In this document: in pieces, positions 1-32,000 of the stretch
Layout of the letters: each line of letters starts with the position of its first letter
Position numbering within the stretch: the first letter of the stretch is position 1
Source of the DNA: Candidatus Saccharimonadota bacterium
Lineage (GTDB): Bacteria; Patescibacteriota; Gracilibacteria; BD1-5; UBA6164
Assembly: GCA_965229705.1 (NCBI GenBank)
Contig: OZ245922.1
Location: 390,001 to 422,000 of the forward strand
Reading direction: 5' to 3'
DNA length: 32,000 nt
Made by a program: the position numbers and the translations under genes
Notes under the pieces: generated by a model
The model's database searches: none
What the model saw: the letters and a program-made list of their open reading frames with translations, nothing else
Told to the model about the DNA's origin: nothing

Positions 1-1167
1 TCACTTGAGAGCATCTTTTCAGCTTATATCAATTACCTGTTGCAGGATGGCTATAATAGTCGGGATCGGCATCTGCGAAATATCTATATCAAGAAACACT
101 CATGGAGCTCCATCTATAGTTTTTTTCAGAGGATTTCCTGTGACATGGATGAGAGAACTGAGTCTCACTTGGGGTTCTCCATCAACTCAACCAAGCAGTT
201 TTCGAGAGATAAATGGATTAAATACCGTGCTCTTCCCTACCACTATCTCCCACATCTTTTTTCACTTACACAGAGAGCGTATATTCTTGTGAATCTTTTT
301 GGCTCTTTGTCTGCCCAAACACTCAAGAAAATACTCAAAACTTTTATTCTCCCAGTTATCTCCTGTAAGATCTCTCATAGATTTTCGGATAGCTGTGATA
401 CCGTTTGATCGAGGTCAGATAATACCGTTTTGTTCTTTTTCTTGCAGTCCAATGATGCTTTGTCATGGTCTCAGTGCAAAAAGTTTCTCTCAAGGCGAAG
501 TAATACCTAGCGATGTCCCGGCTATATTGAACTCTATCTTTTGAAGTATATGTTCTATTTTTTGGAGGATAGCATCTTGCAGAGTTGTTTCTCGTCAATA
601 TCAAAGACACATAGCAATGTTAAAAGTTCATTTGATACATTCTATTATTTCTTGAGTTGATTTTGAGTTTCATAAAACTGCTGTTTCTCAAGCAATAATC
701 ATAATATCATTTTCTCGTATCACATTTGCCATAGCCTTTGCCATACTATCTGAAAAGAGTTTTCCTCTTTTCCCACTAAGATGGTTGATATCAATAATAT
801 TTGTTACTGCAACAGCCATTTCTCATTTTCTGAGATCATCTGTATTCATCGCAATAAGATCATGAAGCATTCTCTCCCAAATATCAATAGATTTTTCAAG
901 GAGTTGTTTATCGTTAATGACTCATCTTTCATGCTCTTGAATATATCACTCAAATGCTTGCGTGTAAATCTGCACTTTTGTTCCTACACCATCAATGCTT
1001 TCTTTTGTTGAGTATCATGGGAGTAAAATACCCGTTTTATCGAAATACTTTACCACGCTTGTCTCTTCATTTGCCGCTTGGCAGGCAGATAGAAAACTCT
1101 TCGAAACCTCATCTCCCGACTGTACTACTCATACGCTATAATCGTGCATTGTATTGCCTGTTTGCAT
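1..1167 (-). CDS. purM: phosphoribosylformylglycinamidine cyclo-ligase (AIR synthetase); C-terminus runs off the window start
   Basis: The minus frame from ATG at 1167 to position 1 has no TAA/TAG (checked line by line) when TGA = Gly. The translation MQTGNTMHDYS...SIDGVGTKVQIY...HDLIAMNTDDL...IIAGETAVL...GPRSNGITAIRK...IHVTGNPL carries PurM hallmarks (DGVGTK, AMxxxDL, GETA). It starts 23 nt downstream of the purL stop. Confidence 0.85.
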
Positions 1168-1189
1168 GTTTCTTAATAATAAAGATGTA

Positions 1190-4100
1190 CTAATTTCCTT
1201 TCATAGAATGAAATATTCCTTCAAAAAGAGGAAAGTGTTTCTCTCATGGGATATTTCTAAAAACATTTTTTCCTTTTCTCTCTGGATGTGGCATCATTCA
1301 AAGTATCCTTCCATCTGGACTCGTCAGTCCTGCAATAGCGTGATCTGAACCATTATACTCATCGGTTGGATTTCCTCTATAATCAACATATATCATTGGT
1401 ATCTGTCATTGCTGAGAGTACTGATCAAATCTTTGCTGTGGTATAACAACTCGTCATTCTCCGTGGGAAATAGGTATTGTATAATACTCTTGAAGATGAA
1501 CTTGACTCATTGCTGGAGAAAGAAGAGAACGAATCTCTAACTTTACCAGTTCTGTTTGATGACGCATACTGCTATTGAAAGTAAGCGTTTCGTCACTATG
1601 AGTGAGATAATCCTTTACTTTACCATTCTCAAAAACTCAGAGCTTTATCAGAGCCTGAAAACCATTACAGATACCCAGCGTCACGGTTCACTTTTTCTCA
1701 AGAAATGCTTGAAAACTCTCACGAATTTCAGAGGAACGCATGATATTTGCGATATATTTTGCACTTCCATCTGGCTCATCACCATTTGAGAATCCTCATG
1801 GAAATACCAGTAAATGAGTAGAGCTGAGTTTATCAGCAAAAGTTTTTCGTGATCTTTGAAAATTTTCTACTCCATGAAGTGTTTGAAATACAAATTCTTC
1901 TACCTCAAACCCCGCCTGCATCAAGGCGTGGCGTGTATCAAGCTCTGAATTTGTTCCCGGAAATACTGTTATAAGCGCTTTTGGTTTGCATGATAATATT
2001 TCTGAAGTATCGAGTTGTACTCTTTGTTGATAGCGGTGTATTACACTTTCTCCTTGCAGGAGAGTATTTGTATTCTCCGATGGAAAAACATTTTCTAACG
2101 CGCTACGAAGTATATTGTGAGCCTCATCAAGACTCAAGTTTTCGGTTTGATCCTTCCATGTCAGAAAGGGGTTTTCTTGTGTTTTTGCAATTTGGTATGT
2201 TTCGAGTCATTGTTCTTGCACTGTTTGAGGAGAAACTTCCAATACTATATCTCAGAGCAAAGGAGCATACAGAGTATCGTCATATTTTTCAAAATGCACT
2301 CCTATCTTATTTCCAAGTGACATATTTACTATAGCTCCGTAAACACCAGACTCTTCAACCACACTTGAAGAAAAAATACAGCCTGAAGATATGAGTTTTT
2401 GAATAGTGATAAGCATCTGCTTGTACGCATCAAAGTCTGGTAGACTTCCTTGCAGTTTTGGTATAGGAAAATGTAGTATAGCGTTTCCAGGCTGTTTCAA
2501 CTCTGCTGAGACAACATTTTTTGTTTCAAGAGGACAATTTGCAAAACTCACAATTGTAGGAGGAACATCTATTCTTTCTCCATTTTTTCCGATATGAGTA
2601 CCACTCATAGAGTCTTTTCCTCCTATTGCTGCAACCTTGAGTTTCAATAGCGCTTCAAGTGTTCCTAAGAGTCAAGCATATACTTCTCCCCACTTTTCGT
2701 CATCTGTAAGTTTTCAAAAATATTCTTGGAGACTCAGCCATGTCTTTTGGTGATCTCCTCAGAGAGCAACTATTTTTGAGAGAGATTCTATGATAGTGTA
2801 TATTCATCATACATAACTATTTTCTGAAAGGAGTTTTGGGTTGTAGGAAAATGTAGAAGCAATACCGGTAAGACTCTCTCTTCCATCAAAGCTAGGAATC
2901 TTTGAGACCATTCATACTTGTGGTGAGTTTTGGTATTTTCACCCATAAGGAGCAAGAATCGTCGATGCTCAGACACTGTTATCAAAATTTCCATGAAGTC
3001 ATTTCTGAGACGCATGAGAGAGAACACCAAGATGTTTTTTCAGAATTTTAGCATGAGAAACATCTTGCTGTTTAGCATATACTGGCGGGTAAAAAAATAA
3101 TACATCTCCCTTTATATCTATCTTTGCTTGAGCACTTCTCGGAGCGCCATTTGTGCTCAGAAATTTTCGAGAAAGATTTACGGTATCCTTTCATTGATAC
3201 GAAATACGAAGTCTTTCTTCTCTTGATGCTTTTCATTGACTCATTACTTCTCCAGCAACAAAGCCATGAATATTTTCTGCTCGAATCATATCAAGAACTT
3301 CATCACACTCATCAGCAGATACAATAATTGCCATGCGTTCTTGAGACTCTGAGAGAAGAAGTTCTATATCACTAAGTCATTGGTATTTCACATGTTTTGC
3401 CACTTCATCAAGAAAAATATGGACTCCTTCAGCAATTTCTCACAGCGCAACAGAAACACCTCCTGCTCAAAAATCATTTGATTTTTTCACTTTTTTTGTA
3501 AATGCACTATTGAGCATGAGTCGCTGCATCTTTCTTTCTTCTACAGGATTTCATTTTTGTACATGCGCTCCGAGCGTTTCATGTGAGACTTCTCATGAAG
3601 ATTTACTCGAAGTACTTGCTCCTCAAACACCATCTCTTCCTGTTGCTCATCAAAATACGATAATTTTGTCTCAATGCTTTGGTGATTCTCTTACCAAGTC
3701 TTCTTCTTTTACAGCTGCTAGCACATAACCACACTCAAATCTTTTTGCTGCGTACCCTGGATGAAAAAACTCACGAACTCTCCCTGTTGCGAGTCCTATT
3801 TGATTTCCATAACTACTATAACCAAGCATAGCTCCTATGGATATGGCTCTTTGAGAAAGTTTTTCAGATAGAGTTTCACTTATTGGTTCTGTTGGGTTTT
3901 TTGCACCACTCACCCTCATCGCTCAAAATGTAAAGCTTCGTCCACTGAGAGTATCACGGATAGCTCATCACAGACAAGTTGCTGCGCCTCAAAAAGGCTC
4001 AGTCTCTGTAGGAGAGTTATGTGTCTCGTTTTTAAACATGATAATCCAGTCTTCCGAACTACCATCTGAGAAATTTATAGGAGTTTTATAAGATGCCGCA

Positions 4101-5032
4101 TTATCTTCGAGAGAAAGATCAAGGGCATCAACTCCTTGAAATTCATGATCATCTCAAAGAAATCTTGCGCTTCAAGTAGCAAGTTCCATAAGAGTGTTTC
4201 ACGGTTTTCCATGTTGGGTGCTTTTTTCTTGAAATGTTTTATGAGCTTGTATCAGGCTCTGTTGAGTTGCTGACTTATTTTCACATAAGTGTACGTCGTT
4301 CATCTGTGTAAAAAAAGTACTATGACGGCAATGATCAGACCAGTAAGTATCTATGAGAAGTATTTCTGCTTTTGTTGGATCACGCTGTTCTTCCTTGAGG
4401 AAATACCCATGAACAAGTCGTATATCATCTACACTCAGAGAGAGCTCATGATCTTGTATACATTTCTGAAAACCTGCATCATCAGAAATATCTCTAAAAC
4501 CTGTTAAGAGTATATGATTTTCGGGTTCTTGAAGTGATCTTTCAAGTCTTATATCACTCAGTGAAGATTCTTGTTTTTCATTTGGGTTAATAAGAAAGCC
4601 TGTGATTTTTTTTCGTTCATCTCTTGAGAGATCTCTTGAGAATTGTATCACTTGCTTCACACGAACATGATGGTCTTTCCCTGTTTGAAGTGTGAGATTG
4701 TCTTTTACAGCTTGCAGGCGAGCATCAAATTGCCCTGCTTGAGACTCAATTACGACAGTGTTTTCTCTTGAACCTTTTTCTATATCTTCACGAGAAAGTA
4801 GTATATCAACTGGCGCTTCTGAAAAAACGGTACTCTTTGCAAGGCTTAGTTCATCATCGCTGAGATCAGAAACAATATAATGTTCATATACATGTATTTC
4901 TCAAAGATTTTTGAGACCAAGATTTCATTCAAGGCTTGTTTGTAAATGTTTTCAGAGATCAACAATATGTTGACGCTTTTGTACAAAAATTTCAGATATT
5001 TCTCAAGCTTGTGTAGAAGAGGAATTGAGCAT
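1190..5032 (-). CDS. purL: phosphoribosylformylglycinamidine synthase, single-chain large form (about 1280 aa)
   Basis: Track ORFs 1796-2137, 2252-2647, 3671-3919 and 4199-4660 share one minus frame. The gaps between them contain only TGA, no TAA/TAG. ATG is at 5032 and TAG at 1190-1192. Motifs seen: YWSDHCRHSTFFT, KVAAIGGKDSMSG, and a C-terminal amidotransferase region with GGFSNGDEPDGS (first G is TGA at 1796-1798), GICNGFQAL, SHGEG and MPHPER. Confidence 0.95.
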
Positions 5033-5084
5033 TACTTGAAAGTAATAAATATTATTTTTTAGAATATTTTTATAATCTATAAAT

Positions 5085-5121
5085 ATAAAAAAACAAAAAA
5101 AAGTATCTTCAAGAGATACTT
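5085..5121 (-). terminator. Rho-independent terminator downstream of ftsH
   Basis: 8-bp perfect hairpin AAGTATCT-TCAAG-AGATACTT (5101-5121). On the minus strand it is followed by a long T-run (plus-strand A-run 5087-5100). It lies between the ftsH stop (5302) and the purL start (5032). Confidence 0.6.
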
Positions 5122-5301
5122 TTGTGTTAAAAAGATGTGAAAATATAGGGAAGCACGGAAAAATAGGAAATGTGTAAAAACAAGTAGTTCAAGGAAAATG
5201 CAACTTGGCTGAAATAAGCGTACTCATTGTACGAGTTTGAAGACAATGTTGCACTTTGACGATGAAATACGAAGTTTTTCCGCATTTCCATAGCAAGAAA
5301 A

Positions 5302-7194
<1,893 letters not shown>

Positions 7195-7332
7195 TTGTAT
7201 TTTGTAAGATATGTATATATTTAGTTTAAAGATAGTCATTTTTGGAAAAATGTTGGTACATAGTATGAGAAAGATATATTTTTCAAAACATCATGAATTG
7301 ACAGTAGTAAAAAAATATATCTTGTATCTCAC

Positions 7333-7445
7333 TTAAGGAAGCTCTAAAAAAGACATTTTTGTTTTCTCGAGACCGGTCTCGAGTTACTTATTTCAAGGAC
7401 TTGAGACCGGTCTCTTATAAAAGATTTATCTCTTTTTAAGAAATA
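7333..7445 (+). repeat. family-A palindromic element, copy A1 (right arm degenerate)
   Basis: TTAAGGAAGCTCTAAAAAAG...TTTTCTCGAGACCGGTCTCGAGTTACTTATTTCAAGGACTTGAGACCGGTCTCTTA... The core is identical to copy A2 and reverse-complementary to A3 and A4. It is intergenic, between the 319-aa orphan stop and the ftsH start. Confidence 0.9.
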
Positions 7446-7506
7446 AGTAGTTCCATAGCTTTTTCAAGGTCTTTGTGAAAGATCATGCATGACGATGTTT
7501 TGCATC

Positions 7507-8466
7507 TTACGTCTTTGTTGAAGATTGCTTATTATCATCTATCTCACTTTCCTCTCAAGCTTGTAAGAGAGGTTGTTCTCGCATAAACAAGCTCGCATAA
7601 TTTTCTCTATTATTTTGCATTTTTTCGCTCATTTCTCTTCCAAAGTCCTTATATTTTTTCAAAAGATCAAGATATCAGAAATCTTTTATTACTTTTGGTA
7701 TTTCTGTATCTCAAGGAAAAAATAGTTGAGCATATATGAAAAAAATCATTTTCATTCTTATCGGAAGTTCTCAGTCGTCTATGATATTTTCTATAGCATA
7801 CCAGCTCTTTTCTGGAAGATACACAGATCACATACGATACTTCTCGAGAATCACTTGGGGAACTGCTACTCAATTTGCTATAAGCTCTGTACAAAGAAAC
7901 TTTCAAGCGTTTATATGACTTAAAGCGTTCATATTTCACCTAAAATCTTCCAGAAGTCTTTCTCAGATTTCAAATGAATCAACTTTTGATAACCAAGAAG
8001 TGATGTTTACCTCCGTAACATGATCTTTGAGTTTATGTTGTTCTATGAACTTATAAACTTGTTCAAGTGTTTTTCACTCTGTCATAGCAAAAATTACTGA
8101 GGAATCTGCATTATAACCAGAAAAAAACTCTTCAAATACACTATCACGATCTTCTTGGGTTTCTAGAAAATTGAGAATCCTTGTAAGTGTTGGGATAGAA
8201 AGTGTAATATTTTTTCTTCTTGCTTCAAGAATTATTGCCTCTATATCTATATCATGCAGATCTCTGTCAAATTTTGTAAAAATATAATAGTCTGATTCCA
8301 CCACATTTCTTACTTCTGCACAAATCTGTCGTATTTTATGATCTTTATGTCATTCTTTTCATTGTAAAATCGAAGAAATCTCAGCTTTTGTCGCTCACAA
8401 AAGCTCTTTAGGAATGGGAAGTCATAAATCCTCTGCACGGTCTATGTAAGATAATCTTCAATTCAT
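7507..8466 (-). CDS. hypothetical protein (319 aa), no recognisable family
   Basis: Walked codon by codon on the minus strand. ATG at 8466 is preceded by an in-frame TAA, and TAA is at 7507-7509. It contains many in-frame TGA codons. Sequence MNGRLSYIDRAEDLGLPIPKELLGATKAE...FAMTEGKTLEQVYKFIEQHK...NKQSSTKT. Track ORF 8074-8304 is an internal fragment. Confidence 0.7.
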
Positions 8467-8508
8467 AAGCGTCAATTACTCATTGATTTATTATAAATTC
8501 TCATAATA

Positions 8509-8630
8509 TTAAGAAGGCTCTGAAAAAAGGCATTTTTATTTTCTCGAGACCGGTCTCGAGTTACTTATTTCAAGGACTTGAGACCGGTCTCTTACACAGG
8601 ATTTTTCTATTTCTCAGAACTTCCTTTAGG
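8509..8630 (+). repeat. family-A palindromic element, copy A2 (complete)
   Basis: TTAAGAAGGCTCTGAAAAAAGG...TTCTCGAGACCGGTCTCGAGTTACTTATTTCAAGGACTTGAGACCGGTCTCTTACACAGGATTTTTCTATTTCTCAGAACTTCCTTTAGG. The outer arms are inverted repeats of each other. It is intergenic between divergent genes. Confidence 0.9.
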
Positions 8631-8686
8631 AAACTCTGAGAATAATTATACACAAAAAAGACATATATCAAGTAAAAAATAAATAA

Positions 8687-10402
8687 ATGCAACACCTCAA
8701 GATACATATAGAAAAACTTGAACTCTCTTGAGAACTTATTCTCAAAGATATTGCACTCACTATCAATAAGAATGATACTATTTCTATAGTATGACCAAAT
8801 GGTTCTGGAAAAACGACTTTTCTCAAAACATTGATTTGAGATATTGTAGAGTATCATGGTTATATAGAAAATGTCTGAAATATGAAGCTCTGATACCTTC
8901 AGCAAGTGTATGGGGATAACGAGGGAAAAACTGTTCATGAAGAGCTCAGAGATGCTTTTACAGAAATACTCACACTTGAGAAAAGAGTAAAAGAACTAGA
9001 AGAAGAAATATGAGAAAATCATAGTCTCATAGCTGAATATACTGAACTGCTAGAAAGATGTAATAATATTTGAGGATATGATTATGAACATACTATCCAC
9101 TCAGTAAGTCAGTGAATATGAATACTTCATCTATTAGAAAAAAAACTCAGCGAAATATCATGATGACAACGAGCAAAGGTTGCTCTGGCAAAAGTTCTTT
9201 TGGAATCTCCTGATATGCTCTTTCTTGATGAACCTACAAATTTTGTTGATATGGCAAGTGTTCAGTGGCTTGAGTGATACCTCAAACATAAATGGAAATG
9301 ATGATATGTTATTGTGTCTCATGATAGAGAATTTCTTGATACAACCTGCCAAAAAACTCTTGAAATCCAACCACAAAGATCAGCAACTATGTATCACACA
9401 AATTATAGTGAGTATGTTATCGAAAGAGAAAAAAGAGAAAAAAAGAAACTCGATGAATATGAAAGACAAGAAGAGTATATTTGAAAACAAAACCAGCTTA
9501 TCAATCGTTTTCGAGCATGATCGAGAGCAGGTTGGGCAAAAAGTCGAGAGAAAATGATAGAAAAAATGGATAAGCTTGAAAAACCCTTTATCCCAAAAAA
9601 AACAAAATTTTTCTTTGATTATTTATGAGAATCACCAGAAAAACTACTAACATATAAAGAGGCTTTTATTGGAAGAAAAAAAGCATCTCCCCTTTTTTTT
9701 ATTCAAGAGATTATCCTGCATAAATGAATGCGCGTCTGAGTTGTATGAGAAAATGGTGTTGGAAAATCAACATTTATCAAAACTATTCTTGGTCATATTC
9801 CCCTACTTGATGGATATCAGTCATTGTGAAAATCTACCAAGATTGTATACTATTCACAAATGCATGAGGAACTCAAGACACATCTTTCTATGCGAGATAA
9901 TTTTCATCAGCATGGCATATGTCTCCCCGATGAACACTTGACAGCTCTGATAAAACATTATCTTTTTGAAAAAGAAGACCTAGATAAAAAAGTCTGTGAA
10001 CTTTCATGAGGACAAAAAAGTAAGTTCTTGTTTTGTATTCTAGGTCAAAAACCGGCAAATCTCTTGGTACTTGATGAACCAACAAATCATCTTGACTACG
10101 ATACGCGGGAATCTCTCGAGTATGCTTTGAGTCAATATGAGTGAAGTATCCTCTTCATTTCTCATGACAGGTATTTTGTGAATAAGCTTGCCAGTCATAT
10201 TTGGTTTATAGACAATGCTGAACTCTCGCTTTCATATGGAAACTATGAAGACTATCGTTTTAAAAAAGAACATCGTCTTGATATGGATATGCATATTTTT
10301 GATGAGCAAGCAGAACTCAATCTTGTACTTGAAGAAAAGCTCTGAGAAAAAGAATTTAAGCGTCTCAAAGAAAAGTTTGGGAAGAAAAAGAAGAGAAAGT
10401 AA
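8687..10402 (+). CDS. ABC-F family ATPase (two ABC domains, no TM; translation-factor/ribosome-associated type), 571 aa
   Basis: The frame is open from ATG 8687 (an in-frame TAA lies immediately upstream) to TAA 10400-10402, checked line by line. Two Walker A motifs are present ([18 protein letters not shown]). Two ABC signatures are present: LSGGQRAK with GG encoded by TGA TGA at 9161-9166, and LSGGQKSK with TGA at 10007-10009. A charged linker and a K-rich tail complete the protein. Confidence 0.93.
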
Positions 10403-10403
10403 G

Positions 10404-10598
10404 TTAATACTCTCCCCTTTGCACTCTCTGAATCTCAGCAGATACTTCATCAATATGACACTCATATTTTTCCATTTTTTGAAGAGCATTTGGTTGCCAG
10501 TACAGATTTTGGCAGTAGTTTGCATGAAGTATCTTGACATCCTCTGGTGTAAACCCATAAGGAGCAGCAAGTAAAATAAGTGTTGAGAGAAAGTCCAT
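10404..10598 (-). CDS. small hypothetical protein (64 aa), uncertain
   Basis: ATG 10598 to TAA 10404-10406, converging on the ABC-F stop with a 1-nt gap. Sequence MDFLSTLILLAAPYGFTPEDVKILHANYCQNLYWQPNALQKMEKYECHIDEVSAEIQRVQRGEY. No family is recognised. The call rests only on ORF integrity and non-repetitive composition. Confidence 0.35.
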   Translation of the reverse strand: MDFLSTLILLAAPYGFTPEDVKILHANYCQNLYWQPNALQKMEKYECHIDEVSAEIQRVQRGEY

Positions 10599-10715
10599 AT
10601 GTTTAGGTGTCTTATATTCTTTTGTTTTTCTTGCAAAAAAGAATACTAAAAAATCTCGTAAAATACATATAAAAATATATACTTTTTTACTCGGAAAGCA
10701 ACGTAATAAAAAAAA

Positions 10716-10743
10716 TTGATTTTTTAGTTCCGCTCTTTATACT
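10716..10743 (+). promoter_or_regulatory. candidate sigma-70-type promoter for tRNA-Lys
   Basis: TTGATT (10716-10721), 16-nt spacer, TATACT (10738-10743), about 58 nt upstream of the tRNA. Confidence 0.35.
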
Positions 10744-10801
10744 CCCTCTGCTCATAAAAAATGCGTGTTTTATATGCAAAATGATGAAATACTTCAAAAA
10801 A

Positions 10802-10877
10802 GGATTCATAGCTCAGTTGGTAGAGCACTCGCCTCTTAAGCGATAGGTCCCGAGTTCGAGCCTCGGTGAATCCACCA
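10802..10877 (+). tRNA. tRNA-Lys (anticodon CTT), CCA encoded
   Basis: Cloverleaf read by hand: acceptor GGATTCA/TGAATCC, D arm GCTC-AGTTGGTA-GAGC, anticodon loop CTCTTAA, T arm CCGAG-TTCGAGC-CTCGG, then A + CCA. Confidence 0.92.
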
Positions 10878-10898
10878 TTTGTGATTATTGCATTCTCG

Positions 10899-10943
10899 AA
10901 AGGCTTTCATAGTAGGGATTTCCTCTATATAAAGCCTTTTTTT
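10899..10943 (+). terminator. hairpin plus T-run after tRNA-Lys
   Basis: AAAGGCTTT (10899-10907) pairs with AAAGCCTTT (10931-10939) and is followed by TTTT. The loop is long (23 nt), so this is moderate evidence. Confidence 0.5.
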
Positions 10944-11098
10944 ACTATCTACTTTGAGTTCGACAGATATTTTTCATATCCATAATAATTTTGTATCGTT
11001 ATTCCACTTTTTCCAGTAATGGTGAAAATTTGTAAGGAGTTCGGCGGATTCACTCGATCTATTTTTGAGACATATAAATAAAAAATGTATACATATAT

Positions 11099-11127
11099 TT
11101 GACATACGTAAAAAATTATCATAATAA
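11099..11127 (+). promoter_or_regulatory. candidate promoter of the 493-aa gene
   Basis: TTGACA (11099-11104), 17-nt spacer, TAATAA (11122-11127), 34 nt upstream of ATG 11161. Confidence 0.45.
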
Positions 11128-11160
11128 CGGTAAATATTTTTTACTTATAACTATTTTTTT

Positions 11161-12642
11161 ATGAATGGAGATTTATACAGATGAGGAGAAAAAGATGCCG
11201 AGTTCTTTTGGTGATGAGAAACAGATTATCAGCTCCTAGTGAGAAAACACGCTTGAGAAAAGTGAACACCTATCTTTTTAGCAAGTTCAGATAGACAAAT
11301 CCCTCAAGAACAAAAAAAAGAGGCACCCCTCAAAGTGACAAAAATCCTTGATAATGAAACAGCTCTAGCAGTCCAAAATGTAAAAAAACTCCGGGAAACA
11401 ATATCTCCAGAAGAAGTAGATCCTTTTGGGTATATCCTTGAGTTTATAGATTTTTTTGGAGAAATAACTACTCGGTGAGAAGACTGAGAAATAAAAAAAT
11501 ATCTCGGCATAGATGGTATACATACATTTCAAAGCTTCTTGGAAGACCTTGCAAGTGCAAAAGCATCAGAGAAGAAGCTTCGTCCTATACTCAATAGATT
11601 TGCGCAAAAGGGATTCCTCTGAAGACTCTCATATATCACCTCACAGCTACAAGCAACGGTTGCCTGAGAAGCATTTACTGATTGGCGAAGCTTCCTCCAG
11701 AGTTTTAATGCACCTTACTCGTTTGTGGATCAGTTGAATCTTATAGAAATAGAAAGCATTTGATCAAGCCAAAGCACTTCTCTATTTTCTTTTGAAGAGG
11801 TACTCGACAGTTTCACAAAAGATGATAATATATCTCACGCTAGCTCTGCTATTAGAGTATCTATGACTCCCTCATGTATTTCATATATAGATAAGCATTT
11901 CGGTATTACGCAAGCTATATTTCAAGAACAAATGGTTCGTGAGTCATGAATACTTCAAGAGTGAGAAAATATTAAGTCTGTTAAAAGTAGATATCCTCTT
12001 TTACCATCAGATAAAATATATCTTGTAACAGAAAAAGATACTGAGTGAAATACAAAGAATATTAAAGTATACAACCATCTTGGTCAAGTGACTACGGAGT
12101 TTGCTGTTCGAAATATTCCTAAAGTACCTCTAAAAGAAGCTGAAAAATCTATCAAGCTTCGTGACATCGTACCTCCTCAAGATCAAATAGACTATGATGA
12201 GTTCCCTCATTGTCGAGAGTGGGTAGACGGCTTTCTAGCGTGACCAAACTCACAGTTAAACCTTCCTGACTGTATAAATAACAATTGAGATATTATTCAC
12301 CCAGCTACTGCGCTCAAAGAGTTTACGGTCTTTCGCCTCAGTATGCTCAAGCAAATAGGTGATGAACATCCTATTAATCAAGAGATAAGAAAATCTTTTC
12401 CAAGAGCTATAAGCTTTTATCCCGAAACTGTAAATCTCAAATGGAACTTTGGAAGTATTGAAATCAATTTTCAAAGCCCTCTGCTTAATAAACCAGGTTT
12501 TACATTCACAGGTACCCCAGAGGTTTCTATTACTTGATTTCAATACTCAAAGAAAAAATGAGTAGACGCAGTAAGAGCGACTGTCGAAGTTACCTCAAGT
12601 GATGGTGTTCCTCTTGCGGGGTATAGCATGACGATTGTATAG
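11161..12642 (+). CDS. hypothetical protein (493 aa), visible only under code 25
   Basis: Every codon was read from ATG 11161 (two in-frame TAA just upstream) to TAG 12640-12642. There is no TAA/TAG and roughly half of the Gly codons are TGA. Sequence MNGDLYRGGEKDAEFFWGGETDYQLL...FTGTPEVSITGFQYSKKKGVDAVRATVEVTSSDGVPLAGYSMTIV. No family is recognised. A terminator follows. Confidence 0.75.
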
Positions 12643-12672
12643 TAATATTTTTCTCAAGGGAAAATACATATC

Positions 12673-12700
12673 ATTCCTGCTCATGCAGGAATTTTTTTAT
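12673..12700 (+). terminator. Rho-independent terminator
   Basis: ATTCCTGC-TCAT-GCAGGAAT (perfect 8 bp) followed by TTTTTTT, 30 nt after the TAG of the 493-aa gene. Confidence 0.7.
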
Positions 12701-12740
12701 ACAAAGACTTACCTACTTTGTGAAAAAGTAGAAAAAAAAT

Positions 12741-12768
12741 TTGACAACAAAGCGAGGAGAGCTAGTAT
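12741..12768 (+). promoter_or_regulatory. candidate promoter of the 86-aa gene
   Basis: TTGACA (12741-12746), 16-nt spacer, TAGTAT (12763-12768). Confidence 0.45.
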
Positions 12769-12839
12769 TTTTTATGTCACATAAATGCTTGTGTGATAAT
12801 TTCAATACAAAAATAAATAATTTCCAGAGGAGGAAACAA

Positions 12840-13100
12840 ATGTTTGCCAACACCTTTACTGATGATGAGAAAACAGAATTAAAACAAATTCTTGGTCCTT
12901 CCCCTTGGGAAGATGGACACTCATCTTGGAAGAAAGGAATTCAGCAAAATTGGGAGATACTCCCGGATGGGAGTATTAACGATTTCAGAGGGAGGCAAGT
13001 ACTTCCTCCTGGGGAAATACCCCCTCAAGAAAATACAATTTCAAGGAGACCCAGCTCTATTGCCTATTTAGCTGATAGTACAGGTCATGTCATTCGGTAA
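12840..13100 (+). CDS. small hypothetical protein (86 aa), Pro/Trp-rich, TGA-free, with a canonical Shine-Dalgarno
   Basis: ATG 12840 is preceded by GGAGG (12829-12833) at 6-nt spacing. TAA is at 13098-13100. Sequence MFANTFTDDEKTELKQILGPSPWEDGHSSWKKGIQQNWEILPDGSINDFRGRQVLPPGEIPPQENTISRRPSSIAYLADSTGHVIR. All 7 Gly codons are GGN. The gene has its own promoter-like and terminator signals. Confidence 0.65.
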   Translation: MFANTFTDDEKTELKQILGPSPWEDGHSSWKKGIQQNWEILPDGSINDFRGRQVLPPGEIPPQENTISRRPSSIAYLADSTGHVIR

Positions 13101-13124
13101 AAAATTTTTCACCGAATGATTCAG

Positions 13125-13160
13125 AGAGAGGAGTGTTAAGTACTCCTCTCTTGTTTTTTT
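13125..13160 (+). terminator. Rho-independent terminator
   Basis: AGAGAGGAGT (13125-13134) pairs with ACTCCTCTCT (13142-13151), followed by TGTTTTTTT. Confidence 0.7.
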
Positions 13161-13187
13161 CAAAAAAATTTCTTCTTGTTCTAAGAT

Positions 13188-13294
13188 TTAAGGAAGCTCT
13201 GAAAAACAAAAATTTTCTAATCCTCTCTGGCTCTATCGAGCTATCTCTCCTTTGGAAAAGGAGAGAAAAAAGGAGTTTCTCAAAGTTTCCTTAA
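13188..13294 (+). repeat. family-B palindromic element, copy B1
   Basis: TTAAGGAAGCTCTGAAAAACAAAAATTTTCTAATCCTCTCTGGCTCTATCGAGCTATCTCTCCTTTGGAAAAGGAGAGAAAAAAGGAGTTTCTCAAAGTTTCCTTAA. The termini match family A. The core matches copy B2. Confidence 0.88.
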
Positions 13295-13333
13295 CAAGTA
13301 AAATATATCTATTCTTACTTCCCCATAACTCTC

Positions 13334-14023
13334 ATGCCTTCAAACAATCCCTACATCAAACTCGTGCAAGAAGATAGAGATATTTTTGATATTCCCCATA
13401 ACGCTACAAAATACCGATGACAATGGAGCACCTCCTACTTTTGCAACACTCATCCTCTCATACTCGAGATAGGTACTGGAATGGGAAATTTCTTTTCTTC
13501 TCAGGTATGAAAACACCCTCAAAAAAACTTCATCGGTATGGAAGTACGCTATAAAAGATGCTACCAAACTGCTGAAAAATCTCGAAAGATGCAAATTCAT
13601 TCCTCTCCATGAGAAAAAAATACCTCAGAAAAAAAGCCAAACTTTTGTATTATTAAAGAATTTGCCCAAAAAATACCAGAAATATTTGCTCCCCAAGAAC
13701 TCTCAGAAACATACATATTTTTTCCAGATCCCTGGGCAAATAAGGCAAGACAAAAAAAACATCGCCTCCTGCAAGCAACTTTTCTCAAAGAACTCCATAC
13801 TCTCACTAAAAAATGATGAAAACTCTTTTATAAAACTGATCACCGAGAATACTTTGAAAGTACTGTTAGTATAATAGAAGAGCAACAACTCTGGCATATA
13901 GTGCAGAAAATATTCTGCTATGAAACATCATCACATTTTAATGTAGAACATATTACCGAATTTGAAGGATTGTATAGAGGAGAACAAACCAGTATTCACT
14001 ATCTTGAACTTGTAAAGATATAA
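13334..14023 (+). CDS. trmB: tRNA (guanine46-N7)-methyltransferase (229 aa)
   Basis: The frame is open from ATG 13334 to TAA 14021-14023 (checked). Motifs seen: LEIGTGMGNF (SAM binding), FFPDPWANKARQKKHRL, and GGKLFYKTDHREYF. Confidence 0.9.
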
Positions 14024-14049
14024 TATTTTTATACAGTTATCCTATAGTT

Positions 14050-14171
14050 TTCTTTCAGAAGCCTCTGAGAAATAGAAAATCTTGTGTAAGATACCGGTCT
14101 CAAGCCCTTGAAATAAGTAACTCAAGACCGGTCTCGAGAAAACAAAAAGGACTTTCTCAGAGCTTGTGAAC
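14050..14171 (-). repeat. family-A palindromic element, copy A3 (inverted orientation)
   Basis: ...CTCTGAGAAATAGAAAATCTTGTGTAAGATACCGGTCTCAAGCCCTTGAAATAAGTAACTCAAGACCGGTCTCGAGAAAACAAAAAGGACTTTCTCAGAGCTT... is the reverse complement of the A2 layout. It is intergenic between trmB and mscS. Confidence 0.9.
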
Positions 14172-14189
14172 TTTTTTAATCACTTTATT

Positions 14190-15035
14190 ATGCTACAAGA
14201 TATTCTCTGAGACCTTGATATACAAAAATACTCTGAAATCATTTCAACAAATATTATTAGCTTTAGTGGAAAACTCCTTGGGGCTATTTTGGTTTTATGG
14301 ATTGGATTTAAGATCGTAGGATTTATTACCCACTCTCTCCAAAAATATTTTGAAAAAGCAGATTTTGATCCGACTGTAGAACAGTTTATCATCAATCTTC
14401 TCAAGTACACGCTCAAGATTCTTGTGTGTTTTACCGCTATTTGACTCATGTGAGTGCAGATGACTAGCTTTGTGGCGCTTATGGCAGCAGCAGGTTTTGC
14501 TATAGGTGGAGCACTCTCTGGAACACTCTCACATTTTGCAAGCGGTATCGTCATACTTGTCTTTCGTCCTTTTAAGGTATGAGACTTCGTAGAGCTTAAT
14601 GGAACAGCAGGAACAGTCAGCGACGTGTCGATATTTAGTACGACTCTCACAATGATAGATACAAAACTAGCTATCATTCCAAACTCAGACGCTATTTCCG
14701 GAACGATGATGAACTATTCTACCGAACCAATACGAAGAATAGATCTCCCTATCGGTATCTCATATAGTGATGATATAGACCTTGCGAGAAAGACTCTTTT
14801 AAAGATTATCAAAAAAGATCCCAGAGTCCTCCAAGACGAATCCCAACAAGTAGTAGTAAAAGAGCTTGGCGATAGCGCGGTAACCCTTGGCCTGAGATTT
14901 TGGACGAAAAACGAAGATTATTGGCAGCTTCGTTTTGATCTCTTAGAGACTATTAAAAAGGAGTTTGATAAGACTCAGGGGAAGTTGAACTTCCCTTTTC
15001 CTCAAAGAGATATTCATCTCTATCAGGAGCAATAA
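14190..15035 (+). CDS. mscS: small-conductance mechanosensitive channel (281 aa)
   Basis: ATG 14190 to TAA 15033-15035, frame checked. The N-terminal TM helices include TGA = Gly codons. The segment [51 protein letters not shown] is the typical MscS TM3/beta-domain junction. Track ORF 14625-15035 is the C-terminal part. Confidence 0.9.
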
Positions 15036-16383
15036 TCTTGAGAAGTTTTTCTCATTTTTGCTCTATTTGTAAAAGTTTTTCATTATATACATCGATATCA
15101 TCGTAGTCTCCCTGCAAAAATGCTTGCTTTTTTTGCGATTCTATAGCATGAAAATCTCGCATCAGTATTTCATAGGCAATTTGTGGGGATGTGTACTCTA
15201 TTTCTTCTTCCTCGTCTTCTTCGTTATCTTCCAACAAAGACTGCTCTGCGTATATTCAAGCTTTATCATCCTCTGAGTGAAAATGTAACTCCTCTCAAAC
15301 AAGTTGTGTTGATGTATCAAGAAGTTTTTCCAGCATTTTTTCGTGCGTATCTCATTCTCATTGATGTTGTTCTAGATATCATAACATTTTTGCAATACTC
15401 ATAACCACTGACTCTCCCTCGAGTATTTTATTTTTTATCTCTTCTGCTTCATGCACTCTTTGTTGTATTTCATTTTCATTATCAAGAATCGTATATATCT
15501 CCTTTGTATCTGGATGTTCCTGTAAGATATCTAAAAGTTCTCAGAGAATATCAAAATAATCTGAAAATGTTTCTCCCTTTTCAAAACGCTCTCGAAACTT
15601 TTCTGCTTCCACACTTCCCAGACGAAGACGCAGGAGTTGTAGAAGAGCAAGTTTCATTGTGCGTCTCAGTCGTTGTTTTGGATGCTCGTATTTTTTGTAT
15701 TTTCCGGGTGTTTTATAGTAAAATTGTGATACAAAAGAGACAAATGCCTCTACATCTTTTCCACTATCAGTTTGAGATTGTATTTCCTCATGGTACTCTG
15801 AATGAAAGAGTTCTATTTTTTCCTCTTTATTTCTCTCTATTGCCAGAGAAATATGAAGATGAAAGAGTTTTCGTAATCTATCTGGAAGTATTTCTCACGC
15901 TTGTATTATATTTCATTTTTTTTCATACTCTTGTTGAAAAAGGAGAAATTCTTCATGTGAAATATCTCCATCTCTTGCAAGTTCTTCTATGAGAACATAC
16001 AAGGGTTCGCGTGATAATTCTCATCTATCTTGTATATATTTCTCTCTGCTATCTTGAAAGTCTTGGTATGAGAAAATAGCCTTTGCTAATTCTTGTTGTT
16101 TCTGAGTTGGTAGAGGGAGAGTATGAAGTGTTTTGAAAACATTTGTGTGAAATATGTCTGACATATGTATTGATTTTTCTGATACCAGCGATTCTCCATA
16201 CTCTAAAATAGAGAGTCAGAGTATCATCCGCTTTGCTCCAAGAACATCACGAGGAAATATCTCTCGAAGTGTCTCTTCGTACTTATCTGTTACCTGTCTT
16301 TCCGCTATTTCATAGCTTTCTTGTGACTGCTCACGAAGACTCTTGAGACGAAGCTCGTAGTTTTCTAAATCTTTGGGAAACAT
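14953..16383 (-). CDS. hypothetical acidic, helix-rich protein (476 aa under code 25)
   Basis: The minus frame from ATG 16383 (an in-frame TAG lies 11 codons upstream, with no other start between) has no TAA/TAG until 14953-14955. All plus-strand tta/cta triplets in the interval were checked for phase. Sequence MFPKDLENYELRLKSLREQ...LEDNEEDEEEEIEYTSPQIAYEIL...LLQIEQK, then TGA at 15052-15054, then 33 more codons overlapping the mscS 3-prime end. The true C-terminus is therefore uncertain. Confidence 0.65.
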
Positions 16384-16412
16384 GTTTGTATAGTTATTGT
16401 GTATTTGCTTAA

Positions 16413-16609
16413 ATTCCTATCTTGAATTCTTTTCTCGCTCCCTTCCTTTTTTGCTAAAAGGAAGGGGTGGGGATGGAATAAGTGTATCAATTCCTATCTT
16501 GAATTCTTTCCTTTGCTCTCAAAGGAAAGAGGCTGCAGGCTTTCTATCAAGTTTTGAGCCCTCCTCCTTTTTTGTTAAAAGGAGGAGATTCAGAGGTGGA
16601 ATAAGTAAG
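16413..16609 (-). repeat. family-C multi-hairpin element, short unit plus long unit, inverted orientation
   Basis: 16489-16609 is the reverse complement of the long unit at 27667-27793 and 28591-28717 (about 95 percent identical by eye). 16413-16488 is the reverse complement of the short unit type. It fills the gap between the 476-aa gene start and the ligA stop. Confidence 0.9.
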
Positions 16610-16624
16610 ATGTCTGTGTATTTC

Positions 16625-18703
<2,079 letters not shown>

Positions 18704-19126
18704 ATGCTATAAAGGAAAATATAAATATCTCACATGTTTTTCACAATACTGATTTTCTCTGTATCTTTGTATCATTTTTTTGCACAAAGTGTGAGTATTT
18801 CTCCCCTTTTGGGAGTGTTTTTGTATCATTTTTTTGGTGTTTTGTGTTGATTCTATCTTTTTTTATAAGAGGTGTTTCTTCCCTATTTATAAGGCTTTTA
18901 AGAAAAAAATAAAAAGTTTTTGAGAAAAAGTTGCTCATATTTTTGAGAAAAATATAAAAGTATAATATAATGGATATGTAAGTTACATCTGTAATTTACA
19001 CGATCTTTAAAAAAGAATTTTACTTCTCGAGTATGGGCCTTGTAAAAATCCAACAAGTCACCCGCCAACCAAAAAGCCTTCCCACTACGCTCTTTGAGCT
19101 ATGAGGGACAAAAATAAAAACAAAAA

Positions 19127-19268
19127 CGTGAGCATCGATACTATTTACGATTAAGGATATTTTCTTTTATCACCCCTTTCTTCCCTACGGGCATCTTTAC
19201 TATTCATTCTAATAGAAAGAAATATAGAAAATATTTTCAATTGTAAATAGTATCAAAAAAAACTCACT
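19127..19268. other. long imperfect inverted repeat/hairpin (about 140 nt) in a gene-free region
   Basis: GTGAG...GATACTATTTAC (19135-19146) pairs perfectly with GTAAATAGTATC (19243-19254)...CTCAC. Inner pairing ATATTTTCT/AGAAAATAT and nested small hairpins are also present. It is a single copy in this window. Confidence 0.6.
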
Positions 19269-19284
19269 TACACAAAAAATAATT

Positions 19285-19314
19285 AAAAAAAAACAGTAGC
19301 TGGAAAATGCTACT
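19285..19314 (-). terminator. candidate minus-strand terminator
   Basis: Hairpin AGTAGC-TGGAAAAT-GCTACT (19295-19314) is preceded on the plus strand by A9 (19285-19293), which is a T9 tail on the minus strand. Confidence 0.45.
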
Positions 19315-19520
19315 CAAATAAAAATAAAAGAGCATGGTGAATCGCTCTTTAATCATTACCGAAGAGAGGTAATTTTCTAGAAGAATCGAAAGCGTTCTTT
19401 AATGAATCGCCGAGAAACTTCATGAAGAGCAAGGATTAGCTTTTCAAAACCGATCTATATTCCCCTGGACAATATAAAATATACAAGTCTTCAAGGAAGA
19501 GAATATAGACATACCCCAAA

Positions 19521-19557
19521 CCCAGTACATTTTACCCAAAATGCTGGGTTTTTTTTG
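19521..19557 (+). terminator. strong Rho-independent terminator ending an unannotated plus-strand transcript
   Basis: CCCAG[TA]CATTTT-ACCC-AAAATGCTGGG (11 bp with a 2-nt bulge) is followed by T8. It lies 78 nt upstream of the nrnA-like ATG, and no CDS ends here. Confidence 0.7.
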
Positions 19558-19634
19558 TTGTTTGAGTTTTAGTGAAATACTCTTCTATTTCTCCATAAAA
19601 TCCATATGATATACTCTGTTACTCTCAAACAACT

Positions 19635-20654
19635 ATGAAACAAGAAATACACAAACTCTGACAACTCATACACACATCTCAAAAAATCCTTCTCATAAAT
19701 CATGCACGAATGGATGGAGATGCCTGGTGATCGCTCTGATGACTCGCACTCATACTCAAAAATATGGAAAAAACTGTTGCCTGTATCAACGATGATCCTG
19801 TACCAGAACATTTTTCCTTTCTCGGACAACAAGAGCTCATAACACCAGAACTCAATGTCGCAGACTTTGCTCCTGATATCATCATATCCCTTGACGCAGC
19901 TGACCTTGCGAGACTTTGAGAAAGCTACAAAAAGTGGGAAAGCATTTTTCAGAAAACTCCTTTCATCGTTATTGATCATCATATATCAAACCACGGGTTT
20001 GGAGATATAAATATTATAGACCCTCAAGCAAGCTCCGTATGCGAACTCCTCGTTGATATCATTACAGAACTCTCTCTTGAAAAGTATATCACTCCTCAGA
20101 TAGCAACATTTCTCTACACTGGCTTGCAAACTGATAGCAATATGTATTTCAATACCAATACCCGATCAAATACCCTGAGAACTGGAGCAAAACTCATAGA
20201 CCTCTGAGCAGATTTTCGTCTTCCTATTATGCACTGTTATAAACAACGTACACAAAATCAAATTCGTTTTTGGCAGTATGCTTTTGAGCATATGAGTTAT
20301 CACTACAGTGGAAAAGTATGCTACTGCAACCTCCCCATCAACTGACTCAGAGAACTCTGAATTGCTCGAGAAGAAATGGGATGATATTTTAAGGGACTTG
20401 TTTGAGAAATACTGATAAACATTCAAGGAGTATCTATTGCCTTTCTCCTCCAACCCCTTTGAGAGGGTCGAATAAAAGTATCTATGAGAAGTCAAGAGTG
20501 ATATGATGTCAATCAGATTTGTGAACAATTTTGATGATGATGACATACACAAGCTGCAGGATTTGAGACAGAAGATACTCCAGAAAATATAGAACAACAA
20601 TTGCTTACTATAATATCTGAAACATACGATTTTTCAGCATGAATCAAAAAGTAA
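19635..20654 (+). CDS. nrnA: DHH/DHHA1 phosphoesterase, NrnA-like (oligoribonuclease/pAp phosphatase family), 339 aa
   Basis: The frame was checked codon by codon from ATG 19635 to TAA 20652-20654. Motifs seen: INHARMDGDAWGSLGG, DAAD, VIDHHISN, and DHHA1 FGGGGHTQAAGF, in which the four Gly are four consecutive TGA codons (20532-20543). Confidence 0.88.
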
Positions 20655-22447
20655 CTCTTATTCTTGATGAGATTATAAATCAAGGACTGACAAAACTTCA
20701 CAAGTTTTCTATCAAAAAAAAATGATCACAAGAATTAGGTTTTTCAAAAGAAGACTTTCATAAAATAAAAAATGATATTTATAAAGGATATAATATTGCA
20801 AAGCCTTTCCCCTCTATACGCATCCTCGAACGATATGATGAACGCGTTGAAAAATGAGAACTAGACGCTGATCCCATTTTTCGCAAAATCTTGAGAAAAC
20901 GCTGAGTCAGAAGCCTCTCTGGAGTCAGCGTCATATCACTACTAACAAAATTTTGGGGTTGTCCAGGAAAATGTGTCTACTGCCCAACATTTGAGGGACT
21001 TCCAAAATCCTATATTCCCCATGAGCCAGCCGTAATGCGCGCTGAGCTCAACAAGTTTGATCCTATCATGCAGATTCATAACAGACTGAGAGCTCTCGAA
21101 GTTACCGGTCATAAAATAGAGAAAAATGATATTCGTATTATTTGATGAACTTGGTCTTTTTACCCTAAAAAATACCAAGAAGAATTTATCAAAGGAATTT
21201 ATGATGCCTGCAATAGTTATGCTGAAATGAAAACTTATATCGAAAAAACTGATTTTGCGCACGATAGGTTTGCAAGTTTTAAGCTAAGAGAATGAACAAA
21301 GATACACCAGTCAAACTCACTACAAGAAGCACTCAAAAAAAATGAGTCTTCTCCTCAGCGAATCATCTGAATGGCAATAGAAACTCGTCCTGACTGGATC
21401 ACGCCTGAAGAACTTCAAAGACTCAGAAGTTATGGAGTCACTCGAGTCGAGATTGGCTACCAAACAACCGATGATAAAATCAATGAGATCAACAAGCGAG
21501 GACACACAAACGCAGAATCTCTCGCTGCAACCAAGATGCTCAAAGATGCGGGATTCAAAGTCGTGGCTCACATGATGCCAAACCTTATGGGATCTACACC
21601 TCAAAAAGATATAGAGTCTATGAAAGAATGTTTTACTAATCCAGATTTTCGTCCTGACGAACTCAAGATTTATCCTATGGTTGTAACTGATAAGGCAGAG
21701 CTCACTGACATCTGGAAGAAGTGATGATTTCAGGCTTATGATGACGGCACACTTATAGATCTCATGTGTGAGTTGGAGTTACTCGTTCCAGAATACTGTC
21801 GCATTAACCGAACCTATAGAGATATTCCTGCAAGTGAGATTCTTCACGGATCAACGCTTTCAAATCTCAGGCAGCTGGTAGAAGACAAGATATACAATCA
21901 GTGAAAAAAACTTGTCGATATACGCAGTCGAGAAATAAAAGACAAAGCCAATGATCCTCAGAATGCTGTTTTGAAAACTATCAAGTATGATGCAAGTGAT
22001 GGGATAGAGTATTTTCTCACCTATGAAGACCCTGAGGATAGAACTATTTTCTCTCTTCTTCGTCTTCGTATTCCCAGTAGTATTGTCTCGCCTGAGAATC
22101 AACAAATATTTGCGATGACCACAAAAGACGCACAATCTCAAGAAGAAAATCGTGATCCTCACAGAGTCCTCTTAAAAAGTATTCCTGACTATTTTCCAGA
22201 ACTCTCATGAGCAGCAATAGTACGAGAGATACATACTTTTTGAGATCAGCTTAGTATTGGAGAAAAATGAGCTCACTTTGGTCAACATATAGGGTTTGGG
22301 AAAAGGCTTATTGCTGAGGCTGAGCGTCTTGCGTGAGAACATCATGGAGTGAAAAAGATAGCTGTTATCGCGGGAGTATGAGTACGAAAATATTATGAAA
22401 AAAGATGATACATACTTGAGTGAACCTACATGACGAAAAAAATATAA
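20639..22447 (+). CDS. elp3: Elp3-like radical-SAM/GNAT enzyme (tRNA wobble-uridine modification family), 602 aa
   Basis: ATG 20639 overlaps the nrnA 3-prime end by 16 nt. The frame is open to TAA 22445-22447 (checked). Radical-SAM cluster motif FWGCPGKCVYCP. The segments IIGGTWSFYPKKYQEEF and RVEIGYQTTDD are present. The C-terminal GNAT region reads IREIHTFGDQL...GQHIGFGKRLIAEAERLA...IAVIAGVGVRKYYEKRGYILEGTYMTK. Confidence 0.88.
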
Positions 22448-22448
22448 A

Positions 22449-24389
22449 ATGAATATTACCAAAATCCTGCTTTGCGTTCTATTTTTCATACTTCCTTTTA
22501 TCCATGGGAAAATATTTTTTCAGTTTTGAATACCTCTATATTTTCCTGTAGACGGAAACTATGAGTTCACGAAGAGTATTTTTTTTCATATTTTCTCAAG
22601 CCTGATATATATAGTGTTTATTTGAGAATCTCTTCTCAATTCTTTTTTTTGTAAAAGCAAAGAACATACAAAATATTTTTCGCAAATTTTTTCTATACAG
22701 GCAATTGGCTGAAAAAGTAATACACCTCATTTTCAAGTATGAAAAATTATCTCTATATTTCTGATAATCCTCTCAATATCAACCTATTTCTCTCTCTCCC
22801 CTTTCATCTCACTCATCTGAGACACAGAAAAATGACATACAACGCTTCTCTTTGTTCATCTTGTATGAATATTTCTCATACTACGAAGTCTTGAGAAAGA
22901 GTTCTTGCAAAGACTCATATATATCACGATTTTTTCATGTTGTATTGTCAGTGTCATTGCGATAAAAGAATTATTTTTTCCTGTTTTCGATTATGGGGAG
23001 CTGTCAAGTAGGGCACTATGAACTCTTGGACACCCAAACTATCTTGCTGGATATATATTGATAATCCTTCCTCTTGTGTTTCATGCAAAACTCCCCTCTC
23101 TTATAAAAGGGGGGCTTGGGACTGTGTTAATATGAACTATCATACTTACGCAGTCTATTGTCGCGGTATTTCTCACTTTTTGCTATTTCGCGTATTTTTT
23201 TATGGCTCATATTTTTAGAAGAGGTTCCTTAAGAAAGTTCTGAAAAATAAAAAAATCTTGAGTAAGAGACTGGTCTCAAGCCCTTAAAATAAGTAACTCG
23301 AGACCGGTCTCAAAAAATAAAAGCGCTTTTTCCAGAGATTTTTTAAAGCGTTGGTGGACTCAAATATGAATATATATTCTTATCATACTTACTTTGTGTC
23401 TTTGTCTCTTACTCATACAATATTTTCCAGAAAAACTCCACTCATTTCTTTCACGTTTTAGTATTTGGGAGACAACTCTCAGGATTATTTTCTCAGATAT
23501 ACACATATTATTTTTCTGAGCAGGTCTTGAGACACTTCCCTACTTTTTTGAAAGTTTCAAGAGTCCTGAGATGTATATTTATGAAAATTTTTGATACACT
23601 GCCGATAGACCTCACAATTTCTTGCTCAATATTTTGTATCATTTAGGGATTCTTTGAGGAGTTTTTTTCTGATATTTGTTCTACCTCTTTTGCAAAAACT
23701 ACAAAAACACTCCAGAAAATCATGCGATGATACTCTTTTTATTATTCTGAATATTTCATTTTTTTTCAGTAGTAAGTTATATCGTTTTTATACTCATACT
23801 GAGTTACTCCTTACTCTCACTAAAAACCTTACCTCTCAATCTCCACTCCTCAAAAGAGAAGAGGGATGTAAATCATATTTTATGAATATGTGTATTCACA
23901 ATAATTACTGTCTTATCTTTTTTTTGATCATATTCTTCTTTTCTCCTCTATAGAGCAGAAATTCTTTATGAACAACAAAAATATCATCTAGCTCAAAAAA
24001 CTTTTTCTCATCCAAAATATCTCATAGAAATATGAAAATACCAACAAGCCGAACAAAGAGAATGAATCCTCTCTCAGTATAACCTCAAAAATCAGCTGAT
24101 AACCAAAGAAGATAAAGTCTCTTTATGTAAATATCTCACTCGTGCGTATCCTGCAGCGGAAAATTACTTATATTGTGGAAATATTCTTGAACGTATCGGG
24201 GAAAAAAATCTTTCTCTTGAGTATTATAGGCTATGACTCTTGGAACTTCCTGATCTTTGGAATCAAGATTCTCGATATTGGAAAAACTATTTTATACGAG
24301 AAACTATAAGCGGAAATAGGTTTTTTTCGGAAAAATTTTGAGATATTTGATGAGTTGTAGAAAAAGTATATAATCACAAAAATTACTAA
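22449..24389 (+). CDS. O-antigen-ligase/Wzy_C-like polytopic membrane protein with a C-terminal TPR-like region (646 aa), carrying an in-frame family-A element
   Basis: ATG 22449 to TAA 24387-24389. All 647 codons were read and there is no TAA/TAG. The N-terminal half has LGTLGHPNYLAGYILIILPLVF. The C-terminal half has FFGAGLETLPYF...ADRPHNFLLNILYHLGILGGVFF (Wzy_C-type signature). The two halves are in one frame across repeat copy A4. Confidence 0.8.
23223..23348 (-). repeat. family-A palindromic element, copy A4, located inside a CDS
   Basis: GGTTCCTTAAGAAAGTTCTGAAAAATAAAAAAATCTTGAGTAAGAGACTGGTCTCAAGCCCTTAAAATAAGTAACTCGAGACCGGTCTCAAAAAATAAAAGCGCTTTTTCCAGAGATTTTTTAAAG is collinear with A3. 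In the host frame it translates as RRGSLRKFGKIKKSGVRDWSQALKISNSRPVSKNKSAFSRDFLK. Confidence 0.9.
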
Positions 24390-24399
24390 TCTCATTTTT

Positions 24400-24813
24400 A
24401 TGTATAACTGGTCCATTATTTCTCAAATACTCAAAGAGGTTGAAAAAAAAGATATACTCAATACGCAAAGAATAAAAGATTCTGACAATGCTGATGTCTT
24501 TAGAAAATATATAAAATCAGATATATTCTTTGATGAAATTTCCAGTGAAATACAAGAAGTAAAAGATGAAAATAAAAAAAACAACTCTGTATATCTTGAG
24601 GATGAGCTCTGAGATATTTTTTGGGATTATATCAATCTCTTATACTTTTTGGAAAAAGAGAATAAAATATCTCTTGAAAGAGTATTTGAAAGGTGTTTAA
24701 GAAAATATAGTGATCGTATTTCTGCTTTAGAAAATTGAGTATTGTGGGAAGATATAAAAAAGCAGCAAAAAGAATCTCTCGCGAAAGAACATAAACAAAA
24801 ATATGAACTTTAA
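24400..24813 (+). CDS. MazG-like nucleotide pyrophosphohydrolase (137 aa), tentative family call
   Basis: ATG 24400 to TAA 24811-24813 with two in-frame TGA codons. The acidic helix pattern DEISSEIQEV...LEDELGDIFWDYINLLYFLEKENKISLERVFERCLRKYSDRI resembles the small MazG/YpjD fold (ExxE...ELGD). Confidence 0.6.
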
Positions 24814-24914
24814 AAAACTTCTGAAAAATACAAACTCCCTAATCCTCTCTGGCTCTACCAAACCATCCCTCCTTTGTAAAACGAGAGAAAAAGGACTTTC
24901 TCAGAGTTTCCTTT
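24810..24914 (+). repeat. family-B palindromic element, copy B2
   Basis: TTTAAAAAACTTCTGAAAAATACAAACTCCCTAATCCTCTCTGGCTCTACCAAACCATCCCTCCTTTGTAAAACGAGAGAAAAAGGACTTTCTCAGAGTTTCCTTTT is collinear with B1. Its left terminus overlaps the MazG-like stop codon. Confidence 0.88.
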
Positions 24915-24931
24915 TGTAAGAAATAGGCTAT

Positions 24932-25549
24932 ATGAAAGACCCCTACCAAGACAAGACCACAAAAATATATGATACAGGTGCAAAAAAGTACAAAAAAAGT
25001 ACCCAAGATTTTACCTTTCCTGCATGAATGTTTGAGTATTTTTTACAACTTCTTTCTGGGAAAAAAATACTTGATCTCTGATGCGCATATTGAAGAGATA
25101 TCTCAAGAATGAGAAAACAATGATTTGATGCCCATGGACTGGAGCTATCTCAAGAGCTGATACACCTTGCAGACAAGGATATAAAACCATATATTATTTA
25201 TGGAGACATCACAGAGATAGAAAAGTACTTTTCTCCTCAAAGTATTGATGGTATTTTTTGTTCAGCATCTATTGTTCATATGGATAAAAATATTGCTCTA
25301 AATGTTCTCAAAGCTTCTGCTAAAGTACTCAAAGATACTTGAATCCTATTTCTTCAAGTCAAAGTTTCACAAAGTGATACAAAGAGTTTTACGCTCAGTC
25401 AGTCTATACCATGAGTAAGAAAAAAATACTCATACTATCGAGAAAATGAGATCATAAAAATACTTGAAGATATAGGATTTCAGATATGTAGAAAAACTAT
25501 AAATACTCATGAAAGTAACACATGGATGGTTATAATCGCGAGAAAGTAA
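24932..25549 (+). CDS. class I SAM-dependent methyltransferase (205 aa)
   Basis: ATG 24932 to TAA 25547-25549, frame checked. Motif I is KILDLGCAYGRD (G encoded by TGA). Also seen: DGIFCSASIVHM and GILFLQVK. Confidence 0.85.
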
Positions 25550-25560
25550 AACTACATATT

Positions 25561-25589
25561 TTGTAGAATATTATAAGCCTTGGTATATT
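25561..25589 (+). promoter_or_regulatory. candidate promoter upstream of the ilvA leader
   Basis: TTGTAG (25561-25566), 17-nt spacer, TATATT (25584-25589). Confidence 0.3.
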
Positions 25590-25967
25590 TTACCAAAATA
25601 TGTAAACCTAATTGCTGCAATTGTAACAAAAATTGTAAAATAATTTGTGTTTCTTTGCCATACTCATATACTCAAAAACATAAAAAACGCTTGAGTTTCG
25701 CTATCACGAAACGAGTTGGAGGAAGAATGCGAGCAAAGCTCGCAAGATAAAAGTTTAAAGATGAAAGTTTAAAGTATTTATGTTGCTTTTCACTTTCTAC
25801 TTTCCAATTTTTACTTGCGGCAAAATCGCTATTAGACCCTCTCGGAGTCGAAAATCTTCGTAAAAAAAATACAATCAAGAACTGCTTGAGGTGGTACCTT
25901 CCTTGTCTGCTCTTTTGGAGCTTCCAAGGACCGAAAGCGCATAATATTTTTTTTATGTGCTTTTTTT
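25590..25967 (+). promoter_or_regulatory. about 380-nt untranslated leader of ilvA with a T-box-like core motif (hypothesis)
   Basis: GAGGTGGTACC at 25888-25898 matches the GGUGGUACC core of the T-box antiterminator consensus. Hairpins are present upstream (TGCGAGC-AAA-GCTCGCA, GTTTCG-CTATCA-CGAAAC). A T-run lies at about 25950-25958. Stem I features and a specifier codon could not be identified by eye. Confidence 0.25.
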
Positions 25968-27203
25968 ATGATAACTCTCTGGGATATTCAAGAGGCTCAA
26001 AAAAAGTCGTGAAAGGTAGTAAAAAAAACACCTCTTCTACTCCACGAACGACTCTCAAAAAAATACAATGCAGAAATATACCTCAAGCGTGAAGACCTGC
26101 AAAAAGTACGCAGTTATAAAATACGATGAGCCTACAATCTTATACACTCTCTTTCACACTGAGAAAAATCGCGATGAGTCGTCTGTGCTAGTGCTGGAAA
26201 CCATGCACAAGGTTTTGCCCTCTCATGCCAAAGCCTCTGAGTATCAGGAAAAATATTCATGCCTATTACTACTCCAGAACAAAAGGTCTATAAAACTCGG
26301 CAATTCTGATGAGACTTTGTCAGTATAGAACTCATAGGAGATACTTTTGATGAAGCTCTAGCAGCAGCAAAAAAATATGAAACAGATAGCTGAGCGACCT
26401 TTGTACATCCCTTTGATGATGAGAAAATTATTGCAGGACAAGCAACTCTCTGACTTGAGATTTTTGAAGAACAAAAGAATATTGATCTTATCATTGCTCC
26501 TATATGATGAGGAGGTGTAATATCTGGTATTATTTCTGCAAGAAATGCTCTGTGAAAAAAGACACAAATACTCTGAGTTGAGCCAGAATGAGCAGAAAGC
26601 ATGAAACGATCACTCTCAGCATGAAAAAACACCACTCTCAAAAATATTGATACCTTTGTAGATGGAGCATCTGTTGCGCGGGTATGAGATATCCCTTTTC
26701 GTATATGTCAGGAGAACAATATAAAGGTTATTAGCTGTCCTGAAAATCGTATTTGTTCCACTATTTTAGAATTTCTTCGAGAAGATGGTATCGTACTCGA
26801 ACCAGCAGGGGCAATGGAAGCTGACACTCTCAAGTCACTTGGAAAAAAAATAGAGTGAAAAAAAGTGGTTATCGTCACAAGTGGTGGAAATCTTGATTTT
26901 GAGAGGCTTCCGGAAATAAAAGAGCGATCTCTCAAGCATGAATGAAAAAAGCGTTACTATCTCGTAAATTTTCCTCAAAGACCCTGAGCACTCAAAGATT
27001 TTCTCACATTTCTTTGACCTGATGATGACATTGCTCGTTTCGAATATATGAAAAAATCTAATAAGGATAGAGCTCCTGTTCTTATAGGTATTGAGGCTCT
27101 CTGAAATGCCAATTTTGAGGATATAGAATCCTCTATGCGTTTGTGATGATTTTCTTTTGAGGATATTAGTCATAACGATATGTATTTTAATCTTCTTGTA
27201 TAA
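25968..27203 (+). CDS. ilvA: threonine ammonia-lyase (threonine dehydratase) with one C-terminal ACT-like regulatory domain (411 aa)
   Basis: ATG 25968 to TAA 27201-27203, all lines checked. Motifs seen: [35 protein letters not shown] (PLP lysine), [28 protein letters not shown], and PIGGGGVISG with TGA TGA at 26505-26510. The C-terminus carries [16 protein letters not shown]. Confidence 0.92.
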
Positions 27204-27207
27204 TCTT

Positions 27208-27564
27208 ATGAAACACTTTTTGATACTTTGTATAGTTTTGCTTATTATTTCATCTTGTTCTTCTGATATACAAGAAAAAGAAAATTGAGATAAAGATACT
27301 CCTAGCTTTGATATTCTAAAGAAACCTATTTTAGAAAAAAATACCTTGAGGCAAGATGATGTATATCAATCTTTTATATGAATGACGAAGCAAGAAGCAG
27401 TAGAGTATGCTCAAGAAAACAATATAAAATTTCGTATTGGAAAAGAAGATAATAAGGCTTATATGCTCACGATGGATTATGTTGTTTGAAGAGCAACGGC
27501 AACTCTTAAAGATGGAAGAGTCATAGGTCTGAATATTGAATGAAGAAAAAGTATCCTTGAATAA
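27208..27564 (+). CDS. small lipoprotein (118 aa); the mature domain loosely resembles the peptidase-inhibitor I78 fold family
   Basis: ATG 27208 to TAA 27562-27564. The signal peptide MKHFLILCIVLLIISSC carries a lipobox. The segment FRIGKEDNKAYMLTMDYVVGRATATLKDGRVIGLNIEG fits the pattern; this family guess is tentative. Confidence 0.72.
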
Positions 27565-27819
27565 AAATACAAAAATATTTTACTTATTTCACCTCTGAAT
27601 CTCCTCCTTTTAACAAAAAAGGAAGGGAGCGAGAAAGGAATTCAAGATAGGAATGGAGAAAACATATTACTTATTCCACCTCTGAATCTCCTCCTTTTAA
27701 CAAAAAAGGAGGAGGGCTCAAAACTTGATAGAAAGTCTGTAGCTTCTTTCCTTTGAGACCAAAGGAAAGAATTCAAGATAGGAATTGAGAAAATATTTGT
27801 CCGAAATGACAGAAAACTA
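27563..27819 (+). repeat. family-C element: short unit (27579-27654) plus long unit (27667-27793) plus a shared 26-nt flank, ending 5 nt before tRNA-Ser
   Basis: The long unit is TTACTTATTCCACCTCTGAATCTCCTCCTTTTAACAAAAAAGGAGGAGGGCTCAAAACTTGATAGAAAGTCTGTAGCTTCTTTCCTTTGAGACCAAAGGAAAGAATTCAAGATAGGAATTGAGAAAA. It has two perfect hairpins (CTCCTCCTTTT/AAAAGGAGGAG and CTTTCCTTTG/CAAAGGAAAG). Confidence 0.9.
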
Positions 27820-27824
27820 CTTCT

Positions 27825-27917
27825 GGAAGGGTGGCTCGAGTGGTTGAAGGCGCGCGCTTGGAAAGCGTGTAAGTTGGATTTCCGGCTTCGCGGGTTCGAA
27901 TCCCGTCCCTTCCTCCA
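27825..27917 (+). tRNA. tRNA-Ser (anticodon GGA), long variable arm, CCA encoded
   Basis: Acceptor GGAAGGG/CCCTTCC, anticodon stem CGCGC/GCGTG with loop TTGGAAA, long variable arm, T arm with GGTTCGAATCC, then T + CCA. Confidence 0.9.
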
Positions 27918-27979
27918 GTTTATATTATATAGGACGGATGAGAAGTTTATACCTGAAAGGTTAATCCCGTCCCTACCCA

Positions 27980-28043
27980 ACTCTTCCTTTTAGCAAAAAA
28001 GGAAGGGAGAAATGAAGCAATTCAAGATAGGAATTGAGAAAAC
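27980..28043 (+). repeat. family-C element, truncated short unit
   Basis: CTCTTCCTTTTAGCAAAAAAGGAAGGGAGAAATGAAGCAATTCAAGATAGGAATTGAGAAAAC. It shares the hairpin and the GAATTCAAGATAGGAAT terminus of family C. Confidence 0.8.
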
Positions 28044-28098
28044 TAAATGATTTTCTGTTAAAACTCTAAGAGTTAGTATAATCCAAAAGAGAAACCAC

Positions 28099-28503
28099 AT
28101 GAAAAAGCTTATTCGCATTTCCAGACTTGCCTCAAAAGAGGCTATCAAAGATTTAAAAGCAAAAAATCCTCTTTATTGTAGTGCAATAAAAGAAGATTTC
28201 ACCGTAACTAATATTTTTTATTCTCATATTATTGGGTACAAAAAATCTCGCCCAGATAGAGAAGTAGTAGAAAGACTTATCGTCATGAATCTTATACAAA
28301 AAATTGCCCAAGAATGAGTATTAAAAGAAAAACGGAAAAATGGAGCTTTTGAATGAGCAATATACCAAAATACCTATAAAATTATGCTAAAAAAATGATG
28401 AATTTGTTTCTATGTTATTATTTGAGAGGAAAAATCTGGAAAATATATTTTGCTAAGCTGCTTTGTAAAAGACTATCGAAAAAATAAAGACTCATTCGTT
28501 TAG
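28099..28503 (+). CDS. hypothetical protein (134 aa)
   Basis: ATG 28099 to TAG 28501-28503 with five in-frame TGA codons. Sequence MKKLIRISRLASKEAIKDLKAKNPLY...IAQEGVLKEKRKNGAFEGAIYQNTYKIMLKKGGICFYVIIGEEKSGKYILLSCFVKDYRKNKDSFV. No family is recognised. A possible TATAAT lies at 28077-28082. Confidence 0.62.
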
Positions 28504-28573
28504 TGTTCTTGCCACATCATAGGTCTCTTGCAACCTCCGAATGAATCTCTAAAATTATTATATCAAAAAACAC

Positions 28574-28743
28574 AAAAATACAAAAATATTTTACTTATTC
28601 CACCTCTGAATCTCCTCCTTTTAACAAAAAAGGAGGAGGGCTCAAAACTTAATAGAAAGTCTGTAGCCTCTTTCCTTTGAGATCAAAGGAAAGAATTCAA
28701 GATAGGAATTGAAAAAACATTTGTCCGAAATGACAGGAAACTA
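28574..28743 (+). repeat. family-C element, long unit plus the same 26-nt flank that precedes tRNA-Ser
   Basis: 28591-28743 differs from 27667-27819 at 6 of 153 positions (my count). The 5-prime leader AAAAATACAAAAATATTT matches the leader of the short unit at 27563. Confidence 0.92.
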
Positions 28744-28758
28744 GCATTACTATTCTCA

Positions 28759-28835
28759 TTTTACCTTTTACTTTTTATTTTTTAGCTTTTAGCTTTTAAC
28801 TTTTAACTTTTAACTTTTATCTTTTAACTTTTACC
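28759..28835 (+). repeat. tandem heptamer tract (TTTTANN) x 11
   Basis: TTTTACC TTTTACT TTTTATT TTTTAGC TTTTAGC TTTTAAC TTTTAAC TTTTAAC TTTTATC TTTTAAC TTTTACC, in perfect 7-nt phase. It ends 3 nt before the ileS ATG. Confidence 0.95.
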
Positions 28836-28838
28836 CTT

Positions 28839-31800
28839 ATGTCACTACCTAAAGTAAACCCAAAACAAAGCTTCCCAGAACTTGAAGAAAATATACTCCA
28901 GTTTTGGAAAGAAAATGATATTTTTCAAAAATCTATTGATAATAGACCCGAAGATAGACCATATAGATTTTATGATGGCCCTCCATTTATTACCGGAACT
29001 CCACACTATGGAAGTCTTCTCTCAAGTATCATCAAGGATATCATACCACGCTATCAAACCATGCAAGGAAAACGCGTTGAGAGAAAATGGTGATGGGACT
29101 GTCACGGACTCCCTATCGAAGAAAAAGTGCAAAAAAAACTTGGACTCGAATCAAATAAAGAAATAGAAGAAACTGTAGGAATCAAAAAATTTATCGAAGA
29201 ATGTTATAACTATACAAGAGAAACTTCTGCAGAATGGCAGTGGTATATCGATCATATCGGTAGATGGGTAGATACAGACAATGCCTACAAAACTATGGAT
29301 CAAGACTACATGGAGTCTGTTATGTGGGTATTTCAACAACTCTGGAAAAAGTGAATGATTTATAAAGGGCAACGCGTATCTCTCTACTCATGGAAACTCT
29401 CAACTCCTATCTCAAACTTTGAAGTTGCAATGGATGATAGCTACGAAGAAGTATCTGATCCAGCTATCACTGTGATGTTTCCCCTAACCTCATCCCAACA
29501 TTCCCCTCAGGGAGAATCAGTAAGCAAGAGTAACTCAGAAAATGTAGCCTCTCTCTGAGAGGAGAGAGAATTCAAGAATGAGATTTCTGGTGGAAAACAC
29601 GTTCAAGAGTGAGATTATCTCTTAGCGTGGACAACAACACCCTGGACGATTCCAGCTCATATGGCTATCGCTGTGAATCCTGAGCTTGCCTACTCTCGAG
29701 TCTTCTCAGAAAACATATACTACATTCTCGCAACTGCTCGAGTAGAAACATTATTTAAAGGAAAAGAGTATGAAATCACAGAGAGTTTTATGTGATCAGA
29801 CCTCATCTGACTCTCGTATGATGCTCCTTTCAAATACTATCAAGGAAAAGTTGACTCAGAGAAAAATCATCGAGTCTTAGCAGCAGACTTTGTGACTGAT
29901 AGTGATGGGACTGGTATTGCTCACGAGGCTCCAGAGTTTGGTGATGTAGATTTTCAGCTTGCCAAAGAAAAGTGAGTCCATATCTCAAACGCTCTTGATA
30001 ATGCTGGAAAATATACAGAAGAAATCTCTGACTACGAATGAATGCACTACAGAGAAGCAAATGATGTGATCACAGAAAAACTCAAAGAACTATGAAGACT
30101 CTTCAAAAAAGAGTCTATCAATCACCGAGTCGCAATGTGTCCTCGTAGTGGTACTCCCCTCATTTATAAAGCGCAAGACTCATGGTTTATCAATATTCAA
30201 GATCTCAAAGATAAGCTCATCGACGAAAACGAAGGAATTAACTGGCAGCCAGGGCATCTCAAACATGGACAATTCCTAAAGTCTATGGAAAGTGCTCCTG
30301 ACTGGTGTATCTCTCGAACACGATATTGGGGAACTCCTATGCCAATATGGGTAGGTCGAGATAGTGACGGAAAAGATCAGGATATAAAGGTTTTTTGAAG
30401 CAAACAAGAAATAGAGTCAGCATCATGAATGAAAATTACAGATCTCCACAGACCATATATTGACGATATCACTTGGGAGGAAAATGGACTCACATATACA
30501 AGACTCCCCGAAGTCCTTGATGTATGGATGGATAGTGGCTCGATGCCATACGCGCAAATGCATTACCCATTTGAAAATAGTACTGAGATGGAAGCCAGCT
30601 ACCCTGCTGATTTTATCGTTGAGTATATCGGACAAGTCAGAGCCTGGTTTTATGTCATGCATGTTGTCGGAACAGCGCTCTTTGATAAACGAAGTTTTAC
30701 CAATGTTATTACAACAGGAATCGTCAACGGATCTGATGGAAGAAAAATGAGTAAATCATACGGAAACTATCCAGATCCTCGAAAAACTATTGAGACATAT
30801 GGCGCAGATGCTATCAGATTTTATATGGCAAACTCTCCCCTACTTACAGGTGGGAATATGGATTTTAAAGAAGAATGAATCCTCGAAGTTGTGAAGAAAT
30901 TGATCCTCCCACTCTGGAATACCTATTCATTTTTTACGACTTATGCAAATATAGATTGATTTGAACCTATGAACTCTCAAAAAATTAAAGTTCAAGGAAA
31001 CTGAGATTTTTCTGAGAAGAGCATACTTAATAGTAGGAGTTCGAAGAAAATATCTCAAAGTGACGATGAAATTTGAACTTGTTCAAAGCTTCAAAGAAGT
31101 AATCCTCTCGATATCTGGATTATCTCAGAAGTACATAGTCTTACTCAGCAGGTTACAAAAGCAATGGAACACTATGAAGTTACCGAGGCTACTCGTCCAA
31201 TTGTACAATTTATGGATCACCTCACTAACTGGTATATACGTCGAAGTAGGAAGCGTTTTTGGAAAAGTGAAAATGATCAAGATAAAATGCAAGCCTACGA
31301 AACGCTCTATGAAGTACTCATAGAACTATGTAAAATTATGGCACCTTTTACCCCATTTATTACCGAAGAAATATATAAGAATCTTACAGGGAACCTGTCT
31401 GTGCATTTAGAAGATTTTCCTACGAGTAATAGCTCACTCATAGATACTGATCTCAATGCAAACATGAGTCTCTGCCAAAAAATTATTAGTCTTGGTCTTT
31501 CTCTCAGAACAACTCAAAAAATCAGAGTAAGGCAACCTCTTCAAAGTATTTCTATCTGAGAAACGCTTTCTGACTACTACAAAGATATTATTAAAGAAGA
31601 ACTCAATGTGAAAGAAGTCCTCCAAGGAGATAGTAGTTCTATCGCAAAAAAAATATGTAAACCAAATGGTCGACTCATTGGACCAAAATTTGGAAAAGAT
31701 GTAAAAAATATTATTTCACAAGCAAAAGCTGGAAATTTTACAGAAATAGATCAAAATACAATCCTAATTCTCCCTCTTGATAAAGAACAGAAGGGGTGGG

Positions 31801-32000
31801 AACTCACTTGAGATGAGTTTGAAATAGCATTTATCAGTGAAGATCACTGTGATAATATCGAGTCATGATTTGGTATGGTGATTTCTATGGATCTAGAGTT
31901 GACTGATGAACTTGTTGCGGAAGGTTATGCTCGTGATATAGTGAGGCATATTCAAGAAGCACGAAAAGAAGCAGGCTATGAGGTTGATGATCGTATCTGT
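28839..32000 (+). CDS. ileS: isoleucine--tRNA ligase, type 2 (eukaryote-like); 3-prime end beyond the window
   Basis: ATG 28839. Track ORFs 28839, 29127, 29355, 30135, 30429, 31164 and 31608 share one frame, and the gaps contain only TGA (checked). Motifs seen: [14 protein letters not shown] (HIGH-type), [39 protein letters not shown], and [14 protein letters not shown] (KMSKS). The frame is open to 32000. Confidence 0.95.

What the first reader, a model, noticed from the sequence alone, without database searches (positions are those of the whole stretch)
7333..8630. Family A: about 120-nt nested-palindrome element built around twin GAGACCGGTCTC 12-mers
There are four copies: 7333-7445, 8509-8630, 14050-14171 (inverted) and 23223-23348 (inverted). 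All share one layout:
- outer inverted arms (TT)AAGGAAGCTCTGAGAAA ... TTTCTCAGAGCTTCCTT(AA);
- a core with two copies of the perfectly self-complementary GAGACCGGTCTC (one extended to the 18-nt palindrome CTCGAGACCGGTCTCGAG);
- the spacer GTTACTTATTTCAAGG between them.
The core can fold as two short hairpins or one long one, and the outer arms close a third helix. Several copies are bounded by TTAA. No transposase is present in the window, so this is a non-autonomous MITE/REP-like family, or alternatively a repeated operator or structured RNA.
Basis: seen in the sequence. Interest (0 to 1): 0.7.

Follow-up and report, generated by a model that had tools for sequence, protein, structure and literature searches.

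The report
IS5-type MITE carrying twin palindromes
The four ~120-nt repeats are decaying miniature transposons (MITEs) of an IS5-family insertion sequence in a bacterium that reads TGA as glycine; one sits in-frame inside a membrane-protein gene, and their twin-palindrome core also turns up, unexplained, inside housekeeping genes of other bacteria.

Summary
Four copies share the stated layout, far above chance.

The "outer arms" are the terminal inverted repeats (TIRs) of an IS5-family insertion sequence. A sister-strain contig carries a ~1.2-kb element ending TTAA|GGAGCCTCTGAAAAACAC…GTGTTTCTCAGAGTTTCC|TTAA. It encodes a 325-aa IS5 transposase (NF033581, 290 bits). A second family in the window (B) uses the same TIRs around a different core.

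TTAA is the duplicated target, as expected for IS5 (YTAR). Strain comparison shows presence/absence and core-swap polymorphisms.

The window has no transposase, the source genome shows no intact one, and its copies are degenerate.

Two corrections. Copy 1's supposed right arm is flanking DNA. Copy 4 is not intergenic: it is a 114-nt in-frame insertion in a Wzy_C-type gene, tolerated partly because TGA codes for Gly (code 25).

Unexpectedly, the pair GAGACCGGTCTC–N~22–GAGACCGGTCTC, with unrelated spacers and no IS5 TIRs, occurs in about 45 other metagenomic loci. It often lies in-frame in housekeeping genes (DnaE, MutL, UvrC, Mfd, Tkt, TrpA). That module is unexplained and is the interesting part.

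The parts
7333..7426 (+). Family A copy 1. TTAA 7333-7336, TIR 7337-7351, 12-mers at 7369-7380 and 7403-7414. The far end is truncated or degenerate. It lies upstream of ftsH (5302-7239, minus strand).
   Evidence: The sister strain L006 lacks window 7339-7426 and keeps only TTAAGGAGCagcc at that site.
8509..8628 (+). Family A copy 2. TTAA 8509-8512, TIR 8513-8527, 12-mers at 8546-8557 and 8580-8591, right TIR 8610-8624, TTTA 8625-8628. It lies between the divergent genes hyp (7507-8466, minus) and ABC-F (8687-10402, plus).
   Evidence: In L006 the left TIR is identical and orthologous, but the core is Family B.
8629..8643 (+). Solo IS5-type TIR (GGAAACTCTGAGAAT), back-to-back with the right TIR of copy 2. 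The same abutting arrangement is seen at the MITE/IS junction L007 482-515.
14050..14171 (-). Family A copy 3. TIRs at 14058-14072 and 14153-14167 are degenerate and the TTAA flanks are lost. 12-mers at 14090-14101 and 14124-14135 each carry one mismatch. It lies between trmB-like (13334-14023, plus) and mscS (14190-15035, plus).
   Evidence: It is conserved at the orthologous site of the sister strain (L007 13818-13975).
23229..23346 (-). Family A copy 4. TTAA at both ends, 12-mers at 23266-23277 (one mismatch) and 23300-23311. It is a net 114-nt (38-codon) in-frame insertion in the Wzy_C-like gene.
   Evidence: The Wzy_C score rises from 21.1 to 33.3 bits after in-silico excision, and the match becomes colinear.
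22449..24389 (+). Host gene of copy 4: a 646-aa polytopic membrane protein with a Wzy_C (O-antigen ligase-like) domain, read with code 25.
13188..13294 (.). Family B copy 1. Same TTAA + TIR ends (TIRs 13192-13206 and 13276-13290) but a different hairpin core.
   Evidence: (D4).
24810..24915 (.). Family B copy 2. The right TIR 24897-24911 is 17/17 identical to the right end of the IS.
   Evidence: (D4). It is conserved in the sister strain (L008 1243-1337).

Best explanation

How it works (inferred): the DDE transposase of a resident ~1.2-kb IS5-family insertion sequence recognises these repeats in trans. It cuts the element out and pastes it into TTAA sites, duplicating the TTAA.

Family B is a sibling MITE with the same ends and another core.

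In the window's genome the elements look orphaned and are decaying:
- the TIRs are mutated;
- one copy has lost an end;
- one copy has lost its TTAA flanks;
- no transposase is in the window, and no intact one is detected on the source contig.

The sister strain still carries the IS, next to a Family A copy with a perfect TIR.

The nested palindrome is a consequence of the anatomy (TIRs plus a palindromic core), not evidence of an RNA or operator function.

Copy 4 landed in a loop of a Wzy_C-type membrane-protein gene and persists as an in-frame 38-codon insertion. It has no TAA or TAG in that frame, and its two TGA codons read as Gly under code 25.

What is shown and what is inferred:
- Shown: TIR identity with the IS, the IS5 classification, the TTAA flanks, the strain polymorphism and the in-frame insertion.
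- Inferred: actual trans-mobilisation by that transposase.
For: 1. TIR match. The L007 IS (~1999-3214) ends TTAA|GGAGCCTCTGAAAAACAC ... GTGTTTCTCAGAGTTTCC|TTAA. The only IS-to-window DNA similarity is these TIRs: 20 nt at 95% and 17 nt at 100%.
2. Transposase. 325 aa with DUF772 + DDE_Tnp_1. NCBIfam IS5 family NF033581 scores 289.7 bits against a cut-off of 140. It has 10 in-frame TGA codons, so it is native to a code-25 host.
3. Independent IS copy. The transposase in L009 is 80% identical, and the element has the same TTAA|GGAATCTCTGAGAAAC ... TTTCTCAGAGGTTCC|TTAA ends.
4. Named relative. ISXfu1 ends CTAA|GGAAACTCTGAACAA ... |CTAA; its left TIR is 13/15 identical to ours.
5. Target duplication.
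   - Nearly all intact IS, A and B ends are preceded by TTAA.
   - Removing the L009 IS plus one TTAA restores a 170-codon ORF with a plausible product.
   - Removing copy 4 plus one TTAA keeps the frame and makes the Wzy_C match colinear and above threshold.
   - IS5 duplicates 5'-YTAR-3', which includes TTAA (PMC5009759).
6. Dispersal and polymorphism.
   - An extra Family A copy lies at a non-syntenic locus, abutting an IS and sharing a TTAA with it (L007 381-500).
   - Copy 1 is absent from L006.
   - A Family B copy is present in L006 at a site that is empty in the window.
   - Relatives at ~80% FtsH identity keep the synteny but have no element and shorter intergenic regions.
7. Precedent. 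IS5-family-derived MITEs that share TIRs with resident ISs are documented (PMC4596501).
Against: - No full-length homolog of the transposase (top 120 hits, down to ~48% identity) sits on the 1,006,762-bp source contig. Current mobility in this genome is therefore unsupported.
- No perfectly clean empty site (a single TTAA) was found for a Family A copy. The copy 1 site in L006 keeps a TIR stub, and the Family B empty site in the window reads TTCTTTTTTGCAAGAA rather than TTAA.
- At the copy 2 site, an identical orthologous TIR flanks a Family A core in one strain and a Family B core in the other. Simple cut-and-paste does not explain this.
- The core module exists without IS5 TIRs in other lineages, so part of the element has a separate history.
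- Only ~81 kb of this species could be examined, so genome-wide copy number is unknown.
Confidence: 0.85

Rival explanations
1. REP/REPIN-type element. The twin palindromes are a REP doublet mobilised as single-stranded hairpins by a RAYT (IS200/IS605-like HUH tyrosine transposase). The IS5-like arms would be incidental.
For: - Two copies of a palindrome in a larger hairpin is REPIN-like anatomy.
- The twin-palindrome module occurs without IS5 TIRs in other genomes. It is mostly extragenic between convergent genes in the standard-code bacteria.
Against: - In this species the 12-mers occur only inside TIR-bounded Family A copies.
- Copies carry TTAA duplications and IS5 TIRs.
- There is no GTAG/CGTC head (sequence).
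- No Y1/HUH transposase was seen in any fetched locus (gene tables).
- Identical REP sequences across phyla would be atypical (own knowledge).
Confidence: 0.05
2. Cis-regulatory DNA. The two 12-bp palindromes, 34 bp centre to centre, are paired operators for a dimeric DNA-binding protein, repeated in front of a regulon.
For: - A perfect 12-bp palindrome is a classic dimer site, and the spacing is constrained at ~34 bp in many lineages.
- Copy 2 lies in a divergent promoter region (gene map).
Against: - Copies lie downstream of, between and inside genes, with no consistent position relative to starts.
- The whole 110-nt unit, including the spacer and TIRs, is repeated, which operators do not need.
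- The 12-mers are decaying in this species: 3 of 8 in the window and 3 of 4 in L007 carry a mismatch.
- The flanking genes are unrelated housekeeping functions.
Confidence: 0.03
3. Structured RNA or transcription terminator. The element is transcribed and acts as an sRNA, an RNA stability element or an intrinsic terminator.
For: - The fold is strong (z -3 to -5).
- One strand carries CTCGAGACCGGTCTCGAG followed by TTACTTATTT, which the terminator scan picks up (3 sites found against 0.4 expected).
- MITEs elsewhere can act as terminators or sRNA sources (PMC10969869).
Against: - There is no Rfam match.
- The mismatches in the 12-mers are not compensated.
- In all three co-directional contexts (copies 1, 3, 4) the terminator-like strand is antisense to transcription.
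- Any such effect would be a by-product of a MITE rather than an alternative to it.
Confidence: 0.05

Closest known systems
MITEs derived from IS5-family insertion sequences (e.g. Porphyromonas gingivalis BrickBuilt/MITE293/MITE700 with ISPg elements; Neisseria ATR with ISNme1; PMC4596501)
   Same: - Short non-coding elements whose TIRs match those of a resident IS5-family IS.
- No transposase remnant inside.
- Several families share one set of TIRs.
- Nesting or abutting of elements.
   Different: - New sequence family: no DNA match in plasmid, phage, GTDB-representative, JGI metagenome or IMG/VR collections.
- The host is a code-25 Gracilibacteria-type bacterium.
- The TTAA duplication is clean, whereas the TSDs reported for BrickBuilt are irregular.
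- The core is a twin-palindrome module with a life of its own elsewhere.
IS5 group of the IS5 family (IS5, ISXfu1)
   Same: For the partner IS:
- ~1.2 kb with a single DDE_Tnp_1 transposase matching NF033581.
- TIRs starting GGAA; the ISXfu1 left TIR is 13/15 identical.
- A 4-bp YTAR target duplication.
   Different: - The transposase is only ~41% identical to ISXfu1.
- The target seen so far is always TTAA.
- The gene uses TGA as a sense codon.
Rickettsia palindromic elements (RPEs) and intragenic ERIC elements (PMC10969869)
   Same: A palindromic repeat inserted in-frame into a protein-coding gene and apparently tolerated as extra peptide. This applies to copy 4, and to the 16-aa xRPVS...ETGL modules in other genomes.
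   Different: - No sequence relationship.
- Only one of the four window copies is intragenic.
- Here the open frame depends partly on TGA being a sense codon.
- Translation and function of the host protein are untested.
REPINs / BIMEs (REP doublets mobilised by RAYTs)
   Same: Two copies of a short palindrome separated by a spacer, folding into a long hairpin, dispersed mostly outside genes.
   Different: - Family A has DDE-type TIRs and TTAA duplications.
- There is no GTAG/CGTC head.
- No RAYT was seen.
- The 12-mer is identical across distant lineages, unlike species-specific REPs.
Optional G+C-rich palindromic clusters of yeast mitochondrial DNA (e.g. the 46-bp clusters in var1); comparison from my own knowledge, not checked against a paper here
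   Same: Short GC-rich palindromic insertions in a very AT-rich genome that can sit in-frame in coding sequence. This resembles the 46-49-nt twin-palindrome modules in the 22-26% GC code-25 contigs.
   Different: - Bacterial rather than mitochondrial.
- Different sequence.
- The mechanism is unknown in both cases.
- This is an analogy only.

Membership tests
Bacterial MITE | Small size (tens to a few hundred bp) and no transposase coding capacity | tested here: met
   Copies are 110-120 nt. There is no similarity to the transposase gene (tblastn).
Bacterial MITE | Terminal inverted repeats | tested here: met
   GGAAnCTCTGAGAAA is present at both ends of copies 2, 3 and 4, the L007 copy, and Family B. 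Copy 1 retains only one end.
Bacterial MITE | TIRs shared with an autonomous IS in the same lineage | tested here: met
   The IS5-family IS in the sister strain (L007) and in L009 carries the same TIRs. An intact copy in the source genome itself was not detected.
Bacterial MITE | Target-site duplication | tested here: met
   TTAA flanks most intact ends. Two excision tests (copy 4 in Wzy_C; the IS in L009) require element + 4 bp. No single-TTAA empty site for a Family A copy was available.
Bacterial MITE | Multiple dispersed copies with presence/absence polymorphism | tested here: met
   Four copies in the window plus one non-syntenic copy in L007. Copy 1 and one Family B site differ between strains. 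Genome-wide copy number was not obtainable.
Bacterial MITE | Mobilisation in trans by the cognate transposase | not testable with these tools
   Needs a transposition or binding assay.
IS5 family (partner element) | DDE_Tnp_1 transposase matching the curated IS5 model | tested here: met
   NF033581 scores 289.7 bits against a cut-off of 140. Pfam finds DUF772 + DDE_Tnp_1.
IS5 family (partner element) | 4-bp YTAR target duplication | tested here: met
   TTAA at both ends of three IS copies. The ORF is restored after removing the IS + 4 bp. The motif is from PMC5009759.
REP/REPIN (RAYT-mobilised) | Conserved GTAG/CGTC head on an imperfect palindrome, and an associated RAYT gene | tested here: not met
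   No GTAG/CGTC head adjoins the palindromes. No Y1/HUH transposase appears in the gene tables of any fetched locus. The complete genome was not available.
Intrinsic terminator | GC-rich hairpin followed by a T-tract on the transcribed strand, downstream of a gene | tested here: not met
   The hairpin + T-tract is present on one strand. That strand is antisense to transcription in the three co-directional contexts, and one copy is inside a gene.
Any Rfam RNA family | Covariance-model match at the gathering score | tested here: not met
   Only two tRNAs match in the window. Sub-threshold hits at the element are noise.
Rickettsia palindromic elements | Membership of one of the RPE sequence families, and in-frame insertion | tested here: inconclusive
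   In-frame insertion is met for copy 4. Sequence membership was not tested against RPE consensus sequences; it is an analogy only.

The most novel reading that the evidence does not exclude
The core of Family A (GAGACCGGTCTC, ~22 nt, GAGACCGGTCTC) may be more than filler. It may be one instance of an independent, undescribed mini palindromic insertion module (46-49 nt), which an IS5-type MITE captured and amplified in this species.

Where it occurs elsewhere:
- The same 12-mer pair, with free spacer sequence and no IS5 TIRs, occurs at about 45 loci in metagenomes. Far fewer than one is expected by chance.
- In 22-26% GC code-25 bacteria the 12-mers are almost always perfect.
- All 10 intragenic modules from the perfect-pair scan sit in one codon phase, adding x-RPVS-(7-8 aa)-ETGL to DnaE (three times), MutL, UvrC, Mfd, Tkt, TrpA (in two related genomes) and Fmt. 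A second MutL module has one imperfect 12-mer.
- In a 42% GC standard-code bacterium the module sits in MnmA and RmlD, overlaps the FolP stop codon, or lies between convergent genes.
- Orthologous sites keep the palindromes while the spacer flips and diverges.

This implies a sequence-specific factor that inserts or maintains the palindromes: a recombinase, a nuclease or a DNA/RNA-binding protein. It has not been identified.
Probability: 0.4. Interest if true: 0.75.

Novelty: new member of a known kind. Interest (0 to 1): 0.5.

Why it matters
As a MITE, the finding is ordinary biology in an unusual host. It documents active or recently active IS5-type transposition, MITE families and strain-level insertion polymorphism in a TGA=Gly (code 25) Gracilibacteria-type genome. 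I found no paper describing MITEs there.

Two aspects go further:

1. **In-frame insertion under code 25.** A MITE sits in-frame in a Wzy_C-type gene, and two of its codons would be stops under the standard code. This suggests that stop-codon reassignment widens the set of insertions a gene can survive.
2. **The twin-palindrome core beyond this species.** It recurs with invariant 12-mers inside replication, repair and metabolic genes of other AT-rich code-25 bacteria and of at least one standard-code lineage. If it is a mobile or actively maintained element, it would be a bacterial counterpart of Rickettsia RPEs or mitochondrial GC clusters, with an unknown mechanism. It would also be a practical annotation hazard in these poorly studied genomes.

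Tried and rejected
**Searches that found nothing**
- The exact 25-mer of the Family A spacer found nothing in the GTDB representative genomes, JGI metagenomes or IMG/VR. blastn of copy 2 found nothing in plasmids or phages.
- The source contig could not be fetched: exact look-ups of a TGA-free ORF and of the code-4 FtsH record failed.
- There is no Rfam match.
- No Family A backbone lacking the palindrome module exists in ~81 kb of this species, so 'capture' remains an inference.
- No paper mentions the 12-mer in a relevant context, and none pairs Gracilibacteria with MITEs.

**Candidates rejected**
- The window ORF 19569-20546(-), which has the same length as the L007 transposase, is not a transposase. 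Its translation is junk and tblastn is negative.

**Orthologs of the Wzy-like host gene**
- The genome-collection scan gave no relative.
- Synteny near LigA in the nearest relative was not conserved.
- The representative-protein search refuses code-25 translations.
- I used in-silico excision against Pfam instead.

**Ideas for the twin-palindrome module that I considered and dropped**
- Excision by a BsaI-like type IIS enzyme. The 4-nt stretches at the predicted cut positions are inverted rather than direct repeats (flanks).
- The 12-mer as a duplicated target of a Cas1-like integration. This would need a pre-existing GC-rich 12-mer in each gene, which is implausible at 22% GC.
- A shared spacer consensus linking all loci. 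The window's spacer is no more similar to the others than shuffled controls are (p~0.22).
- Sequencing adapter or assembly artefact. This is incompatible with all 10 intragenic modules sharing one codon phase and preserving reading frames.
Full report
**1. Context**

Under the standard code the window has no ORF longer than 233 aa. Reading TGA as sense raises the maximum to 1379 aa and restores a normal gene map. TGA accounts for up to 15 of 17 Gly codons in individual genes.

TGA falls on invariant glycines of FtsH. The database copy of this protein, translated with code 4, reads HEVWHA and WWGHDERE where FtsH has HEVGHA and GGGHDERE. The genome therefore uses code 25 (TGA=Gly), and the nearest named relatives are 'Candidatus Gracilibacteria'.

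The source is a 1,006,762-bp contig held by NCBI/ENA that I could not retrieve.

Gene map used below:

| Gene | Coordinates | Strand |
|---|---|---|
| purL | 1190-5227 | - |
| ftsH | 5302-7239 | - |
| hyp | 7507-8466 | - |
| ABC-F | 8687-10402 | + |
| trmB-like | 13334-14023 | + |
| mscS | 14190-15035 | + |
| ligA | 16625-18703 | - |
| Wzy_C-like | 22449-24389 | + |

**2.

- The 12-mer GAGACCGGTCTC (up to 1 mismatch) occurs 8 times, two per claimed copy, against 0.01 expected.
- The four copies align over ~120 nt at 81-91% identity and are recovered by a profile at E<=5e-39.
- The arm motif occurs 9 times against 0.31 expected.
- As single strands, the two 12-mers pair with each other and the arms close an outer helix in intact copies (z -3 to -5).
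- There is no Rfam match.

**3. The arms are IS5-family terminal inverted repeats**

The same arms bound a second repeat family with a different core: Family B at 13188-13294 and 24810-24915.

A sister strain (ENA ERZ25074195) is 95-99% identical to the window across most shared genes; the hyp gene is 87% identical. It was reached through the 90%-identity clusters of the window's own proteins.

On its contig L007, a ~1.2-kb element at ~1999-3214 reads TTAA|GGAGCCTCTGAAAAACAC ... GTGTTTCTCAGAGTTTCC|TTAA. It encodes a 325-aa protein with DUF772 + DDE_Tnp_1 domains. The protein matches the curated IS5-family model NF033581 at 289.7 bits against a cut-off of 140, and it has ten in-frame TGA codons.

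Further support:
- A second, disrupted copy of the IS lies at L007 497-1951. A Family A copy with a perfect TIR (381-500) abuts it, sharing one TTAA.
- An independent sample holds an IS whose transposase is 80% identical, with the same TTAA|GGAATCTCTGAGAAAC ... TTTCTCAGAGGTTCC|TTAA ends (L009).
- The nearest named element, ISXfu1 of Xanthomonas (41% identity), ends CTAA|GGAAACTCTGAACAA ... |CTAA. Its left TIR is 13/15 identical to ours.
- The only DNA similarity between the IS and the window is the TIRs.

**4. TTAA is a target duplication**

- Nearly all intact ends of the IS, Family A and Family B are preceded by TTAA.
- In L009, removing the IS plus one TTAA restores an uninterrupted 170-codon frame. 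Its product looks like a secreted metalloprotease (signal-like N-terminus, HESWH). The alternative reconstruction is open only on the strand that gives a junk translation.
- For copy 4, see section 6.
- IS5 itself duplicates 5'-YTAR-3', which includes TTAA (PMC5009759).

**5. Dispersal and polymorphism**

Relatives at ~80% FtsH identity keep the ABC-F / hyp / ftsH synteny. They have no element, no arm motif above noise, and shorter intergenic regions.

Between the window and the sister strain:
- Copy 3, B1 and B2 are conserved at orthologous sites.
- Copy 1 (window 7339-7426) is replaced in L006 by about 10 nt next to a TIR stub, TTAAGGAGC.
- L006 has a Family B copy at a site that is empty in the window (~10640), although the empty site is not a clean TTAA.
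- At the copy 2 site the left TIR (TTAAGAAGGCTCTGAAAAA, a rare variant) is identical in both strains. Yet the core is Family A in the window and Family B in L006, and the window has an additional solo TIR at 8629-8643. This core exchange is not explained by simple cut-and-paste. Recombination between MITEs through their shared ends, or rearrangement of abutting elements, is possible but untested.

The window contains no transposase remnant. No full-length homolog down to ~48% identity is recorded on the source contig. The window's copies have 2-4 TIR mismatches, a lost end (copy 1) or lost TTAA flanks (copy 3). In this genome they therefore look like orphaned, decaying MITEs.

**6. Copy 4 is inside a gene**

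The frame 22449-24389 is open through the element. Both sides encode a polytopic membrane protein.

The distance between the two TTAAs gives a net insertion of 114 nt, or 38 codons. In that frame there is no TAA or TAG, and there are two TGA (=Gly) codons.

| Construct | Wzy_C score | Residues matched | Profile positions |
|---|---|---|---|
| With element | 21.1 bits (below threshold) | 230-407 | 9-148 |
| After removing element + one TTAA | 33.3 bits (above the 31.7 gathering score) | 227-369 | 6-148 |

After excision the match is colinear. This resembles the in-frame insertions of Rickettsia RPEs and ERIC elements (PMC10969869). Whether the protein is still made and functional is unknown.

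**7. Side effects on expression**

One strand of Family A carries CTCGAGACCGGTCTCGAG followed by TTACTTATTT, which a terminator scan reports. In the three co-directional contexts (copies 1, 3, 4) that strand is antisense to transcription. This is consistent with selection against the terminating orientation, but n=3.

**8. The twin-palindrome core has a life outside this MITE**

The pattern GAGACCGGTCTC-N(15-30)-GAGACCGGTCTC hits 50 metagenomic contigs, where far fewer than one is expected by chance. None has this window's spacer or the IS5 TIRs.

*Group 1: 21-26% GC, code 25.*
- These contigs use code 25: TGA is 4.18% of codons and GGN 2.37%.
- Of 18 perfect-pair modules, 8 are intergenic and 10 lie in long ORFs.
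- All 10 are in the same codon phase and encode x-RPVS-(7-8 aa)-ETGL.
- The hosts are transketolase, UvrC, DNA polymerase III alpha (three modules), Mfd, MutL, TrpA (in two related genomes) and Fmt. MutL also carries a second module with one imperfect 12-mer.
- Removing the 16 residues from TrpA raises its Pfam score from 193.4 to 205.5 bits and makes the match colinear. Fmt is ambiguous.
- The 12-mers there are almost always perfect, and some pairs bracket 53- or 75-nt spacers.
- At an orthologous TrpA site in two related genomes, the flanks are 94.7% identical and the palindromes are identical. The spacer is 45% identical in the direct orientation and 73% when inverted. This suggests loop flipping in a hairpin plus fast turnover.

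*Group 2: about 42% GC, standard code.* The module lies in-frame in MnmA and RmlD, overlaps the FolP stop codon, or lies between convergent genes.

*Group 3: about 57% GC, human gut.* One locus carries it downstream of an XRE-type gene.

Spacers form subfamilies but share no universal consensus. The window's spacer is not significantly like any other.

In the window's species the 12-mers occur only inside Family A. They are decaying there: 3 of 8 in the window and 3 of 4 in L007 carry a mismatch.

The simplest reading is that Family A is an IS5-type MITE backbone that carries one such module as cargo. What inserts or maintains the module elsewhere is unknown. No paper mentions the sequence in a relevant context.

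**9. Verdict**

- The finding is real.
- It is a new family of a known kind.
- The in-frame copy under code 25, and especially the cross-lineage twin-palindrome module, are what would deserve follow-up.

Noticed in passing
whole window: The genome uses genetic code 25 (TGA=Gly). Standard-code ORFs are all under 234 aa. TGA sits on invariant glycines of FtsH (HExGH, GGGHDERE). Public protein records of this genome were translated with code 4, so they carry Trp at every such position.
   Followed up: yes
window 16402-16628, 27563-27819, 27970-28043, 28574-28743: A third, hairpin-rich repeat family ('C') without IS5-type TIRs. Copy number and arrangement differ in the sister strain: L007 10727-10968 and 11347-11564 flank a DUF559 gene absent from the window, and L008 5971-6785 also differs. 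One block abuts the tRNA gene at 27825-27914.
   Followed up: partly
window 8509-8643 versus L006 3575-3681: At one orthologous site the two strains share an identical, rare TIR variant, but they carry different cores (Family A versus Family B). The window also has an extra solo TIR. This core exchange between MITE families is unexplained.
   Followed up: partly
L013-L060 (metagenome contigs), e.g. L038 2189-2234, 4781-4826, 5744-5789: Twin GAGACCGGTCTC modules with free ~22-nt spacers sit in-frame in housekeeping genes of 21-26% GC code-25 bacteria: DnaE (three), MutL (two), UvrC, Mfd, Tkt, TrpA and Fmt. All 10 from the perfect-pair scan share one codon phase (xRPVS...ETGL). The module also occurs in MnmA and RmlD, and overlaps the FolP stop codon, in a 42% GC standard-code bacterium.
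   Followed up: partly
L034 3744-3789 versus L041 206-251: At orthologous TrpA sites the flanks are 94.7% identical and the palindromes identical. The 22-nt spacer is 45% identical in the direct orientation and 73% when inverted, which suggests hairpin-loop inversion and rapid spacer turnover.
   Followed up: partly
window ~19560 versus L007 1-7794: Synteny with the sister strain breaks here. Beyond the break the sister strain carries two IS5 copies (one disrupted by IS3-like ORFs) and a ClpB-like gene that are absent from the window.
   Followed up: no
window 10802-10874 and 27825-27914: Two tRNA genes (Rfam RF00005). Both lie next to repeat-bearing intergenic regions: the Family B polymorphic site at ~10640, and Family C.
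   Followed up: no
window 7366-7393 and 8543-8570 (+ strand): A terminator-like hairpin plus T-tract lies inside Family A on one strand only. In copies 1, 3 and 4 that strand is antisense to the surrounding transcription.
   Followed up: partly

What the first reader, a model, noticed from the sequence alone, without database searches (positions are those of the whole stretch)
23223..23348. A palindromic repeat element is inserted in-frame inside a Wzy_C-like membrane-protein gene
Copy A4 of the family-A element, which is otherwise intergenic, lies in the middle of the 646-aa ORF 22449-24389. I read every codon. The family-typical motif LGTLGHPNYLAGY lies upstream of the element. The motifs GAGLETLPYF...RPHNFLLNILYHLGILGG lie downstream. 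All are in one frame, so this is a single gene and not two. Of the three forward frames through the element, two hit TAA within it (GAG GTT CCT TAA, and ...AGC CCT TAA). Only the frame in phase with the host gene is open. The element adds about 42 basic, hydrophilic residues (RRGSLRKFGKIKKSGVRDWSQALKISNSRPVSKNKSAFSRDFLK) between hydrophobic segments, which fits a tolerated loop. This is the behaviour described for Rickettsia palindromic elements. I am not aware of it being described for a code-25 lineage. There, having only two stop codons should make in-frame tolerance easier.
Basis: partly seen in the sequence, partly recalled or inferred. Interest (0 to 1): 0.85.

Follow-up and report, generated by a model that had tools for sequence, protein, structure and literature searches.

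The report
Palindromic repeat translated inside a gene
A mobile palindromic repeat of about 125 bases sits in-frame inside an otherwise intact O-antigen-ligase-like membrane-protein gene of a bacterium that reads TGA as glycine, adding about 42 basic residues to a short loop; other genes of this lineage carry similar insertions, a habit known mainly from Rickettsia.

Summary
Window 23220-23346 is 80-85% identical (BLAST E 7e-34 to 6e-22) to three intergenic copies of a repeat of about 125 nt. It lies inside the single 646-aa ORF 22449-24389, read with TGA = Gly. Thirty-two full-length orthologues lack the segment: the S236-P327 spacing is 90 aa here, against a median of 46.5. Deleting the segment in silico raises the Pfam Wzy_C score from 21 to 33 bits, above the gathering cutoff. 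The host frame is the only forward frame open through the element. That frame contains two TGA codons, so it is open only under code 25.

The interpretation (RPE-like in-frame insertion) is supported and extends further:
- IleRS in the same window carries a different repeat in-frame.
- Two orthologues carry other repeats in the same loop.
- The element's hairpin core (two GAGACCGGTCTC 12-mers) occurs in-frame in IMDH, IspE, SufC, DnaE-like and aaRS genes of other Gracilibacteria-type contigs. Solved-structure homologues of IMDH, IspE and SufC show 14-16-residue gaps exactly there.

I found no prior description for this lineage. I rate it a new variant of a known kind. How the element moves, and whether the insert is translated, remain inferred.

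The parts
22449..24389 (+). Host gene: a 646-aa polytopic membrane protein with a Wzy_C (O-antigen ligase-like) domain and a TPR-like C-terminal domain, read with TGA = Gly (25 in-frame TGA codons).
   Evidence: Translation. Pfam PF04932 scores 33.0 bits with the insert removed and 21.1 bits with it. 112 homologues, one named O-antigen ligase family protein by NCBI. Alignment. Weak TPR-only fold hits.
23220..23346 (+). Copy A4 of the family-A palindromic element, in-frame. It encodes about aa 258-300 (RGSLRKFGKIKKSGVRDWSQALKISNSRPVSKNKSAFSRDFLK), with 14 K/R and 2 D/E in the 44-aa insert peptide (aa 257-300).
   Evidence: BLAST to A1-A3. Alignments. Frame analysis. Loop-length excess.
23229..23248 (+). 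Left terminal inverted repeat of A4 (TTAAGAAAGTTCTGAAAAAT); family consensus TTAAGGAAGYTCTGAGAAA.
   Evidence: Alignment of the four copies with flanks, and the reverse complement of A2. The same terminus occurs in the 13187/24809 family.
23266..23277 (+). First 12-mer palindrome (GAGACTGGTCTC, 1 mismatch), read as R-D-W-S.
23278..23299 (+). 22-nt loop between the two 12-mers (AAGCCCTTAAAATAAGTAACTC).
23300..23311 (+). Second 12-mer palindrome (GAGACCGGTCTC), read as R-P-V-S. It pairs with the first in a predicted 12-bp stem.
   Evidence: RNA fold -36.3 kcal/mol, z = -3.2.
23327..23346 (+). Right terminal inverted repeat of A4 (TTTTTCCAGAGATTTTTTAA).
7333..7442 (-). Copy A1, intergenic, between the stop of the 7507-8466(-) gene and the start of ftsH(-).
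8509..8637 (-). Copy A2, intergenic, between two divergent gene starts (8466(-) and 8687(+)). It is the most complete copy.
14050..14165 (+). Copy A3, intergenic, between the TrmB-like stop (14023) and the probable MscS-like start (14190).
   Evidence: Pfam MscS domains.
30989..31084 (+). A second in-frame repeat from a different family, inside IleRS (aa 717-749, within the extra segment [37 protein letters not shown]).
   Evidence: 73% over 96 nt to 5186-5280, E 8e-8. PDB IleRS 8c8v jumps from chain residue 670 to 672 while the query runs 717 to 755. Only the host frame is stop-free across the wider segment translated (30975-31100).
5186..5280 (+). Copy of the IleRS-type repeat lying around the start of the purL-like gene(-) and just downstream of the ftsH(-) stop; probably intergenic if purL starts at the internal Met.
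13187..13292 (+). Intergenic element of a further family with the same TIR as family A (TTAAGGAAGCTCTGA...TCAAAGTTTCCTTAA) but a different hairpin core. Its partner lies at 24809-24913.

Best explanation
A non-autonomous, TIR-bounded palindromic element (MITE-like, about 125 nt) inserted into the codons for a short loop between two transmembrane helices of a Wzy_C-type membrane protein. Its centre is a hairpin made of two GAGACCGGTCTC 12-mers separated by 22 nt. The copy survived because three conditions were met: (i) it sits in the only forward phase in which the element has no TAA or TAG; (ii) its net length is a multiple of three, so the downstream catalytic part stays in frame; (iii) its two in-phase TGA codons are read as glycine in this code-25 organism. 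The gene is then transcribed and translated straight through, giving the loop about 42 extra, strongly basic residues. By the positive-inside rule these would stay on the cytoplasmic side and leave membrane topology and the conserved Wzy_C loop untouched.

Shown: the repeat identity, the single intact ORF, the absence of the segment from orthologues, the loop position, the frame properties, and the recurrence of the habit elsewhere.

Inferred: transposition as the origin, translation of the insert, cytoplasmic location, and neutrality.
For: - Repeat identity and copy number.
- TIR plus hairpin architecture.
- Single ORF with all 52 invariant family residues on both sides.
- Insert absent from 32 orthologues, with 90 aa against a median of 46.5 between S236 and P327.
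- Pfam Wzy_C rises from 21.1 to 33.0 bits (cutoff 31.7) when the insert is deleted.
- The site maps to a 4-residue turn between two long helices in the AF2 model of the orthologue.
- The host phase is the only forward phase whose core is open in all four copies, and stops seen near the ends of A1 and A2 are absent from A4.
- No terminator-like site in the element on the sense strand.
- No Rfam family reaches its cutoff.
- Recurrence: IleRS in the same window; different repeats in the same loop of orthologues P0014 and P0024; the twin-12-mer core in-frame in housekeeping genes of other contigs, with 14-16-residue gaps in PDB homologues exactly at the element for IMDH, IspE and SufC.
Against: - No empty site at the DNA level. 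The nearest orthologue is only 51% identical, so the insertion is inferred from protein alignment in a loop that varies in length (41-79 aa between the invariant markers).
- Target-site duplication and exact ends are unresolved.
- No transposase is present in the window, and none was sought elsewhere.
- There is no transcript or peptide evidence.
- The tool would not accept the code-25 translation, so the insert itself was not modelled.
- Foldseek found no solved membrane-protein match, so the topology rests on Pfam and general rules.
- A4 is the most diverged copy (80-85%), so its age and activity are unknown.
Confidence: 0.85

Rival explanations
1. The gene is a pseudogene, or is on its way to becoming one. 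The insertion disrupted function and the frame is open only by chance.
For: An open 42-codon frame arises in 6.4% of shuffles under code 25, and 41% of all 126-nt windows of this sequence are open. Openness alone is therefore weak evidence. The intact protein scores below the Pfam cutoff.
Against: The downstream 346 residues stay in phase, and every one of the 52 family-invariant residues is kept on both sides. The site is a short inter-helix turn. Independent in-frame repeat insertions occupy the same loop in two orthologues. In-frame copies sit in essential genes elsewhere: IleRS, SufC, IMDH, DnaE-like.
Confidence: 0.05
2. The hairpin element is not translated. It is removed from the mRNA (intron-like processing at the 12-bp stem) or bypassed by the ribosome, so its reading frame is irrelevant.
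For: There is a strong conserved stem. The 12-mers are conserved across genomes from 21% to 44% GC while loops diverge. Module lengths of 42-49 nt are not multiples of three.
Against: If the element were removed, there would be no selection on stops or phase. Yet all 12 copies in recoded contigs that lie in long stop-free frames are stop-free in that frame. Eleven of them use the same phase. Ten have the 22-nt loop, whereas the 8 intergenic copies have 23- or 25-nt loops rich in stops. A4 lies in the only open forward phase. Total extra length in the proteins is a whole number of residues matching the element.
Confidence: 0.04
3. The direction is reversed. The segment is an old lineage-specific loop of this protein, and the intergenic copies are dispersed fragments of the gene.
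For: The loop varies in length among orthologues, and A4 is the most diverged copy.
Against: None of the 32 orthologues has it. The element has its own terminal inverted repeats, shared with another intergenic family. Its hairpin core occurs in unrelated genes and intergenic sites of other genomes. The intergenic copies are more complete and closer to each other (87-90%) than any is to A4.
Confidence: 0.03
4. Assembly artefact: a repeat was collapsed or spliced into the gene during metagenome assembly.
For: Repeats are frequent in this window, and the source is probably a metagenome assembly.
Against: Both flanks belong to the same gene, in the same phase, at adjacent alignment positions. A4 has its own substitutions and indels and is not a copy of any other window copy. 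The same pattern is seen in independent assemblies from NCBI, ENA and JGI.
Confidence: 0.02

Closest known systems
Rickettsia palindromic elements (RPEs; Ogata et al. 2000, 2002, as summarised in PMC10969869)
   Same: A dispersed palindromic repeat of about 100-150 nt. It has an intrinsically open phase and is found both between genes and in-frame inside unrelated, still intact genes. It adds a peptide in a place compatible with the fold, and several families coexist in one genome.
   Different: The phylum is different (a code-25 Gracilibacteria-type CPR lineage rather than Alphaproteobacteria). The architecture is different: TIR shell plus twin 12-mer hairpin, with a minimal 46-nt form encoding only about 16 residues in other genomes. 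The open phase here depends on TGA = Gly. Sequence relatedness to RPE consensus sequences was not tested.
Bacterial MITEs found intragenically (ERIC and other enterobacterial small mobile sequences, Delihas 2007; QMITE1 of Coxiella; Anabaena MITEs; all cited in PMC10969869)
   Same: Small, non-autonomous and TIR-bounded, present in multiple copies, and occasionally forming in-frame fusions with host ORFs.
   Different: In those organisms the intragenic cases are the exception. Here two families are in-frame within 32 kb, and 12 of 20 core copies in recoded contigs are genic. No cognate transposase or target-site duplication has been identified.
REP/REPIN elements mobilised by RAYT transposases (from my own knowledge; not tested here)
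   Same: Short palindromes occurring as doublets that can form a hairpin. The palindrome is strongly conserved relative to the spacer.
   Different: REPs are extragenic by definition, and each REP is an imperfect palindrome in inverted pairs. Here each 12-mer is itself a perfect palindrome, and copies sit inside genes. No RAYT gene was looked for.
Palindromic repeats with coding potential in Methanocaldococcus jannaschii (Suyama et al. 2000; recalled from memory, not read here)
   Same: Palindromic repeats that can be read through as protein.
   Different: Archaeal, with unrelated sequence. This is a lead only.

Membership tests
RPE-like protein-coding palindromic element (functional class) | Dispersed repeat of about 100-150 nt with palindromic or hairpin potential | tested here: met
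   Four copies at 80-90% identity. Predicted 12-bp stem, fold z = -3.2. TIRs.
RPE-like protein-coding palindromic element (functional class) | A copy lies inside a protein-coding gene with the frame preserved and the gene otherwise intact | tested here: met
   One 646-aa ORF. 52 invariant residues kept. Pfam Wzy_C restored on deletion of the insert.
RPE-like protein-coding palindromic element (functional class) | The segment is absent from orthologues (a true insertion) | tested here: met
   32 orthologues; 90 aa against a median of 46.5 between invariant S236 and P327. No DNA-level empty site is available.
RPE-like protein-coding palindromic element (functional class) | The insert lies at a structurally permissive position | tested here: inconclusive
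   It maps to a 4-residue turn between helices 240-255 and 260-284 in the AF2 model of an orthologue. The insert itself could not be modelled.
RPE-like protein-coding palindromic element (functional class) | The insert is present in mRNA and protein | not testable with these tools
   No transcript or proteome data are available.
Rickettsia RPE families proper (homology) | Sequence similarity to RPE-1 to RPE-10 consensus; occurrence in Rickettsiales | not tested
   No RPE consensus sequences were at hand. The host is a code-25 Gracilibacteria-type organism, so membership is not claimed.
MITE | Small, with no coding capacity for a transposase | tested here: met
   About 125 nt. No transposase domain in the window's hypothetical proteins.
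MITE | Terminal inverted repeats | tested here: met
   TTAAGGAAGYTCTGAGAAA ... TTTYTCAGAGCTTCCTTAA in A2 and the consensus; degraded in A4, A1 and A3. The same TIR is on another family.
MITE | Target-site duplication | tested here: inconclusive
   The ends carry TTAA or TAAA, but whether this is TIR or duplication cannot be told from four copies.
MITE | A cognate autonomous IS with matching TIRs | not tested
   Only 32 kb of this genome is available. The exact-core scans of public genomes and metagenomes found no copy of this element.
REP/REPIN | Extragenic location and association with a RAYT gene | tested here: not met
   A4 and many core copies elsewhere are genic. RAYT was not searched.
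Wzy_C / O-antigen ligase family (host gene) | Pfam PF04932 at or above the gathering score | tested here: met
   33.0 bits against a cutoff of 31.7 with the insert removed; 21.1 bits with it. Several orthologues have precomputed PF04932.
Wzy_C / O-antigen ligase family (host gene) | Fold similarity to a solved O-antigen ligase or polymerase | tested here: not met
   Foldseek against the PDB gave no hit at E <= 1e-3, only weak TPR matches to the C-terminal domain. The label therefore stays 'Wzy_C-like'.

The most novel reading that the evidence does not exclude
The twin GAGACCGGTCTC hairpin is a lineage-wide, currently or recently active, sequence-specific mobile module of Gracilibacteria-type CPR bacteria. 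It exists in two forms. The protein-compatible form has a 22-nt loop, one fixed phase and about 16 residues, and has colonised essential genes (SufC, DnaE-like, IMDH, IspE, aaRS). The intergenic form has 23-25-nt loops rich in stops. In the window's genome the core has additionally been captured inside a TIR-bounded MITE shell. That would make this the second large system of protein-coding palindromes after Rickettsia and the first in the CPR. The exactly conserved 12-mer would point to an unidentified protein that recognises it.
Probability: 0.35. Interest if true: 0.8.

Novelty: new variant of a known kind. Interest (0 to 1): 0.66.

Why it matters
In-frame survival of selfish palindromic DNA inside working genes has been treated as a peculiarity of Rickettsia, with scattered cases elsewhere (PMC10969869). 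Several things follow if it is common in a reduced-genome, recoded CPR lineage:

- It gives a second, independent system in which to ask how proteins tolerate insertions and perhaps gain new loops from them.
- It shows a concrete consequence of stop-codon reassignment. This copy is readable only because TGA is sense.
- It matters for annotation of these genomes. HMM scores drop below family cutoffs (21 against 33 bits here), and proteins look longer than their family.
- The inserts are ready-made presence/absence markers for strain and lineage tracing in metagenomes.
- The exactly conserved 12-mer across genomes of very different GC content is a handle for finding the enzyme that moves or recognises it.

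Tried and rejected
- Exact core pattern of family A in public genomes and metagenomes: no hits. No sister genome or empty site could be recovered.
- Profile of the peptide encoded by the element against 5.8 billion proteins: nothing (best E = 4.8). No further genic copies of this exact family were found.
I used the closest orthologue instead.
- Foldseek of that model against the PDB: no membrane-protein match. I could not anchor topology on a solved O-antigen ligase.
- Rfam at gathering threshold and at E <= 1 on the element: only far-sub-threshold hairpin matches. A known RNA family is rejected.
- Terminator scan: none in the element on the sense strand. 'Terminator inside a gene' is rejected.
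- Pfam on the window's hypothetical proteins: no transposase.
- IleRS extra segment aa 217-256 as a degraded family-B copy: only 76% over 41 nt, E = 0.04. Left open.
- High-GC hits to the twin-12-mer pattern (Nonomuraea, Amycolatopsis, Agathobaculum-like gut contigs) were set aside as probably unrelated.
- Literature: no description of in-frame MITE or palindromic insertions in Gracilibacteria or Absconditabacteria. The 'hypervariable repeat' of Sieber et al. 2019 is an unrelated PTD tandem array.
Full report
**Genetic code and gene map.** With TGA as a stop the window holds 47 ORFs of at least 100 aa, the longest 234 aa. With TGA as sense the longest ORF is 1380 aa and a normal bacterial gene map appears: purL-like, ftsH, ABC-F, ligA, an ELP3-like radical-SAM gene, a Wzy_C-like gene, mazG-like, a threonine dehydratase and ileS. 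TGA sits at universally conserved glycines of FtsH ([12 protein letters not shown], LRPgRFDR, HEVgHA). It supplies 43% of glycine codons in eight confident genes. The best homologues of the host protein are named Candidatus Gracilibacteria.

**The observation.** ORF 22449-24389 translates to one 646-aa protein. The start is confirmed by orthologues that begin M-x-(L/I)-T-K-I-L-L. Positions 23220-23346 match three other places in the window: A2 8509-8637 at 85% over 129 nt (E 7e-34), A1 7333-7442 at 80% (E 7e-21) and A3 14050-14165 at 80% (E 6e-22). All three are intergenic. The 12-mer GAGACCGGTCTC, allowing up to 2 mismatches, occurs 8 times, all within the four copies, against 0.61 expected. 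One reverse frame is also open.

**Anatomy of the element.** Aligning the copies with their flanks shows terminal inverted repeats, TTAAGGAAGYTCTGAGAAA ... TTTYTCAGAGCTTCCTTAA. Inside them are A-rich arms and a central hairpin made of two perfect 12-mer palindromes separated by a 22-nt loop. The RNA fold of 23200-23350 is -36.3 kcal/mol, z = -3.2. A different intergenic family (13187-13292 and 24809-24913) has the same termini around another hairpin core. This suggests one transposition machinery serving several MITE-like families. Target-site duplication could not be resolved. No transposase domain is present in the window. No Rfam family reaches its cutoff, and no terminator-like site lies in the element on the sense strand.

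**Is it an insertion into a working gene?**
- A protein search returned 112 homologues, mostly 555-600 aa.
- In an alignment with 32 of them (38-51% identity), the window protein keeps all 52 invariant residues on both sides of the element.
- Between invariant S236 and invariant P327 it has 90 residues, against a median of 46.5 (range 41-79) in the others. The excess of 43-44 residues matches the 42 codons of the element.
- Pfam Wzy_C scores 21.1 bits on the native protein, below the gathering score of 31.7. With residues 257-300 deleted it scores 33.0 bits as one contiguous match to profile positions 6-148.
- An AlphaFold2 model of the closest orthologue (pLDDT 87.3, pTM 0.90) places the site in a 4-residue turn between helices 240-255 and 260-284. 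That is one transmembrane helix before the PEKLHSF...GxGxET...ADRPHN loop that carries the Wzy_C signature.
- The 44-aa insert peptide (aa 257-300) has 14 K/R and 2 D/E. By the positive-inside rule this suits a cytoplasmic loop; this step is inference.
- Foldseek found no solved membrane-protein match, only weak TPR hits to the C-terminal domain. The family label rests on Pfam.
- The contig of orthologue P0014 shows the same gene order, DHH then radical-SAM then this gene, so these are true orthologues.

**Frame properties.** Read in the host phase (first 12-mer as R-D-R/W-S, second as R-P-V-S), the central 30 or so codons are open in all four copies. The other two forward phases carry stops at the same places in every copy. 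The element therefore has one intrinsically coding-compatible forward phase, and A4 lies in it. A1 and A2 have stops near their ends in this phase that A4 lacks. Two codons of A4 in this phase are TGA (aa 265 and 271). Under the standard code the protein would end inside the element. Shuffles of the 126 nt are open in 6.4% of trials under code 25 and 2.6% under code 11.

**The habit is general.**
(a) In the same window, IleRS has an extra 37-residue segment at aa 718-754, where PDB IleRS 8c8v goes from chain residue 670 to 672. Its DNA, 30989-31084, is 73% identical over 96 nt (E 8e-8) to 5186-5280, next to the purL-like start. Only the host frame is open across the wider segment translated, 30975-31100.
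(b) Orthologue P0014 (670 aa) contains three segments that are repeated elsewhere on its 18-kb contig. One of them lies in the same loop as A4. Orthologue P0024 also has repeat DNA in that loop. Both involve other hairpin repeats.
(c) A scan for the two 12-mers 15-30 nt apart found them on five contigs of one Gracilibacteria MAG, in two other uncultured MAGs, and in 50 metagenome stretches.
- In six of the first seven, the 42-44-nt module lies inside a long ORF with the frame kept. The hosts include a KMSKS aaRS, a methyltransferase, IMDH and IspE.
- PDB homologues show gaps of 14, 15 and 16 residues exactly at the module in IMDH (6xxy), IspE (2v2q) and, from a recoded contig, SufC.
- In contigs that clearly recode TGA (GC 0.21-0.35), 12 of 20 modules lie in ORFs open for at least 50 residues on each side. 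Eleven of the 12 use the same phase (xRPVS...ETGL).
- Ten of the 12 have a 22-nt loop, the same length as the loop of the window's element. The 8 intergenic ones have 23- or 25-nt loops rich in stops. The flanks of the genic copies are gene-specific.
- ORFs on the GC 0.42 contigs contain 0-1 TGA, so the phenomenon does not require code 25.
- These scans demanded exact 12-mers, so the apparent perfect conservation of the 12-mer across genomes is partly due to ascertainment. In the window itself, which was not selected that way, 93 of 96 12-mer positions are conserved, against 80-90% for whole copies.

**Mechanism.** The best-supported account is transposition of a MITE-like element into a permissive loop codon, followed by selection that keeps only copies in the stop-free phase with length a multiple of three. 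The insert is then simply transcribed and translated. Removal of the hairpin from the mRNA, or ribosomal bypass, is unlikely. In that case phase, stops and loop-length class would not be constrained, yet they are. A pseudogene reading is unlikely given the retained invariant residues and the recurrence in essential genes. A reversed direction (gene fragment dispersed to intergenic sites) is contradicted by the TIRs, the orthologues and the occurrence of the core in unrelated genes. An assembly artefact is contradicted by the in-phase same-gene flanks and by independent assemblies showing the same pattern.

**Comparison with what is known.** The behaviour is that of Rickettsia palindromic elements and of the occasional intragenic bacterial MITEs (ERIC, QMITE1, Anabaena MITEs), as summarised in the review PMC10969869. 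I do not file it as an RPE family member. Homology was not tested, and the host is a different phylum. As a MITE it meets the size, copy-number, TIR and non-autonomy criteria; TSD and a cognate IS remain open. It is not a REP or REPIN by the extragenic criterion. Full-text searches found no description of such insertions in Gracilibacteria or Absconditabacteria. The repeat described by Sieber et al. 2019 is an unrelated PTD tandem array.

**Verdict.** It is a new variant of a known kind. The window example is solid. The wider pattern of a conserved twin-palindrome module colonising essential genes across a CPR class is the more interesting lead and needs a proper census.

Noticed in passing
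window 30989-31084 (IleRS aa 717-749) and 5186-5280: A second, unrelated repeat family is inserted in-frame in IleRS. PDB IleRS has no counterpart for aa 718-754. The other copy lies next to the purL-like start.
   Followed up: yes
window about 29487-29606 (IleRS aa 217-256): Another extra segment of about 40 residues relative to PDB IleRS ([40 protein letters not shown]). It contains a CCTCTCTCTGAGAGGAGAGAG hairpin. Its match to family-B repeats is only weak (76% over 41 nt, E = 0.04).
   Followed up: partly
window 13187-13292 and 24809-24913: An intergenic repeat family with the same terminal inverted repeat as family A (TTAAGGAAGCTCTGA...) but a different hairpin core. This suggests several MITE families share one transposase.
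   Followed up: partly
window 16412-16628, 27563-27819, 27981-28043, 28574-28743: Family-B repeats (up to 161 nt, 94-96% identical) flank a tRNA (27825-27914) and a 163-aa ORF with no Pfam match (28012-28503). Two copies lie 924 nt apart as direct repeats around that ORF.
   Followed up: no
L071 10199-10241, 10746-10818, 11382-11479; L072 975-1015: Orthologues of the host gene in other genomes carry three and one in-frame segments, respectively, that are repeated elsewhere on their contigs. Two of these are in the very loop hit by A4. That loop looks like a recurrent landing or tolerance site.
   Followed up: yes
L036, L044, L045, L048, L051, L057, L062, L063, L070 against L023, L025, L028, L034, L052, L059, L067: In TGA-recoded contigs (mostly from two JGI samples), genic twin-12-mer modules mostly have 22-nt loops and one fixed reading phase (RPVS...ETGL). 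Intergenic ones have 23- or 25-nt loops rich in stops. These may be two length classes of one family.
   Followed up: partly
L048 2189-2234, 4781-4826, 5744-5789: Three copies of the 46-nt module sit in one giant DnaE-like ORF of about 1400 aa on a 12.8-kb contig.
   Followed up: partly
window 23266-23311 and all copies: The 12-mer GAGACCGGTCTC is two inverted GGTCTC half-sites around ACCGGT. From my own knowledge these are the recognition sequences of BsaI/Eco31I-type and AgeI-type enzymes. A link to a restriction-modification or other sequence-specific protein is pure speculation.
   Followed up: no
window A1 (-), A3 (+), A4 (+): The three copies with unambiguous context are co-oriented with local transcription, so the RNA hairpin is followed by an A-rich rather than a U-rich tract. 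The opposite orientation might act as a terminator and be counter-selected.
   Followed up: no
L001 3250-3360; L064 1278-1569; L027 367-464: In some unrelated, higher-GC contigs (for example a Paracoccaceae MAG) the same 12-mer occurs in short arrays at spacings of about 21-36 nt inside ORFs. These are probably a different phenomenon.
   Followed up: no
alignment A2, columns about 330-345 and about 500-520: Several orthologues share short motifs in loops (SPLRRGLGW; PKGEG(L/F)) that look like translated GC-rich mini-hairpins. They may be remnants of further repeat insertions.
   Followed up: no

What the first reader, a model, noticed from the sequence alone, without database searches (positions are those of the whole stretch)
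29497..29592. IleRS carries an extra about 35-aa segment that looks like a diverged in-frame family-C element
Type-2 IleRS usually has only a short linker between the conserved ...VMFPL and [10 protein letters not shown] blocks. This gene has [44 protein letters not shown] there. At the DNA level the segment mirrors the family-C layout:
- ATTCCCCTCAGGGAGAATC versus the element start ATTCCACCTCTGAATC;
- CTCAGAAAA versus CTCAAAA;
- an exact TGTAGCCTCT (29543-29552, also at 28662-28671);
- a hairpin CTCTCTC-TGAGAG-GAGAGAG in place of CTTTCCTTTG/CAAAGGAAAG;
- an exact GAATTCAAGA (29568-29577), as at the element end.
If correct, a second repeat family also colonises coding sequence in-frame, here in an essential gene.
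Basis: partly seen in the sequence, partly recalled or inferred. Interest (0 to 1): 0.65.

Follow-up and report, generated by a model that had tools for sequence, protein, structure and literature searches.

The report
Selfish palindromic repeat inside IleRS gene
A 100-base palindromic repeat sits in-frame inside the essential isoleucyl-tRNA synthetase gene of a Gracilibacteria bacterium and adds a floppy 32-residue loop; the same repeat family sits inside many housekeeping genes of this group, much as RPE repeats do in Rickettsia.

Summary
The window comes from a Gracilibacteria-type genome that reads TGA as Gly. Its type-2 IleRS has a 44-residue linker where 80 of 112 scorable orthologues have about 12. 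The extra 96 nt (element 29486-29585) is an eroded copy of the window's intergenic "family C".

Family C is a widespread Gracilibacteria palindromic element with terminal inverted repeats and two hairpins that covary. A pattern scan found at least 118 stretches, nearly all in Gracilibacteria MAGs. About 37 of 132 copies lie in-frame deep inside long genes (HtpG, QueH, MetRS, RNase R, an ABC ATPase and others), in all six frames.

The IleRS copy is 81% identical to a copy in another genome's HtpG. It is only 65-70% identical to intact copies at the same IleRS site in two other lineages, so that loop was hit repeatedly.

Between two strains the insert evolves neutrally (dN 0.22, dS 0.18) while the flanks are constrained (dN 0.01). 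It is modelled with low confidence (pLDDT below 50), and one of its codons is an in-frame TGA.

Larger versions carry a DUF559 (Vsr-like) nuclease, also translated in-frame inside RecG and Fmt. This nuclease is a candidate mobilising enzyme, which is inference only. The closest analogue is the Rickettsia palindromic element.

The parts
28839..32000 (+). Type-2 isoleucyl-tRNA synthetase gene read with TGA=Gly (code 25). The 3' end runs off the window.
   Evidence: The code-25 translation is open for 1054 codons. Best PDB match is Priestia megaterium IleRS2 8C8U/8C8V at E=2e-209, against type-1 1FFY at 5e-75. TGA aligns with the Gly of the GWDxHGLP motif. Flanks are under purifying selection versus strain L001 (dN 0.009-0.010, dS 0.06-0.15).
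29486..29585 (+). Eroded in-frame copy of the family-C palindromic element (100 nt). It adds a net 96 nt, or 32 codons, relative to orthologues with a 12-residue linker.
   Evidence: nhmmer with the 123-copy external profile aligns 29486-29588 at E=1.5e-11. The copy is 81% identical to the L033 HtpG copy and 80% to the L097 copy. Its RNAfold z-score is only -0.8 to -1.6, against -5 to -8 for intact copies.
29486..29493 (+). 5' terminal inverted repeat remnant, AACCTCAT.
   Evidence: It aligns with AACCTCAC/AACCTCAT at the 5' end of copies in L033, L097 and L066. It is complementary to 29578-29585 with one mismatch.
29500..29517 (+). Hairpin 1 remnant, ATTCCCC-TCA-GGGAGAAT.
   Evidence: It aligns with hairpin 1 (CTTCTCCTCA..GAGAAGG and similar) of canonical copies. 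In the family, all 7 predicted hairpin-1 pairs show compensatory changes.
29543..29577 (+). Conserved core: TGTAGCC, then hairpin 2 (arms 29549-29555 and 29562-29568), then GAATTCAAGA.
   Evidence: It matches the pattern exactly, as do the intergenic copies. Hairpin 2 has at least 9 consecutive pairs in 95 of 102 distinct cores.
29556..29558 (+). In-frame TGA in the hairpin-2 loop, read as Gly (ASL-G-EERE).
   Evidence: The codon phase is (29556-28839) mod 3 = 0. Under the standard code this codon would truncate IleRS.
29578..29585 (+). 3' terminal inverted repeat remnant, ATGAGATT.
   Evidence: It corresponds to GTGAGGTT of canonical copies.
28590..28715 (+). Intact intergenic long family-C copy just upstream of IleRS.
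   Evidence: nhmmer E=1.6e-44 with the window profile. RNAfold gives -44.3 kcal/mol, z -8.3, as a multi-branch fold.
27666..27791 (+). Intact intergenic long family-C copy upstream of tRNA-Ser. A short form at 27579-27660 precedes it.
   Evidence: tRNA-Ser lies at 27825-27917.
16484..16609 (-). Intact intergenic long family-C copy on the minus strand, with a short form beside it at 16407-16486.
27961..28040 (+). Short-form family-C copy downstream of tRNA-Ser.

Best explanation
SHOWN. The segment 29486-29585 is a decayed copy of a mobile or mobilisable palindromic DNA element, the window's family C. The element is about 85-125 nt long and consists of imperfect terminal inverted repeats, hairpin 1, a spacer closed by GGCTACA/TGTAGCC, and hairpin 2. 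The family is abundant in Gracilibacteria genomes, both between genes and in-frame inside genes.

In IleRS the copy sits in the turn between the strand ...AITVMFP and the strand carrying the WTTTPWT motif. That this motif belongs to the CP1 editing domain rests on established knowledge of class Ia synthetases. The copy is a multiple of three in length, has no TAA or TAG in the frame used, and its one TGA is a Gly codon in this organism, so the reading frame runs straight through it.

The gene around it is under strong purifying selection. The insert itself evolves at the neutral rate and has lost most of its hairpin potential. It is therefore an old passenger, not a functional module.

INFERRED. 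The insert is translated as a flexible surface loop that IleRS tolerates. The same loop was hit independently in at least three lineages, because the copies there belong to different subfamilies and neutral decay is fast. Selection removes most genic insertions and leaves those in permissive loops.

MORE SPECULATIVE (about 0.35). Mobility depends on a DUF559 (Vsr-like, PD-(D/E)XK) nuclease carried in the central loop of full-length versions of the element. It would act in a homing-like or break-repair-copy manner, which would fit the absence of target-site duplications and the repeated occupancy of identical sites.
For: Delimiting the insert:
- 80 of 112 scorable orthologues have the short linker; only the sister strain shares this insert.

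Family membership:
- The external profile hits at E=1.5e-11.
- 15 nt at the 5' end, outside the search pattern, are identical to the L033 copy.
- The peptide matches in-frame copies in HtpG, DPRP, QueH and an ABC ATPase.
- The window-only profile hits the L003 IleRS insert at E=3.3e-6.

The family is real:
- At least 118 stretches were found in GTDB genomes, nearly all Gracilibacteria-type MAGs.
- IMG/VR viral contigs gave only 2 matches, both without a hairpin.
- 11 of 17 consensus pairs show compensatory changes.
- 95 of 102 distinct cores keep a stem of at least 9 bp.
- Intact copies fold with z -5 to -8.

Genic copies:
- 47 of 140 cores lie in stop-free spans of at least 250 aa.
- 37 of 132 lie at least 35 aa into such spans.
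- Pfam domains flank the inserts on both sides.

Passenger status:
- WIN and L001 are 96.5% identical over the gene but 81% over the insert.
- Insert dN 0.22 and dS 0.18, against flank dN about 0.01.
- The AlphaFold2 model has mean pLDDT 82.8, with residues 225-251 below 50 between confident strands 202-216 and 260-265.
- In PDB 8C8U the insert falls between residues 213 and 217.

Independent hits:
- The WIN copy is 0.81 identical to the HtpG copy but 0.70 and 0.65 to the L002 and L003 IleRS copies.
- The L002 IleRS copy is 0.92 identical to the L037 QueH copy, while IleRS flanks between these genomes are about 0.74.

DUF559 link:
- DUF559 (Pfam E=3e-30 to 1e-33) sits between the element's 5' and 3' halves, in-frame, inside RecG and Fmt.
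- 12 of 14 DUF559 domains lie within 62 nt of an element hit. Only 14% of random windows in the same loci lie within 150 nt.
- The domain matches PDB 3HRL at E=4e-14.
- The Vsr/DUF559 clade includes a group I intron homing endonuclease (PMC3424549).
Against: - With window data alone the profile match is only borderline (E=0.01) and covers only the 3' third.
- The strong external-profile E-value is partly circular, because the training copies were collected with a pattern derived in part from this insert.
- No target-site duplication was found in 27 delimited copies.
- No empty allele of this species was found, so the exact junctions and the insertion event itself are not observed.
- Translation of the insert is inferred from frame and length, not from peptide data.
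- No DUF559 gene is present in the window or in L001. Its role in mobility is untested, and it could be cargo or merely a frequent neighbour.
- The NJ tree rests on a single protein.
Confidence: 0.87

Rival explanations
1. The segment is an old, lineage-specific peptide loop of IleRS, unrelated to the repeats. The shared 10-mers are chance.
For: The window-only profile gives only E=0.01 over 37 nt. The hairpins are weak (z -0.8 to -1.6).
Against: The colinear pattern occurs 0 times in 100 shuffles. The 15-nt 5' identity and the peptide-level match to copies in unrelated genes of other genomes are not explained by chance. Most orthologues lack the segment. It evolves neutrally.
Confidence: 0.02
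2. One ancestral insertion at this IleRS site in the common ancestor of the clade, followed by many precise losses. Under this view the copies in WIN/L001, L002 and L003 are orthologous.
For: The insert lies at the same codon position, after VMFP[LI][TV], in all three lineages. Palindromes flanked by short repeats can be excised precisely (general knowledge).
Against: The three copies belong to different subfamilies (100 nt versus 86 nt). Each is closer to copies in other genes than to the others. The WIN-L001 comparison shows neutral decay, so an ancient orthologous copy could not still be intact, yet the L002 and L003 copies fold at z -7.4 and -5.9. Uninserted orthologues all keep exactly 12 residues.
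Confidence: 0.08
3. The insert is kept because it does something. It could be an RNA hairpin in the IleRS mRNA that controls translation or stability, or a peptide loop that modulates editing or binds a partner.
For: The frame is preserved in both strains. The site adjoins the editing-domain motif. In the family, hairpin-2 mismatches are almost all T.G (68 against 5 C.A), which fits selection on one single strand.
Against: dN/dS is about 1.2 in the insert, against about 0.07-0.15 in the flanks. The hairpins have decayed in both strains. The model gives low confidence for the loop. The same sequence sits in unrelated proteins in all six frames and between genes.
Confidence: 0.05
4. The element is removed after transcription or translation (intron-like or intein-like), so the mature IleRS lacks it.
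For: The element folds into a compact multi-helix structure. Full-length versions carry a nuclease ORF in a loop, an arrangement reminiscent of mobile introns.
Against: Genic copies keep the host frame open and are multiples of three in IleRS (96, 84 and 84 nt), which splicing would not require. At 85-125 nt the element is too small for a group I or II intron (general knowledge). No Rfam family matches. No intein motifs were seen in the peptides. The decayed WIN copy could no longer fold, yet the gene stays under selection.
Confidence: 0.04
5. The direction is reversed: a piece of coding sequence (from IleRS or another gene) was copied into intergenic regions and gave rise to family C.
For: The long intergenic copies are open in one frame under code 25 (checked by eye while working; no numbered call printed this translation).
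Against: The intergenic copies are the intact, strongly palindromic ones and the IleRS copy is the decayed one. The family's conservation is at the DNA-structure level, with compensatory changes, not at the peptide level. All six frames are used in genes.
Confidence: 0.01

Closest known systems
Rickettsia palindromic elements (RPEs; Ogata et al. 2000 and 2002, as summarised in PMC10969869)
   Same: Both are short (about 100-150 bp) palindromic repeats present between genes and, unusually often, in-frame inside unrelated housekeeping genes. Both add a peptide segment at places compatible with the protein fold. Both occur in reduced genomes of host-dependent bacteria.
   Different: The phylum is unrelated (Gracilibacteria/CPR) and no sequence relationship was tested or is expected. 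Here all six frames and orientations are used. The in-frame TGA codons depend on the UGA=Gly recoding. Larger versions carry a DUF559 nuclease domain, whereas the review read names no enzyme for RPEs.
Bacterial MITEs with intragenic in-frame copies (ERIC, BOX, Correia, Nezha and others; review PMC10969869)
   Same: Small size, terminal inverted repeats, strong secondary structure, many copies per genome, no transposase in the short form, and occasional in-frame fusions.
   Different: No target-site duplication was detected. No IS element with matching ends was found. The only associated ORF is a Vsr-like nuclease, not a DDE or other known transposase.
Homing endonuclease genes of the Vsr-like/EDxHD lineage (I-Bth0305I; clade 'VSR, DUF559, DUF2726' in PMC3424549; Taylor et al. 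2011 as cited in PMC9403480)
   Same: A PD-(D/E)XK, Vsr-fold nuclease ORF is embedded in a structured element. That element occupies the same site of conserved genes in a patchy phylogenetic pattern (IleRS sites 1 and 2, RecG).
   Different: The known examples sit in self-splicing introns or inteins. Here nothing indicates splicing: the nuclease domain and its palindromic arms appear to be translated as part of RecG or Fmt. Activity and target specificity are untested.
REP/BIME elements with RAYT transposases
   Same: Abundant palindromic repeats, often in tandem arrays between genes. The strand asymmetry of mismatches is compatible with a single-strand intermediate.
   Different: REPs are 20-40 nt, essentially extragenic, and carry GTAG/CGTC heads (PMC3733652 abstract). 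No RAYT gene was seen.

Membership tests
RPE-like in-frame palindromic repeat (functional class) | A short repeated element with a palindromic structure, present in many copies per genome | tested here: met
   The window holds 3 long and 3 short copies in 32 kb. Related genomes hold at least 118 stretches. Both hairpins covary.
RPE-like in-frame palindromic repeat (functional class) | Copies lie inside protein-coding genes without breaking the frame | tested here: met
   IleRS is open through the element. 37 copies lie deep in ORFs of at least 250 aa, with Pfam domains on both sides.
RPE-like in-frame palindromic repeat (functional class) | The insertion site is compatible with the host protein's fold (a surface loop) | tested here: inconclusive
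   The insert falls in a 3-residue turn of PDB 8C8U. It is modelled at pLDDT below 50 between confident strands. Solvent exposure and enzyme activity were not measured.
Rickettsia RPE families proper | Sequence homology to RPE-1 to RPE-10 and occurrence in Rickettsia | not tested
   No RPE sequences were available. The host is Gracilibacteria (names). It is therefore not filed as a member, only as working like one.
MITE | Terminal inverted repeats | tested here: met
   AACCTCAC...GTGAGGTT, extendable to about 15-17 nt with a bulge. The window's intergenic copies have ATTCC..TGAAT / ATTCA..GGAAT.
MITE | Target-site duplication flanking each copy | tested here: not met
   In 27 delimited copies, 2-3-nt flank matches are at chance level (3 of 27) and none is 4 nt or longer. 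The flanks merely continue as A-rich on the left and T-rich on the right.
MITE | A related autonomous IS or transposase with the same ends | tested here: not met
   No transposase was seen. The only ORF found between the element's ends is DUF559.
Homing-endonuclease-driven element | Encodes a nuclease of a family that includes known homing enzymes | tested here: met
   PF04480 hits at E=3e-30 to 1e-33 lie between the element halves. PDB 3HRL matches at E=4e-14. Clade membership follows PMC3424549. This applies to full-length versions elsewhere; none is in this window.
Homing-endonuclease-driven element | The same target site is occupied in a patchy way across orthologues | tested here: met
   IleRS site 1 is occupied in WIN/L001, L002 and L003. 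Site 2 is occupied in at least 6 orthologues. These lineages are scattered on the tree.
Homing-endonuclease-driven element | Site-specific cleavage of empty alleles and copying by repair | not testable with these tools
   This needs biochemistry or genetic crosses.
Type-2 IleRS (host gene) | Closer to IleRS2, eukaryote-like and Thermus enzymes than to type 1, with class I motifs and the editing motif intact | tested here: met
   8C8U E=2e-209, 1ILE 2e-183, 1FFY 5e-75. WTTTPWT is conserved.

The most novel reading that the evidence does not exclude
Gracilibacteria harbour a previously undescribed kind of mobile element: a structured palindromic cassette whose full-length form encodes a DUF559 (Vsr-like) nuclease and homes into permissive loops of essential genes. 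It is not spliced out but simply translated through. Its miniature derivatives, such as the IleRS insert, spread with the nuclease's help in trans. The UGA-to-Gly recoding of these bacteria more than doubles the number of stop-free frames per element (2.9 against 1.2 of 6), which makes their proteome unusually permissive to such invasion. The same permissive IleRS loops also hold whole Nudix and His_Phos_1 domains in related lineages.
Probability: 0.3. Interest if true: 0.8.

Novelty: new variant of a known kind. Interest (0 to 1): 0.62.

Why it matters
Selfish repeats that live inside essential genes are classically known from Rickettsia. These results extend the same behaviour to the candidate phyla radiation. 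They also give a clean, dated example: an insert shared by two strains that evolves neutrally inside a strongly constrained synthetase.

Three practical consequences follow.
- Many unexplained extra segments and low-complexity loops in Gracilibacteria proteins, which complicate annotation, alignment and structure prediction, may be repeat-derived and can be masked with one profile.
- The element offers a possible link between genetic-code change and tolerance to mobile DNA, which genome censuses can test.
- The tight association with a DUF559 nuclease gives a concrete candidate enzyme for a class of elements (RPE-like repeats) for which the 2024 MITE review read here names none.

Tried and rejected
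- Window-only profile of the three long copies: only a borderline hit (E=0.01), so I turned to comparative data.
- Two JGI metagenome scans, one for an empty allele and one for further filled alleles of this species' IleRS: 0 hits each. The insertion junctions therefore remain inferred from orthologues about 75% identical.
- IMG/VR scan with the family pattern: two matches at 48-50% GC without any hairpin, so chance. There is no sign that phages carry the element.
- Protein-database search with a profile of the insert peptides: 3 short hits only. The query was too short for a database of 5.8 billion sequences, so this was uninformative.
- Rfam at gathering and permissive thresholds: only the two tRNAs.
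- Search for target-site duplications: none.
- RNAalifold recovered both hairpins but not the outer stem, because a 2-nt offset between subfamilies misaligns the 5' ends. The outer stem is supported only by single-sequence folds and by eye.
- My first hairpin test demanded strict Watson-Crick pairs and failed for half the copies, until T.G pairs were allowed.
- Sieber et al. 2019, 'hypervariation in a Gracilibacterium', concerns a tandem PTD tripeptide repeat gene and is unrelated.
- Literature searches for CPR or Gracilibacteria together with MITE, palindromic or in-frame terms found no prior description. The library is incomplete, so this is weak evidence of novelty.
Full report
**Context**

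The window is 35% G+C. Its genes are interrupted by TGA under the standard code but open under code 25. In the IleRS gene, TGA aligns with the Gly of the conserved GWDxHGLP motif. The best IleRS matches are named Candidatus Gracilibacteria. The gene starting at 28839 is a type-2 IleRS: PDB 8C8U (Priestia megaterium IleRS2) matches at E=2e-209, Thermus 1ILE at 2e-183 and type-1 1FFY at 5e-75.

**Checking the observation**

The code-25 translation reads [59 protein letters not shown].

- The window holds three long family-C copies (28590-28715 +, 27666-27791 +, 16484-16609 -) and three short forms.
- The colinear pattern AGCCTCT-N(8-26)-AGAATTCAAGA occurs three times in the window, twice in long copies and once in IleRS. 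It occurs in none of 100 shuffles.
- A profile of the three long copies alone hits IleRS 29543-29579 at E=0.01 (10.3 bits). This is the best non-family hit but still borderline.

**Delimiting the insert**

I aligned 120 orthologues. 80 of the 112 that could be scored have the short linker, typically TESHKHVQEGDY. Only P0001, a strain whose gene is 96.5% identical at the DNA level, shares the window's insert.

Empty-site DNA from two uninserted orthologues, together with the family alignment, places the element at 29486-29585. The net gain is 96 nt, or 32 codons. The parts are:

| Part | Coordinates | Sequence |
|---|---|---|
| 5' terminal repeat | 29486-29493 | AACCTCAT |
| Hairpin 1 remnant | 29500-29517 | ATTCCCCTCAGGGAGAAT |
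| Core with hairpin 2 | 29543-29577 | TGTAGCC...GAATTCAAGA |
| 3' terminal repeat | 29578-29585 | ATGAGATT |

The codon at 29556-29558 is an in-frame TGA in the hairpin-2 loop, read as Gly. It is in fact hairpin 1, and the true 5' end lies 11 nt further upstream.

**What family C is**

Nearly all are in Gracilibacteria-type MAGs; the two from other phyla have no hairpin. The same pattern in 2.9 million viral contigs gave two hairpin-less chance hits.

Intact copies fold into a multi-branch structure with an outer stem made by the terminal inverted repeats, hairpin 1, a central stem GGCTACA/TGTAGCC and hairpin 2 (z -5 to -8). Support for the structure:

- In 102 distinct cores, 95 keep at least 9 consecutive pairs in hairpin 2 although the stem sequence differs (TTTCCTTTG, TTTCTCCTG, TTTCCCCTG, CTCTCTCC and others).
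- The non-Watson-Crick positions are 68 T.G against 5 C.A. These counts are of sequences, not of independent events.
- RNAalifold on 25 copies finds compensatory changes in 11 of 17 pairs, including all seven of hairpin 1.
- No Rfam family matches.
- No target-site duplication is detectable.

**Copies inside genes**

47 of 140 cores lie in stop-free spans of at least 250 codons. 37 of 132 lie at least 35 codons into such spans.

The hosts include HtpG, a QueH/RNase HII fusion, a photolyase-related protein, an ABC ATPase, RNase R and MetRS. Pfam domains lie on both sides of the insert in each. Both orientations and all three frames are used, which gives recurrent peptides such as ...SPQGE...NVASLSSEEREFKSEV...MQPLSPGGERIQEGG and KPLSGILSPSQEKEAT.

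Delimited elements have on average 2.9 stop-free frames of six under code 25 and 1.2 under the standard code. Shuffled sequences give 1.6 and 0.86.

**Is the IleRS segment a member?**

A profile built from 123 copies, none from the window, L001, L002 or L003, aligns 29486-29588 at E=1.5e-11. This is in the range of the window's intergenic copies. That value is inflated, because the training set was collected with a pattern partly derived from this insert. The following evidence is independent of the pattern:

- The 5' 15 nt TAACCTCATCCCAAC are identical to the copy inside HtpG of another genome, and the hairpin-1 and spacer regions align as well.
- The peptide [10 protein letters not shown]...[18 protein letters not shown] matches L033 SSQPSPQGEG...NAASLSSQEREFKSEV and L097 ...NVASLSSQEREFKSEVSG.
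- The window-only profile hits the intact insert at the same IleRS site in L003 at E=3.3e-6.

I regard membership as established.

**State and history of the copy**

Between the window and L001, the flanking IleRS codons have dN 0.009-0.010 and dS 0.06-0.15. The 36 insert codons have dN 0.22 and dS 0.18. DNA identity is 81% in the insert against 96.5% in the gene. Folding z-scores are -0.8 to -1.6 in the window and -1.0 in L001, the weakest of all genic copies. The copy therefore predates the split of the two strains and has since drifted neutrally, constrained only to stay open.

Two other lineages, L002 (P0022) and L003 (P0007), have an insert at the same codon position. Three points argue that these are separate events:

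- Their copies are intact (z -7.4 and -5.9).
- They are of the 86-nt subtype.
- They are closer to copies in other genes than to the window's copy. L002 IleRS is 0.92 identical to L037 QueH. The window's copy is 0.81 identical to L033 HtpG but only 0.70 and 0.65 to the L002 and L003 IleRS copies. IleRS flanks between these genomes are about 0.74 identical.

On an NJ tree these lineages are separated by many orthologues with the 12-residue linker. Given the fast neutral decay, one ancient orthologous insert cannot explain intact copies, so I infer repeated insertion into the same loop.

A second IleRS loop, between YANIDxF and NPLDxWI, carries family-C-like inserts in at least six further orthologues.

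**Place in the protein**

In the alignment to PDB 8C8U the insert falls between residues 213 and 217. This is the turn just before the strand carrying WTTTPWT. That this motif belongs to the CP1 editing site is established knowledge, not tested here.

An AlphaFold2 model of P0001 has mean pLDDT 82.8. Strands 202-216 and 260-265 are confident, and residues 225-251 fall below 50. This fits a flexible excursion but does not prove surface exposure.

**How it may move**

In RecG (L014, L028, L032) and Fmt (L017, L117), a DUF559 domain lies in-frame between the element's 5' half (terminal repeat, hairpin 1, GGGCTACAG) and its 3' half (TGTAGCC, hairpin 2, terminal repeat). The Pfam E-values are 3e-30 to 1e-33, and the domain matches PDB 3HRL at 4e-14. 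A PriA-like gene (L088) holds a deletion derivative.

Free-standing DUF559 genes adjoin elements in other loci. Overall 12 of 14 DUF559 domains lie within 62 nt of an element hit. Only 14% of random windows in the same loci lie within 150 nt of one.

The Vsr/DUF559 clade of PD-(D/E)XK nucleases includes a group I intron homing endonuclease (PMC3424549; PMC9403480). A nuclease-driven, homing-like spread would fit the lack of target-site duplications and the repeated use of identical sites. This is inference: no DUF559 gene is in the window or in L001, and no activity is known.

**Comparison with known systems**

The behaviour matches Rickettsia palindromic elements, which are short palindromic repeats found in-frame in many housekeeping genes (review PMC10969869). 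I do not file family C as an RPE: the host phylum is unrelated and sequence homology was not tested.

It has the terminal repeats and size of a MITE. It fails two MITE criteria tested here: there is no target-site duplication and no matching transposase. It differs from known homing elements in having no sign of splicing. I found no description of such elements in CPR bacteria in the searchable literature, which is weak evidence of novelty.

**Verdict**

The finding is correct and more general than stated. It is a new, well-supported instance of RPE-like colonisation of essential genes in a recoded CPR lineage, with a plausible but untested nuclease partner.

Noticed in passing
window 30975-31059: A second in-frame insertion in the same IleRS gene. 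It is 78 nt (26 codons...[26 protein letters not shown]...), flanked by a 7-nt direct repeat TCTCAAA at 30975-30981 and 31053-31059. It is absent from the 96.5%-identical strain L001. It resembles window 5183-5283 (nhmmer E=8e-8, blastn 73% over 96 nt), and the similarity runs on into native IleRS sequence. This looks like another repeat family with a recent in-frame gain.
   Followed up: partly
IleRS orthologues P0005, P0007, P0009, P0019, P0021, P0022, P0026; L003 12744-12785: A second hotspot in IleRS, between YANIDxF and NPLDxWI, carries family-C-like inserts in several lineages (for example EKPHLNSSPQGEDETAARPLSSEERVRVR and KAHTTPLSNSLQSGERTDGNDEASFPLEGKEFKIEVSGG). Most orthologues have about 8 residues there.
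   Followed up: partly
IleRS orthologues P0028-P0104 (Pfam column; alignments): The same two permissive IleRS loops hold whole domains in other Gracilibacteria and SR1 lineages. Site 1 holds a Nudix domain (PF00293, about 140-180 residues) or a GNAT domain in SR1 Aalborg_AAW-1. Site 2 holds a His_Phos_1 domain (PF00300, about 190-200 residues).
   Followed up: no
L014 (RecG), L032, L028, L017 and L117 (Fmt), L088 (PriA-like): A DUF559 (Vsr-like) nuclease domain, bounded by the two halves of the palindromic element, is inserted in-frame inside essential genes. In RecG it sits just after helicase motif I (GTGKT). L088 keeps only the N-terminal part of the nuclease ORF between the element halves, so it is an apparent intermediate towards the miniature form.
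   Followed up: partly
102 distinct hairpin-2 cores from L001-L121: Non-Watson-Crick positions in hairpin 2 are almost always T (5' arm) opposite G (3' arm): 68 cases against 5 C.A. This is tolerated as a wobble on one strand only, which hints that the structure matters in a single-stranded form (RNA or ssDNA) of the plus strand. Most cases are at one stem position, so they may share ancestry.
   Followed up: partly
window 27579-28043 versus L001 5987-6718: The family-C array around tRNA-Ser differs between the two strains. The window has a short and a long copy before the tRNA and a short copy after it. L001 has two long copies and a short one, then another long and short pair. The window also has about 580 nt more than L001 between tRNA-Ser and IleRS, including the ORF at 28099-28317. 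Copy number is therefore changing on the timescale of 3-4% divergence.
   Followed up: no
window 25560-25627 versus L001 1984-4034: L001 carries about 2 kb with a 669-residue gene on the minus strand (no Pfam hit) that the window lacks.
   Followed up: no
window 7346-7442, 8523-8619, 14076-14146, 23252-23322; also 13187-13270 and 24809-24892: Two further repeat families. One is built on the palindrome GAGACCGGTCTC...GAGACCGGTCTC; its copy at 23252-23322 lies inside a 675-codon stop-free span (22362-24386, +). The other is an 84-nt family that is also present twice in L001.
   Followed up: no
L123 2191-2568; L002 5966-6852: Free-standing DUF559 genes lie a few hundred bases to a few kb upstream of IleRS in two other genomes. 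One of these (L123) has no insert in its IleRS.
   Followed up: no
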